The translations under genes were made by a program, and so were the position numbers. The notes beneath the pieces are model-generated. The model worked only from the letters and a program-made list of their open reading frames with translations, was not told where the DNA came from and did no database searches. This document shows, in pieces, positions 1-57,780 of a stretch of 57,780 bases of DNA (positions are counted from its first letter, which is position 1; each line of letters starts with the position of its first letter). The stretch comes from Nitrospinota bacterium (lineage in GTDB: Bacteria > UBA8248): positions 1 through 57,780 of the forward strand of contig JAZAHK010000033.1 in NCBI GenBank assembly GCA_036231405.1. Reading direction: 5' to 3'.

Positions 1-1349
1 GCAGCAAGCTTGGCACCAAGAACACCACATACTCCGAATCCCATTGAGGCGAATCCCCACGACTGAAGCATGGTTTGTGGGTGATAGCTTTCAAAGAATT
101 GGATCACCCAGTTGTGATGCTCCCCAACATCACTGACAATAATTGCATCACGCGGAAGAACCTTACGCATATCTTTCAACAGCCTTTCTGGACGGATCGG
201 GACATCATTGGAGTTCGATTGGACTCGATTGAACTCTGTCCAGTCCTCTCTCCAATTTCTTATATCGTTTAACCATGAACTTGTTTTATTTTGGTTTCTC
301 TTAACTTCTAATTCAGCAATTCTGCAAAGTTCTCCAAGGAATAATTTAGCATCTGCTTGTATACCAAGTGTAGGTGGATAGTTCCTTCCAAGTTCCTCGG
401 GATCGATGTCAACGTGAATCAACTTTGCTGGTGGTATGTTGAAGGAATAACCTGGAATCCATGAACTGCTTTGACGATCGTCAAACTTTGCACCGACTGC
501 AAGAAGAACATCACAGGATCGACAAGATTCGTTTGCCATATAAGTTCCATTTCGGCCTATGACTCCAAGACTCAAAGAATCATCTTCAGGAATAATTCCC
601 TTACCGTTCGCAGTAGTGGCTATAGGAATTCCAAGTAGTGTAGAGAGTTTTTTCAGTTCGGGTCCTGCCTCAGAAATCATTGAGCCGTTTCCTGCTAAAA
701 TACAGGGTTTTTCAGTAGAAAGGATCATTTCAAGGGTTTTTTTAACTGAATTGGGATCTCCAGCCCCCCCAGAACGGATACCATTTCTCCATAGGTCTGG
801 TTCAGGAATCTCAACTTCTGTTTTCTCTGCAAAGCAGTTGAGTGGTACATCTATGCAAACTGGTCCAGGTCTTCCAGTGAGCATAGTATTGAAAGCCTGG
901 CGTAGTGCTACGGGAAGCATTTCAGCTCTGGTTGGCTGAAAAGCCTTTTTGACATAAGGACGAATAACATTTGGAAAATCTGCCTGGAAATGACGGCCAG
1001 TTTCCTGAAAAGGAGCCCGATTGAATTGTGAGGTAGGAACATTCCCTGTAATTGCTAGAACTGCAGAAGAATCCATCATAGCTGAAGCTAGGGCAGTCAA
1101 AAGGTTTGTTGATCCTGGTCCGCATGAGGTAAGTGTTGCCACAGGGGTATGAGCTACCCTGAAATAAGCATCAGCCATATGTCCTGCTGCCTGCTCATGT
1201 CGGACTGTCATTACTTTAATGTCGTCCTGGCGGTCATAAAAGCTATCCAAAAGTCCTATGTTCCCATGGCCACAAAGACCAAAGACGTATGGGATTTTTT
1301 CACGGATAAGGTATTCTGTAATGATGTCTGCCCCTCTCAAACTAACCAT
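1..1349 (-). CDS. Thiamine-pyrophosphate-binding enzyme (acetolactate synthase-like), runs off the left edge; not in ORF track
   Basis: Manual translation from ATG at 1349 (SD AAGGAGGT upstream) gives MVSLRGADIITEYLIREKIPYVFGLCGHGNIGLLDS; near the edge SDVGEHHNW...SWGFASMGFGVCGVLGAKLA, typical TPP-enzyme motifs. Confidence 0.9.
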   Translation of the reverse strand, partial: MVSLRGADIITEYLIREKIPYVFGLCGHGNIGLLDSFYDRQDDIKVMTVRHEQAAGHMADAYFRVAHTPVATLTSCGPGSTNLLTALASAMMDSSAVLAITGNVPTSQFNRAPFQETGRHFQADFPNVIRPYVKKAFQPTRAEMLPVALRQAFNTMLTGRPGPVCIDVPLNCFAEKTEVEIPEPDLWRNGIRSGGAGDPNSVKKTLEMILSTEKPCILAGNGSMISEAGPELKKLSTLLGIPIATTANGKGIIPEDDSLSLGVIGRNGTYMANESCRSCDVLLAVGAKFDDRQSSSWIPGYSFNIPPAKLIHVDIDPEELGRNYPPTLGIQADAKLFLGELCRIAELEVKRNQNKTSSWLNDIRNWREDWTEFNRVQSNSNDVPIRPERLLKDMRKVLPRDAIIVSDVGEHHNWVIQFFESYHPQTMLQSWGFASMGFGVCGVLGAKLA

Positions 1350-1607
1350 ACCACCTCCTTTTAAGTCTGTTTTATGAATTTATTGAGTCCTAATAAAAAA
1401 ATTTAAAAATTGGTTTATATCATAGCTGGAAAGCATATAAATTATAATAAACATATTAATGTACTAAGAGTTTTCATTAATAATACAGTCATTAATATTC
1501 TACTATATTAAAAAAGAAGATGACGACGAAATTAGATCAGAACTCTACTTCTTCATTGTGTTATACTCAGTCGTTAGAAGAATGAAAACCTTTAAACAAG
1601 AAATTAA

Positions 1608-2084
1608 ATGATCACCTTAAAAGCACCTTTAGAAATTGGCTTATGTGTATGTGCTCCCGAAATGATGATTGGGTTTTACCGTGACGTTCTTGGGTTTGAA
1701 TTGATCAGTGACCTCAAGGTATCTCTGGAAAAAAGCAGACCGACTGGTTTTACCAAGGATGGTTACAGGATAATCCGCTTTCAAACGAACCATGGTGAAC
1801 GAATCAAACTCGTTCATCCTTATTCAATTCCAAAAAAAAGAACCTTCGAAGAGGAAGTACTCTCTCACAGAGGAAATGTTTTTATGACCTTTATTGTAGA
1901 GGATCTTAAGTCGACTTTAAAAAAGATCCGGTCAAAAGTAACCATCTTTAGGACTGAAGGGGAAATAGTTGAAGTTCGTAAAGGAGTATATTTATCTATT
2001 ATTGATGATCCGGAAGGGAATCACATAGAATTAGTTGAATACCTCAACCTTGAAGAATACCGATCTGATCTGAAACTAGCCTAA
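1608..2084 (+). CDS. VOC/glyoxalase family protein
   Basis: FYRDVLGF and DPEGNHIELVE motifs. Confidence 0.85.
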   Translation: MITLKAPLEIGLCVCAPEMMIGFYRDVLGFELISDLKVSLEKSRPTGFTKDGYRIIRFQTNHGERIKLVHPYSIPKKRTFEEEVLSHRGNVFMTFIVEDLKSTLKKIRSKVTIFRTEGEIVEVRKGVYLSIIDDPEGNHIELVEYLNLEEYRSDLKLA

Positions 2085-2152
2085 AATTTTTCTATTTAAG
2101 TAAAACACTTTAATGCGATATCTAAATTCTACAAAATACGAAATATCGTAAA

Positions 2153-2551
2153 TTACATATGCAAAACTACCATGCCTTTTTCTAAGGTTACTTTATATGT
2201 CTCAATTATAGGTTCTTCTTCTTTCTCAACTGTTACAGGATATGTTTTAACTTTTAATTTATGAGGATTAAATACAGATTTTCCGGTCCTTATATCAAAT
2301 TCCCAACGATGCCATGGGCAAACTAAAATTTCACCATCTCTTTCATAATTATATTCTTGTGGTTTCTGTGAAGTCATCATTCCACGCACTGGACCCAAAC
2401 ATAAAGGTGCTCCTTGATGTGGACAACTATTTCGTAAAGCATAAAAATCACCGTCTATATTAAAAATCCCTATGTTTCTTCCTTCCACCTTAACAATCTT
2501 TCTTGTTCCTGAAGGAAATTCATTAAGTTTTGTAATTACATGAGATCCCAA
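2153..2551 (-). CDS. Rieske [2Fe-2S] ferredoxin
   Basis: CPHQGAPL and CPWH Rieske motifs; TTG start. Confidence 0.9.
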   Translation of the reverse strand: MGSHVITKLNEFPSGTRKIVKVEGRNIGIFNIDGDFYALRNSCPHQGAPLCLGPVRGMMTSQKPQEYNYERDGEILVCPWHRWEFDIRTGKSVFNPHKLKVKTYPVTVEKEEEPIIETYKVTLEKGMVVLHM

Positions 2552-2592
2552 AGTTTTACCTTTTTAATTCTTGAAAACTAACAATCACTAAC

Positions 2593-3660
2593 TTAAATAT
2601 CTTTTAAAAGAGGCATAACTTCTTTCCCAAAATTAACTGCCTCTTCAAGATGTGGCCAACCATTCATAATAAACCTTGAAACTCCTGCATCCACATATTC
2701 TCTAATCTGTCTAGCTACCATCTCTGGTGTGCCAACAATCATGGTCCCTGCACCTTGCCTAACAGAATTCACTCCCATATATATTGATTCTTTTAACCAG
2801 GGACCTTTTTTTGATGCTAATTCACTTACTCTACTTTGAGTAATAGATTCTGCAGCTCTAACTTTTGCCCCCCAATTCTGATCTTTCTTAACAATACTTT
2901 TTTCAACAATTTGCTCGGCGGCTTTTCTTGCTTCTTTTTTTGTCTCTCTAACACAAACAAGATGTCTAATACAAAAACTTAGTTTTGTTTTTCGTTCAAA
3001 ATGCGAAGCTAAATGTGTAACTTCTTCAATATCTCTAGCAATCACTTCTGGTTCCACCGCATGTACTACATGTACATCCCCAAATCGAGCAGCTGCTCTT
3101 TTCGCCCCTTCAGATGCTCCAGCCATAAAAAATTCTGGCATTTTTTTACTACTTATTGAAGGAAAAAAATTTGCATCCTCGACACAAAAGAACTTCCCTT
3201 GGAAATTCAAAGGAGATTCTTTTGTCAATAAATCAATTGCTATTTCCATAAACTCCTCATTCACCTTATATCTTAGGTCATGTTCTAAATGATATCCATA
3301 CCTTCTTAAATCCGGGGAATTTGAACCTGCCACAATATTTAATGAAATTCTTCCTTCGTTTAAATAATAAAAACTACTGATTTGCTGCGCTGCATATGTT
3401 GGGCCAACAAGACCAGGGCGAAATGCAATTAAAAACTTTATTTTTTTTGTTAGATTTGCAATAGATGAAGACAAGGTCCAAGGATCCACGCAGTGAGTTC
3501 CTGTTGGAACAAGGATATTACAAAAGCCAGCATCTTCTGCGGCCTTTGTTACACTCGTTAAATATTCTAAAGAAGGAATCCTTTCAGGAGATGATTGTAT
3601 AACTGCACTACCATCACCTGCTCTTGTTGAGCACAGTGCCCAATTAAACTCAACCGGCAT
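2593..3660 (-). CDS. LLM-class flavin-dependent monooxygenase (SsuD/alkanesulfonate monooxygenase-like)
   Basis: AEDAGF..ILVPTG, FLIAFRPG, GRISLNIVAG, VGTPEMVA, GWPHLEEA. Confidence 0.85.
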   Translation of the reverse strand: MPVEFNWALCSTRAGDGSAVIQSSPERIPSLEYLTSVTKAAEDAGFCNILVPTGTHCVDPWTLSSSIANLTKKIKFLIAFRPGLVGPTYAAQQISSFYYLNEGRISLNIVAGSNSPDLRRYGYHLEHDLRYKVNEEFMEIAIDLLTKESPLNFQGKFFCVEDANFFPSISSKKMPEFFMAGASEGAKRAAARFGDVHVVHAVEPEVIARDIEEVTHLASHFERKTKLSFCIRHLVCVRETKKEARKAAEQIVEKSIVKKDQNWGAKVRAAESITQSRVSELASKKGPWLKESIYMGVNSVRQGAGTMIVGTPEMVARQIREYVDAGVSRFIMNGWPHLEEAVNFGKEVMPLLKDI

Positions 3661-3698
3661 ATTCTATCTCTATAAAATTTAACTTCAAATGGTAAATT

Positions 3699-4049
3699 TT
3701 AATCCATTGTAGCTGTAGATGGTGGCCAATCATCTGATATATTCTTAAAAGAAAGATAAACCATTTCTTCAGAACCAGTATTTTTAAATTCGTGTTCAGT
3801 CCCTACAGGCACATGAATTATATCTCCTGCAGAAACGTTTTTCTCTTCATCACCAACTCTGAACCAAGCCGTCCCAGAAACAATATTAATTAATTGTTCA
3901 CACCCATGGATATGTGGACGAGCTAATTTCCCCGGCTGGCTAACGGAACGGTTTAAAGTAATATTGTCCCCTATAATTATACTGCCTTCCGAATCTGAAG
4001 GTTTCGCTAAATTTTTTTTATTCATTTCCCCCCAACGATAAAATGGCAT
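3699..4049 (-). CDS. Cupin domain protein
   Basis: PHIHGCEQ and GDIIHVPVGTEH cupin motifs. Confidence 0.85.
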   Translation of the reverse strand: MPFYRWGEMNKKNLAKPSDSEGSIIIGDNITLNRSVSQPGKLARPHIHGCEQLINIVSGTAWFRVGDEEKNVSAGDIIHVPVGTEHEFKNTGSEEMVYLSFKNISDDWPPSTATMD

Positions 4050-4105
4050 ACCCTACTCCTTTTCTTTAAGATTTCAATTTTACCCAAGTTTTGCAAAATC
4101 AATTG

Positions 4106-4134
4106 TTGACGTAACTCTACCACAATCATAATAT
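4106..4134 (+). promoter_or_regulatory. Putative sigma70 promoter for the TAXI-TRAP operon
   Basis: TTGACG-N17-TAATAT about 120 bp upstream of the TAXI gene. Confidence 0.4.
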
Positions 4135-4251
4135 GTGGGAATCGTTTCTACATTATAAATTTAAATATCAGACTTTTTTTAATCGTTTGATAGCAGCAGA
4201 TTTTTTTACTTAATAGATTCATTTTTTTAATTTTTTAATGGAGGAGAAACT

Positions 4252-5244
4252 GTGTTCTCGAAAAAAACTGTATTCATCGCGATACTAAGCTTTATGATAG
4301 TTTCTGCACCTACTTTCTTTGCAAACGAGGCTTTAAGTGCAGGCAAACAATATGATCTCGCTGTTGGTAGTCTCAGAGGTACTATGGGTAGACTAGGCGC
4401 CGGATTGTCAAACGTCATTAATAAAAAGTCGAAAGACTTTGGTCTTAGTGTGGCCCCTGGTGGAGGAAGAGCTAACCCTGCAAGGATTGGTGGGGGCGGA
4501 GCTGACTTTGGATACTCATTTTCTAATTTCAGCGCGAATGCTTTAGCAGGAAAAGCTCCATATAAGAAAGCATATCCGAACCTAAGAGGAATCGCTAAGT
4601 TTTGGGATTCTTGTTACCACCAATATGTAGCAAAAGAAGTTTATGATGCAGGAATCACAAGTTGGAGAAAAATTATAGAATCGAAAAAACCTCTTAAACT
4701 TGCACCTGCAAAGAAGGGAACGAGCTCTGAATATATTGCCAGTCAGATAGTAAAACATTACGGAACTAGCTACAAAGAACTTACAAAGCGTGGGTACAAG
4801 TTAACATTCCCAGGTGCTGGCGGAATGTCACGTGCAATCCGTGCTCGTCAAATTGATTTCTATTTCCACAACTCAGGCGATCCTAATGGTGCAGGAATCC
4901 AAGCAGCGCAAGGAAGAAACCTTGTTTTTTTAAAAATGGATAATGACGTGAAAAAAATGCTTGCTGACAAAAATTTCAAACCTTGCGCTATCCCTGGTGG
5001 GATTTATAAAGGAAACCCAAAACCAACATATTCAATGGGTCTTTCTGGCGTACTTTTAACAACAACAAAAATGGATGCAAAAACAGTTTATTCTCTTCTG
5101 AAGATCATGAGCGCAAATTTAAAAACATTAGGAAGCGTTCATAAAATATATAAAAAATGGAAACCTAGTGTTGGTGCAGGACACATGGGAGTTCCAATGC
5201 ACCCAGGTGCAAAAAGGTTTTATAAAGAAGCAGGCGCACTGTAA
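4252..5244 (+). CDS. TAXI family TRAP transporter solute-binding subunit
   Basis: Signal peptide, GGGRAN, IPGGIY, C-terminal VPMHPGAKRFYKE; SD GGAGGAG; precedes a fused TRAP permease. Confidence 0.9.
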   Translation: MFSKKTVFIAILSFMIVSAPTFFANEALSAGKQYDLAVGSLRGTMGRLGAGLSNVINKKSKDFGLSVAPGGGRANPARIGGGGADFGYSFSNFSANALAGKAPYKKAYPNLRGIAKFWDSCYHQYVAKEVYDAGITSWRKIIESKKPLKLAPAKKGTSSEYIASQIVKHYGTSYKELTKRGYKLTFPGAGGMSRAIRARQIDFYFHNSGDPNGAGIQAAQGRNLVFLKMDNDVKKMLADKNFKPCAIPGGIYKGNPKPTYSMGLSGVLLTTTKMDAKTVYSLLKIMSANLKTLGSVHKIYKKWKPSVGAGHMGVPMHPGAKRFYKEAGAL

Positions 5245-5290
5245 ACCAAGCTAAAAAATAGCTTTGTTAGATTTATAGAAATAGGAAATA

Positions 5291-7312
5291 ATGGAAGATA
5301 TTTGGGGAAAATTAAGAAAAAGAAGTCCTCTTGAACACGTGATTTTTGTTATAGCAGTATTGATGTCCATTTTCCATGTTCAAGTGGCCTATAGTGGTGG
5401 TTATGAGCCTATCTATCAAAGGGCTCTATCTTACCTTTTCGGGATGACTTTAATTTTCCTAACCTTCCCCATTGGAAAATCTGAGAAGGGAGAGTCAGGT
5501 TCGGTTTTTAACCGACCAACTTCTCCCTTCTTTTACATTTCTGTTGCTCTACTAGTCCTGGTCATACTTTCCATCGGATACCCACTCCTTTATACGGAAT
5601 ACTTTCTCGGTATCGACAAAGCTGAAAGAATCTATTACGTCACTCCTCTTACTCTTACAGATATGTTTCTCGGGACTGTCGTCCTTTTGTTAACACTCGA
5701 AGCAGCAAGAAAAACTATTAATAATGCACTTCCGCTAATAGGACTTTTCTTTTTAGTTTATTCGTACTTTGGTCCTTATTTCCCCTGGTGGTTTGGTCAT
5801 AAAGGGGCTTCATTCATGCATATCATAGATCATCAGTACATGACCTATGATGGCCTTTGGACTGCTCCTTTAAGTGTTTTCTCTGTGTACATTTTTCTAT
5901 TCATTCTTTTCGGTGCCTTTTTAGATCGAATGGGTGCCGCAACATTTTATGTCGAACTGTCCACCGCAGCGGCAGGACGTTTAAGGGGAGGACCAGCAAA
6001 ATCAGCTATTTTCGCGAGTGCAATGACAGGAACTATAATGGGAAGTGCGAACGCAAATATAGTAACAACGGGTTCTTTCACCATCCCTATGATGAAAAAA
6101 ACTGGATTCAAACCTGAAATTGCAGCGGCTATTGAAACTGCGGCATCAACCGGCGGGCAGATTATGCCCCCTGTTATGGGAGCTTCAGCGTTCCTGATTG
6201 TTGAATTCACAGGGATTCCTTATTGGGATATTGTAAAGGTTTCGATACTACCCGCTATTCTTTACTTTTATTCTGTGTATGCAATCGTTCATTTAGAAGC
6301 TAGGAAAGCAGGACTTGTCCCGCTTAGCAAAGATCAAACTGAACCAGTATGGCCAATCCTTAAAAAAGGCTGGTATTTTCTTCTGCCTCCTATTGTTATT
6401 ATCGCTGTTTTAATGACTGGAAGACCTGTTCCCTACGCAGGTTTAGCAGGTATTCTATGCGTTATTATTCTAGCAGGCCTCAAAGGAGCAGCTGAGCTTA
6501 TTAGAAAAAAAGCTTCTATCGAACAAACTTTCAAAACTATCTTGTATGGGTTTTGGAATATTGTAGAAGCAATGGCGCAAGGGGCAAGACAATCACTAGC
6601 AATATGTGCTGCAGTTGGTGTTGTAGGAATAATTATTGGTGCCCTCTTCCAAACTGGCCTCGGTCTTAAATTCTCAGAAATTGTTACCGCACTTTCATAT
6701 GGATATCTTTTTCCTGGAATTATTCTCGTTGGAATCGCTTCTTTTGTTTTGGGAATGGGGCTACCAACAAGCGCAGCATATATAGTTCTTTCAGTGGTTG
6801 CCGTACCTGCTTTACTTGATCTTGGAGAAAGTTATGGAATGACTCTTTTAGCAGCTCATTTGATAGTGTTTTGGTATAGTCTCGATAGTTGCTTCACTCC
6901 CCCGGTTTGTGTTCCTGCCTATACTGCTGCCGGAATCGCCGATGCAAATCCAAGTAAAGCTGCATGGGCTTCATTTAGAACAGCGAAAGGAATGTACGTG
7001 ATTCCATTTATGTTTGCTTACACTCCCATTCTTTTACTTTCAAAACCACTTCCGCTTTTTGAAACATTTACTGCTGCCTTGTTTGGCTTTACAAGTCTTG
7101 CAGCAGCAATTGTTGGACACATGTATCTTAAGTTGAGTTGGCCAGAAAGAATTTTCTTAATTTTTGCTGCAGCATTATTGTTTTGGCCTACAATAACAAT
7201 ATTTGGAATTCACCTTCCTTCGCTAGGTTTGCATCTTGCAGGATTGCTTCTTCTTGCAAGCTTTTTCTTCTTTCAAAGAAATACGTTTTCAAAACTAAAC
7301 AAACCAGTTTGA
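5291..7312 (+). CDS. TRAP transporter 4TM/12TM fused permease
   Basis: GRLRGGPAK, TGSFTIPMMK, ASTGGQIMPPVMGA, LGMGLPTSAAY. Confidence 0.93.
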   Translation: MEDIWGKLRKRSPLEHVIFVIAVLMSIFHVQVAYSGGYEPIYQRALSYLFGMTLIFLTFPIGKSEKGESGSVFNRPTSPFFYISVALLVLVILSIGYPLLYTEYFLGIDKAERIYYVTPLTLTDMFLGTVVLLLTLEAARKTINNALPLIGLFFLVYSYFGPYFPWWFGHKGASFMHIIDHQYMTYDGLWTAPLSVFSVYIFLFILFGAFLDRMGAATFYVELSTAAAGRLRGGPAKSAIFASAMTGTIMGSANANIVTTGSFTIPMMKKTGFKPEIAAAIETAASTGGQIMPPVMGASAFLIVEFTGIPYWDIVKVSILPAILYFYSVYAIVHLEARKAGLVPLSKDQTEPVWPILKKGWYFLLPPIVIIAVLMTGRPVPYAGLAGILCVIILAGLKGAAELIRKKASIEQTFKTILYGFWNIVEAMAQGARQSLAICAAVGVVGIIIGALFQTGLGLKFSEIVTALSYGYLFPGIILVGIASFVLGMGLPTSAAYIVLSVVAVPALLDLGESYGMTLLAAHLIVFWYSLDSCFTPPVCVPAYTAAGIADANPSKAAWASFRTAKGMYVIPFMFAYTPILLLSKPLPLFETFTAALFGFTSLAAAIVGHMYLKLSWPERIFLIFAAALLFWPTITIFGIHLPSLGLHLAGLLLLASFFFFQRNTFSKLNKPV

Positions 7313-7344
7313 ATAGCTAAAACTGCTAATTATATAATAGAGTC

Positions 7345-8898
7345 TCACACACGGTATCGTCTCTGAGATTTGATACCAAGTTTCTTCATACGACTAAAAA
7401 GAGTGGTAGGTTTCATCCCAAGGATTCTTGCAGCACCTCTATCTCCTGCAACTATACCCCTTGTCTTTTCAAGAACCTTTATAATGTACCTTCGTTCCAT
7501 CTCGTCAAGAGGACAAAATGTATCACCATCGGTCGCAATATCAGTATGATGTTCCCCAATCATTTGTTTGTCAAAACGAAGTATATCTCCTCTACCAAGA
7601 ACAAGACCTCTTTCTACCACATTTTCAAGTTCTCGAATGTTCCCTGGCCAATCATAAAACATCAAACGTTCAAGAGCTTTTTTACCAACCTCTTTTACAT
7701 TTCTATTCAACCTTTTCCCATGTTTGTTAATAAAATGCTTAATCAACATTGGAATATCTTCCTTGCGTTCTCTAAGAGGAGGTACCTCTATAGGAATAAC
7801 ATTAAGTCTGAAGTACAAATCGCTTCTATATTTCCCTTTACTTACCTCTTCTTCTAGATTTCTATTCGTAGCAGCAATAATCCTTGTATCTATCTTAATA
7901 GTTTTATTGCCACCTACTCTTTCAAATTCTCTTTCTTGCAAAACTCGAAGGATCTTTACCTGTGCTTCTGTAGAAATTTCACCAATTTCATCCAAGAAAA
8001 TAGTCCCATTATGAGCAAGTTCAAAACGACCAACCTTCTGTCCAATTGCTCCTGTAAACGATCCTTTTTCATGTCCAAAAAGTTCACTTAATAAAAGGGT
8101 TTCCTGTAAAGCAGCACAGTTCACCTTTACTAATGCGCGATCTTTCCGAGAACTTAAATTATGAATAGCACGTGCAATTAACTCTTTTCCAGTACCTGTT
8201 TCTCCATAAATCAAAACAGACACTTCACTTTCTGCAACTTTGCTAATCAAATCTTTAACACGTCCAATTGCATTACTGTCCCCAATCAATTCTTCAAAAT
8301 TATGAATTTCTCTAAGTTCTGTTCTTAAAGATAGGGTTTCATTTTTCAGTTCTTCACGATTAGCTTCCAACTCCGCGAATGTTCTTGCATTGGAAACTGC
8401 TATTGAAACAGAAGGGGCAAGTTCCGCAAGAAATTCCGCCATTTCTGAAGTGTAAGAATTGGGAGAAAAACTGCCTACCGTCAAATTTCCAAAAATTCTT
8501 TTCCCAAATTCAAGAGGGACTCTTATCCCGCTTCTAATCCCTCTTTTAAGAACAATTTCATCCTCTCCAAAACGAAGTTTTTTTTGCAAATCCTCATACA
8601 CAACATACCGAACATTTTCTTGATGTTTTTTAAACCAACCAAGAGTAGCCCCTTCTATGGGGATGTCGCTGTGAGGATAGCTTAAAGTTTCACTTCCAGA
8701 TGTGATATTAGTCCATGTACATGTCTTTTCGTCAGGGTTTTCTAAAACCAAGGCAGATTGATCAAGCTGAAAAATCTCTTTAAGTTCTATTGCTAAACGA
8801 CCCAAGACAACATCCAAGTCCAAGCTTGAATTTAAAATATGGCCTACCTTCTGAACAACACCATAACGTTCACTGGCAGTAAGAGTATGAATCACCAA
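7345..8898 (-). CDS. GAF-domain sigma54-dependent Fis-family activator (FhlA-like)
   Basis: N-terminal GAF, GETGTGKE, GSFTGA, FLDEIGE, WPGNIRELEN, C-terminal HTH GAARILG. Confidence 0.92.
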   Translation of the reverse strand: MVIHTLTASERYGVVQKVGHILNSSLDLDVVLGRLAIELKEIFQLDQSALVLENPDEKTCTWTNITSGSETLSYPHSDIPIEGATLGWFKKHQENVRYVVYEDLQKKLRFGEDEIVLKRGIRSGIRVPLEFGKRIFGNLTVGSFSPNSYTSEMAEFLAELAPSVSIAVSNARTFAELEANREELKNETLSLRTELREIHNFEELIGDSNAIGRVKDLISKVAESEVSVLIYGETGTGKELIARAIHNLSSRKDRALVKVNCAALQETLLLSELFGHEKGSFTGAIGQKVGRFELAHNGTIFLDEIGEISTEAQVKILRVLQEREFERVGGNKTIKIDTRIIAATNRNLEEEVSKGKYRSDLYFRLNVIPIEVPPLRERKEDIPMLIKHFINKHGKRLNRNVKEVGKKALERLMFYDWPGNIRELENVVERGLVLGRGDILRFDKQMIGEHHTDIATDGDTFCPLDEMERRYIIKVLEKTRGIVAGDRGAARILGMKPTTLFSRMKKLGIKSQRRYRV

Positions 8899-8979
8899 GC
8901 TCGTATGCTCCTTTTAGCTTGTATTAAAGAACTCATTCAATAATAATTTGTAGCAATTCACTTTTATTTTGTATCAACA

Positions 8980-10221
8980 ATGCTTTGTATGCTACTTTTA
9001 TTTTTGAAACAACTCTATAATTTTAAAACAGAGGATATGAGGTTGCCAGAAAAAGAAAATTCATTGTCATTATATTTTCACATTCCTTTCTGCACTGCAA
9101 AATGCGGATATTGCGATTTTAATTCTTATGCATTAGAAACTCTTATTGATAAAAATCAAATACAAAAAACAAGTTGGGCCTCAGAATATACAGATGCATT
9201 AATTAGAGAAATCAAAACCAGAGCAAAAGAATTACAACTAAAAGGAATAAAAGTAGAATCTGTTTTTTTTGGAGGAGGAACCCCGTCATTATTTCCCCCT
9301 GAAGAAATCGAAAGAATTTTAACTACGGTAAAGATATATTTTAATCTCTCTCCTAATATAGAAATCTCTCTAGAAGCAAATCCAAACTCTTCTGACTATA
9401 GATTATTTAAAAAATTAAATGCTGCTAAAATTAATCGTATAAGCTTTGGTGTTCAATCATTTAATAACAAACTTCTTAAAAATCTCGATAGATTACATTC
9501 TGGGTCAGAAGCAAAAGATGCTTTTTTTTCAGCAAGAGAAGCGGGGTTTAAGAACATTTCTATCGATTTGATGTTCGGAATTCCTTTCCAAACTAAACGA
9601 ATTGCCTATTCAGACATACAAACTGCTATTAATTTGGACCCAGAGCATATCTCTGCCTATGAACTCACTATCGAACCAGGAACATCTTTCCATGCTCTTC
9701 ACTTGAAAGGTGAATTAGAAGGATTGGCAAACGAAAAGTTAAGCTTGGAGATGTGGGAAATGCGAGACAAACTTCTTCAAGATGCCGGATATGAACAATA
9801 TGAGATAAGTAATTTCTCAAAACCAGAATTTTTTTGTAAACACAATTTAAACTATTGGAATAGAGGAGATTATTTAGGAATAGGAGCAGGGGCACATTCC
9901 CTTATAGATAATAAACGTTTTTGGAATCATCTTCGTCCTGATACCTATATAAAAAATTCTCAATCTCCTACCGCAGGTGAAGAAAAAATGGAGGACAAGG
10001 TAAAGATCTTAGGAGAATCTTTAATGCTCGGACTTCGACTAAAGGATGGAATTTCATTGCGTAAATTAAAGCGGAAAACAGGGCTTGATAGTGAAGATCT
10101 GTTTCAAGATAATTTTCAAGATTTTTATAAAAAGAAACTATTAATTAAGGATAGAGGCAAATTAAAATTAACAAAAAAAGGGATGCTTTTATCTAATCAA
10201 ATTTTTTCTTGCTTACTATAA
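8980..10221 (+). CDS. hemW: Radical SAM heme chaperone HemW; true start probably 9037 or 9043
   Basis: YFHIPFCTAKCGYCDF, GGGTPS, YEISNF, HNLNYW, YLGIGAGAHS. Confidence 0.9.
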   Translation: MLCMLLLFLKQLYNFKTEDMRLPEKENSLSLYFHIPFCTAKCGYCDFNSYALETLIDKNQIQKTSWASEYTDALIREIKTRAKELQLKGIKVESVFFGGGTPSLFPPEEIERILTTVKIYFNLSPNIEISLEANPNSSDYRLFKKLNAAKINRISFGVQSFNNKLLKNLDRLHSGSEAKDAFFSAREAGFKNISIDLMFGIPFQTKRIAYSDIQTAINLDPEHISAYELTIEPGTSFHALHLKGELEGLANEKLSLEMWEMRDKLLQDAGYEQYEISNFSKPEFFCKHNLNYWNRGDYLGIGAGAHSLIDNKRFWNHLRPDTYIKNSQSPTAGEEKMEDKVKILGESLMLGLRLKDGISLRKLKRKTGLDSEDLFQDNFQDFYKKKLLIKDRGKLKLTKKGMLLSNQIFSCLL

Positions 10222-10399
10222 TTCTACCTTTTATGCATTTCACTCTGATTTATTAACAGATAATACCATCGCAGAAAGCATTTATAAAATGCGTTAGTAA
10301 AATGCTCATTTATAATTATTTAAAAAATAAAAAACAGTACTTAAAAATTAAACCATAGTGTAAACTTTTTAAAGATGAAAACTAAAGCAAAGGGGAGTT

Positions 10400-11278
10400 A
10401 TGTCTTCTAAAAGCATGACTGGCTATGGAAATTCAGTTTTGTATTTAAAAAACGGGGATTCCTTATGTGTTGAAGTCCGTTCTGTTAATCATCGTTTTCT
10501 AGAAATATCAATTAAAGGCCCACGATGGACAATGTCGTTAGAAAACGAAATACGTGAAAAAATAAAAAGTTGTTTTTTTCGCGGGAAATTCGACGTATTT
10601 ATTACTCATATAAAAGATTCTGTTCAAAAGATGAATTTTGATTCTGATTCGATAAAAATTCTTCACAAATCACTTCAAACATTACAAAAAAAATTAAATA
10701 TTAAAGGTGAAATAGATTTAAACTTTATTTCCCAATTCCAAGAATTTCTAAAACCTATAGAAACTGAAATAATTCCTGACAAAATCAGAAGAAATTTAAT
10801 CAAAACTTTAACAGAATCTCTTTTGAACTTGAGAAATATGAGAATAAAAGAAGGAAAGGAATTACATAAAGACGTAGCAACTAATCTTAAAAACATAAAA
10901 ATCAACTTGGGGAAAATACAAGATTTCTTTCCAAAAGCCAGGCTGAAAATACAAAAAAGAGCAGAATTAAGAATTCAAAAATTTTTCAACAAAATTGAAA
11001 TTGATCCGTCTAGATTGGAACAGGAATTAGTCATTGCGGGTGAAAAAGGAGATATTAGCGAAGAGTTAAGTCGTTTCCATAGTCATATCAATCAATTTGA
11101 AAGAACTCTCTCTTTAAATAGTCCAATGGGAAGAAAATTAGATTTTCTTACTCAAGAGATGAATAGAGAAATTAACACTACAGCAGCCAAATCGATTGAC
11201 TCAAAACTTTCTAAACACGCTATAGATATAAAAACATTTCTCGAAAAAATTAGAGAACAGGTGCAGAACATAGAATGA
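10400..11278 (+). CDS. yicC: YicC/YloC family endoribonuclease
   Basis: SMTGYG, SVNHRFL, GRKLDFLTQEMNREINT, REQVQNIE. Confidence 0.93.
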   Translation: MSSKSMTGYGNSVLYLKNGDSLCVEVRSVNHRFLEISIKGPRWTMSLENEIREKIKSCFFRGKFDVFITHIKDSVQKMNFDSDSIKILHKSLQTLQKKLNIKGEIDLNFISQFQEFLKPIETEIIPDKIRRNLIKTLTESLLNLRNMRIKEGKELHKDVATNLKNIKINLGKIQDFFPKARLKIQKRAELRIQKFFNKIEIDPSRLEQELVIAGEKGDISEELSRFHSHINQFERTLSLNSPMGRKLDFLTQEMNREINTTAAKSIDSKLSKHAIDIKTFLEKIREQVQNIE

Positions 11279-11862
11279 ATAAGCAGACAAAAGATCATAT
11301 CTTTGTCTTATCTTCTCCTTCAGGGGGAGGTAAAACTACACTTATTCAACGAGCAATCAGTTGTTTTTCTAAATTAACACACTCCATAAGCGCAACTTCA
11401 CGTCCTCCACGCAAAAACGAGATAGATGGAGTAGACTATTTTTTCCTCTCAGAAGAGATTTTCGAAAAAAAAATTAAAAAAAAAGAATTTGCTGAATGGG
11501 CTGAAGTCTATGGCAATTTTTACGGAACACCTATTGAAAATATAAAAAAGGAATTTTCAAAAGGAAATCATTTGATAATGGATTTGGATGTTCAAGGTGC
11601 GATGCAGCTAAAAAACTTTTTTCCAGAAGCCACATTAATTTTTATCATGCCACCCTCGATCGATGAATTAAAAAAAAGACTTACTAATAGATGCACGGAA
11701 TCAGAGGAAGAAATAAATAAACGTTTAGAAACTGCGAAAATTGAAATTGGACAGAAAAAAAATTATGATTATATAGTCACAAACGAAAACATAGAAGAAG
11801 CAACGAAAGAACTAATAGAAATCATAAAAGAAAAATTGCTTATGAATAGGGAAAAAACTTGA
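11275..11862 (+). CDS. gmk: Guanylate kinase
   Basis: SSPSGGGKTT, TSRPPR..EIDGVDYFF, EWAEVYGNFYGT. Confidence 0.95.
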   Translation: MNKQTKDHIFVLSSPSGGGKTTLIQRAISCFSKLTHSISATSRPPRKNEIDGVDYFFLSEEIFEKKIKKKEFAEWAEVYGNFYGTPIENIKKEFSKGNHLIMDLDVQGAMQLKNFFPEATLIFIMPPSIDELKKRLTNRCTESEEEINKRLETAKIEIGQKKNYDYIVTNENIEEATKELIEIIKEKLLMNREKT

Positions 11863-13082
11863 AAAACGACTTACCTTTATTTAAAAAAAAGATAATTCTC
11901 GCAATCTCCGGAGGTATTGCTGCTTATAAATCTATAGAACTCGCTAGACTTTTAACTCATGATGGGGCAGAAGTTCAAACCATTCTTACTCAAAATGCCC
12001 TTTCTTTTATACAACCACTTCCTTTTGAAATTTTAACGGGAAAAAAACCAATAACAAAACTTTTACCAATAGAAAAAAATTCTACTTCAGGTCAAATCCC
12101 ACATATAACTCTAACAGAAAAAGCAGATCTTGTTATTATCGCTCCTGCAACCGCAAATATTATTGGAAAGTTTGCACAAGGAATCGGAGACGATTTTATG
12201 TCCACTATGCTGTTGTCAGTAAATAAAAGTGTACTAATAGCACCAGCAATGAACCCAAGAATGTGGTCAAGTAAACCTGTTCAAAAAAATATTAAGATTC
12301 TTGATTCTCATGGACACCTTATAATGACCCCTAATGATGGTCCTATGGCAAGTACTGAAGAAGAAAGCGGTATAGGAAGAATGCCTGAACCTTTTGAAAT
12401 TCTTCATAGCGCTAGAGAAATCCTAGGGAAAAAACAAGATTTAAAAGGGAAAAAAATTCTTGTGACGGCAGGACCAACACAAGAAAAGATAGACGCTGTT
12501 CGCTACTTATCAAACCGTTCTAGTGGAAAAATGGGTTATAGTATTGCAAAAAACGCATTCGAAAGAGGAGCAGAAGTTATATTAATTTCTGGACCAGTGT
12601 CAATTCCAAGTTTAATTGGTCCAAAAACTATAAAAGTTCAAACTGCTACACAAATGCAAGATGCAATTTTTGAAATCTGGTCCAAAGTAGACGTCGTGAT
12701 TATGGCGGCAGCTGTTTCTGACCATAGACCTTTTAACCCTAGCAAAGAAAAAAGTAAAAAAAAGAATATAAATTTATCAATAGAATTAGAAGAAACAGAA
12801 GATATTTTACTCAAAATGGGGAAAATGAAAAAACAACAAATTTTAATCGGATTTGCTGCTGAAACCTGTAATTTATTAGAAAATGCAAAAATTAAATTAA
12901 AACACAAGAATTTAGATCTTATAGTTGCAAACGAGGTTTCTGGTCCTAACGATGCAATGGGTTCAGATGAATCTAATGCAGTTATAATTGATTCAGAAGA
13001 AAAAGAATATGAATTAAAAAGAACCAAAAAAATACACTTAGCAAATAAGATTCTCGATCATTTAGTAGAATTTTTATTATAA
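11859..13082 (+). CDS. coaBC: Bifunctional phosphopantothenoylcysteine decarboxylase / PPC synthetase
   Basis: GGIAAYK, APATAN, PAMN, TAGPTQEKID.VRYLSNRSSGKMG, GFAAET. Confidence 0.95.
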   Translation: MKNDLPLFKKKIILAISGGIAAYKSIELARLLTHDGAEVQTILTQNALSFIQPLPFEILTGKKPITKLLPIEKNSTSGQIPHITLTEKADLVIIAPATANIIGKFAQGIGDDFMSTMLLSVNKSVLIAPAMNPRMWSSKPVQKNIKILDSHGHLIMTPNDGPMASTEEESGIGRMPEPFEILHSAREILGKKQDLKGKKILVTAGPTQEKIDAVRYLSNRSSGKMGYSIAKNAFERGAEVILISGPVSIPSLIGPKTIKVQTATQMQDAIFEIWSKVDVVIMAAAVSDHRPFNPSKEKSKKKNINLSIELEETEDILLKMGKMKKQQILIGFAAETCNLLENAKIKLKHKNLDLIVANEVSGPNDAMGSDESNAVIIDSEEKEYELKRTKKIHLANKILDHLVEFLL

Positions 13083-13102
13083 AATTTTTCAAGGGATACC
13101 TT

Positions 13103-13876
13103 TTGACCCCTAAAAAAAAACTAACTGATTCTTTTATTAATTACTTAGAGGACTTAAAATCGTTTAACGTAAACTTTATAGCTTTAAATAAAGAACAGGT
13201 TTCAGTAAAAACTAAAATTCCAGAGAAAAAAGAGGCAAAACTTATCAAAACATCAAACTTAAAAACTCCAAGCTTGCCTTACAATCAGAATGTAAAGATG
13301 AAATTAGTAGAACTTTCAAAAGCAATCGAAAATTGCATGCGTTGCAAGTTAGGGAATACAAGAAATAATTTAGTTTTCGGATGCGGTAGTGAAAATGCCA
13401 AGTTAGTAATTATAGGAGAGGCACCTGGAGCAGAAGAAGATAGACAAGGAATCCCTTTCGTTGGTCGAGCCGGACAAATGTTAACAAAAATGATCGAAAA
13501 CGTTATTGAGGTTCCAAGACAAGAGGTCTTTATTTGTAATATTTTAAAATGTAGGCCTCCACAAAACAGAAACCCTGAAGAGGATGAAATTGCTTGCTGT
13601 GAACCCTATCTAAAAAAACAATTGGAAACAATTAACCCTAAACTTATTCTCACTCTTGGGAAATTTGCATCTCAATGGCTACTTCAATCAGAAACACCAA
13701 TTAGCAAATTAAGAGGAAAATTTTCTAGCTATCACGGAATACCATGTCTCCCAACCTTTCATCCCGCTTATTTACTAAGAAACCCAAAACAGAAAAAATT
13801 CGTACATGAAGACTTATTGAAAGTAAAAGATGTTTACCATGGCAATATAGTGCCAGAAATTGAATTAGATTCGTAA
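13103..13876 (+). CDS. Uracil-DNA glycosylase family 4 (Fe-S)
   Basis: CxxCx[32 protein letters not shown]. Confidence 0.93.
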
Positions 13877-13887
13877 AAACTAAAATC

Positions 13888-15366
13888 TTATGTTTTTTTT
13901 CTTTTTTTCCCTGGCATAGCAGGATCAGAGAACGCACTACCCAATTCTAATATCTCTTCTTTGCTTACATAATCCATTATTTGAGAATCCTTTAGAATTT
14001 GTTTTTTCATTTTTATCCTATCTCTAACTTCCTCTTCAAATCCTCTGTTGGATGGATGATAAAAAGTAAGAAAATTTATTTCCTCAGGCAAGCCCTCCAT
14101 TTCTACGTAAGAAGAAGAAGATAGATGAGCATGTTGATACCCTTTCCCATAGCCAACTTCTTCAAGAAATTCAGTAGGTGCATTTCTTAGATGTAGAGGT
14201 ACGGGTTTTAAAGGGTATTTTTGAATTGTTGCCTGTACTTCTGAATACGCACGGTAAACAGAATCGCTTTTTGGCGCCTGGGCAAGATAGATAGTTGCCT
14301 GAGCGATGGCTAACTTCCCCTCTGGAAGGCCTATAAACTCAAATGCTCTCTGTGCAGAAATTACAACGTGCAATGCATTTGGATCGGCCATTCCTATGTC
14401 TTCAGATGCAAAACGTACGAGCCTTCTCAAAACATACATCGGATCTTCCCCTGCCTCTAACATTCTACCTAACCAATAAAGTGCTGCATCTGGATCAGAT
14501 GAACGCAAAGTTTTATGAAACGCACTAATTAAGTTATAATGTTCTTCCCCTGACTTATCATGCGACAAAGTTTTTTGCTGAATAGCTTCTGAGACCTGAC
14601 CTACTGTAAGTTTCATAATTACTTTTTTGTCTCTTTTTGGATTCATTTGATAAAAAACAAAATCTGAAACTAGTTCAAGAATATTTAAAGCAACTCTGGC
14701 ATCTCCATTTGAAAAATTAGCTACAAGTTTGAAAAATTTGTCCTCAACCTCAAAATTCCATTCTCCCAACCCACGTTTTTTGTCTATCAGTGCACTTTTC
14801 AAAACATCCGAAATATCTTTTTCTTTGAGTTGTTTCAGTATAAAAACTTGAGACCGTGACAATAAAGGAGAAATAACCTCAAAGGAAGGGTTCTCCGTTG
14901 TAGCGCCAATTAAAACTATTGTCCCATCTTCTACAGAGGGAAGAAGGGCATCTTGTTGAGCTTTATTAAATCTATGTATTTCATCAATAAACAAAATACA
15001 ACGAGATCCCATATCTCTTAATTTTTTAGCATCAGATAGAGCAATTCGTAATTCTTTCAATCCATGTAAAACAGCACTTAATTCAACAAAAAGAGATTTC
15101 GTATTTCCTGCAATTATTCGAGCAATAGTGGTTTTACCAGTACCGGGTGGTCCCCAAAAAATAAAACTACTATAATTATCGTTTTCTATTTCATTTCTTA
15201 AAATTTTTCCCTTACCCAGTAAGTGATCTTGACCAACAATCTCTTCTATATTACTCGGGCGCATCTTTTCAGCTAATGGAATCAAAGAACTTCTTTTTGA
15301 TTTACTTTCTGTTGAAGATTTTGGAACTTTTTCCTTATCTAACGGAAATTCAAATAATTCATTCAT
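13888..15366 (-). CDS. rarA: Replication-associated recombination protein A (RarA/MgsA)
   Basis: [55 protein letters not shown]. Confidence 0.95.
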
Positions 15367-15519
15367 TCATTTTTCCTAGTTAATAGAAAACTCTTTTTTT
15401 AAATAAGACTTAACCTTTACTAAATTTTACCTCATTATAGAATGAATATTATTCTTTTTTTGAATTCTTTGAATAATTGTTAAAGTTTTTTAAATTTCTT
15501 AACAAAGGATTGTAGTCGA

Positions 15520-16017
15520 ATGGGGAAAATTTTAGTCGGAATTTTGATGGGTAGTGAGAGTGATTTTGAAATAATGTTTAAAACTAAAGAAACTCTAGAT
15601 GAACTTGGAATTAGTTCGGAAATACGGATTTTATCTGCGCACCGAACTCCCAGTGAACTACATGAGTATATTGAAAACGCACCTAAAAATGGAGTGAAAA
15701 TCTTTATTGCTGGAGCAGGTATGTCAGCTCATTTGGCAGGTGTGGTGGGTGCGTCTACCAATTTGCCAGTCATTGGAGTTCCTATTAACAGTTCATCTTT
15801 AGGAGGAATCGACGCACTCCTTTCAACTATTCAAATGCCGCCAGGAATTCCCGTTGCTACTATGGGAATAGGTTCAGCAGGTGCAAGAAATGCTGCTCTT
15901 TTTGCAGCTAGAATCTTATCTCTGGAGGATTCAAAAATATTAGAAAAATATAATCAGTTTGTGGAAAAACAAAAACAAAAAGTTCTGGATTCAGATCAAT
16001 CTATACAAAAAAAGTAA
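15520..16017 (+). CDS. purE: N5-CAIR mutase
   Basis: MGSESD, SAHRTP, AGAGMSAHLAG, QMPPGIPVAT. Confidence 0.95.
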   Translation: MGKILVGILMGSESDFEIMFKTKETLDELGISSEIRILSAHRTPSELHEYIENAPKNGVKIFIAGAGMSAHLAGVVGASTNLPVIGVPINSSSLGGIDALLSTIQMPPGIPVATMGIGSAGARNAALFAARILSLEDSKILEKYNQFVEKQKQKVLDSDQSIQKK

Positions 16018-16030
16018 AGATAGAAAACTC

Positions 16031-16657
16031 GTGAAGCACGAAATTATTAAAGTTTCTCAAAACAATCCTGATAAAAAAGTAATTGAAAAGACATCTGAAA
16101 TTTTAAATGCAGGTGAAATTGTTGTGCTTCCAACTGACACTGTATATGGAATATGTGTTAGCGCTGAAACTGAAAATGCAATAAGAAAACTTTCTGAAAT
16201 CAAAGGGAGATCTCCTGGGAAAGGTATCCCATTAATTATTGGGCAACACGAACAAATTTTTCAATTCACAAATCAAGTTTCTTCACGAAAAATAAAACTT
16301 CTCGAAAGTATCTGGCCTAGTCCAGTAACCTTTATTTTTGATTCTAAAAAATTCTCGGAATTTACCGAAGACGGCATTGCAATTAGATTGCCAGAACAAG
16401 AATTGTGCAGAGAACTTGCTTTGCATGCAGGTCCCTTCTTATCTACAAGTGCAAACAAAACAGGAAAACCCATTTTAGACAATATAGAAGAAATCTGCTT
16501 ACACTTTAAAAAAGACGTCCAACTTTTTCTTGACGGTGGCACAATTAAGGAGAATAAAGCCTCTACGATAGTAAGTTTAAAAAAAGATGACCCCGAATTA
16601 ATTCGAAATGGAAAATTTCCCTTTGAAAAAATTATTCATATCTGGCAAAAAATATAA
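16031..16657 (+). CDS. tsaC: L-threonylcarbamoyladenylate synthase (TsaC/YrdC); GTG at 16031 preferred over 15959
   Basis: PTDTVYG, KGR, STSANKTG, STIV, IRNG. Confidence 0.88.
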   Translation: MKHEIIKVSQNNPDKKVIEKTSEILNAGEIVVLPTDTVYGICVSAETENAIRKLSEIKGRSPGKGIPLIIGQHEQIFQFTNQVSSRKIKLLESIWPSPVTFIFDSKKFSEFTEDGIAIRLPEQELCRELALHAGPFLSTSANKTGKPILDNIEEICLHFKKDVQLFLDGGTIKENKASTIVSLKKDDPELIRNGKFPFEKIIHIWQKI

Positions 16658-16664
16658 TTTATTT

Positions 16665-16964
16665 CTATTCTGGCTCAGGAAGATTAAATACAATGTTTCC
16701 GCCTTCAACAACAATGCATTGACAAGCAAGACGATACTCATCTGGATTCCAGCCATACGCTTCTAAAATATCTTTCTCTTCCTCTTCTTGCTCAGAAAGA
16801 TTTTCCCTTCCAGAAACAACAACAATTTTACATGTTGAACAAGCACAACTACCACCACAATCGTTAGTGTGATCAACATTATTTTCTAAATCCAGATCAA
16901 GAATTGAATTCCCTTCCTCCGCATTGTAAATAACATCTAAGTTTTGAATTCGAATTTCTCCCAC
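16665..16964 (-). CDS. 2Fe-2S ferredoxin (adrenodoxin/ISC type)
   Basis: CGGSCACSTC...RLACQC; GTG start with SD AGGAG. Confidence 0.9.
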   Translation of the reverse strand: MGEIRIQNLDVIYNAEEGNSILDLDLENNVDHTNDCGGSCACSTCKIVVVSGRENLSEQEEEEKDILEAYGWNPDEYRLACQCIVVEGGNIVFNLPEPE

Positions 16965-17079
16965 TTATGCTCTCCTTTCAAAAAAACGGTACTACTAAGA
17001 ATTTTATTTATCTCTACATAAATCATCTTATAAAATCAAATGAAAAAAAAATTTAAACAATAAACCTTTATACTCTTAT

Positions 17080-17808
17080 TTATAAATTTCCTTCAGGTGG
17101 GAGTATTTCGAGAGTTTCTGTCCAAGAAAAGGAAGATTGTAATAATAAAAACTCCATTGATTCCGCTACCTTTTCAGGAGTCAACATCTTAGAAAAATCA
17201 AACTCTCCTGGAATAGACTTCCATAAAGGTGTTTCAGTAGCTCCAGGCCTTAAAACACTTACTTTTATCCCTTTTGGACGAAATTCTTCAACCATAGCCC
17301 TTGTCATACCCTCTAATCCGGCTTTTGCAGCACAATATGCAGAAGAACCAGGAAAACCAGTAACTGCACATACTGAAGAAACATTAATAATACTTCCTTT
17401 TGATTTTTCTAACATCGGCATAAAAGCTTTTGAAAGAAGAAATGGTGCCTTTAAACAAACAGAAATCACAGAATCAAAATTTTCAACAGACAAATCTTGT
17501 ATCTGATCGACAAATATAGCGCCTGCATTGTTAATTAAGGTATCAACCGTACCTAGGCTTTTTTTAGTAACCTCAACTAGGGATTCTATTTGTTCGGGGC
17601 TGGTAACATCGCAAACATGAGGCGAAATCTTTCCTTGAAAGTTTTCTGATTCTAAATCAAGGGCTGCAAGTCGTTCTTCATCACGACCAATTGCTAAAAT
17701 TTTAGCTCCAGATTTTGAGAATCTAAGCGCAGCTGCCTTTCCAATACCACTGGATGCACCGGTCAACACAATCCTTTTGTCCATCAAAGAATTTCCGTGC
17801 CTTTTCAA
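17080..17808 (-). CDS. SDR oxidoreductase (candidate sepiapterin reductase)
   Basis: TGASSGIG, NNAG, YCAAK; directly downstream of the PTPS gene. Confidence 0.85.
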   Translation of the reverse strand: MKRHGNSLMDKRIVLTGASSGIGKAAALRFSKSGAKILAIGRDEERLAALDLESENFQGKISPHVCDVTSPEQIESLVEVTKKSLGTVDTLINNAGAIFVDQIQDLSVENFDSVISVCLKAPFLLSKAFMPMLEKSKGSIINVSSVCAVTGFPGSSAYCAAKAGLEGMTRAMVEEFRPKGIKVSVLRPGATETPLWKSIPGEFDFSKMLTPEKVAESMEFLLLQSSFSWTETLEILPPEGNL

Positions 17809-17810
17809 AT

Positions 17811-18221
17811 TTACTCTCCATAGTAATCAACAAAATTACGTTGATTCTCATATAAACGTACTCGATGAAGAAAATTTTTCGGCAATTGATCAACTAAAGC
17901 TTCCCATATCGAAATAGCAATATTCTCGGCAGTAGGTATTCTTTTTTTCGTAAAAGAATCTACATCCAGGTTTAAATTTTTATGATCTAAAATATCTATA
18001 ACATGAACTCTCATGACTTCTTTGAGATCTGAAAGATTATAAGCCATTCCAGTTTCAAAGTTTACGGAAGCTTTGATACTAACTTCAACAATATAATTAT
18101 GCCCATGATAATTTTCATGTTCACATTTCCCGTAAATCTTATAATTTTCTTCTTCACTCCACTCTGGATTATACAACCGGTGCGCAGCGGAAAATTCTTC
18201 CTGACGAGTTATGCGTATCAT
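17811..18221 (-). CDS. 6-pyruvoyl-tetrahydropterin synthase (PTPS/QueD family, CX5HGH type); start ATG 18221
   Basis: FSAAHRL, GKCEHENYHGHNY, LDHKNLN, PTAENIA; SD GGAG before 18221. Confidence 0.9.
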   Translation of the reverse strand: MIRITRQEEFSAAHRLYNPEWSEEENYKIYGKCEHENYHGHNYIVEVSIKASVNFETGMAYNLSDLKEVMRVHVIDILDHKNLNLDVDSFTKKRIPTAENIAISIWEALVDQLPKNFLHRVRLYENQRNFVDYYGE

Positions 18222-18481
18222 GCTAAAACTCCAATCTATTTTTGTCCAAAGTTTCAAAAATAACAAAAAATGAAAACCGAAAATTATCGTAATATTATAC
18301 TAAAAACAATCCGTTTACTAAAACCTTGGAACTTCCCTCCAGTCAATTCATTGGACTCAAATCATACGAACATAGATTATTAATACACGCCTATCTTGTT
18401 TCAAAAAAGTGATTTTGGTACTCTCTCATTTTATAATCAATTTGCCCGTGAATTGGATTTTTAAGCAAGGAGTAACAGACT

Positions 18482-19360
18482 ATGTCCAAGATAAAGAATG
18501 AATCTGCTCCCTCCAAAAAAAAAGGTTTTGTTAAAATACAAGATGGCATCCATGTTTATGTAGGTGGCAATGGTTCCACGAATTTTGGCTTAATCTTAAC
18601 GAAAGAAAAACCTGTTGTTATAGATAATGATATTCGTTGCAGAAAAGAATTTACGTCTGGAATGAAGAAAATTACTAAAAAAGATGCGGGAATGCTTTTC
18701 AATACTCACCATAATTTTGATCATACTTCAGATAATGGCTACTACCATAAAATAGGATCTATGTCTTTTGGAAATTCATTCGCAGTAGAAGAAATGTATA
18801 GGGAAGAAAGTGAAGGGATATGGGTAAAACAGATGGTAGGAAGAGGTCCAAAAGTAGAGCATATGCTTAAAACGTTAAAAGTAGATCCACCAAAAGTGAT
18901 TTTCGAAAATTTATTAACAGTTCATTATGGTGGTCGAATTTTTCAACTTATTTATATCGATCATTGTCATACTAAAGGAGATTCAGTTGTTTGGATGCCT
19001 AAAGAAAAAGTTTTATTTGCAGGAGATCTCCTTACTTATAAAACTCATCCTGTAAATCGACTTGGGAATTTCCATAACTGGATTTCTGCTTTTAAAATCT
19101 TGGAAGAATTTCCTGCTAAACATATTATTCCCGGCCACGGTCCTATGCCACCTACTGGCAAAAAAATAATTCAAGATAATAAAAAAATGTTTTTAAAACT
19201 CAAAAACGACACAACTCGCGCATTAAAAAAATACCATACTCCTGCCAAAGCCGCAGATAACGTAAATTTAAAAGAATATGAGAAATGGTTTCGATATCCT
19301 CTTGTAAGAAGCAATGCGCTTAAAATGGCACGAGAGATAAAAAGAAAAAAGAGACTGTAA
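18482..19360 (+). CDS. MBL-fold metallo-hydrolase (cyclase-like)
   Basis: NTHHNFDH, HTKGD, FAGDL, PGHG. Confidence 0.85.
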   Translation: MSKIKNESAPSKKKGFVKIQDGIHVYVGGNGSTNFGLILTKEKPVVIDNDIRCRKEFTSGMKKITKKDAGMLFNTHHNFDHTSDNGYYHKIGSMSFGNSFAVEEMYREESEGIWVKQMVGRGPKVEHMLKTLKVDPPKVIFENLLTVHYGGRIFQLIYIDHCHTKGDSVVWMPKEKVLFAGDLLTYKTHPVNRLGNFHNWISAFKILEEFPAKHIIPGHGPMPPTGKKIIQDNKKMFLKLKNDTTRALKKYHTPAKAADNVNLKEYEKWFRYPLVRSNALKMAREIKRKKRL

Positions 19361-19370
19361 TTTTTAAATA

Positions 19371-20618
19371 TTAAGTTGAAAATATTTTCTTCTTGGCGAG
19401 TACTGCACATGAAGTCACTGTGCAAATAGATAAAACTTTAAAAATTAAAACTAAAGAAAATGCAAAAAAGTATGTACCACTTACATCAAAAATGTATCCC
19501 GCAAGCCAAGGTCCAGTAGCAGAAGCAAATCCTGATCCCATTTGACTAAATCCAAGTATGCGACCAAAGCTCTTTCCTGGAAAAATTCTTGCTTTTAAGG
19601 AAACGAACATAATAGATCGAGCTCCTTCACCCAAACCATAAAATAAAACATAAAAATACGGGAGTTTAATATTCTCTCCAGAAAAATTCATAAGTAAAAC
19701 AACTCCTATAAGCCCTAAAGTTCCAAACAATATATAGGAGGATACTAAGCCAACCCTATCCCCCATCCAACCTCCAAAAATACCACCAATAGAACGAATA
19801 AGGGCTAATGCCCCTATTAATGAAGCTGCGGTTAAGGTGTCAATACCGACATCGACCATATGTGCAACTTGATGAACTCCAACTATACTAAAACCAATCC
19901 CATGAAAAATTCCAGCTAAACAAAACAACCAAAATACTGGTTCCTTAAATGCTTTCCTTAGTGTCCAATCTATAGATTCTTCTCTAGAAACATCCTTAAT
20001 ATTAACTTTTCTAGAAGAACGATGAAAAATTAAATTTATCGGAAAGACAAAGAAAAAAATAATCCCTGCCAATATTAAATAAGCAGACCTCCATCCATAC
20101 AATCCAATTAAAAATGCAGCAAAGGGAACCATTATAACGCTACCAAAACTTCTTCCCGACAAAGCAATGCCCATGGCGGTAGAGCGTCGTTTAACAAACC
20201 AAGAACTAATGACTGTACTAGTAGGGATAAAACCAATAAGTGTAATGCCTAGTGCAACTAAAACTCCATAAAAAAAATACAATTTTGGGAGAGAGTCTAT
20301 TCCTGTCATAAGGACGAGGCTTAGACATAAAACACAAATTCCTGAGGGAACAACTATTCTTGGACCCCATCGGTCTACCATAGCACCAATTAATCCCGCT
20401 GAAAGAGCAAAGGTAATCATTGAAACAGAAAATCCGAATGCAGCGTCAGCTCTTGACCAGTGAAATTCTTCTAGAAAAGCGACATAAAAAACAGGGAACG
20501 TTGCAACAATTGAACCTGCTATTGCCATGGTAGAAAAAGACAATCCTACAATCATCCATCCATAATAACGATAACTTTCTTCTTCTGCGTCAACAGAAAA
20601 AATAAATTTTTTAAACAT
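19371..20618 (-). CDS. MFS transporter
   Basis: About 12 TM segments; GAMVDRWGPR and GWMGDRVG motif A. Confidence 0.9.
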   Translation of the reverse strand: MFKKFIFSVDAEEESYRYYGWMIVGLSFSTMAIAGSIVATFPVFYVAFLEEFHWSRADAAFGFSVSMITFALSAGLIGAMVDRWGPRIVVPSGICVLCLSLVLMTGIDSLPKLYFFYGVLVALGITLIGFIPTSTVISSWFVKRRSTAMGIALSGRSFGSVIMVPFAAFLIGLYGWRSAYLILAGIIFFFVFPINLIFHRSSRKVNIKDVSREESIDWTLRKAFKEPVFWLFCLAGIFHGIGFSIVGVHQVAHMVDVGIDTLTAASLIGALALIRSIGGIFGGWMGDRVGLVSSYILFGTLGLIGVVLLMNFSGENIKLPYFYVLFYGLGEGARSIMFVSLKARIFPGKSFGRILGFSQMGSGFASATGPWLAGYIFDVSGTYFFAFSLVLIFKVLSICTVTSCAVLAKKKIFST

Positions 20619-20916
20619 TATTTAAATAAACCTGTTTTAATCTTTCTATTTCTTTCTCATCTATTAAAGTAAATTTCATTTTCTTTCTTTTAGATCTTAA
20701 ACCTGTTTGAATTTCCAAAGAACTCTTCGGGCATTTGAAAGTCTTGGATAGTAATTTTATACACTCTCTATTTGCAGCGCCATTCAAAGGTAAAGATTTC
20801 AAACGGATCAAAATAATATCATTTTCTATCCCGTAAATTTCAGATCTGGTAGAATTCGGTTGAACTTTAATCTCCAAGATTAATTCATCTTTTTTGCCAA
20901 AAAAATTTTTTGCCAA
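20611..20916 (-). CDS. DUF167/YggU family protein
   Basis: IKVQPNS, GAAN.E.IKLLS, G..S..K. Confidence 0.8.
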   Translation of the reverse strand: MAKNFFGKKDELILEIKVQPNSTRSEIYGIENDIILIRLKSLPLNGAANRECIKLLSKTFKCPKSSLEIQTGLRSKRKKMKFTLIDEKEIERLKQVYLNNV

Positions 20917-21038
20917 TTTGAACCCTTTTGTTTTTTTGGTTTTGAAATCCTATGATAAAATTGATTATGCTTCATTAGCTATAAACAAGAAAGATTGATT
21001 AATTTCTTAAAGTAAAAAAAGGGGGGTTGTTCTTTTTT

Positions 21039-21503
21039 ATGAAAATATTCAAAAATAAGAACTCCTTGTTCTGGATTTTTTTTGTTTCTTTTGCTCTATT
21101 GTTTTTTTTCCTCTTGTTTTTCTCGAAATATTTTTTTCTCAAGAATGCAGACGTAAAATCCCAATTGATTAAGTCTGCTAAAGAATTAAAAGGAAAATCA
21201 GAAAGAGAAACAATCAGGACAATAGCCGAGATGGTAGTCCAACTTTATAACGATTCCAAACATGTAAGCAGAATAAATTTCAGTAGCAAAATAAATAAAA
21301 AAGGAATACTAAACTTTGTCTTAATTCTGCCTTGGAGTGAAGTTAGTGAGAAAAAAATTAAAAGAAGAGTTTCTATAATCAAAAATCTTGTGAAATCAAT
21401 CTTTAAAAAAACTAGCTATCAAAATACAAAATTCATAATAACTGTATATAAACTTAGAAAAAATTTTGTGGACAAAGATCTACTATACAAACTTACATTT
21501 TAA
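21039..21503 (+). CDS. Hypothetical membrane-anchored basic protein
   Basis: N-terminal TM helix; fills an intergenic gap; no recognisable motif. Confidence 0.55.
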   Translation: MKIFKNKNSLFWIFFVSFALLFFFLLFFSKYFFLKNADVKSQLIKSAKELKGKSERETIRTIAEMVVQLYNDSKHVSRINFSSKINKKGILNFVLILPWSEVSEKKIKRRVSIIKNLVKSIFKKTSYQNTKFIITVYKLRKNFVDKDLLYKLTF

Positions 21504-21528
21504 TTCAACTTTTTTCCTGAACAAAAAA

Positions 21529-21555
21529 GAGGCGGATAGACACACTATCCGCCTC
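21529..21555 (-). terminator. Rho-independent terminator of the csp gene
   Basis: 11-bp stem GAGGCGGATAG/CTATCCGCCTC followed by TTTTTT on the minus strand. Confidence 0.85.
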
Positions 21556-21586
21556 AAATTTATAATTTTAATTTAAAAAACAGGCT

Positions 21587-21892
21587 TTACTCTTCTTCTG
21601 AATCTTCAGAGTCCTCTGAATCTTCAGAATCTTCAGAATCATCATCCCCTAAACCAGAACTTTCAGAAGGAACAGATGCAGGCGAAGCTCCTCCAGATTT
21701 TGTTACATTTGCAGCTTGTAACCCTTTTGGACCCTGTTGGATTTCAAAATCAACAGACTCGCCTTCTTGTAAAGACTTGAAACCATCAGACTGGATTGCA
21801 GAAAAATGAACGAAAACATCATCTCCGCCTTCCTGAGAAATAAAACCATAACCCTTTGCATCATTAAACCACTTAACTGTACCTGCTGGCAT
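21587..21892 (-). CDS. Cold-shock protein (CSD) with an acidic C-terminal tail
   Basis: [40 protein letters not shown] 7 nt before ATG 21892. Confidence 0.93.
21591..21646 (-). repeat. Degenerate 9-bp tandem repeat encoding (DSE)n
   Basis: GATTCTGAA-like units giving [19 protein letters not shown]. Confidence 0.8.
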
Positions 21893-22140
21893 ACTCATAC
21901 TCCCGAAACACCGGGCGAATTCCTATCTGGAGTACCAAACTCAACAAGGATTTCGACCAAACAAAAACTGCCTACACCAACTGTAAGCAAAAAAAAACTA
22001 AATAAAGCTACCCACCGGAGCAGATAACATTCATACCCTATTCTATACTATAAAATAAAAGTATTTTTGCGGATTATAGTAAAATTATAAATATTTGACA
22101 AGCATTTTATTTTAAACACTAATTTGGAGAATTTTTAGAC

Positions 22141-23022
22141 ATGAAAAATTTTAAAACTATAGGCATTCTTAGTCCCGGAGATATGGGACATTCCGTAGGA
22201 AAAGAGTTTAAAGAAAATGGTTTTTCTATCGTAACATGCCTAAAAGGGAGAAGTAGTTTAACCAAAAATTACGCAAAAAGTGTAGGTTTTGTTAGTTTAA
22301 AAACATACAGGGAGGTCCTTGAAGAATCAGATATTGTATTTTCGATTCTCCCTCCTAAAAAATCCTTTACTTTAGCAAATCAAATTGCAAAAGAAATGAC
22401 GAAAGTCAAATCTAACCCTATTTACGTAGATTGTAACGCTATTTCACCTAAAAATGCTCGGAAAATAAATAAAACCATCACTGAAGCAGGATGTGCTTTT
22501 ATTGACTCAGGTATAATTGGTCCTCCGCCTAGAAACACGAATATAACAAAATTTTACGTGAGTGGTTTGCAATTAGATAAATTAAAAGTACTTGAAACAA
22601 AAAGAATTAAAATATGTCCTATTGGCAGAGAAGTTGGTCGAGCCTCTGCAATGAAAATGTGTTACGCTTCGCTGACCAAAGGAACGCGGGCACTTCACGC
22701 TGCTGTAATAACAGTAGCAGAAAAACTTGGGCTAAGTGAGGAGCTAAAAAAAGAATTCTTGTTTAGTCAAAAAGAAATTTATGAAATGATGCAAAAAACT
22801 CAGCCAAGACTCCCTTCAGTTTCTGGAAGATGGATAGGTGAAATGGAAGAAATTGCGGATACCTTTAAGGAAGAAGGAATTAGTCCTTTTTTTCATCTAG
22901 CCGCTGCTTCTATTTATAAAATGATGCAAAATTCTCCATTGTCCAAAGAAAAATCTGACAATTTTAATGCAAAAAGAAGTTTAAAAGAGTTAGCAAAAAT
23001 TTATGCAAAAACGATTAATTAA
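22141..23022 (+). CDS. NAD(P)-dependent oxidoreductase, 6PGD/HIBADH-like with DUF1932-type C-terminus
   Basis: GILSPGDMG, YVDCNAISP, ASAMKMCYA, RWIGEMEEIA. Confidence 0.8.
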   Translation: MKNFKTIGILSPGDMGHSVGKEFKENGFSIVTCLKGRSSLTKNYAKSVGFVSLKTYREVLEESDIVFSILPPKKSFTLANQIAKEMTKVKSNPIYVDCNAISPKNARKINKTITEAGCAFIDSGIIGPPPRNTNITKFYVSGLQLDKLKVLETKRIKICPIGREVGRASAMKMCYASLTKGTRALHAAVITVAEKLGLSEELKKEFLFSQKEIYEMMQKTQPRLPSVSGRWIGEMEEIADTFKEEGISPFFHLAAASIYKMMQNSPLSKEKSDNFNAKRSLKELAKIYAKTIN

Positions 23023-23054
23023 AATATTTTAAAAATGAAGACCAGGAAAACATT

Positions 23055-24254
23055 ATGAAAGAAGAAAAAGAAAATATAGGCAAGATTCTCCTTATTTTTT
23101 TACAGCTAGGATTTACCTCTTTCGGGGGACCAATAGCTCATCTTGGATATTTTCGTGAAGCTTTCGTTGAGCGTCGAAAATGGCTAAGTGAAAAAGGATT
23201 TGCTGATTTAATTGCTTTATGCCAATTTTTGCCTGGCCCAGCTTCGAGTCAGGTCGGGATAGGAATAGGTCTTACAAGGGGTGGAATTTTTGGCTCTTTA
23301 GCTGCCTGGATAGGATTTACACTGCCCTCCGCATTAGCCATGATAATTTTTGGTTACGGGGTTATAAACTTTAAACAAGTAATCCCAATAGGAGTCTTAC
23401 ATGGATTAAAAATCGTTGCAGTCGCTGTTGTTGGGCAAGCAATATGGGGAATGTCTAGAACTCTGTGTCCTGATAAATTAAGAATAACAATAGCAGTTAT
23501 TTCTGCATCTATAATTTTAATTTTTCAAACTGCACTCGTTCAATTTGGAGTAATAATACTAGGTGCTTTTTCAGGATTTTTCTTTTTAAATTTAGAAACA
23601 AAATTTGAAAAATCTTCATTTCAAATACAAGTTTCAAAAAGTTTGGCAATTTTTTGCCTATTTTCCTTTTTCCTTTTTCTTTTCGGGCTTCCTGTTTTAA
23701 CTAAAATGTACTTTTCTGAAAGTTTAGCATTGTTCGATAGTTTCTACCGTTCAGGATCCTTGGTGTTTGGTGGCGGACATGTTGTCTTGCCTTTATTAAA
23801 AACGGAAGTAGTGCCTACCGGTTTGGTTTCGAAAGAAGCCTTTATGGCAGGATATGGCGCCGCACAAGCCGTTCCAGGACCCCTATTCACATTCTCTGCA
23901 TTTTTAGGAACAGTCATGAAATCAAGTCCGAACGGTTGGATGGGTGCATTTATTTGCCTGTTTGCTATTTTTTTGCCATCCTTTTTCCTAATGTTAGGAG
24001 TTTTGCCATTTTGGGATTCTCTAGGGAAAGTAAAATTTATTGCCAAGGGACTTCTTGGAGTAAATGCTTCCGTAGTTGGACTTCTTTTGGCAGCTTTTTA
24101 TAATCCTCTATGGATAAGCGCAGTTTTATCTTCAACTGATTTCATTCTCGCTTTATTAGCATTTCTATTGCTTGTTATTTGGAGAGTTTCGCCATACTTA
24201 GTAGTTTGCTTGTCTGCATTAGGGGGATGGGTGGTCCAATTTTTAATCTCATAA
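23055..24254 (+). CDS. chrA: Chromate efflux transporter
   Basis: SFGGPIAHLG, CQFLPGPASSQ, VFGGGHVVLPLL, AQAVPGP. Confidence 0.92.
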   Translation: MKEEKENIGKILLIFLQLGFTSFGGPIAHLGYFREAFVERRKWLSEKGFADLIALCQFLPGPASSQVGIGIGLTRGGIFGSLAAWIGFTLPSALAMIIFGYGVINFKQVIPIGVLHGLKIVAVAVVGQAIWGMSRTLCPDKLRITIAVISASIILIFQTALVQFGVIILGAFSGFFFLNLETKFEKSSFQIQVSKSLAIFCLFSFFLFLFGLPVLTKMYFSESLALFDSFYRSGSLVFGGGHVVLPLLKTEVVPTGLVSKEAFMAGYGAAQAVPGPLFTFSAFLGTVMKSSPNGWMGAFICLFAIFLPSFFLMLGVLPFWDSLGKVKFIAKGLLGVNASVVGLLLAAFYNPLWISAVLSSTDFILALLAFLLLVIWRVSPYLVVCLSALGGWVVQFLIS

Positions 24255-24261
24255 TAGTGTA

Positions 24262-25059
24262 TTAATCCTTTATCTCTGGTCTGGGGAATATCTCTATATT
24301 TGGGAGAACTTTTTCCACATTCTCTCTTGTACCAAAAAACACTGGACCCTCTATTTTCTTCCCTTCAACCATGGATAAAAGATCTATAGAATGTCCGTTC
24401 GGTAGAAATCCACCACCACCTACTTCCTTCAAAATTGCCAACGGAGCCAAAACGTCCCATATTTTAGGTCTATCAACCAAAGCTGCAATTCCACAGCCAG
24501 CTGCAGTGTATGCAATATGAGTACTAGCGCTTCCATATGCAACGGACTTGCCAGAAAAACGAAAATTAAAAAATCTTTTTCTTGAGGAAGGGACGAAAAC
24601 AACCGCTTGTTTCTCAATTTCAATTTCTTTTAAATTCAACATTTTTTTCCCATTTATTGTTGCTCCCTTTCCCTTCTCGCCAATAAAAAGCTCTTTTGTT
24701 TTTGGCATATAAAAACCACCCGCCAGGGGCGTATTTTCATCCATTAATCCAATACAGATCCCCCAAGTAGGAAGACCTTTAATATAGGGATTAGTCCCAT
24801 CAATTGGGTCTATTGCCCAGATACGTTTTTGACGTTCTTTACGGAAATTTTCAATTCCATATTCTTCTCCAATAAATAAATCATTGGGAAATTCTTTTAA
24901 AATTCTATTTTTTAAAAATAATTCTATTTCGTAATCTACTTCACTTACTAGGCTTTGATCTTTTTTCCGATGAACAGTCAATTTTTCTTGTTTAGAAATA
25001 GCAATTTCTCCAGCTTCTTCTAAGAGTTTTTTGATAAATAAATCCAATTTTTTCTCCAT
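24262..25059 (-). CDS. Inositol monophosphatase family protein
   Basis: GEE, WAIDPIDGT, WDVLA. Confidence 0.88.
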   Translation of the reverse strand: MEKKLDLFIKKLLEEAGEIAISKQEKLTVHRKKDQSLVSEVDYEIELFLKNRILKEFPNDLFIGEEYGIENFRKERQKRIWAIDPIDGTNPYIKGLPTWGICIGLMDENTPLAGGFYMPKTKELFIGEKGKGATINGKKMLNLKEIEIEKQAVVFVPSSRKRFFNFRFSGKSVAYGSASTHIAYTAAGCGIAALVDRPKIWDVLAPLAILKEVGGGGFLPNGHSIDLLSMVEGKKIEGPVFFGTRENVEKVLPNIEIFPRPEIKD

Positions 25060-25207
25060 CTAATAACTAAAAATACATAAGATACTTTATTTGTTGATTT
25101 GGTTTTTTTATCACAGTTATGTTATTCAGTTTTGTTGTCCTATTTAATTAGACTATGTAACACCTTATCCTTTTCGAGAAAGCCCTCCAACGAGAAACTG
25201 GTTTTAT

Positions 25208-26575
25208 ATGCTAAGCAAACTTTTCAAAAAAAATATTAATTACACTGATGGTCCAATAGGCCATAATGTCTATCTAATAGCTACCCCAATTTTTTTTGAA
25301 TTAGTTGCTTGGAACATAGACAGTATTTTAGAAGTGTATTGGTTTGGAAGATTAGGTGCTAGCGCTCTTGCAGCAATGACTATTGCGTTTATAACTTTGA
25401 TTTGTGTAAGAGCAGGAGGAATGGGTATTCGTGTTCCTGCACAAGCGCTAGTAGCCCAACATATTGGCTCTGGAGATAAAGAAAAAGCAGCGCTAGTTGC
25501 AGGCCAAACATTTCTTTTACAGTTCCTTTATTTTATGCCTATTTCCTTTTTAGGAATCATTTTTGCTCCTTTTCTTGTAGGTTTCTTTTCCTCTGAAGAA
25601 CCTCTTAGATCTTTAGCAATCACTTGTCTTCGTTCTGGACTAATTACGGTAATGTTTGTCGATGGAATTTTTACTATAGGGAACCTTTTAAGAGGAGCGG
25701 GCGACGTCAATCTTTCCTTAAGAGGTATGATTGTTAGTTCGTCGGTAGTTTTTTGGGCAATGCCTCTTCTTATTTTTGGTTATGGATATATCCCATCCTT
25801 TAAAATAGCAGGAGTTTTTCTAGGTCTTGGGTTTGGAAGGTTAATTGGTTGTATAGTGATGATATTCTTTTTATTTTCTGGACGCTCGAAAATTCCACTT
25901 AAATCACGTCACCTAAAACCTAATAAAAAACAACTTTTTCAAATTATTTCACTGGGTTGGCCAGCTATGGGTCAAATGTTATTTGAAAGAAGCGCAAATG
26001 TGGTTTTAGTTTGGATGATGGCTCCATTCGGAGCAATTAGTTTAGCTGCTTGGTCAATTGGAAGTAGAGTAAACAATATGGGAAGGATGCCTGGATTTGT
26101 CCTTCAATCTTCCTCTAGAACACTTATAGGACAAAATATAGGAGCAGGAAAAATGGAGCGGGCAGTTCTTTCAGCAAGATTTGTTCTCTGTGTCCTTTTC
26201 TTTATTATGATTTTAGTTACATCTGGTTTCTTTTACTGGGCTAAAGAAATTGTAGTTTTTTTTGGCATGGAGAAAGAAGGAGCGAAAACTGCAGAAACAT
26301 GTTTTCAAATTCTAAGTATAGGGGTTGGATTCGAAGCAACTAGAAGGGTCGTTGCAGGAATTTTTGAAGGTTCTGCAGATACAAAACCCCCAATGATAAT
26401 AGAAGGACTTATTCGATGGGGAGTTCTGCTGCCAGCAGCTTTTCTACTTTCTCATATATTCGAACTAAAAGAGTTTGGTATTTGGTGGTCAGTGGCTGGA
26501 AGTCAGGTTTTAGGCGGCATCGCATTATTCATTTGGTATATTGTTGCATGGCCAAGACAACGAACAACAATTTAA
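25208..26575 (+). CDS. MATE family efflux transporter
   Basis: GRLGASALAA, AQHIGSG, LRGAGD, GQNIGAG, DTKPPM. Confidence 0.88.
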   Translation: MLSKLFKKNINYTDGPIGHNVYLIATPIFFELVAWNIDSILEVYWFGRLGASALAAMTIAFITLICVRAGGMGIRVPAQALVAQHIGSGDKEKAALVAGQTFLLQFLYFMPISFLGIIFAPFLVGFFSSEEPLRSLAITCLRSGLITVMFVDGIFTIGNLLRGAGDVNLSLRGMIVSSSVVFWAMPLLIFGYGYIPSFKIAGVFLGLGFGRLIGCIVMIFFLFSGRSKIPLKSRHLKPNKKQLFQIISLGWPAMGQMLFERSANVVLVWMMAPFGAISLAAWSIGSRVNNMGRMPGFVLQSSSRTLIGQNIGAGKMERAVLSARFVLCVLFFIMILVTSGFFYWAKEIVVFFGMEKEGAKTAETCFQILSIGVGFEATRRVVAGIFEGSADTKPPMIIEGLIRWGVLLPAAFLLSHIFELKEFGIWWSVAGSQVLGGIALFIWYIVAWPRQRTTI

Positions 26576-26618
26576 AATTTCTTACATTTGAGAATCTATA
26601 CTTACTGGTTGCTTCAAA

Positions 26619-28019
26619 TTGACAAATCACAATAAAAATAATTTTTATGATTATACAAAGGGTCGAATTTCGCATGGAATTTTAAGAATTACACTTCCTT
26701 CTTGCTTAGAAAATGTTTGCTGGAATCTTGATGCGTTAGTTGAAATCTTTTGGATAGGACAACTTGGAGGACCTGAGTTTTTAGCATCTGTTTCCCTAGC
26801 ATTTATGATTATTTTTTTTCTTCGTGCTGTAGGTTTTGGGTTTAGAACTGCTGGAAGTGCTTTAGTTGCACAAAAAATTGGTGCAGGAGATATACAAGGC
26901 GCAAAATTTGCTGCTGCACAAACTATCATTTTGGCTTTTATTTATTATGTTTTTATTTCAACACTTGGCTTCATTTTCTCACCATTTCTCATGTCTTTGC
27001 TGACAAATGACGCAAAAGTTTTATTGCTTGGAACTCAATATTTACAAACCAGTTTTTTATTCTTTGCTTTTGTGGATGGAATTTTCACGATAAGTCATCA
27101 GTTTCGTGCTTCAGGAGAACCTCGTTTCTCTCTATATGGGCAACCCTGTTCTCCAACAATTTCCTTCTTCAGCGTTCCATTGTTTATATATGGGTATTAT
27201 GGAATCCCTGAGTTCGGAATATGTGGAGGAGCAATGGGTGTAGGGATAGGGAGGTTAGTAGGTGTGATCGTGATGTTGGTTATCATTTTCACAGGAAGAT
27301 CTCAGATTTCTTTCGGAAGAAAAGAAATGGCTCTTAATTTAAAACTTGCATGGCAAATAATCAAAATAGGATGGCCGGCCGCAACACAAAATTTATTAGA
27401 AAGAGGATCAAGTTTAATTTTACTAAAAATTTTATCAATTTTTGGCCCTGTTTATCTTGCTGCATGGACAATTGCAAATCGTATTTCATTATTGGCAAGA
27501 AATCCAAGCTTTGGTATTCAGGCTGCACTTAGAACAATGGTAGGACAAAATATAGGAGCAAAAAAATTTCAACGTGCAACTAAAAGTGTAAAATTTTCTC
27601 TCTTGATTTTAGTCATTACTATGGGCTTTGTTGCAATTTTCCTTTCTTTTTTCGCTGAAAATTTATCAAAATTTTTTGGATTAAAAGACGACCTTTCTAT
27701 AGAAATTTCTATTCTGTGTCTAAGAATTTTATCCATAGGTTTATTTTTTGAGTCGATTTTTAGAATGATTTTAGGCGCTTTTCATGGTGCAGCAAACACA
27801 AAACCTCCAATGATCGTGGAATTTTTTACCCGATGGTTTGTCCAAATACCAGCTGCATACATCATTTCTATTGTGTTAGCATTTGGTGGTTCGGGAGTTT
27901 GGTTTGCAATGTCAGGGGGACAAATTCTTTCATGTGTGTTTTTATTGACATGGTATTATATTTGGATTAATAAAAAAGGTATTGGAAGTCACTCTGTTTT
28001 AGAAAATAAGGATCTATAA
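26619..28019 (+). CDS. MATE family efflux transporter (paralog of the preceding gene)
   Basis: AQKIGAG, GQNIGAK, NTKPPM; TTG start. Confidence 0.88.
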   Translation: MTNHNKNNFYDYTKGRISHGILRITLPSCLENVCWNLDALVEIFWIGQLGGPEFLASVSLAFMIIFFLRAVGFGFRTAGSALVAQKIGAGDIQGAKFAAAQTIILAFIYYVFISTLGFIFSPFLMSLLTNDAKVLLLGTQYLQTSFLFFAFVDGIFTISHQFRASGEPRFSLYGQPCSPTISFFSVPLFIYGYYGIPEFGICGGAMGVGIGRLVGVIVMLVIIFTGRSQISFGRKEMALNLKLAWQIIKIGWPAATQNLLERGSSLILLKILSIFGPVYLAAWTIANRISLLARNPSFGIQAALRTMVGQNIGAKKFQRATKSVKFSLLILVITMGFVAIFLSFFAENLSKFFGLKDDLSIEISILCLRILSIGLFFESIFRMILGAFHGAANTKPPMIVEFFTRWFVQIPAAYIISIVLAFGGSGVWFAMSGGQILSCVFLLTWYYIWINKKGIGSHSVLENKDL

Positions 28020-28816
28020 TGGACAGTTTTTCAGAAACACCATCTGCTATTTACGGTCCGATAGACTCGTGGAGATTTGGGCTTTCTTTAGGAGTTGACC
28101 TTATTTTACGAACAAGTGTCTGTTCTTTTAATTGTGTTTACTGCCAACTTGGTTCGATACAACAAATAACAAACGAAAGACAACTTTTTGTAAAAACCGA
28201 AAAAGTTATGTCAGATCTAGAAAAATCTCAGTGGGAAAAATCAGATATTATTACATTCAGTGGAAGTGGAGAACCAACTTTAGCGACTAATCTTGGTGAA
28301 ACTTTAGAAAAAATAAAAAATTACACTGATATCAAAACACATGTTTTGACTAATGGCACTTTACTAGAAGATAAGTTTGTTCGTTCTGAACTTTGTAGTG
28401 CAGATAGAGTATCTGTAAAACTAGACGCTGTGGACGAGAAAATGTTTGCTACTGTTAATCGACCATTCAATGGAATTACTCTTAAATCAATCCTAAATGG
28501 GACAAAGATTTTTCGAAGTGAATATTCAGGATTTCTTGATACTCAAGTTATGTTTCTGCCGGTAAATAAAAAAATGACAGGAAAACTCTGTGATTTAATA
28601 AATGAGATTAGACCTGATGAGGTTCAACTGAATACTCCAAAAAGAGCCTATCCTTCTTCATGGTTCATCGAATCAAGAGGACGATATGACTATGAAAAAT
28701 CAAAAATAAAATTGAATAAACTTAAGGTTCTAGAACCTGTGGATGCAGACAAAATAGAAGATGAAATAAGAAGAAAAACCGGCTTAATTGTTAGTAGTGT
28801 TTACGGTGAGTCTTGA
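28019..28816 (+). CDS. Radical SAM protein of unknown function
   Basis: YGPIDSWRFGLSLGVD, CSFNCVYCQLG, TFSGSGEPTL; TAATG overlap with the MATE gene. Confidence 0.88.
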   Translation: MDSFSETPSAIYGPIDSWRFGLSLGVDLILRTSVCSFNCVYCQLGSIQQITNERQLFVKTEKVMSDLEKSQWEKSDIITFSGSGEPTLATNLGETLEKIKNYTDIKTHVLTNGTLLEDKFVRSELCSADRVSVKLDAVDEKMFATVNRPFNGITLKSILNGTKIFRSEYSGFLDTQVMFLPVNKKMTGKLCDLINEIRPDEVQLNTPKRAYPSSWFIESRGRYDYEKSKIKLNKLKVLEPVDADKIEDEIRRKTGLIVSSVYGES

Positions 28817-29233
28817 GATTTTCTTCTTTCTTACCCTTTCGTTTTCTGAGGTAAAAGATGCTTCGTGGATTTCTTTGGTTAGTAGGAACATTAATTGTAG
28901 CCTCTTTATGTTTTCTTTTTTTGAGCAGTATTTGTAGTGATGTTCAAATTTTTCCATCACTTTATGCATTTTTTTGTGGTCGCTAAAAATAGCAAAAATA
29001 AAAAATGAGCCAGATAAAATATAGAGAAAAACATTAACTGTTTCCCTGATCTTATTTTTTCGAGTCAAATTCTTTCTTGGGCGTTTAACTTCAATGCCAG
29101 ACAATGAAAAAAAGTGTAGAAACCTTCTTTTAAGTCTCGGTAAAGAAATAAAACTAAAAACCATTTCCAATTCACCCTGTCTTCCATGTGATTTCCAACC
29201 CTGATATATTCGAAAAAAGGGGATAAAATACAA
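28784..29233 (-). CDS. Hypothetical protein (start uncertain)
   Basis: Fills the gap between the rSAM gene and tupA; one TM segment; overlaps the rSAM 3' end. Confidence 0.35.
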   Translation of the reverse strand: MYFIPFFRIYQGWKSHGRQGELEMVFSFISLPRLKRRFLHFFSLSGIEVKRPRKNLTRKNKIRETVNVFLYILSGSFFIFAIFSDHKKMHKVMEKFEHHYKYCSKKENIKRLQLMFLLTKEIHEASFTSENERVRKKKISRLTVNTTNN

Positions 29234-30049
29234 ATGTTACAAATCTTCGTATTGTTTTTCGTTCTGATTTTTGCGCCTCTTCATAGTACAGAAGCAAAAA
29301 GACTTAAATTTGCAACAACAACTTCAGTTGCGAATAGTGGGATTTTATCTCCTCTATTATTCGAATTCAAAAAAAAACATAAAACCCCTGTTCATGCGAT
29401 AATTACTGGAACAGGAAAAGCCCTTGAAATGGGAAAACATGGAGATGTTGATTTAATTCTCACTCATGCTCCTGAACTAGAACATATATTTATAAAGAAA
29501 AAATATGGGATAAATAAAAAGAAAATTATGTTTAACTATTTTTTAATTGCTGGGCCTTTATCTTATAAACCATTTTTAAAAAATGAAAACGTTTTAGGTG
29601 TTTTAGAAAAAATTGCAAAACGTAAACTTAAATGGATAAGCAGGGGAGATAATTCTGGAACTCATATCAAAGAAATGGAATTATGGAAAATCGCTCGACT
29701 GAATCCACGTGGCAAATGGTATTTATCCTCGGGTTTAGGGATGGGGAGATCGTTAATAATGGCCGAAGAGAAAAATGCATTCATCTTAACCGACAGAGGA
29801 ACTTATCTTTCGTTTTTACACAGAAATAAAATTAGTCTTCGAATCATTTTTGGTCAAAAAGATCCGAACTTATTGAACGAATATTCTTTAATCCAAATTA
29901 ATCCCAAAAAACATAAATACATTTTACACGAAGAAGCAGTAAAATTTTCAGATTTCTTAGTTTCAAATGCTGCACAATGTATAATTAAAAATTTCAAAGT
30001 AAAACAAGTTGCTCTTTTCAATCCCGCAAGTACTTGTATCAGCAAGTAA
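29234..30049 (+). CDS. tupA: Tungstate ABC transporter substrate-binding protein
   Basis: ATTTS..NSG, GTGKAL, THAP, SRGDNSGTH, DRGTY. Confidence 0.9.
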   Translation: MLQIFVLFFVLIFAPLHSTEAKRLKFATTTSVANSGILSPLLFEFKKKHKTPVHAIITGTGKALEMGKHGDVDLILTHAPELEHIFIKKKYGINKKKIMFNYFLIAGPLSYKPFLKNENVLGVLEKIAKRKLKWISRGDNSGTHIKEMELWKIARLNPRGKWYLSSGLGMGRSLIMAEEKNAFILTDRGTYLSFLHRNKISLRIIFGQKDPNLLNEYSLIQINPKKHKYILHEEAVKFSDFLVSNAAQCIIKNFKVKQVALFNPASTCISK

Positions 30050-30066
30050 AATGAAGGAAATTTTAC

Positions 30067-30753
30067 ATGGGTTTTTTGTCGGATGGCATTATTGATGCAT
30101 TGTCTCTAATCATTAATTTTGACCAAATGGTTTTACGTGCAGCAAATACGACAATTCAAGTTGGTGTGATTGCTACAGTTGTCGCATCATTGATTGGAAT
30201 ACCTATTGGATTTTTCCTTGCGGTTTTTTCTTTTAAAGGTAAAAAAATATTAGTTGTGTTAACACAAACTCTTCTAGGTCTCCCAACAGTTGTTATAGGA
30301 CTGATTGTATATGGATTTCTTTCAAGAAGAGGTCCTTTAGGATTTACAGACTTACTTTTTACACCTACAGCCATAGTAATAGGTTTAGTTATCCTTGCAA
30401 TTCCGATTGTAGTGGTGTTTTCGTATACAACTATTAAAACTGTTGATCTGCGAGTGAGAGAAACAGCCTTTTCACTTGGGTCATCTGAATTAAAAGCGGC
30501 ATGGACGGTAATTCGTGAAATTCGTTATGAAATATTAGCCGTTATTCTAGCGGCTTTTTCGAGAGTCAGTTCTGAAATTGGAATCGCATTAATGCTAGGT
30601 GGAAACATTAAAGGATTTACAAGAACATTAACCACAGCAATTGCATTAGAAAGCACAAAAGGGGAATTTGCATTTGGTATTGCTCTTTCAATAATTTTGC
30701 TTTCCATAATACTTATTGCGAACTTATTATCTTTTATATTTAGAAAGTTATAA
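30067..30753 (+). CDS. tupB: Tungstate ABC transporter permease
   Basis: GLPTVVIGL, SRRGPLG, GGNIKGFTRTLTTAIALE. Confidence 0.9.
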   Translation: MGFLSDGIIDALSLIINFDQMVLRAANTTIQVGVIATVVASLIGIPIGFFLAVFSFKGKKILVVLTQTLLGLPTVVIGLIVYGFLSRRGPLGFTDLLFTPTAIVIGLVILAIPIVVVFSYTTIKTVDLRVRETAFSLGSSELKAAWTVIREIRYEILAVILAAFSRVSSEIGIALMLGGNIKGFTRTLTTAIALESTKGEFAFGIALSIILLSIILIANLLSFIFRKL

Positions 30754-31428
30754 ATGAGCTTTGTTTTTAACAATGTTAGGGTAGATTTTGATGGCTTAAC
30801 TGCACTCAATATCCACGACCTGAAGATCCCTAAATCTAAAACAACATGGATAATTGGTTCCAACGGTTCCGGAAAAACAACGTTTTTAAAAGTTTTGGCA
30901 GGTTTGATAATCCCAACAGCGGGAACTTTAACTTATAATTTAAAAGAACTTATCACTAGGAAAAATTATAAAGAATATCGACAGAAAACAACGATGCTCT
31001 CTCAGGAACCTTATTTATTCCGCGGAACAGTTCTTAAAAATGTTATGTATGGACTTCAAAATCAAAAGTTTACGAAAAAAGAATCAAAACTTCGAGCCAT
31101 GAAATCTTTGGAACATACGGGAGTTGCATATTTAGCCAAAAGAGATTCCAAACACCTATCAGTCGGAGAAAAAAAAAGAGTAGCACTAGCTCGATGTGTA
31201 GCAATTGATTGCGAAACTTTTTTGCTAGACGAACCTCTTTCTGGACTAGACGAAAAAAGCGTATCTCAAATTGCCAATTTGATTAGCAAATTATCACAAC
31301 TCAAAAAAACACTAATTATAAGTTCTCATGGAATAGAAAAATTTCGAGACAAGCAAGATTTATGTATCCAATTAAAATCAGGAGAAATCGAAAATTCCTG
31401 TAAAGAAATTAACCAGTCTATAGAATAA
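30754..31428 (+). CDS. tupC: Tungstate ABC transporter ATPase
   Basis: GSNGSGKTT, LSVGEK, LLDEP; follows tupAB. Confidence 0.85.
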   Translation: MSFVFNNVRVDFDGLTALNIHDLKIPKSKTTWIIGSNGSGKTTFLKVLAGLIIPTAGTLTYNLKELITRKNYKEYRQKTTMLSQEPYLFRGTVLKNVMYGLQNQKFTKKESKLRAMKSLEHTGVAYLAKRDSKHLSVGEKKRVALARCVAIDCETFLLDEPLSGLDEKSVSQIANLISKLSQLKKTLIISSHGIEKFRDKQDLCIQLKSGEIENSCKEINQSIE

Positions 31429-31556
31429 AATCTTCTTGAATTATAGTTTTTTTACCTAAAACACTGGTTTTACTTTCCTAGTTTGGTATTTTGTTTTATT
31501 CCATAAGCTGGTATAAATGTAGAGAATAGTTTTGTATCCTTTTCATTGAACTTCAC

Positions 31557-32690
31557 ATGGAGTCTCTTCCTTTGGAAATTATACTTCACAGAGATCTAAT
31601 TTTAAATTCTCTTCAATCACTTCAGGGTGTTGTTGAAACAAAAGCAACCTCTATGCCTATCCTTCAAAATGTTTTAATTGAAACTTTAACCGACAAAAAA
31701 AGCATATCTGTTTCAGGAACTAATTTGGATATCAGCTTAAAGGGAAATATAGATGCTGAAGTTACCAAACCCGGAAAATTAACCCTTAATGCACGAAAAT
31801 TGTTCGACATTATAAGAGAACTTTCCCCTGGTCAGTCGGTTAAACTTGTTGAAGAAGTAAATCAACGAGTTAAAATTGAATGTGAAAATGCAAACTTTAC
31901 TTTGCCATCTTTACCTTACTCAGATTTCCCAAGCATGCCTGATAAAGAAGATGGGGCATCTCCACATGTAGTTTCCTCGGATACACTTGGAGAAATGATT
32001 AAAAAAACTATGTTTGCTATTTCACAGGATGAAACTCGCTATACTTATAATGGCGTTTTTATGGAATCTGAAAATGACATCCTAAGACTTGTTGCTACCG
32101 ATGGCCACAGATTAGCCTTAGTGACAAGACCTTCTCCTGGAATTCAACTCGCAAATGGAGTGATCTTACATAAAAAAGCTCTTGGAGAGCTCACAAAATT
32201 ACTCCAATCTGCAGATGAAGAAAAAGAAGATGTTTCTGTATATATAACTGAGAATCACGCTATTTTTAATTCCAAAAAAAATGAATTATCTTCACGTTTA
32301 ATCGAAGGAGAATTCCCGAAGTACCAGCAAGTAATACCAGAAGATCATAAGCATCAAGTTTCCCTACAAAGAAACGATTTACTGGGTGCTCTAAGGAGAG
32401 TATCTCTTTTCTCGAGTGAAACTCGTTTGGTAAAATTTACATTCAAAAAAGGTTCTCTCAATCTTTCTACAACCGGATCGGAGTTTGGAGAAGCTGACGA
32501 AAGTGTAGATTGTAACTTTTCAGGAAAAGAATTAACTATAGGATTTAATTATAGGTACTGTACGGACGTTTTAAGCATTATCGCAGAAGATGAAGTTTTA
32601 GTAGAAATAAAAGATGGGCTGAGTCCTGGAGTAATCAGACCAGCAGGAGACGATAATTACACTTATGTTGTAATGCCTATGAGAGTTTGA
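31557..32690 (+). CDS. dnaN: DNA polymerase III beta sliding clamp (TTG at 31572 is an alternative start)
   Basis: MPILQNVL, DETRY..NG, VATDGHRLA, RLIEGEFP.Y, VVMPMR. Confidence 0.95.
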   Translation: MESLPLEIILHRDLILNSLQSLQGVVETKATSMPILQNVLIETLTDKKSISVSGTNLDISLKGNIDAEVTKPGKLTLNARKLFDIIRELSPGQSVKLVEEVNQRVKIECENANFTLPSLPYSDFPSMPDKEDGASPHVVSSDTLGEMIKKTMFAISQDETRYTYNGVFMESENDILRLVATDGHRLALVTRPSPGIQLANGVILHKKALGELTKLLQSADEEKEDVSVYITENHAIFNSKKNELSSRLIEGEFPKYQQVIPEDHKHQVSLQRNDLLGALRRVSLFSSETRLVKFTFKKGSLNLSTTGSEFGEADESVDCNFSGKELTIGFNYRYCTDVLSIIAEDEVLVEIKDGLSPGVIRPAGDDNYTYVVMPMRV

Positions 32691-32703
32691 AAATCGTTTT
32701 ATA

Positions 32704-33276
32704 CTACCCTGCCTTAGCATAATCCCAACCAGTTTTAAAAGAAGAGACTTTTCCACTAACTTCATCGTATTTAAATCTAGGGATCTTCGCGAGATCACCT
32801 CCGTATACATGAATTCCTACAACAGGCTCATCTGAAGCACAGCTAACCCTGTGTAGATCCGTGTCTTTAGTACAACAAACAAAAGTATCACCTGGTTTAG
32901 CTAATCTATTTCCTAGAGGACTCATTGTAACTTTACTTCCATTTTCTCTTGTTCCTAAGTTTGAAAAACTTTCCTCTTTTTCTATTCCTTTATATATGCC
33001 AATTACACCCCATGTCCCATGATCATGGATCGGGGTGGTTTGTCCAATGTCCCAGATTCCCACACCTATACTAAAACTTTCATCCGGAGCAATATGAACA
33101 CAGTTGAGAGTAAATCCATTTTTTTTCACGAGAAGTTGTTCATCAGTTAACAGTAAAGGATCCTTTAGAATAGGTTCCATTCCGATAGAAATTTTTGAAG
33201 TTAATGCTACCTCATCTTGAATTTCATCGACTAAAACTTGCACTTCTTTGATAAAATTTTGCATATACTTAGACAT
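32704..33276 (-). CDS. Cysteine/thiol dioxygenase family protein
   Basis: W..GQTTPIHDHGTWG, LHRV, GIHVYGG (3-His cupin). Confidence 0.8.
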   Translation of the reverse strand: MSKYMQNFIKEVQVLVDEIQDEVALTSKISIGMEPILKDPLLLTDEQLLVKKNGFTLNCVHIAPDESFSIGVGIWDIGQTTPIHDHGTWGVIGIYKGIEKEESFSNLGTRENGSKVTMSPLGNRLAKPGDTFVCCTKDTDLHRVSCASDEPVVGIHVYGGDLAKIPRFKYDEVSGKVSSFKTGWDYAKAG

Positions 33277-33392
33277 TTTTCCTCACAAATAAACGAATCC
33301 TGATCGATTCTGTCTGATAAAAATATGTCTTAAAATGTTCTAATTTGAAAACTGTTTGACTATACCACTATAAATATACAAACAAAAGAAAA

Positions 33393-33421
33393 GGCGCGGA
33401 GGACAAAATCGCCTCCGCGCC
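33393..33421 (-). terminator. Rho-independent terminator after the SBP gene
   Basis: 10-bp stem GGCGCGGAGG/CCTCCGCGCC plus TTTTCTTTT on the minus strand. Confidence 0.85.
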
Positions 33422-33445
33422 AAAATCATTTCACACTCCATAGAA

Positions 33446-34987
33446 CTACTTCATTACAAAACTCCATGGCATTGTCATTTCATCATAACGCATTATGTAA
33501 TCTAGAACTTTTGTATTGACACCATAAACATCATGACTCTTAGCAATAGGTTTATGCGTAGCTTTGTCGTGCATGAACCAAGTTGCAGCCTCAAGACGTT
33601 TCTGTTGCAATTTAGTGTCTGCAGTCCTTAATGCTTTGTCTATCATTTTTTCATATTCAGGGAAACAATGAGGACTCCATTTTCCTTTACAAGCCATAAC
33701 CCCTCGGAAACTATTACCTGGAACTCCACCTTGGTTTCCATAACTAGATAGGAACATCATGTTCCCTTTTCTTTTCCCCTTCTTAAATTTCTTGAAACTT
33801 CCTCTCCATACCCTTTTTGTCGTAATTTCGCATTTGGCGTCGACACCAATTTTTTTTACCATACTCGCCGCCGCTTCACACATCTCGGCATCTGCAGGAA
33901 TTACGTTACGTGGGGATAGAATTACCATTTTAAAACCTTTGCCATAACCAGATTCTTTTAAGAGCTTTTTCGCCTTGGCTAAATTGAACGGATACCAGGA
34001 TTTCATTTTAGGATTGTACCCAGCAGCCATTCCTTGATGGATCATTTGGAACCAAGGATCAGCGCGATTATGTAAAAGAGTTTTAATTATAAGCGGAGTA
34101 TTAATAGCATGATTCAAGGCTTGTCTAACTTTTACATTCGCTAGAGGACCGCCATACTGCCCCAAATAACCATAATAATAAATACGTATACTTGGAGTTG
34201 TGAGGATTTTTAAGTTTGGTTTTGCGTTAACTTGCTTAATATACTGAGGTGGAACTCTCATTGCAAAATCAACCTCACCAGTCGTAAGTGCCTTTACCCG
34301 AGTGGTAGCTTCTCTGATAATACGAATTTCTAAAGTCTTTGGGCGGTTAGGATATCTACTATTTCCCCACCACTTTGGATTTGCTTCCATTAAAAAGCTT
34401 TGGCCTTTTTTCCATTTCTTGAGTATATAGGCACCAGAACCAAAACTTTTACGTGCGAGTTCGGAATATTTTTTGGTCTTAGCAACCTTACTATCTAAGA
34501 CATGGCCCCAAGTTCTCATTAAGGCAGGAAGGTCGTTCATAGGACCCTTGCAATGGATAACAAAAGTTCTGTCATTGATAATCTCAACATGACTGATATC
34601 CTTGTAGTAGGATTTCACTGTACTTTTCAGTCCTTTATCTTTCCACACACGTTCCAACGACCACTTTACATCGGCAGAAGTAACAGGATTGCCAGAAGCA
34701 AAGACTGCACCCTTACGGAGAGTAAACTTAAACGCGGATGCACTTACACGCGAAAAGCTTTCAGCTAACCAACCATAAAGTTTCCCCGTCTTTCGGTCTG
34801 CCTGTACAAGAGTATCGTAGGTCCATGGCCACATCATAGTACCCATAAAACCAGGGGTGTAACCTGGATCCCAAGACTTTGCTTGTCCATGTACGGCAAG
34901 CCTTAAGGTTCCCTTATATGCATGAGTACTCTGAGCGTAAAAACCCAAAAGTGTCAGCATAAGTAAAACGATCAATACCTTACGCAT
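33446..34987 (-). CDS. ABC transporter substrate-binding protein, family 5 (peptide/nickel type)
   Basis: Signal peptide, LAESF, FTLRKG..F.SG..VTSADV.WS, VRQALNHAIN; SD AAGGAGGT. Confidence 0.9.
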   Translation of the reverse strand: MRKVLIVLLMLTLLGFYAQSTHAYKGTLRLAVHGQAKSWDPGYTPGFMGTMMWPWTYDTLVQADRKTGKLYGWLAESFSRVSASAFKFTLRKGAVFASGNPVTSADVKWSLERVWKDKGLKSTVKSYYKDISHVEIINDRTFVIHCKGPMNDLPALMRTWGHVLDSKVAKTKKYSELARKSFGSGAYILKKWKKGQSFLMEANPKWWGNSRYPNRPKTLEIRIIREATTRVKALTTGEVDFAMRVPPQYIKQVNAKPNLKILTTPSIRIYYYGYLGQYGGPLANVKVRQALNHAINTPLIIKTLLHNRADPWFQMIHQGMAAGYNPKMKSWYPFNLAKAKKLLKESGYGKGFKMVILSPRNVIPADAEMCEAAASMVKKIGVDAKCEITTKRVWRGSFKKFKKGKRKGNMMFLSSYGNQGGVPGNSFRGVMACKGKWSPHCFPEYEKMIDKALRTADTKLQQKRLEAATWFMHDKATHKPIAKSHDVYGVNTKVLDYIMRYDEMTMPWSFVMK

Positions 34988-35245
34988 ACCATTACCTCCT
35001 TTTAATTAGTAAAAAATTACACCATCATGTACCATTCTTTTTAAAACTTATAACTTGTAGAAAATACCCGTTTTCAAAACCGAGCAGTCCACAAAAACAA
35101 AACTATAGCCACAGAACGGTTTCGCTGTGGAAAAGAACTTTAAATTATGGTTATATGGAAGTATATATGTCAGTTTAGAAAAACACAAGAAAGAAAATAA
35201 GTTACTCTGTGTGGCTTTTACTAATAAGTAATTTAGGGTGTGTGC

Positions 35246-36181
35246 ATGCGAAACTACATTATCCGAGGTTGTCTTCAGAGCATAATCGTTGTCTGGATTG
35301 TACTTCTCATCATTTTTTTAATGCTTCACCTAACAGGAGATCCAGCGGATGTCCTAATGCCACCAGAAGCAACCAATGAAGAAGTTGATGAATTCAGAAA
35401 AGAAATGGGTTTTGATAGACCTCTCCATGAACAATATTTTAGCTTCTTGTTCGGACACAAAGAGAACCTTGGTGTTTTGAGGGGTGATTTTGGAACATCA
35501 TTTTACCATCAAGAACCTGCTATGGGGCTAGTTACTGAACGGATCCCTGCTACACTTATGCTTGCCGTTGCTTCTTTGTTCGTCGGTCTTGTTATTGCAA
35601 TCCCTGCAGGAATATTATCGGCCGTTTTCCGCAAATCTTGGATCGATCACTTTAGTTCCGTGTTATCTATGGCAGGCCAATCCATCCCTAATTTCTGGTT
35701 GGGTCTTATGCTTATTATCGTTTTTTCCGAAATTTTGGGATGGCTCCCTACTTCAGGCTACAGAGAGGCAAAGAGCATAGTTCTTCCAGCGTTTGCTGCT
35801 GGACTTTATGCCACAGCTCGCATAATGCGAATGATGCGGTCAACTCTTCTTGAAGTCTTGTCACAGGATTTTATCAATACTGCCCGTTCAAAGGGAATAA
35901 GAGAAGCTGTAGTTATCAGCCGTCATGCACTCAAGAACGCATCAATTCCAGTTGTTACCATTATCGGTCTTGAACTAGGTGGTCTTCTCAGCGGGACAGT
36001 AGTAGTAGAAGTTGTGTTTGCTTGGCCTGGTGTGGGTTGGCTAGTAGTTGAAGCTATACAGTCTAACGATTATCCTGTAGTCCAAGCAGCAGTTGCCCTG
36101 CTTTCATTCATGTTTGTGGGTGTCAATCTCGCTGTAGATATCTTATACGCTTGGCTCGATCCACGCATTTCATACAGTTAG
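35246..36181 (+). CDS. Peptide-type ABC permease (DppB-like)
   Basis: GDPA, RGDFGTS, IPNFWLG, TARSKG..E, HALKNA, DPRI. Confidence 0.92.
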   Translation: MRNYIIRGCLQSIIVVWIVLLIIFLMLHLTGDPADVLMPPEATNEEVDEFRKEMGFDRPLHEQYFSFLFGHKENLGVLRGDFGTSFYHQEPAMGLVTERIPATLMLAVASLFVGLVIAIPAGILSAVFRKSWIDHFSSVLSMAGQSIPNFWLGLMLIIVFSEILGWLPTSGYREAKSIVLPAFAAGLYATARIMRMMRSTLLEVLSQDFINTARSKGIREAVVISRHALKNASIPVVTIIGLELGGLLSGTVVVEVVFAWPGVGWLVVEAIQSNDYPVVQAAVALLSFMFVGVNLAVDILYAWLDPRISYS

Positions 36182-36195
36182 TGGAGATTAGAAAA

Positions 36196-37128
36196 ATGGC
36201 AACTGAAAAACCTATAAATATAGACACGATCTCCGATGACAATGGAGATGTCATGCCCCAACCCTCTGAGTTCAAGTTGGCTATCCGTGAACTTTTGAAG
36301 CGACCTCCTGCTCTTTTTGGCGTTTTTTTTATTTTGTTAGTGATTATTATGGCAATTGTCCCATGGCTTTTTTCGCCACATGATCCTTTAGAACAGAGTC
36401 TGATACGCCACTTAAAACCACCTGGTTTTGTTGATGCAGATGGAAAAGTTTTCTATTTAGGTACCGACCAGCTTGGTCGTGACATTTTAAGCCGTGTTAT
36501 CTGGGGATCTCGTGTTTCGATTGCTGTCGGTGTCGCTGCCGTTTTTGTAAGTGGGTTCATAGGAATAACTACAGGTCTGATTGCTGGTTATTACGGGGGT
36601 AAAATAGACGCTATAATAAGTAGAATTGTTGATGCTACTCTGGCCATTCCTTTTGTGCTTCTCGCTATATCAATCATTGCAATCCTCGGGGCAAGTTTAC
36701 AAAACATAGTCCTTGCGATAGCACTCAGAACCTGGACCGTTTACACAAGAGTCGTAAGAGGAGAGGTTTTTTCTTTAAAAGAAACCGACATGATCACGGG
36801 AGCTAGATCAGCTGGATGCGGAACAGTTAGAATAATGTTAGTATATCTTCTTCCAAATGTGTTTTCCTCTACCTTAGTTGTGGGCACAATTTATCTTGGT
36901 CGTATGATCATTATCGAAGCTTCTTTCTCTTTTTTAGGTATGGGCGTGCCGCCACCAACCCCAACTTGGGGAGGGATGCTTGCATTTGGACGAGGGTATC
37001 TAGATACGGCCTGGTGGCTAACTTTTTTTCCAGGAATTGTTCTTACGTTAACAGTCTTAGGCGTCAATCTTTTAGGAGATTGGCTCAGGGATGTACTTGA
37101 CCCTCGAATGAAACGATTAGATGACTAG
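36196..37128 (+). CDS. Peptide-type ABC permease (DppC-like); start ATG 36196
   Basis: LGTDQLGRDILSR, SFLGMG.PPP.PTWG, LGDWLRDVLDPR. Confidence 0.92.
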   Translation: MATEKPINIDTISDDNGDVMPQPSEFKLAIRELLKRPPALFGVFFILLVIIMAIVPWLFSPHDPLEQSLIRHLKPPGFVDADGKVFYLGTDQLGRDILSRVIWGSRVSIAVGVAAVFVSGFIGITTGLIAGYYGGKIDAIISRIVDATLAIPFVLLAISIIAILGASLQNIVLAIALRTWTVYTRVVRGEVFSLKETDMITGARSAGCGTVRIMLVYLLPNVFSSTLVVGTIYLGRMIIIEASFSFLGMGVPPPTPTWGGMLAFGRGYLDTAWWLTFFPGIVLTLTVLGVNLLGDWLRDVLDPRMKRLDD

Positions 37129-37203
37129 TAAACAAGAAAAATTAAGCAGGTTAGGTTTTACAAATGTAAAATTTCTCTTTCCCTTTTATGAGAAAGGACA
37201 GTT

Positions 37204-38226
37204 ATGGCAAAGATTTTTGTACCACAACCTATTCCTGAGGTAGCTGCCGCAGCACTCGATAAATTAGGTGAAGTAACCACATTTCCACACGTTGATCGTC
37301 AAATATCAGAAACTGAACTGCTTGAAGCTGTAGTTGATAAAGACATTCTTTTTGGTATAGGAGAAGTCCCTTTTAACGAACGAGTAATAAATGCAGCTAA
37401 AGAGTTAAAATTTATCTCCGTAATGCATGGGACCGCAAAATTTATAGACTTTGCAGCGGCAACTCGTCGAAATATCCCTGTGTCAGGTCAAAAAAGTATG
37501 ACCCGAAAAACTACCGCGGAATTTACATTCGCACTTTTGATGGCAACAGCGTGGCGATTACCTGAGGCAAATACATTCCTCCGTGAAGGACGTTGGCAAC
37601 AAAATCAATCTATGGCCTTCATGGGCACACGTCTTTATGATAAGACGCTTGGAATTGTTGGCATGGGACAAATCGGACAATTGGTTGCAAAAAAAGCTGT
37701 TGGATGTGATATGCGAATTATATACAACAAGAGATCACAACTAAGCCCAGCTGAAGAATTTGTTCTTGGCTCTGCTGAGTTTAAACCTCTAGATGATTTA
37801 TTTATGGAGTCAGATTTTATTGCACTAACGCCAGCTCTCACTAATGAAACGAAAGGACTTATAGACGAACGTTTAATTTCACTTATGAAACCTAGTGCGA
37901 TTCTTATAAATACTTCACGAGGACCTGTTATAGACGAACACGCTTTAGAAAGAGCACTTAGAGAAAAACGCATTCGGGGTGCTGGGATAGATGTTTACCA
38001 AACTGAGGTCCCTGAACCAAACCCTGGACCAATTGAGGGACTTAAAACTCTACCAAACGTTATTCTTACACCACATATAGGCAGTGCAGGTCGTGAAACA
38101 AGAGAAGAGATGGCCCTACGTACTGTGATGAATATAGAGAGATTTCTTAACAACCAGCGTCCTTACGATGTTTTTAATCCAGAAATTTACGGTGAAGCGG
38201 CCATAAAAGACGAGGTGATAGGATAG
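37204..38226 (+). CDS. D-isomer 2-hydroxyacid dehydrogenase (glyoxylate/hydroxypyruvate reductase-like)
   Basis: GIVGMGQIG, INTSRGPVIDE, TPHIGSA. Confidence 0.88.
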   Translation: MAKIFVPQPIPEVAAAALDKLGEVTTFPHVDRQISETELLEAVVDKDILFGIGEVPFNERVINAAKELKFISVMHGTAKFIDFAAATRRNIPVSGQKSMTRKTTAEFTFALLMATAWRLPEANTFLREGRWQQNQSMAFMGTRLYDKTLGIVGMGQIGQLVAKKAVGCDMRIIYNKRSQLSPAEEFVLGSAEFKPLDDLFMESDFIALTPALTNETKGLIDERLISLMKPSAILINTSRGPVIDEHALERALREKRIRGAGIDVYQTEVPEPNPGPIEGLKTLPNVILTPHIGSAGRETREEMALRTVMNIERFLNNQRPYDVFNPEIYGEAAIKDEVIG

Positions 38227-38286
38227 ATTTACAAAATAGAGTTTAAATTTAAGAAAAATAAACTCAGAAATTACCTTTTAAAAATT

Positions 38287-38829
38287 TCAGGAACTATTAA
38301 CGATTTTTTCTTCAAAAGAAAGAAGGGTTTTTTTGTTAGTAATTCCAGCAGAAAAACCACCGAGTTCACCTGAACTCGATATTACTCGGTGTCAAGGAAC
38401 AAAAAGGAGAAAGGGGTTTCTACTCATTACCTGACCTACCGCTCGAAAAGACTTAGGATTTCCTGATTTTTTTGCCAGCCATGAATATGTCCTAGTTTCC
38501 CCAAAAGGAATTTGCCTTGCTTCTTTTAGAACTCGGCGTGAAAACTTGCTAACCTTACTGTAATCAAGTGGAGTAGAAAAAGATTTTCTTTTCCCCTGAA
38601 AATACTCCTCTAATTGAGTCTTTGCCTGTTCTATAAGATATTCACTGTCTCTTTTTTTCTTAGAATCTTCTGAAGAAACATCGTTGCTAAGTAGAATTGA
38701 ATCAATTCCATTAGAAGTTGCGGAAATGTAAATTTCATTTCTCATTTTTTCTAATGAAAAAAGAAACTTTTTTTTTCTTAATCGTTTAAAATTTAATTTT
38801 GTTTTTTTCAAAGGTGTTTTGTTTTTCAT
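38287..38829 (-). CDS. ogt: Methylated-DNA--protein-cysteine methyltransferase, putative selenoprotein (TGA at 38392-38394 read as Sec); 180 aa
   Basis: IPFGETRTY, RAVGQ...NP; reading through TGA gives VP-U-HRVISSSGELGGFSAGITNKKTLLSFEEKIVNSS*, restoring the PCHR motif and the family C-terminus. Confidence 0.88.
38361..38378 (-). promoter_or_regulatory. Putative bacterial SECIS hairpin of ogt
   Basis: Stem CGAGUUC/GAACUCG with loop AGGU starting 21 nt after the UGA. Confidence 0.65.
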
Positions 38830-38832
38830 TTT

Positions 38833-40029
38833 TTAAAATGCAGAAACCAAATCTTCAAGATGAGTTTTTCCAATTCTAAGACGTAACAACTGATTAGTAC
38901 CATCTGAATGAAGAAATGTACTCGCATCTCTAAGATATTTTTCCATTGGAGCAGACTGCATTATGCCTGCACCTCCAAAAATTTCTACTCCTAATCTTGC
39001 ACAATCAAAAGCTACTTCAGAAGCAAAAACCTTACATTTCCACCCTTGGGTGAAATCATAAGGCTTTTGGTTGTCCACTGACCACGCTGTCCTCAAAATA
39101 TAATTCCTCGCAATATCAATATTCATTGCCATATCTGCCAACATCATCTCTATAGCTTGATGTTTTCCAATAAGTTTCCCTCCTTGCACTCTTTCCCTTG
39201 CGTGCATTAAGGAATGCTCAAATGCTGCCCGCCCAACTCCCAAAGCAGTCGCAGCGGCCTCAGGTTTCCCCATTGCAAGAAGATTTCCTCTTATTTCAAA
39301 CATGCTACCTTCACCAAGAATAATATGATCTTCGGGAATCTCAACGTTGTCAAAAAAAATCTCCGAATTCATAGAAAGTCTCTGGCCAATTTTTTCATTA
39401 ACCTCGCCAATTGAAATGCCTTTTGTTTCTCTTGGAACAAGAAAACCAGAAAGACCTTCTCTTAAATTTTTTTCTTTATCTGTTCTGGCTGCGACTACAT
39501 ACAAAGAAGCTACCGGTCCATTACTTATATAGCGCTTTTGACCATTTATTATCCATTTTCCGTTTTTTTTATGAGCAACTGTATTTAGTTCAACGGAGAC
39601 ATCATCATAATACCCCTGATGATCGCTTCCACAGCCCGGTTCAGTCATTGGAATTGCAGCCAAAAACCTGGGCTCTTCACACAATCTTTTAAGCCAAGGA
39701 TCACGAACATGTTCTTCAATTTTTTCTAAAATATGTGCAAGTTTCCAGGTTTGATCAAGATTCACAGCAAAACCCAAATCCCCCACTGCTAACTCTTCGC
39801 CAGCTAGACAACACGTTATAACATCCCCATCTAAGCCTCCAAATTTTTCAGGATACGGTAGTTGTCTAAGCCCTAGTTTGCTGGCTTTTTCAGTTAAATC
39901 CCAGGGCATTCTTTTTTCCCATTCTAAAATTTTATCTCGTTCTACCGCTACAGGAGCGATTTCTTCATAAGAGAATTTTCGGGCAATTCCTTGAATTTTT
40001 TTTTGCTTTTCGGTTAAATTGAAATCCAT
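38833..40029 (-). CDS. Acyl-CoA dehydrogenase family protein
   Basis: MTEPGCGSD, INGQKRYISNG, RVQGG, FGGAG, EKYLRDA. Confidence 0.92.
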   Translation of the reverse strand: MDFNLTEKQKKIQGIARKFSYEEIAPVAVERDKILEWEKRMPWDLTEKASKLGLRQLPYPEKFGGLDGDVITCCLAGEELAVGDLGFAVNLDQTWKLAHILEKIEEHVRDPWLKRLCEEPRFLAAIPMTEPGCGSDHQGYYDDVSVELNTVAHKKNGKWIINGQKRYISNGPVASLYVVAARTDKEKNLREGLSGFLVPRETKGISIGEVNEKIGQRLSMNSEIFFDNVEIPEDHIILGEGSMFEIRGNLLAMGKPEAAATALGVGRAAFEHSLMHARERVQGGKLIGKHQAIEMMLADMAMNIDIARNYILRTAWSVDNQKPYDFTQGWKCKVFASEVAFDCARLGVEIFGGAGIMQSAPMEKYLRDASTFLHSDGTNQLLRLRIGKTHLEDLVSAF

Positions 40030-40055
40030 TTTTTGCTTCCCTTAAATAAAACTAA

Positions 40056-40844
40056 CTATTCCCCTTTAAAAGTTGGCTTTCGCTTTTCCTTAAATGCAAG
40101 CAAGGCTTCCTTAAAATCTTTTGTAAAATTAAGTGGTTTTCGTTTTTCATGCGAAAAATCTAGAGCTTCTTTATTTTTCATCCCAATAGTTTGATCAATT
40201 ACAGACTTTGCTCCTTGAACACCTAGAGGACCATTGTCTCGGATTTGTTCAGCCACCTTCATTACTTCATCTATTAAAATATCTTTTTCAAAAGAACGAT
40301 TAGCTAACCCTATACGCTCAGCTTCAACCCCGTCTATGGACTTACTCGTATAAATAAGTTCCTTAGCAAGGCCTATAGGAATTAAACGTTGGAGACGTAC
40401 AACACCTCCACCGCCTGGAAAAATACCTAATCTGCATTCTGGAAGACATAAAGTAGCTTCTTTTGAAACGAACCTAAAATCACATGCGAGAGTAATCTCA
40501 ACACCCCAACCAAAAGCATGACCATTAATAGCCGCTATCGTAGGCATAGGCAGTGATTCCCATAAGGAACTAGTCTTCATTGTATTGTCTTGGAATAAAT
40601 TTGCATCTTCCTTGCTATGATTAGCGCTTTCTTTAAGATCTCTTCCAGTACTAAAAGAACGTCCACTACCTGTTAAAATAACAACTCTAAGGCTTTTCTT
40701 TTCTGAGAGTTCTTTCGAAATTTCGCAAAATTCTTCACACAAATTCATTCCAATTGAATTTAAGCGTTCCGGCCGGTTTAAGGTAACAACTCCTATTCCG
40801 TCAGTTTCTTCATAGATAATTTCTTTATAGCTACCCAAAAACAT
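40056..40844 (-). CDS. Enoyl-CoA hydratase/isomerase
   Basis: LNRPERLN, PTIAAINGHAFGWGVE, PECRLG, KRKPTFKG. Confidence 0.92.
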   Translation of the reverse strand: MFLGSYKEIIYEETDGIGVVTLNRPERLNSIGMNLCEEFCEISKELSEKKSLRVVILTGSGRSFSTGRDLKESANHSKEDANLFQDNTMKTSSLWESLPMPTIAAINGHAFGWGVEITLACDFRFVSKEATLCLPECRLGIFPGGGGVVRLQRLIPIGLAKELIYTSKSIDGVEAERIGLANRSFEKDILIDEVMKVAEQIRDNGPLGVQGAKSVIDQTIGMKNKEALDFSHEKRKPLNFTKDFKEALLAFKEKRKPTFKGE

Positions 40845-40878
40845 ACCCTCTCTTCTTTTGAGTGATTAAAATCTTTAT

Positions 40879-41409
40879 CTATTTTACTATTTGGCTAACA
40901 ATTTGATCTACAAAATCAATAGTCACTTTTTGCATTTCGTTCACACTTAAATTACTAACAGGATGAGGTAATTGGACAAAATCATGTGCAGGCATCCCTT
41001 TTCCACGAAACTGAAACTCAGCAGCAGACTTGAATGCTTCGGTGATTATTGTGGTTGCAGGAATCCCGTTTTTTTCAAACTGAACGGTGTCATGCACACT
41101 GCACAACGTGCAGGAGCCTCAACCTCCTAATGCTGCAACTGCAACATCTACTTCTTTAGACATTTTTTCGATCATCTCATCAGGAGCAGGCTTAGAGTAA
41201 TGTTCTTTCCTTTTTATAATTACTTTGGAAACATCAAATCTTTTTCTTAATTGCTCTCCTAGAGTATCTAAAATAATATCTGCCTGCTCTTTCGTATTAT
41301 CTATCATTCCAACTACTTTTCCAGCTAAAGCGGAAGGCCTTTCTGCAAGATCTATTTTTTCACTACTACTTGAAGCGGTGGGATCAACAAAATGAATTTT
41401 CTCTTCCAT
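40879..41409 (-). CDS. UGSC-family putative selenoprotein (TGA at 41119-41121 read as Sec); joins two ORF-track entries into 176 aa
   Basis: 41409-41119 and 41106-40879 share a frame; the junction reads TTA GGA GGT TGA GGC TCC TGC ACG TTG TGC AGT = LGG-U-GSCTLCS. Confidence 0.88.
41089..41107 (-). promoter_or_regulatory. Putative SECIS hairpin of the UGSC gene
   Basis: Stem GUUGUGCA/UGCAUGAC (2 G-U pairs) with loop GUG starting 20 nt after the UGA. Confidence 0.55.
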
Positions 41410-41546
41410 TAAACATTACCCTCCTCGTAAATTATAAGTATCTAGATACTATAGTCAGTTAATAATTGTGTCTACCATTTACATGTTATAAGCTCTTTAT
41501 GTTTTCATCTCATATATTAATTTAGTTAAATTTCTACTTCACTTGC

Positions 41547-41765
41547 ATGGAAAATTCTCCAGATGAAATAATTGGTGAATTTCAATCGGTAATTTTAGAA
41601 TGCGGAGAAGGCGCAGGTCCTTTCGGAGCTAAAGGGGTAGGAGAACCACCAAGCAATAATGCCCCGGCATCTGTCGCGATCGCCGTTAGTAACGCTATAG
41701 AAATGGAGATTCTTGAACTTCCTATTACACCGGAAAGTGTGTTGAACGCGATACAGAGAACATAA
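41547..41765 (+). pseudogene. Chimeric fragment: C-terminus of a xanthine dehydrogenase/CoxL-family Mo-binding subunit fused to 11 codons shared with the neighbouring gene
   Basis: GPFGAKGVGEP...AVSNAI...ELPITPESV matches the molybdo-hydroxylase C-terminus; N-terminal ENSPDEIIGEF is identical to a stretch of 41792..42811. Confidence 0.75.
41550..41583 (+). repeat. Left copy of a perfect 34-bp inverted repeat
   Basis: GAAAATTCTCCAGATGAAATAATTGGTGAATTTC. Confidence 0.95.
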
Positions 41766-41791
41766 AATATTTATGTTAAAATGTTTTATTT

Positions 41792-42811
41792 TTAAAATTT
41801 TTTTGAAACCGCACGACTTGTGCCATTCCAACCATTCATTACAGCAGACATTGGACCTGGAATACCTCCAGCCACAATTATGAACAATCTTTCGGGGTCT
41901 TTTACGGAAGGAACAAAAAAATTATCATCTTCTAGATCAACATTAATAGACCAAGACTTTATACGAGATACGTTATAACGACCCGTATTTTTAATACTTG
42001 CTAGAGGCCTCCCAGCTGTTTCTAATAAAATTTCCTTCACATTTGCTTTAGAAAGCCCGGCATCAGAGCAGATTTTAGCCTGCTGAGGTGAAAAAATAAC
42101 TATTTGATCAGTATCACCGCAAATATTCATAGCTCCAAGGTGAGACATTGTATCAGCAACACTTTTTAATAAAGGTTCGGGCTCCTTACTCATATCATCC
42201 CATACGGTGGTGGGGCTTTCTGCAGCAATTGCAGTCACCACATTTTCTTTTTCCGAAAATCCAAGGGTAACAGACAAAGGTTCCCAAGGACTTTCTGCTT
42301 CATTTTCTGCTATACAAAAAGTATATCTTGAAGAACTAGAAAAAGTACTCATTGTAGAAATTCCAGGTATTCCTGAGCCTAAATTCATCATCATTAGTCG
42401 TATTGCTCTGCCAATCGTAGCGTTTGCCCTAAACCCAGGTCCAAAGCAACCAAGTCCGCCATTTAAACCTATCTCGCTTGCACAGGAACCATTTACAAGC
42501 AAAAAAGGTGCAGCGGGAGAAAGAGTCGCTTGGAGACCATTTAAATTGAACTTTTCCATTAAAATTGCACGAACCGAAATGAGCAATAAATTCATATACT
42601 CTGGTTTACAGCCTGCCATTACGCCATGTACTGCTACCGAATAAATGGATACGCTTGTATAAGCTGGGGGAAATTCACCAATTATTTCATCTGGAGAATT
42701 TTCTATGGAAGAAAGTAATAAAGAAATTTTTTCTTCTGTTGGAGGAATAATCGGCAAACCATCCGACCATTCTTTTTCGAAAAAAAACTCAAATTCATCT
42801 GAAGGAGCCAT
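41792..42811 (-). CDS. Conserved hypothetical protein, probable partner of the UGSC protein; start ATG 42811
   Basis: WSDGLPIIPPT, AV.GVMAGC.PEY, GPGFRANATIGRAIRL, AENEAESPW, IVAGG; association with UGSC proteins is from recall. Confidence 0.8.
   Translation of the reverse strand: MAPSDEFEFFFEKEWSDGLPIIPPTEEKISLLLSSIENSPDEIIGEFPPAYTSVSIYSVAVHGVMAGCKPEYMNLLLISVRAILMEKFNLNGLQATLSPAAPFLLVNGSCASEIGLNGGLGCFGPGFRANATIGRAIRLMMMNLGSGIPGISTMSTFSSSSRYTFCIAENEAESPWEPLSVTLGFSEKENVVTAIAAESPTTVWDDMSKEPEPLLKSVADTMSHLGAMNICGDTDQIVIFSPQQAKICSDAGLSKANVKEILLETAGRPLASIKNTGRYNVSRIKSWSINVDLEDDNFFVPSVKDPERLFIIVAGGIPGPMSAVMNGWNGTSRAVSKKF
42670..42703 (-). repeat. Right copy of the 34-bp inverted repeat, inside the CDS
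   Basis: GAAATTCACCAATTATTTCATCTGGAGAATTTTC is the exact reverse complement of 41550-41583. Confidence 0.95.
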
Positions 42812-42837
42812 AAAAATTCTTTTATGATAGATTGAAC

Positions 42838-43065
42838 CTATCTTCTTCTTACGACAATCCAAGAAAGTATAGCCAAAGTGAATAAGCCAACAAGATTGTT
42901 CTTTCCTATTACTTTCAAAACCTGCTCTAAATTTCCCACAACATCAAAACCAACAAATGAGAAATCTTTTCCGAAAATGACTTGAAGGACAATTGCAATT
43001 CCTGCAATCAAAACTCCAACTTCAAGAATATCCTTTAAATACCTTTTTAGTTGATTGAGAAACAT
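42838..43065 (-). CDS. Small membrane protein (75 aa), paralog of 43205..43432
   Basis: AIVLQ.IFGK..SF.G.DV.GN...LVGL shared with the neighbour; SD GGAG. Confidence 0.8.
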   Translation of the reverse strand: MFLNQLKRYLKDILEVGVLIAGIAIVLQVIFGKDFSFVGFDVVGNLEQVLKVIGKNNLVGLFTLAILSWIVVRRR

Positions 43066-43153
43066 ATCTCTCTCCCGATATCAATCAAAACGAAAAATAG
43101 TTATTTTTCGACTACAAAAACTCCTTGTAAAACATAAACATCATATAACAAAA

Positions 43154-43182
43154 ATCCCCGCCACAAAACCTATGGCGGGGAT
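43154..43182 (-). terminator. Rho-independent terminator between the two small paralogs
   Basis: 10-bp stem ATCCCCGCCA/TGGCGGGGAT plus TTTTGT on the minus strand. Confidence 0.8.
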
Positions 43183-43204
43183 CTTGTTCTTCTGGTTCCG
43201 AAGC

Positions 43205-43432
43205 CTAGCTTCTGCTTCTTACAAGCCAGATAAGCGTACCAATTGTTACTAATCCGACCAATCCAGCGTTTCCTAAATCACCTACAATTTTTGTTATATT
43301 ACCTATTACATCGGCTCCAATGAATGCGACTTGTTTCCCAAAAACAAGCTGTAGGACAATTGCTAATCCTGCAAGTCCTAAACCTACATCCACGAGATCC
43401 TTAATCCAACCTTTCACTCGATCCAGCATCAT
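43205..43432 (-). CDS. Small membrane protein (75 aa)
   Basis: Strong SD AAGGAGGAG, own terminator, two hydrophobic helices. Confidence 0.85.
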   Translation of the reverse strand: MMLDRVKGWIKDLVDVGLGLAGLAIVLQLVFGKQVAFIGADVIGNITKIVGDLGNAGLVGLVTIGTLIWLVRSRS

Positions 43433-43702
43433 TCCAACTCCTCCTTCAAGTACGGGCGATAAAACAAAGGTACTACCATTAACATGGGGCGTAAATTCAA
43501 TCTTTATCTTGGGGATAAAAGGTAACTAGGTTAAAACTGAGCGGGTTAAGAAATACTCAAACTTACTATACAGTCATTATAAAAATTATTTTTATCTCTT
43601 ACGCAAGTAAAAACTTCGATATTTTTGCATTATTTATATTATGAGGTTGTTTTTATTGCTTTTTTCAAATTATTTAAAAAAAATATGATGATTTTATGCA
43701 AA

Positions 43703-44158
43703 TTAAAGTGAATTGAAGACTTCTTTAGCGTGGCCTTTTACTTTCACATTCTCAAAAACTTTAACTATAATACCTGCATCATCAATTATAAAAGTAGTTC
43801 TAAAAACACTTTTAAACTTTCTCCCATACATATTCTTTTCTCCGTAAACACCGTATTTACTTGCTATTAAAGCATCCGGATCTGCCAATAAGTGAAAGTT
43901 CAACTCCAGTTTTTCACTAAATAGCTTATGACTGACTTCATTATCAGGACTTACGCCTAAGATAATCGCCCCTTTTTTCTCAACTTTTTTTAATATTTTA
44001 TTAAACTCCTGAGCTTCAACCGTACAACCAGGCGTATTATCTTTTGGATAAAAATACAAGACAATTTTTTTTCCCTTATACCTGGAAAGCTTTTGAATTT
44101 TTCCATACTGATCCCTAAGCGTAAAGGCCGGAGCTTTGCTTTTTTGCTTTAAAACCAA
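43703..44158 (-). CDS. bcp: Peroxiredoxin BCP/PrxQ (1-Cys type); start TTG 44158
   Basis: VLYFYPKDNTPGCTVEA, GVSPD, RTTFIID, VKVKGHA; SD AGGAG. Confidence 0.92.
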   Translation of the reverse strand: MVLKQKSKAPAFTLRDQYGKIQKLSRYKGKKIVLYFYPKDNTPGCTVEAQEFNKILKKVEKKGAIILGVSPDNEVSHKLFSEKLELNFHLLADPDALIASKYGVYGEKNMYGRKFKSVFRTTFIIDDAGIIVKVFENVKVKGHAKEVFNSL

Positions 44159-44250
44159 GGGATTTCTCCTTAAATTTTTATGATTGGACTCACAACTTAA
44201 GGCTAACACGAAGAAAATGTTTGTTCAAGAACAGAATATTTGAGCGTAGA

Positions 44251-45093
44251 TCAGTTACCCCAATCTCGTGAATAACGAAAATCTCTATCTATAGTTCGTG
44301 GGCCAATTTTTGCGATAAGAGGAAGTCTTCTTTTATATTGGCTAACCATTATCAGTCTTGAAATTCCGCGGACTAAATTTTCATCAAAACCATCATCGAT
44401 CAAATCCTGGACTGAAAATCTGCAGTCAACAAGGTTATATAAGACGGAATCTGCTTCATCATAACTATAACCTAGCTCTTGTTCGTCAGTTTGTCCCGCC
44501 CATAAATCGGCACTTGGAGCCTTTTCCACAACTTGTGAAGGAACACCAATATATCTAGATAGTTGCCTAACCTGAGTTTTAAAAAGATCTCCTAATGGAT
44601 TAAGAGCACTAGCCATGTCTCCAAATAGTGTCCCATAACCCAACAATAATTCTGTTTTATTCGAAGTGCCCACAACTAAGGCATCTAACATTGCAGAATG
44701 GTCATACAAAATAGTCATTCTTTCTCGAGCCATTTTATTCCCTTTTCTTAATTCACTTGCGTCTTTATAGCGTTCGAAATATGCATCAACTTGTGGAGAA
44801 ATATCAACAACCTTGATTTTAATTCCGCAAGCCTTAGCAACTGCCCTAGCATCTTCTTCGCTTTTTGGATTTGAAAGCCTGTAAGGCATAATGACTCCGG
44901 TCACGTTTTCTGATCCCATAGCTTTAGCAGCTAAGAAAGCAGACAAGGAACTGTCTATTCCTCCAGATAGTCCCAAAACTGATTTTTTTACGCCTACCTT
45001 TGAAATTTCATCACGTAAAAAACCTACTAGCAAACTGATAGTTTTGGGTTCATTAATATGTAATTTCCCTAAAACTTCATAAAACATTTTCAA
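44251..45093 (-). CDS. nadE: NAD+ synthetase (synthetase subunit)
   Basis: [38 protein letters not shown]. Confidence 0.95.
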
Positions 45094-45225
45094 ATCCTGT
45101 TCAAATTTTTGGCTAACAACTTAAAAACTGCATTCTCATGTTACTTGACCTCAATGTAAAGATAAAGTTAACTTTGCCCTATATAAATTTAAAAAAAAAA
45201 TTTACTTGTAGAGGAAAGTCGCTCA

Positions 45226-45804
45226 ATGCCACCTAAGTTCAGAAGTTTACAACATTTAGCCTTGAAAGTTAGAGATATTAAAAAATCGTTAAAATTTTAC
45301 TGTGACATTTTAGGATTTAAGACAACCGAGGGACACCGTTTAGATGAAGAAAAAGGATACCAAGACTCAAACAACTTTATTACATGCTCAAACAAACATC
45401 ACGTAATAAATCTCGTACAAATATCAAACGAACATAAACCTCAAAAAACCGGTACTCCTTCTAATTCAAGAGATACTCCTGTTTATGGACTTCATCATTT
45501 TGCATTTGAAGTGGAAAATAAAATTGAATTTGAAAAATGGAAAAAACACCTTATAGACAATAAAGTAAAAATAGTGAAAGGGCCTCTGGTTCATAGCCCA
45601 ACCCATCCAGAAGGAGACGGTTCTTGGGGTGAAAATAGAGCTTTGTATTTTTGTGATCCAGACGGAAATGCAATAGAAATTTTTTGTGATATGGCTGATA
45701 TAAACTTTAAAAACCATGAAATTGATGATCAATGGTTTAGGCAGAGAATAGAAAAAGATGGTTTTGATCCTACGAAAATTTCCAAGCCAAATTTAAATGC
45801 TTAA
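45226..45804 (+). CDS. VOC family protein (extradiol dioxygenase/glyoxalase-like)
   Basis: LQHLALKVRD, GLHHFAF, YFCDPDGNAIE. Confidence 0.88.
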   Translation: MPPKFRSLQHLALKVRDIKKSLKFYCDILGFKTTEGHRLDEEKGYQDSNNFITCSNKHHVINLVQISNEHKPQKTGTPSNSRDTPVYGLHHFAFEVENKIEFEKWKKHLIDNKVKIVKGPLVHSPTHPEGDGSWGENRALYFCDPDGNAIEIFCDMADINFKNHEIDDQWFRQRIEKDGFDPTKISKPNLNA

Positions 45805-46661
45805 TTTTTTTTTGAGGACTGAATCCTGTTAAACTCCCTTTGAAATAACAGGATTTTTTCATCTCTAAAAGTGGGAGATGCAATTCGTGAACGTCTTATA
45901 TCCCTTGTGTCAATCTCCGCAGTATAGATAGATGCTCGAGAGCGAGAACCCTTTTTAAGGATTTCTCCTTCAGGTGAAATAATTTGAGAGCCCCCCCAAA
46001 AGTTAACTCCATCTTCATATCCAACTCGATTTGAAAAAACAACAAATTGATTATAGGTAATTGAATATGTAGCAAGTATAGATTCCCAAGTTCTTTCTAT
46101 TGTTGATTTAGGTTTTAATTTGGCCTGACTAGTTCCTCTAAATGGACTTGACGAGGGGACAATTAAAAAATCTGCGCCGTCTTGGGAAGCAAGAAAGGCA
46201 AGACTTGGGTGCCAAGCATCTTCGCATATTAAAATTGCAACTCGTCCAAGGTTTGTATCAAACGCCTTTATTCTTTGACCTGAACCAAAATACCTGCTTT
46301 CATCAAACATTCCATAAGTAGGCAGGTAAATTTTTCTATGCACATAAACTAATTTTTCATTTTCAAAGTAAGCAGCAGAATTATAAAAAACGTGCCTTGA
46401 CGATTCTTCAACAAAACCCAGTACAATAGAAATTCCTTTGCTTAAAGAAGCAATTTTACGAAGTAATTTTGAATTCTTTTTTTGCGAAACATCCGGAACA
46501 AAATCTTTGAGAAAATACCCAGTCAGTGCAAGTTCTGGAAAAACTAATAGTTTAATATTTTTCTTTTTAGCGATTTTTACCTGGGCTTCTATTAATTTTA
46601 AATTTGATTCAACATCACCTAGGAATGGTTTTATTTGAGCATTAGCAACTAAAATCTTCAC
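45801..46661 (-). CDS. Nitrilase-family C-N hydrolase, likely the glutaminase subunit for NadE
   Basis: FPELALTGY, HRKIYLPTYGMFDE.RYF, ICEDAWH, NRVG.EDG..FWGGS. Confidence 0.88.
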   Translation of the reverse strand: MKILVANAQIKPFLGDVESNLKLIEAQVKIAKKKNIKLLVFPELALTGYFLKDFVPDVSQKKNSKLLRKIASLSKGISIVLGFVEESSRHVFYNSAAYFENEKLVYVHRKIYLPTYGMFDESRYFGSGQRIKAFDTNLGRVAILICEDAWHPSLAFLASQDGADFLIVPSSSPFRGTSQAKLKPKSTIERTWESILATYSITYNQFVVFSNRVGYEDGVNFWGGSQIISPEGEILKKGSRSRASIYTAEIDTRDIRRSRIASPTFRDEKILLFQREFNRIQSSKKN

Positions 46662-46765
46662 AAAATTCTCCGATGATAAGGTAAAAACTATTCATATCCA
46701 AAAAAAACAATTCTAATAGATAGGCGTAGAGATTAAAAAGAAAGAAAGAAATTTTATTAAAAAAG

Positions 46766-47677
46766 CTATGAAAGTATTTTTTGAACAATTCCTTCAAGCG
46801 TCTCTTTTGAATAATACTCAATTACTAAAGAACCCTTATTTTCGTTTCCTTTAAGCGCTACTTTTGTACCTAAACTTGTTCGAATTTTTTCAACCATATC
46901 TCCAATAAAAAGATCACTACTTGAACTTGTAAATTTTTTATCTGTAGCTGAATTAATTGATTTATTTGACGATTTTCTAATAAATTTCTTGATTTCAGAT
47001 TCTAGTTGCCTAACTGACAGTTTATTAACAATTGCTTTTACGCTAAAGTCTAAAATTTGACCATCTGTCTTCAAAGAAAGTAAAGCTCTGGCATGGCCCA
47101 TAGAATGTGATCCTTCTGCAACCCTTTCTTGTACTAATTTTGGCAACTTTAGTAAACGTATGTAATTTGCAACAGTTGAACGATCTTTCCCAACACGATC
47201 AGCAATTTCTTCTTGAGTTAAGTCATATTTTATCATTAAATTTTCATAGGCTTTTGACTCTTCTATTGGATTTAAATCTGTTCTTTGTAGATTTTCTATA
47301 ATTGCCACTTCTAGCGTTTCTTTTTCTTGTATATTAGTAAAAATAGCTGGAATTTTTTCAAGTTCGGCTATTTGTGCAGCACGCCACCTTCTTTCCCCAG
47401 CTACAATTTCGTATTTATCTTCATTTATCTTTTTTAAGAGTATAGGTTGTATTATCCCGTGATTTGATACTGAATTAGCCAAGTTATTCAAATCTTCATC
47501 ATTAAATCTCTCTCGAGGCTGATGTTTTCCTGGCTGTATTTTTTGTAAAGAAATTTCCTGGACAAGGTTTAAATTTTTATTGTGATCACTTTCGGGTAAT
47601 TGAGTTGAAACATTTCCATCAGACTTTGAAACAGACAAAAGTGCATCCAAACCTCTACCTAAAGCTTTTTTCGCCAT
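46766..47677 (-). CDS. parB: Chromosome partitioning protein ParB
   Basis: LGRGLDALL, QPR, IVAGERRWRA, IENLQRTDLNPIEE, HTH. Confidence 0.95.
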   Translation of the reverse strand: MAKKALGRGLDALLSVSKSDGNVSTQLPESDHNKNLNLVQEISLQKIQPGKHQPRERFNDEDLNNLANSVSNHGIIQPILLKKINEDKYEIVAGERRWRAAQIAELEKIPAIFTNIQEKETLEVAIIENLQRTDLNPIEESKAYENLMIKYDLTQEEIADRVGKDRSTVANYIRLLKLPKLVQERVAEGSHSMGHARALLSLKTDGQILDFSVKAIVNKLSVRQLESEIKKFIRKSSNKSINSATDKKFTSSSSDLFIGDMVEKIRTSLGTKVALKGNENKGSLVIEYYSKETLEGIVQKILS

Positions 47678-48550
47678 TTATTCGCCCTCTCTATGACTTA
47701 GTCTTTTCAAGAACTCTTCTGCGAGCAGAACATATGCTTTTGCTCCCTGCGATGAAGGATCATATGAAATAACAGGAACTCCATGACTAGGCGCTTCAGC
47801 TAATTTAATATTCCTTGGAATTTTTATATCATAAAGCAAATTTGAAACATGACTCTTTACCTCATCTGATACTTGTTTTGAAAGATTTGTCCTTGTGTCA
47901 TACATTGTAAGTATTATGCCACCAATTTGAGGTTTTTTTGAAAAATCGTTTGAAAGAGATATTCTTTTTATAGTATTCATTAAACGTGCTAAACCTTCTA
48001 GGGCAAAGTATTCAGCCTGCATTGGAATTAAAAGTTCATCGGAAGCATTGAAGGCATTTAAGGTTAAGAAACCAAGTGATGGTGGACAATCTACTATAAT
48101 AAAATCAAAATCTTTTTCAAAAAAATTTAAAACTCTTTGTAACCTTCCAATTCTATTAAATACATCTGCTAGTTCCACTTCTGCTCCTGCTAGATCTGAT
48201 GTCGAAGGAATTATCTTAAGCCCTTTTATATCAGTATTTTCTGCAATGTCTGGATCTGGAATATCTTCATTTATTAAAAGATTATATAAGCTACTTTCAT
48301 CGCAATTTGAACCCAATGAACTCGTAGCATTAGACTGAGGATCTAAATCAATAACGAGTACTTTTTTTCCTTTCTCCGCCAAACAGGCGGAAAGGTTAAC
48401 AGCCGTTGTAGTTTTTCCAACACCACCCTTTTGATTTGCAATTGCGACAACATAACTTTTTACTGGGCTCTCTACATTTCTTTTTTCTAAATTCTCTTCG
48501 TCTTTACTAATTAAGCCCGAGGCTTCCCAAAACTTACGATCGCCAATCAA
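47678..48550 (-). CDS. parA: ParA/Soj ATPase
   Basis: NQKGGVGKTT, DLDPQSNA, DCPPSLG, EYFALEG, LAEAPSHG. Confidence 0.95.
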   Translation of the reverse strand: MIGDRKFWEASGLISKDEENLEKRNVESPVKSYVVAIANQKGGVGKTTTAVNLSACLAEKGKKVLVIDLDPQSNATSSLGSNCDESSLYNLLINEDIPDPDIAENTDIKGLKIIPSTSDLAGAEVELADVFNRIGRLQRVLNFFEKDFDFIIVDCPPSLGFLTLNAFNASDELLIPMQAEYFALEGLARLMNTIKRISLSNDFSKKPQIGGIILTMYDTRTNLSKQVSDEVKSHVSNLLYDIKIPRNIKLAEAPSHGVPVISYDPSSQGAKAYVLLAEEFLKRLSHREGE

Positions 48551-48649
48551 TTAAAGTTCCTTTTAATCTTTAACTAATATTTTAATAAGAAATTAAATAA
48601 ATAAATTCTATATAAATATCAAATTTCAGTAACAGTATATCAATATTTT

Positions 48650-48665
48650 TGTTCCACGTGGAACA
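48650..48665. promoter_or_regulatory. parS site 1
   Basis: Perfect palindrome TGTTCCACGTGGAACA matching the parS consensus. Confidence 0.92.
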
Positions 48666-48685
48666 AAATAAAAAGCATTTTTTTA

Positions 48686-48701
48686 TGTTTCACGTGGAAC
48701 T
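48686..48701. promoter_or_regulatory. parS site 2
   Basis: TGTTTCACGTGGAACT. Confidence 0.88.
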
Positions 48702-48722
48702 ACTTTACCAATGAGGCGTAAT

Positions 48723-50636
48723 TTAAGGAGTTTTAACTTCTTTTGATTGACTGGAAAATCTTTTTAAGTAAACTTCCAAAACTGCTATTGCGGCAGGTGT
48801 AACACCTGAAACACGGCTTGCCTGACCAAGGCTCTTTGGCCTAACCTGGCTTAACCTCTGCCTAACCTCAGCGGTCAGATGTGTTACATTGTCGTAGGAA
48901 ATCGTTTTAGGTATAGGAATTTTGTCTGCAGATCTTAACCTAATTACTTGTTGTTCTTCTCTTTGAAAGTACTCTTTATATTTTACTTCTGCCGATACAT
49001 ATCTTCTTGCTTCCATGTCAAGAGAATCCCACAACTTTCTAAGATTTTCAGTGCCCGACAAATTTAATTCTACTAAATTAGTTAAATTAATTTCCGGCCT
49101 TCTTAAAATTTCAGAAAGTTTGTAAGGCTTTTTAAGGGGAGCACTATTTAATGTCTCGAGCGCTATTTGAACTTCAGTACCAGGAAAAATTTTTGTACTC
49201 TCAAAATAATTAAGTACCTCTGAAGTTCTTTTCTTTTTTTGAAGGAAATAATTATAACTAGCAGCATTCACCACACCCGCTTTATAGCCCAACTCACATA
49301 GTCTATAATCAGCATTATCATGTCTCAAGAGAAGCCTATGCTCAGCTCTACTAGTAAACATTCTATAAGGCTCAACTGTACCTTTTGTAATCAAATCATC
49401 AATCAAAACGCCTATGTAAGCATCATCTCTGTCTAAAAAAAACGGAGATTCTTTATTTACATATCGAGAAGCATTTATTCCTGCAACAATACCTTGAGCA
49501 CCAGCTTCTTCATAACCTGTAGTTCCATTTATTTGGCCTGCATGGAATAAACCATTGATTTTCTTGGTCATAAGTGATGTTTCAAGCTCCATTGGGCACA
49601 CAAAATCATACTCCACTGCGTACCCTGCTCTCATCATTTCAGCTTTTTCTAAGCCTGGAATCGTATGAATTATTTGCATTTGTATATCTACTGGCAGGCT
49701 AGTAGAAAGACCATTCACATAGATCTCGCATGTTTGCAGGCCTTCTGGCTCCAAAAAGATTTGATGCGAAGATTTATCCTCAAATCTCATGACTTTATCT
49801 TCAATGCTGGGGCAATACCTAACCCCTGTCGCATTTATTTGACCATTATACATAGGAGATTTTTCAATATTTTTTCTAATAATAGAATGAGAACTATCGT
49901 TCGTGTAAGTTATCCAACAAGGTAATTGTTCTTGGACAATTTTCTTTGTTCGATACGAAAAAGGAAGGGGGGGAACATCGCCATACTGAGCGTCAAGACC
50001 TTTAAAATCAATGGTTTTTGAATCTAACCTAGGCGGGGTCCCTGTTTTCATCCTTTCTATTTTAAAGCCAAGGTTTATTAGCTGATCCGAAAATTCATTA
50101 GCAGGTCCTTCTCCAGCCCTTCCCCCTTTAATTTGCTTTTCACCATAATGAAGCAGTCCTCTTGTAAAGGTTCCAGGTGTTAAAACAACAGCAGCAGAAT
50201 TAATTTTTTCACCAAATTGAGTTTCAATTCCAGTTATTTGGTTATCTTTAAGAATAAGATTTTTTAACATCCCTTGTTTTAAAACAAGATTTTCTTGATC
50301 TTCGACAAAATGCTTCATATAAAGTCGATACTGCTGTTTATCGGCCTGGGCACGTAGTGCTTGCACCGCAGGACCTTTTTTTGTATTAAGCATTCTGAAC
50401 TGGATTCCAGTTTTATCTGTCGCCTGCGCCATCTCTCCGCCAAGAGTGTCTATCTCCCTAACTAGAACGCCTTTTGCAAGGCCACCAATTGCAGGATTAC
50501 AAGACATGAGGGCAACGGTATCAAGGTTCATCGTTAACAGCATAACATGTGAGCCTCTTCTAGCTGATGCAAGCGCAGCTTCACAGCCAGCATGTCCTGC
50601 GCCAACTACAATTACATCAAAATTATTTTTTTTCAT
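48723..50636 (-). CDS. mnmG: tRNA uridine-5-carboxymethylaminomethyl modification enzyme MnmG
   Basis: [43 protein letters not shown]. Confidence 0.97.
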
Positions 50637-50682
50637 CTTTCCCTGACATTAATAATTGATTTTGATTTATATCTATACCAGA

Positions 50683-52095
50683 TTATTTTCCAATACAAAA
50701 CTCCGAAAATATTTTGTCTAAAAGTGACTTTCCATAATTCCTGCCAAGTAATTCTGAAAAAGCTTGGCTGGAATCATTTAAGTGTGAGGCTACTAGTTCT
50801 GGAGAATAATTTTCTTTGCACAAAGCAAAAGCATCTTTTAGCGAACTTCTAGCTTTTATGACTAAATTTTTATGCCGTTCATTCGTTAAAATAGCATGCA
50901 TTACACTTGCGTTCGCTGGTTTATTTCCGGTTAAAGTATTAAATATTAAGCTCTTAAGCGACTTAAACCCTCTATTATATAAGGCAGAGACCGAAACTTT
51001 TTTGCCATTCTCCTTTAATTTAAAAAATGGATCGGAAGTTAAAAGATCGATTTTATTCACGACAAACAAATATTTAACATCAAGTTTTTTCGCTTCTTTC
51101 TGTGCCCATTCTAGCTCATTTTCTCCAAGGCTTCCGTCTATAACTAAAAGACAAAGATCTGCAATTTTTGCAGCTTCATAAGCTCTCTTTGTTCCTTCTT
51201 TTTCTATAGAATCTAAGGTGTTTCTAAGACCAGCCGTATCTATAAATCGAACCGGTATACCGTTTACGTCACATACCTCTTCAATAGTGTCCCTTGTCGT
51301 TCCAGGGATTTCGCTTGTAATAGATCTCTCTTCTCCCAACAAATTATTTAGAAGCGTTGATTTGCCTGCGTTGGGCTTGCCAATTATTGCAACTCTCGCA
51401 CCTTCTCTTAATACCTTACCGGAAACAAAAGACTCTTCTAATTCCTTTAATGCATTGTCTGTTTCTATAAAGAAAGGTGTAAGCTCAGCTCCTTGCAAAG
51501 GCCTGTCTTTCATCAAAGGACCGGCACCAGGCTCAAATTCGTCAGGAAAATCAATAGATGCCTCAAGATGTGATCCAATTTCGACAATCTGTTGCCATAT
51601 TTCCTCTAATCGTGATGACAAATTTCCTTGTAACTGTGAAAGAGCTATCTTTGCAGAAGTTTTTGTTTCCGAAGAAATAAGATCAGCAACCGATTCTGAT
51701 TGAACAAGATCTATCTTCCCTTCCATAAACGCTCTTCTTGTAAACTCTCCGGGATTTGCAACTCTTGCGCCTGCTGAACAAGCAGATTCAATTAAAAGTC
51801 GATAAATTACAATGCTTCCATGACAAAACAATTCCACCAAATTCTCGCCTGTATAGGAATTCGGGGACTCATAAAATACTACTTGCCCTTCATCAAACAT
51901 TTCACCATCGACATCAACAAAATTTCCCAGAATGGGTGTTCTTTTCGGAAAATCTCGAAAGAAGGTCTTAGAAATAAAAATTTTATTTAAAATGGCCCTT
52001 GCATCAGGACCGCTGAGTCTAACCATAGAAATAGCTCCGCTCCCAACTGGGGTAGATAAAGCAACTATGGTTTCATTTTTAGAATAATGATTCAT
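50683..52095 (-). CDS. mnmE: tRNA modification GTPase MnmE
   Basis: SYTGE, GEFTRRAF, GKPNAGKS, GTTRD, DTAG, FCIGK. Confidence 0.97.
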   Translation of the reverse strand: MNHYSKNETIVALSTPVGSGAISMVRLSGPDARAILNKIFISKTFFRDFPKRTPILGNFVDVDGEMFDEGQVVFYESPNSYTGENLVELFCHGSIVIYRLLIESACSAGARVANPGEFTRRAFMEGKIDLVQSESVADLISSETKTSAKIALSQLQGNLSSRLEEIWQQIVEIGSHLEASIDFPDEFEPGAGPLMKDRPLQGAELTPFFIETDNALKELEESFVSGKVLREGARVAIIGKPNAGKSTLLNNLLGEERSITSEIPGTTRDTIEEVCDVNGIPVRFIDTAGLRNTLDSIEKEGTKRAYEAAKIADLCLLVIDGSLGENELEWAQKEAKKLDVKYLFVVNKIDLLTSDPFFKLKENGKKVSVSALYNRGFKSLKSLIFNTLTGNKPANASVMHAILTNERHKNLVIKARSSLKDAFALCKENYSPELVASHLNDSSQAFSELLGRNYGKSLLDKIFSEFCIGK

Positions 52096-52132
52096 TTTTT
52101 TCTTTCAAAATAGAAAAATCTTTATAAACAGT

Positions 52133-52894
52133 CTATGTCATGTATCGACCACCATTTATATCAAGCGTAACTCCTGTTATATAGGAAGCTCCAGGAGTAG
52201 ATAAGTACCAAATTCCGTCAGCAATTTCTTCCGCATCTCCCGGACGATTCATCGGGATCTCAGACATTAGTTTTGGTAGTCTTTCCTTGTGTAATTCAGC
52301 TACCCTTGGAGAAAGAACCACACCTGGCGCGACTGCATTAACTGTTATGCCATCCAAAGCAAGTTCACTAGCAAGTCTTCTTGTAAAACCCAAAACTCCA
52401 GCTTTCGCAGCACCATATGCCAATGAAGTTTCTGCTAGTCCCTCTCGAGCAGTTTGTGAAGAAACATTTACAATTCTTCCATACCCAGATTTTTTCATAG
52501 ATACAACTACTTTTCTTGTACATAAATAAACGGACATTAAATTCAAGCTTAATACTTTATCCCACTCTTCAGGACTGATATCTTCAAGAGAGGGGTTATC
52601 AACAAAACCACCTGCACAATTTACTAAAATCTGCACTGGTCCAAAATTGTTTAAAATCAATTCAAACACACGATCAACTGAATTGCTTTGCGTAACGTCG
52701 CATTTGTAGAATTTTGCATCCGCTCCATTAGAAGAAAGTTTTTCACAAAAAATTTTTCCTTTTTCGACATCTTTGTCTAAAATAACTATTTTTGCCCCCT
52801 CGGCTACAAAACGATTAACAACAGCTTCGCCAATACCCGCCGCAGCGCCCGTAATAACCGCTAATTGTCCCGAAATAGACGATCTTTTGTCCAT
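52133..52894 (-). CDS. SDR oxidoreductase (FabG-like); start ATG 52894
   Basis: TGAAAGIG, NCAG, YGAAK, NAVAPG, ITG..LDINGG. Confidence 0.88.
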   Translation of the reverse strand: MDKRSSISGQLAVITGAAAGIGEAVVNRFVAEGAKIVILDKDVEKGKIFCEKLSSNGADAKFYKCDVTQSNSVDRVFELILNNFGPVQILVNCAGGFVDNPSLEDISPEEWDKVLSLNLMSVYLCTRKVVVSMKKSGYGRIVNVSSQTAREGLAETSLAYGAAKAGVLGFTRRLASELALDGITVNAVAPGVVLSPRVAELHKERLPKLMSEIPMNRPGDAEEIADGIWYLSTPGASYITGVTLDINGGRYMT

Positions 52895-52898
52895 CAAT

Positions 52899-53525
52899 TT
52901 ACCTTTTTCTAAATTTAAATATCTTTTTTTGTACAACTTTTTTTAAACGCTCGATAGATTTAGAACCTTCCATCTTACTCTCTCCGACAAAAAAAGTTGG
53001 GGTACCTCTTACACCTAAGCCTAATCCAAGATCTTTTGTTTTTTTAATTTTTTCTAAATAATTTCTCTTTTTAAGGCATTTTTCCCACGCAGTTAAATCT
53101 GCCCCGCTACTTTTTGCAAAAGATTTCCATAATGATTCAGGATACCGGCTAGTTCTCCATTTTTCTTGTTTCTTATAAATGAATCTACTCATTTCTTCTC
53201 TTTGGTTAGAATCTTTCACACACAAAACTGCTTCAGCAGCGCGAAAAGTCAATTCCGACAAAGGAAAGGGCAACTTCTTTACTAAGACACGGCCATCATA
53301 TTTTTTTACAATTTCTCGAAGTGCATCCTGCACAACAGCACAATCCGGTCAACCATAATCAGAAAATTCTAAAATACATATTTTATTAGGAGAACAAAGC
53401 TTTTTAATAAAAGGTTTTGGATTGTAACGTGCTCGCGTATAATAATTTATGAACCCAATTATGAAAAAAATAGCAACAATAAAAACAATTGGGGCTAACT
53501 TTATTTTAATGCCGAAAATAGTCAT
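52899..53525 (-). CDS. Membrane-anchored DsbA/thioredoxin-fold putative selenoprotein (UxxC; TGA at 53349-53351); 208 aa
   Basis: ATG at 53525 gives MTIFGIKIKLAPIVFIVAIFFIIGF (TM)...ILEFSDYG-U-PDCAVVQDAL..., in frame with the track ORF carrying FPL and GVRGTPTFFV. Confidence 0.88.
53321..53333 (-). promoter_or_regulatory. Putative SECIS hairpin of the DsbA-like gene
   Basis: Stem GUGCA/UGCAC with loop GGA starting 21 nt after the UGA. Confidence 0.55.
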
Positions 53526-53555
53526 GATTTTTTGGCCAGCCTGCTCACAAAGTTG

Positions 53556-55259
53556 CTATTTGTCCTCTTCAGCAAGCTTTGGAGTTTCTACTGAACGGTT
53601 CACAAAAAACTGCTGTGCAATCGAAAGAACATTGTTTGCAAACCAATAGATCACAAGCCCCGAAGGAACAGGATAAAAAATAAACATCCCGCAGAAAATT
53701 ATAGGCATAAACATCATCATCTTCGCCTGCGAAGGATCTCCTGCTGTTGGTGTCATTTTTTGTTGAATGAACATCGAAATACCCATTAAAATTGTATAGA
53801 CATGGTATGGATCTTGTTTTGAAAGATCGGTGACCCACCAAATAAATGGGGCATTTCTTAATTCTATAGAAACCAAAAGACCTTCATATAAACCGAAAAA
53901 AATTGGCATTTGTATTAACATTGGAAGACAGCCCATCATCGGATTTACTTTATTTTCTTTATAAAGAGCCATTAACTGTTGGTTCATTTTAGTTTTGTCA
54001 TCTTTGTAAATCTCTCGAATTTGGGCCATTTTTGGCTGGAGTTTCTGCATGCCCTTCATATTCTTCATGCTGTAGTGTGTAAGTGGATAGAAAAGGAGTT
54101 TAATGATTATGGTCAACAGTATTATTGCAAAGCCCCAGTTCATTGTTACCGTATTGCAAATTCTCAAAGTATAAATAAGGGGCGATGCAACAAAAGAGAA
54201 AATGCCATAATCTAAGGATTCTTCAAGCATAACTCCGAGTTTCGACATACGTTGCACTTCCTTCGGACCAGCGTACAAATCCAATGTTGCCAGAACCCTC
54301 GAGCCTTTGATCTTTAAAGGAACAATCACAGAATAATCATCCACCTTGTCCTTGTTTGCTTTTAAAAGATATGTCTCCGCTCCTCCTGAATCAGTTCTTG
54401 GAACAAGGGCCGTTATGAAATACTTGGATTGCAAAGAGGTCCATTGTACATTTTTTTCAAATGTTTCCTCGGACTTGCTAGTATCAGCATACTGAATATC
54501 ATTATTCACAAATGTCATAGGCCCTTCTATAACGCCACCATATGTGTCCCCGTCGCTACCTCCAACTGCAGGGCCAAGCATAAGTCCTGTTTTCTTAAGT
54601 TTTTTAGCATTGTCTATACGAATAGTTATGGGCACCCTATAGCTACCAGAGTAAAAAGTTAAAGACTTTTCCACGCTTCCAAAAATTTCATCCTTATAGA
54701 TAAACGAAACTGTTCGTTTCCCTTTTCTAGGATCTATTTTAAATGTTTTGCTTTCGGTTATTTCCTGTCCGTCTACATAAATCTTATAAACTGAGTTATT
54801 TAATTTTTTAGGGTCTCCGGCTAAAAATAATGATTTGTTGTCCTTATCAAAACCTTTTGCAAGATCGATAAATTTTCCATTTTTATCTTTATAGTCCATG
54901 AGTTCCATTTGAACAAAACCAGCGCCATGATTCGTCATGCCATAAACGGCATTGCCCACGTCAACCTTAACAATCACCTCTTTGATATTTTTTAAGAGGG
55001 GGGTTGCTTTAGGTTTTGGATTGTCGGTTCGAGCAATAAAATTATTTTTAGGAGATCTCTTAGTGTCTATATTGGAATATCCCTTAATATCTATATCTTG
55101 CATTGATCTCCTTTGAGCGCCTGGTGATTTTTCTGTCGAAAGGCTTTTTGTCTTAGCGATCTGTTTGCTTTTCAAAGGCTCCTGTGGAACAAAAAAATAC
55201 TGCCAGCCCAACAACACTGCCAAAGAAAGAACGGCAGCTAAAATAGCATTTTTTTCCAT
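53556..55259 (-). CDS. yidC: Membrane protein insertase YidC
   Basis: YAGPK, NWGFAIILLT, NPMMGCLPMLIQMPIF, PSGLVIYW. Confidence 0.96.
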   Translation of the reverse strand: MEKNAILAAVLSLAVLLGWQYFFVPQEPLKSKQIAKTKSLSTEKSPGAQRRSMQDIDIKGYSNIDTKRSPKNNFIARTDNPKPKATPLLKNIKEVIVKVDVGNAVYGMTNHGAGFVQMELMDYKDKNGKFIDLAKGFDKDNKSLFLAGDPKKLNNSVYKIYVDGQEITESKTFKIDPRKGKRTVSFIYKDEIFGSVEKSLTFYSGSYRVPITIRIDNAKKLKKTGLMLGPAVGGSDGDTYGGVIEGPMTFVNNDIQYADTSKSEETFEKNVQWTSLQSKYFITALVPRTDSGGAETYLLKANKDKVDDYSVIVPLKIKGSRVLATLDLYAGPKEVQRMSKLGVMLEESLDYGIFSFVASPLIYTLRICNTVTMNWGFAIILLTIIIKLLFYPLTHYSMKNMKGMQKLQPKMAQIREIYKDDKTKMNQQLMALYKENKVNPMMGCLPMLIQMPIFFGLYEGLLVSIELRNAPFIWWVTDLSKQDPYHVYTILMGISMFIQQKMTPTAGDPSQAKMMMFMPIIFCGMFIFYPVPSGLVIYWFANNVLSIAQQFFVNRSVETPKLAEEDK

Positions 55260-55278
55260 CTAACAATTCCTCAAAAAG

Positions 55279-55509
55279 TCACTTCACCGGATCATTTCCG
55301 CCTTCACAGAACGGATTGCATCTAAAAACTCTTCTTAAAGTAAGCCAAAGGGCCTTAAAAGGACCATAAAGCGCAAAGGCTTGAAGAGCATATTCAGAAC
55401 AACTTGGGGTAAATCTGCAAGTACCTGGAAGAATTGGTGAAATTAGAAGTCGATACAGCTTAATGAAAAAAACAAAAGACACCGTTAGGGTTTTTGAAAA
55501 AAATTTCAC
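55279..55509 (-). CDS. yidD: Membrane protein insertion efficiency factor YidD
   Basis: ISP...CRFTPSCSEY, RCNPF..GG.DPV. Confidence 0.93.
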   Translation of the reverse strand: MKFFSKTLTVSFVFFIKLYRLLISPILPGTCRFTPSCSEYALQAFALYGPFKALWLTLRRVFRCNPFCEGGNDPVK

Positions 55510-55892
55510 CTGCTTGACCCTTTTATATTTTTATAAAAAGACAAAAAATCGTCAAGTTCGTTTTTTATATCTTCGAAATTACATTCATTTATTTCTGGCT
55601 TTGCAACAACCACTATTTCAAAACCACATTCTAATCTCAGGGAAATCTTTTTAAAAACTTCCCTTAAAAGTCTTTTTGCCCTATTTCTTCTCACTGAATT
55701 GCCGACATTCTTGGAAACAACAAGACCTAATCGGATCTTATTCAGTGAATTTTCAGAAACATAAAGAGAAAAGAGTTGAGTCTCGTACTTCTTGCCTTTT
55801 TTCATGGCTACAGAAAAATCAGAAGCGGACCTAATTCGAAGGTTAGGCGGAAATCTCAAGGAATTATTTCCCCTTAAACAAGAAATTGCCAT
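55506..55892 (-). CDS. rnpA: RNase P protein component
   Basis: RLGLVVSKNVGNSVRRNRAKRLLRE. Confidence 0.93.
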   Translation of the reverse strand: MAISCLRGNNSLRFPPNLRIRSASDFSVAMKKGKKYETQLFSLYVSENSLNKIRLGLVVSKNVGNSVRRNRAKRLLREVFKKISLRLECGFEIVVVAKPEINECNFEDIKNELDDFLSFYKNIKGSSR

Positions 55893-55898
55893 GACTTT

Positions 55899-56039
55899 CT
55901 AACCAGAAACCGTTATGCGTTTTCTCCCTTTACCACGCCGGCGGTTGACAATAGATCTCCCTCCGGCAGTTGCCATCCTCTTTCTAAAGCCGTGAGTTTT
56001 AATTCTTTTGTTTCTGCTTGGTTGATAGGTTCTTTTCAC
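55899..56039 (-). CDS. rpmH: 50S ribosomal protein L34 (46 aa; not in ORF track)
   Basis: GTG start; [46 protein letters not shown]. Confidence 0.96.
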
Positions 56040-56268
56040 CCAACACCTCATAAAAATATTTTTTTAATAAGAAAAACTGTTGCAAGTTATCCGACTCGAG
56101 TTGATTTTGTCAAGGAAAGATAAATAAAACAACTCTGGGATACAACTTAAAAAATAAAAATATTTCGTTTAAAAAAAGTGTGTTTATTTTTAAAATTTTT
56201 GTGTTGGTTTTTTTCTATATTATTGATAGATTGTGTTGCATAAATTAAACCCACCAATAGTGAAGATA

Positions 56269-57708
56269 ATGATTGAAACTTGGGACAGCTTTTTGCTAGA
56301 AATAAAAAAGGATGTCTCTGATGAAGCATTTCAGAGATGGTTTCAAAACACAAAACCAATTTTATTAAATGAAAAAGAACTTTTTATCGAAGTGCCCGAC
56401 TCTTTTTGCGCAGAAACTATCACAAATCGTTTTTCAAGAACTCTTGATGAAATTATAAAACAAAATGATTCTCTCTCCAAGATTCGATTTATTCCTTCAG
56501 AAAATAGAAAAAAGCATGAGCCAAAAGCCGAAAAAACAGACGAAGAGGCTCCAAAGAAAATAAAAAAACCTACGTTTTTAAATCCCAAATATTCTTTCGA
56601 TAGTTTTGTAGTTGGGGCCTCAAATGAATTTGCACATGCATGCAGCCTAAGAATAATAGAAGATTCTACAAAAAACCTAAACCCACTTTTCATTTATGGG
56701 GGAGTTGGTCTTGGGAAAACACACCTACTACATGCTATAGCCAACCAGGTACTCGATAAAAAAGAAAGGGCTAAAGTTTTTTACACCTCTTCCGAAAACT
56801 TTATCAATGATCTTATTTCTTCAATACAAAAAAACAAAATGGTAGATTTTAGATCTAGATACAGAAAAATAGATTTTCTTTTAATTGACGACATTCAATT
56901 TATAGCCGGAAAACAAAGAACTCAAGAAGAATTTTTCTTTACGTTTAACGCGCTTCACGAATCTGGCAAACAAATCATTATGACTAGTGATAAAAACCCT
57001 AAAGACACCCCTGGGCTAGAGGAAAGACTTAAAGCAAGGTTTGTTTGGGGAATAATGGCTGATATTGGTCCCCCTGATTTTGAAACAAAAGTAGCTATTA
57101 TCCAAAAAAAAGCTGCCGATTTAAATTTCAACATTCAAAAAGATGTGGCACATTTTATAGCGGAAAAAGTTAGATCTAATATCAGAGAATTAGAGGGCTG
57201 CCTCGTAAAGCTTGTCTTCCACTCCTCTCTACATGCTACAGACATTAACATTGAAGACGCAAAAGAAATACTAAAAAACACATTAAGAGATCCACAAAAG
57301 GGCATTTCGGTCGACGAAATACAAAAAATTGTTGCAGAATTTTTCCAGGTTAGGATTACAGACCTTAAATCAAAAAACAGATCTAGAACATTCACCGAAC
57401 CAAGACAAATAGCAATGTATTTATCAAGAAAATTTTCATCCGCATCTACAACAGAAATTGGGGCCAGATTCGGTGGAAAGGATCATTCCACAGTAATACA
57501 TTCAACAAAAAAAATAACAAACCAAATAAAAGAAAACACTCGCGTTGCGTCTACAATTAACTCTTTAACCGAAAAAATAGAGTCGCTGTTAATAAACAAA
57601 CAAATTTATTTTATAAATGTTTATAAATACACAAAAACGACAACTTATAAACAATACAAACAACATATTAACAAGTTATCTTCTATAAAAACAACAATAA
57701 CCCCCTAA
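56269..57708 (+). CDS. dnaA: Chromosomal replication initiator DnaA with a ~40-aa C-terminal extension; probable start ATG 56269
   Basis: NPLFIYGGVGLGKTHL, LLIDDIQF, NIRELEG, RQIAMYL, GGKDHSTVIH. Confidence 0.97.
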   Translation: MIETWDSFLLEIKKDVSDEAFQRWFQNTKPILLNEKELFIEVPDSFCAETITNRFSRTLDEIIKQNDSLSKIRFIPSENRKKHEPKAEKTDEEAPKKIKKPTFLNPKYSFDSFVVGASNEFAHACSLRIIEDSTKNLNPLFIYGGVGLGKTHLLHAIANQVLDKKERAKVFYTSSENFINDLISSIQKNKMVDFRSRYRKIDFLLIDDIQFIAGKQRTQEEFFFTFNALHESGKQIIMTSDKNPKDTPGLEERLKARFVWGIMADIGPPDFETKVAIIQKKAADLNFNIQKDVAHFIAEKVRSNIRELEGCLVKLVFHSSLHATDINIEDAKEILKNTLRDPQKGISVDEIQKIVAEFFQVRITDLKSKNRSRTFTEPRQIAMYLSRKFSSASTTEIGARFGGKDHSTVIHSTKKITNQIKENTRVASTINSLTEKIESLLINKQIYFINVYKYTKTTTYKQYKQHINKLSSIKTTITP

Positions 57709-57775
57709 TAAAAAAAAGATTATTTAGTTATTAACAAAAAAAACACCACTATTACTACTACTAATAATATATATA
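57587..57775. other. oriC: DnaA-box array plus DnaA-trio unwinding element
   Basis: TTATWAACA boxes at 57587 (rev), 57618 (rev), 57645 and 57728, plus ATATTAACA at 57665; then CTA TTA CTA CTA CTA ATA (57749-57766) and an AT run. Confidence 0.85.
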
Positions 57776-57780
57776 CCAAT

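Follow-up and report, generated by a model that had tools for sequence, protein, structure and literature searches.

Most selenoproteins are redox catalysts in which one selenocysteine (Sec) turns over many times, whereas the DNA-repair alkyltransferase Ogt (MGMT) uses its acceptor residue once. What, then, does an in-frame TGA codon mean that sits in an ogt gene exactly where the alkyl-accepting cysteine belongs? The question is raised by a gene on the minus strand of the window, by which we mean the whole stretch of 57,780 nucleotides that was analysed. We conclude that this gene is very probably functional and that its single-turnover alkyl acceptor would be selenocysteine. Gene anatomy, family membership, the Sec machinery, the conservation of the TGA and of the codons downstream of it, and the covariation of a hairpin were observed directly; Sec insertion and repair activity are inferred.

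Reading frame and family membership of ogt

The ogt coding sequence (38290..38829, minus strand) comprises 180 codons when its internal TGA is read through. It starts with ATG at 38829 and runs to the context GTT CCT TGA CAC CGA, in which the TGA is codon 146 (38392..38394, minus strand) and occupies the acceptor position of a P-x-H-R-V motif. It then continues with 34 sense codons, HRVISSSGELGGFSAGITNKKTLLSFEEKIVNSS, and ends at a terminal TGA (38287..38289, minus strand, read from 38289 to 38287). The choice of the start codon is uncertain. The ATG at 38829 lies 3 nt past the TAA of the upstream acyl-CoA dehydrogenase gene, and the N-terminal extension that follows from it is kept in the homologs P0002 and P0003; Met29 was chosen by one gene caller and is also where the homolog P0001 begins. 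TGA is an ordinary stop codon in this DNA, as it terminates 6 of the 35 stop-to-stop frames of at least 250 codons in the window.

The family placement of the product was based on HMM matches and on matches to PDB sequences. The read-through product of 180 amino acids matched the C-terminal domain PF01035 (DNA_binding_1) with 102.1 bits (cut-off 27; E 1.5e-29) over residues 96-174, a range that spans the TGA, and the N-terminal domain PF02870 (Methyltransf_1N) with 31.3 bits (cut-off 21; E 3e-07) over residues 33-90. The ogt model TIGR00589 gave 95.3 bits against a cut-off of 46.4 (E 1.7e-27). The best matches among PDB sequences were the Cys-type Ogt proteins 4wxc and 4bhb (E about 1e-21), with codon 146 falling on their active-site Cys. 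Likewise, codon 146 fell in the invariant acceptor Cys column when the product was aligned with 49 full-length Cys homologs. The preliminary description had put the break of the open reading frame at CCT TGA CAC CGA on the acceptor Cys of the PCHR motif and had seen the family C-terminus completed by the 34 codons beyond it; both statements hold, since the TGA at 38394..38392 aligns on the acceptor Cys and the PF01035 match extends across it.

F96, G110, Y115, R129, N138, P145, C/U146, H147, R148, V149, I150, G158, G162, K166, L169, L170 and E173 are invariant in the 50 aligned sequences, and this list contains the complete set of DNA-binding and activation residues (Y115, R129, N138, H147, R148 and E173), which we take to be Tyr114, Arg128, Asn137, His146, Arg147 and Glu172 in the numbering of human AGT. 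With the Cys-type Ogt/MGMT proteins (4bhb and 4wxc, the C-terminal part of Ada in 1sfe, human AGT in 1eh6) the product has in common the two-domain architecture, the P-x-H-R-V motif and the Tyr, Arg-finger, Asn, His and Glu residues, and it presumably follows the same single-turnover chemistry. What sets it apart is the acceptor codon itself: the P-x-H-R-V motif is present with TGA and no Cys codon at the acceptor position, and the residue inserted at codon 146 would be Sec.

The TGA was compared with assemblies of other sequencing runs. Contigs of the runs X2, X3 and X4, which stem from three studies, cover 38392..38394 and show no difference from TGA, while nearby they carry strain differences, including a synonymous change of CGA to AGA one codon past the TGA. 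This comparison was made with DNA contigs, not raw reads, at a depth of 2.5-10, and one of the three runs may be the source of the window itself; run X1 had no coverage of the Sec codon. The TGA thus withstood the comparison with TGT and TGC that had been proposed for it, being kept in the contigs of all three runs. The terminal stop is polymorphic in the same material: it reads TGG in the contigs of X2 and X4, where the frame gains W-N-F before a TAA, and in these contigs the Sec codon is consequently the sole TGA left in ogt. RNA runs X18-X20 held about 0.07 of the sampled words.

Selenocysteine machinery and the hairpin behind the TGA

Insertion of Sec requires a dedicated machinery, and the preliminary description had named selA, selB, selC and selD as the genes to look for. 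All four were found in the genome to which the window belongs (2.09 Mb in 48 contigs, 91.9% complete). The tRNA-Sec scored 75 bits, has the anticodon tca, was called tRNA-SeC by ARAGORN and is the sole tRNA of this genome above the tRNA-Sec cut-off. SelA was found with 568.6 bits, SelB with 391.8 bits and SelD with 334.7 bits (locus L017, G000:C3:154791-155753, minus strand); selD itself has an in-frame TGA in the context KAGG-U-GSKIGP. Two further candidate selenoprotein genes lie in the window. A UGSC-family gene (40882..41409, minus strand; PF24696, E 3.7e-50) has its TGA at codon 97 in the context GG-U-GSC and is located on the same strand about 2.5 kb upstream of the ogt Sec codon, and a gene for a DsbA-like thioredoxin-fold protein (52902..53525, minus strand; PF13462, E 1.1e-21; PF01323, E 6.5e-17) has a TGA at codon 59 in a U-P-D-C motif. 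For MAGs labelled Nitrospinae or Nitrospinota that belong to the GTDB phylum UBA8248, Table 2 of the BSepDB paper gives 48-54 selenoprotein genes (PMC13326102); its main text and the consulted part of its supplement do not mention the methyltransferase. Cluster members of the Ogt proteins carry the label "Nitrospinae/Nitrospinota bacterium" in public sources, and the window may well belong to UBA8248, judging from the structure of its phylum, with 51 species in a single class.

A SECIS-type hairpin lies within the coding sequence, at 38359..38380 on the minus strand (9 bp), with a 7-bp core at 38361..38378. The core, CGAGUUC-AGGU-GAACUCG (38378..38361), begins 13 nt past the UGA and places the loop 20 nt from it; with an additional A-U and a U.G pair the stem grows to 9 bp (38380..38359) and begins 11 nt past the UGA. 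Folded alone, the hairpin reached -10.7 kcal/mol (z -4.29), and none of 200 shuffled sequences was as good. In contexts of 47 and 66 nt the z score was about -2, 6 and 7 of 200 shuffled sequences, respectively, did as well, and the minimum-energy folds of the 47-66 nt contexts pair otherwise than in the hairpin. Published criteria for bacterial SECIS elements, as given in a figure legend, are a loop of 3-9 nt, a stem of 4-16 bp, a G in the first two loop positions, a UGA-to-loop distance of 16-37 nt and a minimum free energy of at most -7.5 kcal/mol (PMC13188914, Fig. 2). The loop AGGU, the stem of 7-9 bp, the spacing of 20 nt and the energy of -10.7 kcal/mol all lie within these ranges. The earlier account of a 7-bp hairpin with a G-containing loop 3' of the TGA was accurate, and the suggested check for a bSECIS element also came out in its favour.

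The stem also shows covariation. We aligned 27 Sec orthologs from the TGA on, which gave 60 gapless columns and 25 distinct rows. All seven pairs of the helix (columns 17-23 with 28-34) form in 100% of the cells of these 25 distinct rows. The pair 18-33 is GC in 20 rows, CG in 3 and AU in 2, and the pair 21-30 is CG in 19 and UA in 6; one further pair alternates between AU and GU, and four of the seven pairs are invariant across the Sec orthologs. The two compensatory pairs are located at third codon positions (Ser/Ala with Leu for 18-33, Ser/Gly with Glu for 21-30) and the changes are synonymous, so constraint on the protein does not explain them. None of 500 shuffles reached the observed score, a count that is not a probability because the sequences are related, and helices slid along the alignment as controls paired in only 26-52% of the cells. 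RNAalifold predicted the same helix. Since the two G's of the loop also begin a conserved Gly codon, they were given no credit as RNA features.

In the Cys orthologs the hairpin is degraded: among 30 loci there are three of these, of which L021 retains 6 of 7 pairs and L029 retains 4, while L044 has a deletion at this place, so that the decay is seen in three sequences only. In family f4 of the phylum the active-site loop is S-R-G-D-L-R; there, the UGA is followed at a similar distance by another hairpin, whose loop is GGG. A search of the element against Rfam returned only two chance-level matches, which is as expected because Rfam has no family for the bacterial SECIS element. The hairpin followed by GGUUUUUCU (38358..38381, minus strand) also fits the pattern of an intrinsic terminator. 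In relatives, which read GGAUUCGC at this place, the U-run is shorter or absent; it is therefore probably a by-product of Phe and Ser codons in an AT-rich genome (35.7% G+C).

The TGA with its element also distinguishes the gene from its better-known relatives. Cys-type Ogt/MGMT genes have TGC or TGT as the acceptor codon, in contrast to the TGA of the window's ogt with its SECIS stem in the codons of the active-site loop, S-S-G-E-L. The alkyltransferase-like (ATL) proteins (e.g., PDB 3gva) share the PF01035 fold with it and lack both the acceptor nucleophile and the N-terminal domain, whereas the window's ogt encodes two domains and has a TGA with a SECIS element at the acceptor. On these grounds, and because the match to 3gva is weak (E 1.1e-06), an assignment as ATL was rejected.

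Distribution and history of the Sec form and its gene neighbourhood

The phylum was sampled with 51 species genomes from one class and four families (f1-f4), and 43 of them have TGA at the catalytic codon: 35 of 42 in f1, the single genome of f2, all 7 of f4 and none in the single genome of f3. Seven genomes have Cys codons only (G003, G005, G006, G009, G012, G013 and G038; TGC in G005 and G009), and one of the 51, G021, which is 67% complete, had no Ogt match. Counted by locus, the catalytic codon is TGA in 27 and TGC in 3 of the best 30 loci, and TGA in 16 and TGC or TGT in 4 of 20 further ones. The alternation of TGA and TGC in homologs, to which the preliminary description had pointed as a check, is thus real, with TGA and TGC/TGT exchanging at the same codon.

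Protein databases reflect the TGA as a truncation. A protein search returned 957 homologs at E <= 1e-5, of which the closest four (P0002, P0003, P0005 and P0012; 51-78% identity) end in ...VP or ...IP, one residue short of the acceptor; P0004 (58% identity) goes on with CHRVISSSGELGGF. At the DNA level, 595 pairs drawn from 35 Sec orthologs gave a pN/pS of 0.31 in the 28 codons past the TGA and of 0.29 in the 50 codons preceding it, both values being uncorrected proportions with synonymous sites near saturation. Judged from these ratios, purifying selection is the same on either side of the TGA, and the decay 3' of the TGA that would have spoken against a selenoprotein is not seen in the relatives. 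Single lesions do occur. The Sec ortholog of G040 (L109, G040:C1) lacks one base of a G-run nine codons past the TGA, which may be an assembly error or decay, and the Cys ortholog of G009 (L120, G009:C1) has an apparent frameshift upstream of the active site. As the genomes of G040 and G009 come in one or two contigs, homopolymer errors are possible.

Outside the phylum the Sec form appears to be scarce. When 350 genomes from other phyla were sampled, an in-frame TGA was found in 0 of 109 among the matches listed, and there were 281 weaker matches besides; this points to rarity rather than to absence of the Sec form elsewhere. A table of the Global Ocean Sampling (GOS) analysis, with 1 Sec versus 2,879 Cys sequences (PMC2398784), agrees with such rarity. 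A search of genome contigs gave 49 loci, all of them distant homologs from other phyla.

To follow the exchange of Sec and Cys, a quick tree was calculated from 113 columns with the catalytic residue masked. It comprised 47 of the 50 loci and 12 Cys homologs from outside; L109 had been removed by hand, and L024 and L117 by a filter. The Cys form of G003 falls within a clade with a support of 100 that contains two Sec forms of the same genus, and the Cys forms of G006 and G013 fall within an f1 clade with a support of 96, in which 31 of 33 rows are Sec. Cys forms are nested among Sec forms in the genera g1 and g7 and in G006, and the tree requires at least three Sec/Cys switches. The Cys forms of G012 and G038 group with the outside Cys sequences and are therefore probably different Ogt genes. 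Because the root and many forks of the tree have no firm order, gain and loss look alike on it and the direction of the switches is a matter of interpretation; the presence of Sec in three of the four families most likely reflects a gain early on and several later returns to Cys.

The ogt gene closes a run of four genes that point the same way, being preceded by the UGSC-family selenoprotein gene, an enoyl-CoA hydratase gene (40056..40844, minus strand) and, directly upstream, a gene for an acyl-CoA dehydrogenase family protein of 398 amino acids (38833..40029, minus strand), with which it probably forms one operon. An acyl-CoA dehydrogenase gene adjoins the ogt ortholog in 21 of 30 loci. Across the genera g1 and g8 (loci L022-L049) the dehydrogenase is 75-91% identical, versus 36-61% for Ogt. 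One public source names the upstream dehydrogenase "alkylation response protein AidB-like." We rejected an identification as AidB, since the AidB model PRK11561, with a cut-off of 545, gave 25.7 bits and models for acyl-CoA dehydrogenases in general gave about 200; none of the NCBIfam equivalog models reached its cut-off with this protein.

The Sec-ogt is the only PF01035 match that was found in the window's genome (91.9% complete). Most of the larger genomes of the family (G004-G036, G061-G065) have a second Ogt domain, which is of the Cys type (e.g., G025:C1:3509052-3509348). It is located at the end of an open frame of approximately 350-390 amino acids, a frame that may encode an Ada-like fusion; none was found in the window's genome.

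Proposed mechanism, alternatives and previously predicted Sec-MGMT

In the mechanism that we propose, SelB carrying Sec-tRNA(Sec) with the anticodon UCA would bind the hairpin 11-13 nt past UGA146, within the codons for S-S-S-G-E-L-G, and would deliver Sec to the ribosome at UGA146, such that the full two-domain protein of 180 amino acids would be made. This protein would flip out O6-alkylguanine by means of Tyr115, Arg129, Asn138, His147, Arg148 and Glu173, and its selenolate would accept the alkyl group, leaving Se-alkyl-selenocysteine and a spent protein. Most likely, the benefit of Sec would be that the nucleophile is present in its ionised form at physiological pH and depends less on activating residues, in a lineage whose selenoproteome is already large.

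Other readings of UGA146 have to be weighed against this one. The codon might be decoded as Cys or another residue, by the SECIS element and SelB or by near-cognate readthrough, either constitutively or only under selenium scarcity, and this would yield an ordinary Cys-Ogt. Cys can be inserted at Sec codons by Sec-like tRNAs or via thiophosphate; the product would work, since Cys is canonical at the acceptor position, and Sec and Cys codons do interchange within clades (g1, g7 and G006). Still, we consider Cys decoding very unlikely, because selA and a Sec-containing selD are present, only one tRNA lies above the tRNA-Sec cut-off, and TGA and hairpin have been kept in 43 of the 51 genomes though a one-base change to TGC would suffice. 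With the same protein just one base away, this retention is hard to explain if the codon is read as Cys. The probability is slightly lower again that translation mostly stops at UGA146 and that the 145-amino-acid product or termination itself is the functional output, for example as an acceptor-less damage-binding protein or as a selenium-sensing switch. Such an output would agree with the products of 144-150 amino acids recorded by public gene callers and with the terminator-like hairpin and U-run in the window's genome, but not with a stretch of 28 codons after the TGA that is as constrained as the 50 before it and contains the invariant residues H147, R148, G158, K166 and E173. The U-run, moreover, is not kept in the relatives, and in the ATL proteins, which are known to lack an acceptor, the C-terminal domain is complete and the match is far weaker (3gva, as above).

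A third reading, in which the gene is decaying and its TGA arose by nonsense mutation or by faulty assembly, is already contradicted, and we regard it as extremely improbable. Seen in isolation, an in-frame stop would be suspect in an assembly of the metagenome type with 48 contigs, and the deletion in G040 and the frameshift-like lesion in G009 could be cited in favour of decay; however, TGA stands at this codon in 43 of 51 genomes, it is kept in contigs from three studies, purifying selection continues downstream of it and the hairpin covaries. Given these findings, it can be said with high confidence that the window's ogt is a genuine, conserved selenoprotein gene of a family that had already been predicted.

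This family goes back to 2005, when CHY0809 of Carboxydothermus hydrogenoformans (ABB14497.1) was reported as a suicidal repair protein in which Sec replaces Cys; it was then the only Sec form known and was judged a very recent invention (PMC1287953). Two Sec-MGMT sequences followed from the metagenome of Olavius symbionts (PMC1976440), and Sec-MGMT is listed in reviews of 2022 (PMC9312934) and 2026 (PMC13188914). The preliminary description had presented Sec-MGMT as a purely computational prediction. This part stands, as Table 1 of the 2026 review has the family as "Predicted with high confidence" and not as "Experimentally verified" (PMC13188914), whereas the standing of the family was underrated, given that it has been in print since 2005 and that an AGT with Sec145 has been engineered. 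CHY0809 and the window's ogt are alike in belonging to PF01035, in having a UGA at the active-site Cys with a stem-loop after it and in being predicted from Sec/Cys homology, and the published definition of Sec-MGMT, a PF01035 protein with Sec at the acceptor position, describes the window's ogt as well, with Sec as the predicted residue. They differ in distribution: CHY0809 was the only Sec form known in 2005, whereas here the Sec form occurs in 43 of 51 genomes and three of four families of a different phylum.

That the chemistry is feasible can be taken from the engineered protein: E. coli without ada and ogt is protected from MNNG by human AGT carrying Sec145, and the N137A variant of this AGT is active with Sec and inactive with Cys (Haruna et al. 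2014, PMC4150793). In this construct Sec occupies the acceptor position, as it would in the window's Ogt. The engineered AGT is artificial, however, having its Sec inserted at UAG via EF-Tu and without a SECIS element, whereas the natural gene has UGA and a SECIS element; and the N137A variant lost the Asn that the natural Sec-Ogt proteins keep, N138 being invariant. In the openly accessible literature, we found neither a biochemical study of a natural Sec-Ogt nor a description of Sec-ogt in lineages named Nitrospin- or UBA8248. Relative to that literature, which has predicted Sec-MGMT as a selenoprotein family since 2005, the additions are the near-fixation of the Sec form across a phylum, its standing as the sole Ogt domain detected in a streamlined genome, covariation that supports a SECIS element made of codons of the active-site loop, and the within-genus pairs of Sec and Cys orthologs.

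That the Sec form is kept by 43 of 51 genomes and supplies the sole Ogt domain detected in a genome of 2.09 Mb points to sustained selection for a stoichiometric, non-redox use of Sec. The preliminary description had raised the rate of the reaction, recycling and selenium-dependent control of repair as possible consequences. A bolder proposal, to which we assign very little probability, is that Sec-Ogt is not a true suicide protein and that Se-alkyl-selenocysteine is dealkylated chemically or by a partner enzyme, with the protein or its selenium being regenerated. If this were true, a one-shot repair protein would become a recyclable one, which would explain why a costly residue is kept phylum-wide in a stoichiometric reagent that is the sole Ogt in small genomes. 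In a milder version, repair capacity may be tied to the selenium supply via UGA146. The locus also shows cleanly how the codons of an active-site loop can be shaped by an RNA element, here the SECIS. Since gene callers truncate the product at 144-150 amino acids, the repair capacity of these marine bacteria is under-annotated. The natural pairs of Sec and Cys orthologs, some of them within one genus, would allow a test of what Sec gains in the rate of alkyl transfer or in resistance to oxidation.

Follow-up and report, generated by a model that had tools for sequence, protein, structure and literature searches.

The window, a 57,780-nucleotide stretch of DNA from a Nitrospinota bacterium, derives from a small marine organism with a 2.09-Mb genome. 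Five genes on its minus strand, between positions 38287 and 42811, follow one another in the order partner, UGSC, enoyl-CoA hydratase (ECH), acyl-CoA dehydrogenase (ACAD) and Ogt:

41792..42811, minus strand: partner gene of the 'Unknown_1' family, 339 aa, with the start set at the ATG common to its homologues
40879..41409, minus strand: UGSC family selenoprotein gene, 176 aa, with U97-G-S-C100 (PF24696, E 3.7e-50)
40056..40844, minus strand: ECH, 262 aa (PF00378, E 1.4e-55)
38833..40029, minus strand: ACAD, 398 aa, with three ACAD domains
38287..38829, minus strand: Ogt (PF01035, PF02870, TIGR00589), a methylated-DNA-protein-cysteine methyltransferase with selenocysteine (Sec) at the acceptor site (VPUHRV)
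37204..38226, plus strand: D-isomer 2-hydroxyacid dehydrogenase, convergent to the cluster and given for context only

Calculated from the coordinates, the spacers are 382 nt (partner/UGSC), 34 nt (UGSC/ECH), 26 nt (ECH/ACAD) and 3 nt (ACAD/Ogt), in agreement with the initial annotation, which had reported five co-oriented genes with the last four 34, 26 and 3 nt apart. A gene of the D-isomer 2-hydroxyacid dehydrogenase family is also found near the partner-UGSC pair on contig C3, which has an acetyl-CoA hydrolase/transferase gene upstream. Three further features belong to the 382-nt spacer and the partner gene:

41547..41765, plus strand: C-terminal remnant of a molybdenum enzyme (molybdenum hydroxylase) of the xanthine dehydrogenase family, a 72-codon ORF with NCBIfam C-terminal matches
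41542..41583, no strand assigned: inverted repeat arm 1, 34 nt exact, 42 nt at 95%
42670..42711, no strand assigned: inverted repeat arm 2, within the partner gene

Over 60 aa, the remnant shares 68% identity with the enzyme at locus L012 (its residues 743-802; E 7e-28); an intact molybdenum enzyme gene stands in its place in other genera, with full genes at L011 and L012, and about 294 nt of the remnant region are absent from genomes G001-G003. Contigs of three runs join the remnant to the partner gene, and the first repeat arm, which abuts the remnant, copies the partner codons for ENSPDEIIGEF. Because the spacer holds this opposite-strand remnant, we describe the unit as one gene plus four rather than as one proven operon. 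The single five-gene operon proposed initially is not shown, since other genera have a gene on the opposite strand between partner and UGSC. Promoter-like and terminator-like sites were no more frequent than in shuffled sequences. We infer that UGSC, ECH, ACAD and Ogt are probably carried on one transcript and that the partner gene may have a transcript of its own.

Two of the genes contain in-frame TGA codons, each with a hairpin:

41119..41121, minus strand: Sec codon (TGA) of UGSC, yielding GG-U-GSC
41089..41107, minus strand: SECIS hairpin of UGSC, 8 pairs with a GUG loop
38392..38394, minus strand: Sec codon (TGA) of Ogt, yielding VP-U-HRV, at the position of the active-site cysteine
38361..38378, minus strand: SECIS hairpin of Ogt, 7 pairs with an AGGU loop, also flagged as terminator-like

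The in-frame TGAs of UGSC and Ogt exceed chance, and Sec decoding is in place: the genome has selB (392 bits), selA (569 bits) and tRNA-Sec, which together with the SECIS hairpins back the earlier claim of two genes with Sec-type TGA codons. In the UGSC hairpin, compensatory changes on both sides preserve 6 of the 8 pairs (RNAalifold, 31 sequences), and foreign contigs pile up on the stretch 41089..41107; for the Ogt hairpin, 79% of cells pair, against 29-46% in slid controls. The second Ogt TGA, at 38287-38289, most plausibly serves as the stop.

The UGSC gene is a full member of its family (PF24696, NF041046; the 'UGSC-containing protein' of PMC2398784), scoring 142 bits against NF041046 (cut-off 125), lying above the cut-off for PF24696 as well, and having the motif, the TGA and the SECIS element. 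U97, G98 and C100 are invariant among 40 UGSC sequences. Among matches in other phyla, the same codon is TGA in 64 of 72 (59 UGSC, 4 UGAC, 1 UGGC) and encodes Cys in 2; Sec forms thus far exceed Cys forms, as they do in the GOS data (255 Sec and 21 Cys; Table 2 of PMC2398784). The fold, guessed in that paper to be thioredoxin-like, is instead a five-stranded parallel Rossmann/flavodoxin-like sandwich in our AlphaFold2 model (pLDDT 93.5), with Sec at the N-terminus of helix 98-113 and with no thioredoxin-fold chain among the best 50 of either list of structural matches.

The partner matches no Pfam or NCBIfam model, and its profile found nothing among PDB sequences, although its family is large (4585 clusters at 50% identity, E <= 0.001). 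Cys68, in the motif MAGC, is near-invariant (80 of 81 sequences), and G67, N130, G134, R135, E169 and G315 are present in all 81. Of its other cysteines, C166 is conserved in 75/81 and C122 in 37/81 sequences; C166 is missing from both other partner paralogues of the genome, and a fixed two-cysteine mechanism within the partner is therefore unlikely. The AlphaFold2 model (pLDDT 95.2) has no clear solved structural relative, the best VIA Z being 5.1. Foldseek returned four significant PDB matches, each of them a class I fumarate hydratase (for 7xky_A, E 2.1e-4 and probability 0.96), and the two longest VIA-align alignments were to 7xky_A (174 residues, Z 4.4) and to L. major 6mso_A (179 residues, Z 3.7), while the low-Z list also includes Fe-S serine dehydratase, CyuA and MmgE/PrpD chains; TM-scores are just 0.29-0.33 with an rmsd near 16 Å, and a Z below 8 may, according to the tool notes, reflect a mere common arrangement.

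We observed that partner and UGSC form a genuine and very widespread two-gene core module. This genome alone holds three paralogous pairs. Other phyla contributed 79 loci with 89 partner genes, of which 67 are accompanied by UGSC on the same strand within 700 nt; at 6 of these loci a partner was found without UGSC in the fetched flanks. The partner lies directly upstream in 29/30 UGSC-anchored loci, which represent one orthologue group in related genomes. The two are also fused, in both orders: 14 of 30 long homologues are full UGSC-partner fusions, 5 are cut at the Sec TGA, and 3 consist of the partner and the N-terminal half of UGSC, ending just before Sec. The initial annotation had suggested that the two proteins may form a unit, and these counts bear out that they belong together. 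Other fusions of the partner in the same set of 30 are to a redoxin (2), to FTR-B (ferredoxin-thioredoxin-reductase; 1) and to a thioredoxin-reductase-like flavoprotein (1), and the thiol/selenol redox role suggested earlier fits both these fusions and the partner's single near-invariant cysteine.

The association was already in print as a domain fusion, for a UGSC/Unknown_1 fusion was shown by Zhang and Gladyshev in 2008 (Fig. S1A, PMC2398784), and the printed Unknown_1 block, AVNGVMAGC(R/K)PEYMP, in which a conserved Cys is marked, corresponds to AVHGVMAGCKPEYMN of the partner (Cys68). The partner differs from the printed fusion in being mostly a separate gene adjoining UGSC and in being fused to other redox modules as well. 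UGSC is termed uncharacterised in reviews up to 2026, and the literature contains no experiment on either family and describes no function for them. The initial description of the system as undescribed is therefore correct as to function and incorrect as to the families, UGSC/Unknown_1 having been printed in 2008 and Sec-Ogt being a listed selenoprotein family.

ECH matches short-chain enoyl-CoA hydratases over its full length, its closest solved chain being 3kqf (178 bits), and retains both glutamates of the hydratase motifs. ACAD likewise matches all domains of the medium/short-chain acyl-CoA dehydrogenases over its full length, with pig MCAD as the closest solved structure (3mdd, 232 bits), but it reads SDGT where MCAD has YEGT, so that Asp occupies the position of the catalytic Glu; SDGT is found in all eight ACAD orthologues detected in relatives (703-840 bits). 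Neither protein reaches any NCBIfam equivalog cut-off.

Sec forms of methylated-DNA-protein-cysteine methyltransferase are listed in PMC1976440, PMC2398784 and PMC13188914, and the Ogt described here shares with them Sec in place of the acceptor Cys of P-C-H-R-V, together with both Ogt domains. The GOS data hold 1 Sec against 2,879 Cys sequences of this enzyme, whereas Sec-Ogt is commoner than the Cys form in relatives of this organism (same-codon TGA in 21/30 best Ogt loci, Cys in 8/30) and is the last gene of the UGSC cluster. In PMC4150793, human AGT engineered to C145U repairs MNNG damage. The genome has no other Ogt match, which fits ordinary DNA repair; the initial annotation had raised protection against alkylating intermediates as a possible role.

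Of 20 loci in the organism's family, drawn from several genera, 16 have UGSC next to ECH and Ogt close by, and 8 have ACAD; the linkage of ECH, ACAD and Ogt on which the initial annotation depended is thus present in relatives. The complete five-gene order is found in G001 and G002, while elsewhere the interval from ECH to Ogt varies (CBS, Amdase, a second ECH, ACAD present or absent). Conservation inside one family may reflect inherited synteny only. In other phyla, single-sequence searches of the 79 loci found ECH in 6, ACAD in 5 and Ogt in 2, and among 368 scanned flanking ORFs we counted 23 Bac_luciferase, 16 TctC, 11 CoA_transf_3 and only 2 Pyr_redox_2 matches. An acyl-CoA link is not general among the pair's neighbours, nor is a reductase close by; acyl-CoA genes as general companions of the pair are not upheld, and the thioether catabolism proposed earlier found no support in this analysis.

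These counts bear on a reading in which only the partner-UGSC pair is functional as a unit, ECH and ACAD serving ordinary beta-oxidation and Ogt ordinary repair, and their common location being owed to a gene order inherited within a single bacterial family, without any pathway in common. The many different contexts in other phyla, the variable ECH-Ogt interval and the single copy of Ogt speak for it, as do Burkholderiales loci that encode the most similar UGSC proteins (53-64% identity) and have no adjoining ECH or ACAD. However, the UGSC-ECH adjacency persists across several genera as the surrounding genes change, the last three spacers are 34, 26 and 3 nt, the ACAD is of an unusual and tightly conserved type, and unrelated pairs in other phyla directly adjoin such genes (two ACADs directly upstream at L045 and L053, ECH at L049). 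We regard this reading as rather unlikely.

Glycine reductase depends on thioredoxin. A second reading would liken UGSC to selenoprotein B (GrdB/PrdB): the UGSC selenol would attack a substrate bound to the partner and cleave a C-N, C-O or C-S bond reductively by way of a selenoether, with the partner replacing the pyruvoyl protein GrdE/PrdA and with ECH and ACAD processing the acyl product. GrdB/PrdB (PF07355) and its proprotein subunit GrdE/PrdA (PF09338) likewise pair a Sec protein with a larger substrate subunit. A profile-profile alignment of 40 UGSC and 12 GrdB-like sequences places Sec on Sec (probability 66.9%, E 5.2e-5) over 80 columns that run through the E-x-x-G-I-P and H-P motifs up to the C-terminus, and a cluster on contig C40 of the genome (GrdE-like, Sec-GrdB-like and CoA-transferase genes) indicates that glycine-reductase-like chemistry with a CoA link exists in this cell. 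The thioredoxin-reductase-like fusion of the partner recalls the thioredoxin dependence of glycine reductase, and the fusions suggest such a dependence for the pair. Nevertheless, hhalign gives no more than a moderate probability, and the C-terminal half alone aligns; UGSC has no PF07355 match at E <= 0.01, and GrdB/PrdB have about 430-440 aa against its 176; the GrdB-like proteins examined read U-G-T-G/S and lack a cysteine three residues on, which is invariant in UGSC; comparison of the partner with the GrdE-like protein revealed no similarity (E 0.28, probability 0.2%); and no GrdA-like or GrdC/D-like genes were seen among the scanned neighbours of the pair. We consider this reading improbable.

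Class I fumarases have three cluster ligands. In a third reading the partner would be an enzyme without redox chemistry, for instance a hydro-lyase or isomerase with a distant likeness to the class I fumarate hydratase fold, and UGSC would only keep the partner's cysteine reduced or regulate the partner as a protective or activating redoxin, not as a catalytic subunit. We consider this very unlikely: the structural matches given above point that way, as do hydroxyacid dehydrogenases, MmgE/PrpD, CoA-transferases and TctC proteins, which bind carboxylates, among the neighbours, but the structural scores are low, the three ligands are absent since Cys68 alone is near-universal, and one would not expect a simple protector to be so regularly fused or adjacent, or to contain Sec in so many cases.

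We thus favour, with a probability of about 0.6, a conserved two-protein enzyme of partner and UGSC as the core of a family-wide cluster, most likely a thiol/selenol enzyme that is linked to thioredoxin and has an organic acid or acyl-CoA as its substrate. The partner would be the substrate-handling subunit, working through Cys68, and the small Rossmann-like UGSC, with U97-x-x-C100 at a helix start, its dedicated selenol/thiol redox subunit. The UGSC selenol would attack the oxidised or substrate-loaded Cys68, Cys100 would resolve the Se-S bond, and the resulting selenenylsulfide would be re-reduced by a thioredoxin-type system, the order of these steps and the electron donor being proposed as parts of the model. 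Methionine sulfoxide reductases, ArsC-type arsenate reductases and peroxiredoxins have a catalytic cysteine that is recycled by thioredoxin. The resemblance would be one of working only: an enzyme cysteine would be regenerated by a dithiol, here a selenol-thiol, redoxin, and natural fusions to redoxins or reductases occur likewise, whereas we found no relation in sequence or fold.

This copy of the pair belongs to a cluster that the organism's family retains, with one or more partners, a molybdenum hydroxylase (decayed here) and UGSC-ECH-(ACAD)-Ogt, and given this membership the substrate is probably a small organic acid, handled in the model as its CoA ester. Ogt is most likely an ordinary O6-alkylguanine repair protein in a Sec form typical of the lineage, which would be retained in the cluster through synteny rather than chemistry.

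The five genes at 38287-42811 lie on the minus strand, separated, from partner to Ogt, by 382, 34, 26 and 3 nt. The initial annotation had described them as co-oriented genes with Sec-type TGA codons and very short last spacers, and the coordinates, the SECIS elements and the Sec machinery of the genome all bear this out. The features are as follows.

42811-41792, minus strand (41792-42811): partner of the UGSC protein, 339 aa; no Pfam or NCBIfam match
41542-41583 and 42670-42711: arms of an inverted repeat, the second inside the partner gene
41547-41765, plus strand: 72-codon remnant ORF of a molybdenum-hydroxylase gene, within the 382-nt spacer (41410-41791)
40879-41409, minus strand: UGSC-family protein; PF24696, NF041046
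41119-41121, minus strand: Sec codon of UGSC, TGA in GG-U-GSC, codon 97, by in-frame reading
41089-41107, minus strand: UGSC SECIS hairpin, 3' of the TGA, from RNAalifold
40056-40844, minus strand: enoyl-CoA hydratase (ECH); PF00378
38833-40029, minus strand: acyl-CoA dehydrogenase (ACAD); PF02771, PF02770, PF00441
38287-38829, minus strand: Ogt; PF01035, PF02870, TIGR00589
38392-38394, minus strand: Sec codon of Ogt, TGA in VP-U-HRV, at the acceptor-cysteine position of the family
38361-38378, minus strand: Ogt SECIS hairpin, from a column-pairing count

The UGSC gene is a member of the PF24696/NF041046 family, scoring 170.9 bits against PF24696 (cut-off 25; profile positions 2-170 of 172) and 142.2 bits against NF041046 (cut-off 125), and both in-frame TGAs are selenocysteine codons. 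Residues U97, G98 and C100 of UGSC are invariant among 40 sequences, and the genome of the window (2.09 Mb in 48 contigs) contains selB, selA and tRNA-Sec. RNAalifold predicted the UGSC hairpin from 31 sequences, with six of its eight pairs kept through changes on both sides; its nucleotides are almost unchanged between the low-GC genome of the window and high-GC Burkholderiales. The hairpin tested in the Ogt region was not returned by RNAalifold and was counted separately: 79.4% of cells pair, against 28.9-46.4% with the pairing columns slid, and none of 500 shuffles reached this value. That the TGAs are sequencing errors or marks of pseudogenes is ruled out, since the same codon is conserved across taxa and a SECIS accompanies each.

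The codons following Sec in UGSC (C-T-L-C-S-V-H-D; 41088-41122) hardly differ at synonymous sites between low-GC and high-GC bacteria; the SECIS fixes the nucleotide sequence, and in the metagenome runs contigs of unrelated organisms pile up exactly on this SECIS stretch. The second Ogt TGA, at 38287-38289, is likely the stop codon; it reads TGG in contigs of two sequencing runs (X1 and X7), which would add three residues up to a TAA at 38278-38280. The Ogt SECIS and its T-run (38358-38381) were picked up by a terminator scan and might pass for an intragenic intrinsic terminator.

With regard to a possible single five-gene operon, the last four genes form a tight run, and the partner gene, whose ATG start at 42811 is common to its homologues, lies upstream of it beyond the gene remnant. 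Residues 9-68 of the remnant ORF match residues 743-802 of an 815-aa molybdenum enzyme at locus L012 of another genome (68% identity, E 7e-28). Ahead of the ORF stand 34 nt that repeat partner codons exactly in inverted orientation. Other genera keep the molybdenum-hydroxylase gene intact; three genomes of the same genus have nothing of it, and there about 294 nt are missing at the spacer, leaving spacers of about 90-105 nt. Metagenome contigs from four DNA runs cover the region at 2-5x in pieces of 160-790 nt, none of which spans the whole stretch; those listed leave 41538-41626, with an inverted-repeat arm, uncovered, and the stretch from the remnant to the 3' end of the partner gene is bridged by contigs of three runs, each from a different study. 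An assembly chimera joining partner to UGSC is therefore out, given these bridging contigs and the same gene order in the same-genus genomes G001-G003. Genomes of this genus measure 2.0-2.2 Mb, whereas most others listed for the family have 2.8-4.6 Mb. The simplest reading is that the molybdenum gene was lost stepwise in a genus with reduced genomes, a reading that leaves the origin of the partner-derived 34 nt unexplained.

The initial annotation had suggested that the partner and UGSC may be two subunits of one enzyme, and the genomic record upholds them as a unit across distant taxa. Three UGSC genes, all with a single TGA, are present in the window's genome; each lies just downstream of a partner paralogue (three of three pairs), and these paralogues share 38-43% identity. 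We scanned one genome per species for further partner genes and kept 79 loci with 89 of them, from Burkholderiales, Dehalococcoidia, Methylomirabilota/Rokubacteria, Binatia, Nitrospinae-labelled bins and others. A UGSC gene lies on the same strand within 700 nt of 67 of the 89 (46 downstream, 21 upstream); among the remaining 22, ten are within 800 nt of a contig end, six have UGSC elsewhere in the locus, and for six UGSC was not found in the fetched flanks. Conversely, the partner is directly upstream of UGSC in 29 of 30 UGSC-anchored loci, which constitute one orthologue group of related genomes and are not independent. Over the 79 loci of other phyla, the motif in 72 UGSC matches is UGSC in 59, UGAC in four, UGGC in one and CGSC in two, with the pattern unmatched in six.

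Fusions point the same way. Among 30 long partner homologues, 22 are joined to UGSC sequence: 14 are UGSC-partner fusions, three join the partner to the N-terminal half of UGSC and stop just short of Sec, and five begin with the piece of UGSC downstream of Sec and are therefore Sec fusions cut by gene callers. The others comprise two partners with a redoxin/AhpC-TSA domain, one with a ferredoxin-thioredoxin reductase catalytic subunit, one with a thioredoxin-reductase-like flavoprotein, three tandem partners and one with nothing extra. We consider that these sequences provide good evidence for a pair that would act through a thioredoxin-linked thiol/selenol mechanism.

The partner family is large: 6609 of 8000 scored proteins have E <= 0.001, and at 50% identity there are 4585 clusters, 1021 of them with E <= 1e-30. 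Among the 120 matches listed, no homologue carries a Pfam domain and nearly all those named by their source are 'hypothetical'. The pair is genuine and very widespread, a candidate selenoenzyme and a functional orphan. Among isolates, Cys-form pairs are recorded in the genomes of Parapusillimonas granuli LMG 24012 and an Achromobacter sp. For a naturally fused Cys-form protein (P0160), a predicted complex of its two domains scored ipSAE 0.18 and 0.16 against a mark of 0.34 and gave no answer.

Several features of copy number accompany the pair. Tandem partner genes in two to four copies are frequent (for example L011 3126-6271, L123 and L136), and fused double-length partners of about 710-740 aa also occur (P0122, P0124, P0138). 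Each of the 41 genomes sampled from the window's family (relatives G001-G057) carries 2-9 copies of UGSC, and every one of the 150 UGSC matches listed for relatives has one TGA; UGSC was not found in eight genomes of two other families of the phylum.

The families themselves, and their fusion, are already in print; what is new is the variant in the window and its details. Fig. S1A of PMC2398784 depicts a 'UGSC/Unknown_1' fusion with an alignment block, AVNGVMAGC(R/K)PEYMP, that is the Cys68 motif of the partner, which is therefore Unknown_1. UGSC is counted among uncharacterised selenoproteins in a 2026 review (PMC13188914), and full-text literature searches turned up, among the hits listed, no paper that gives it a function. 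Sec-Ogt is likewise listed in PMC1976440, PMC2398784 and PMC13188914.

Foldseek searches, suggested in the initial annotation, gave weak matches to class I fumarate hydratases for the partner and generic matches for UGSC. The partner model (pLDDT 95.2, pTM 0.93) matches these hydratases with E from 2e-4 to 1e-3 (best 2.1e-4) and TM 0.29-0.33, and aligns with one in VIA-align at Z 4.4 (174 residues, rmsd 5.2). It has no clear solved relative, the best VIA-align Z over 48,161 chains being 5.1, and its sequence profile found nothing below E 1.9 in the PDB. In the ESM Atlas it falls among unnamed clusters of its own family, one of them auto-named 'thiol-disulfide oxidoreductase family'.

Class I fumarate hydratases bind a [4Fe-4S] cluster through three conserved cysteine ligands. 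These ligands are unmatched in the partner, where C68 is kept in 80, C166 in 75 and C122 in only 37 of 81 sequences, whereas G67, N130, G134, R135, E169 and G315 are kept in all 81; C166 is moreover absent from the other two paralogues of the window's genome. A single universal cysteine speaks against an Fe-S site with three cysteines and in favour of one putative nucleophile.

The UGSC model (pLDDT 93.5) is a five-stranded parallel alpha/beta sandwich (beta-alpha x5), with Sec97 at the start of helix 98-113. Its best 50 Foldseek and best 50 VIA-align rows are generic, of flavodoxin, CheY, SDR or SIS-like type, and its profile found nothing meaningful among PDB sequences. A thioredoxin-like fold was proposed for UGSC in PMC2398784; no thioredoxin-fold redoxin is among either set of 50 rows, an absence from a list that is compatible with such a fold.

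Glycine-reductase protein B provides a second point of comparison. UGSC has no PF07355 match at E <= 0.01, while the GrdB-like gene of the same genome scores 404 bits, and UGSC is therefore not a PF07355 member. When a UGSC profile of 40 proteins was compared by hhalign with a GrdB-like profile of 12 proteins from relatives, Sec aligned on Sec over 80 columns reaching the C-terminus (E 5.2e-5, probability 66.9%); against a single GrdB-like sequence the probability was 2.2%. On this profile alignment, the part of UGSC that bears Sec may share a remote ancestor with that of GrdB. GrdB and PrdB differ from UGSC in their companion, the pyruvoyl proprotein GrdE/PrdA (PF09338), which the Pfam-less partner does not match; partner against the GrdE-like protein of the window's genome gave E 0.28 and probability 0.2% in hhalign. 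That GrdE-like gene belongs to a row on another contig of the genome, C40 (2438-6158; L169 115-3835), with a Sec GrdB-like gene (T-U-G-T-G-T) and a CoA-transferase gene, a second selenoprotein-B-type, CoA-linked system in a 2.1-Mb marine genome.

The link of the pair to ECH, ACAD and Ogt is real in the bacterial family of the window and is not general. We examined twenty stretches from relatives, each anchored on the best Ogt match. Far from being unlinked, UGSC adjoins ECH with Ogt within about 4 kb in 16 of them, with ACAD too in eight, and same-strand partner genes lie upstream in 11. The five-gene order of the window recurs in the same-genus genomes G001 and G002; G003 lacks ACAD and has a Cys-form Ogt. 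The other stretches are two short contigs, one with ECH and without UGSC, and one, from another family of the class, with Ogt alone. The two of the 79 loci closest by partner identity (58% and 51%; L011 and L012) carry partner genes, then an oppositely oriented molybdopterin hydroxylase gene of full length, and beyond it UGSC, ECH, a CBS protein and Ogt, with an Amdase-family gene also in L012; the Ogt frame in both stops at the acceptor codon.

Outside the family, single-sequence searches of the 79 loci found ECH in six, ACAD in five and Ogt in two. A Pfam census of 368 flanking ORFs (five of the original 373, over 900 aa, were dropped) counted the 25 commonest families per batch, so that lower counts are minima: Bac_luciferase 23, TctC 16, CoA_transf_3 11, NHL at least 9, MmgE/PrpD at least 4, ACAD at least 3 and Pyr_redox_2 at least 2. 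There is no universal third gene beside the pair. Acyl-CoA and organic-acid enzymes do recur beside unrelated pairs, with two ACADs directly upstream in each of L045 and L053 and an ECH in L049. On contig C3 of the window's genome an acetyl-CoA hydrolase/transferase gene lies upstream of the pair, and 2-hydroxyacid dehydrogenase genes lie near the pairs of C3 and of the window's own contig, C33. The initial interpretation is partly supported: the comparisons favour the pair and a thiol/selenol redox mechanism, and the tie to ECH, ACAD and Ogt holds within the bacterial family without being general. A pathway of thioether or DMSP type is rejected, no result having spoken for it.

Scans for transcription signals matched expectation from shuffles, with 15 promoter-like sites against 16.2 and four terminator-like sites, one of them the Ogt SECIS, against 4.3. 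Just upstream of the partner gene are two paralogous genes for 75-aa membrane proteins (42838-43065 and 43205-43432, minus strand), with a 16-pair terminator-like hairpin between them (43151-43185); both occur in G001 and one in G003, and none was found in the other loci searched.

The ECH scores 188.8 bits against PF00378, its nearest relatives are short-chain hydratases (3kqf, 178 bits), and its GVEITLACD and LPECRLGIFPG segments align with the two motif glutamates of 3kqf, which in enoyl-CoA hydratases are catalytic. The ACAD exceeds all three Pfam cut-offs and is nearest to the medium-chain enzyme MCAD (3mdd, 232 bits over residues 2-391). In MCAD/SCAD-type dehydrogenases the Glu of the Y-E-G-T motif is the catalytic base; in the window's ACAD it is replaced by Asp (HSDGT). 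All eight orthologues in relatives share this Asp (SDGT; 703-840 bits; L120, L121, L126-L128, L131, L132, L134). EGT stands instead in four unrelated ACADs close to other pairs, two at L045 and two at L053, and in the ACAD beside the L082 pair.

Ogt has the DNA-binding methyltransferase domain of its family, scores 102 bits against PF01035, 31 against PF02870 and 95 against TIGR00589, and is the single match in the window's genome. It differs from the P-C-H-R-V acceptor site of the Ogt/MGMT family in that Sec replaces Cys. Among the best 30 loci, including its own, the acceptor codon is TGA in 21 and Cys in eight, with one unmatched, and Sec is the common state in this lineage. In many relatives a further Ogt-like gene, of Cys type and often longer, is present (L090-L138; G001-G040). 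A Sec acceptor is chemically sound, since a human AGT engineered to carry Sec in place of Cys145 is reported to shield E. coli from MNNG (PMC4150793).

Taken as a whole, we hypothesize, tentatively and with a probability of about 0.2, that the pair represents a new Se-dependent enzyme class. The tail of glycine/proline-reductase protein B, with its Sec, would be the ancestor of UGSC, and a structurally novel cysteine subunit would take the place of the pyruvoyl subunit. The enzyme would act on a substituent of small organic acids or of their CoA esters, removing or reducing it. In this lineage the product would go to the dedicated hydratase and the unusual Asp-type ACAD, and the many paralogues of the family (relatives carry 2-9 UGSC copies per genome) would be diversified in substrate.

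With a defined partner, the function of UGSC would become a bench question. The case for this partner is that the two are nearly always adjacent or fused, that the partner has one invariant cysteine, and that it is elsewhere fused to thioredoxin-system modules. The Cys-form pairs in isolate genome records make the experiment practical. The window adds a lineage that ties the pair to a hydratase and a peculiar ACAD, which narrows the search for substrates. The Sec-form DNA alkyl-repair protein of the same lineage is a rare example in nature of a single-turnover protein in which each repair costs one selenium atom.
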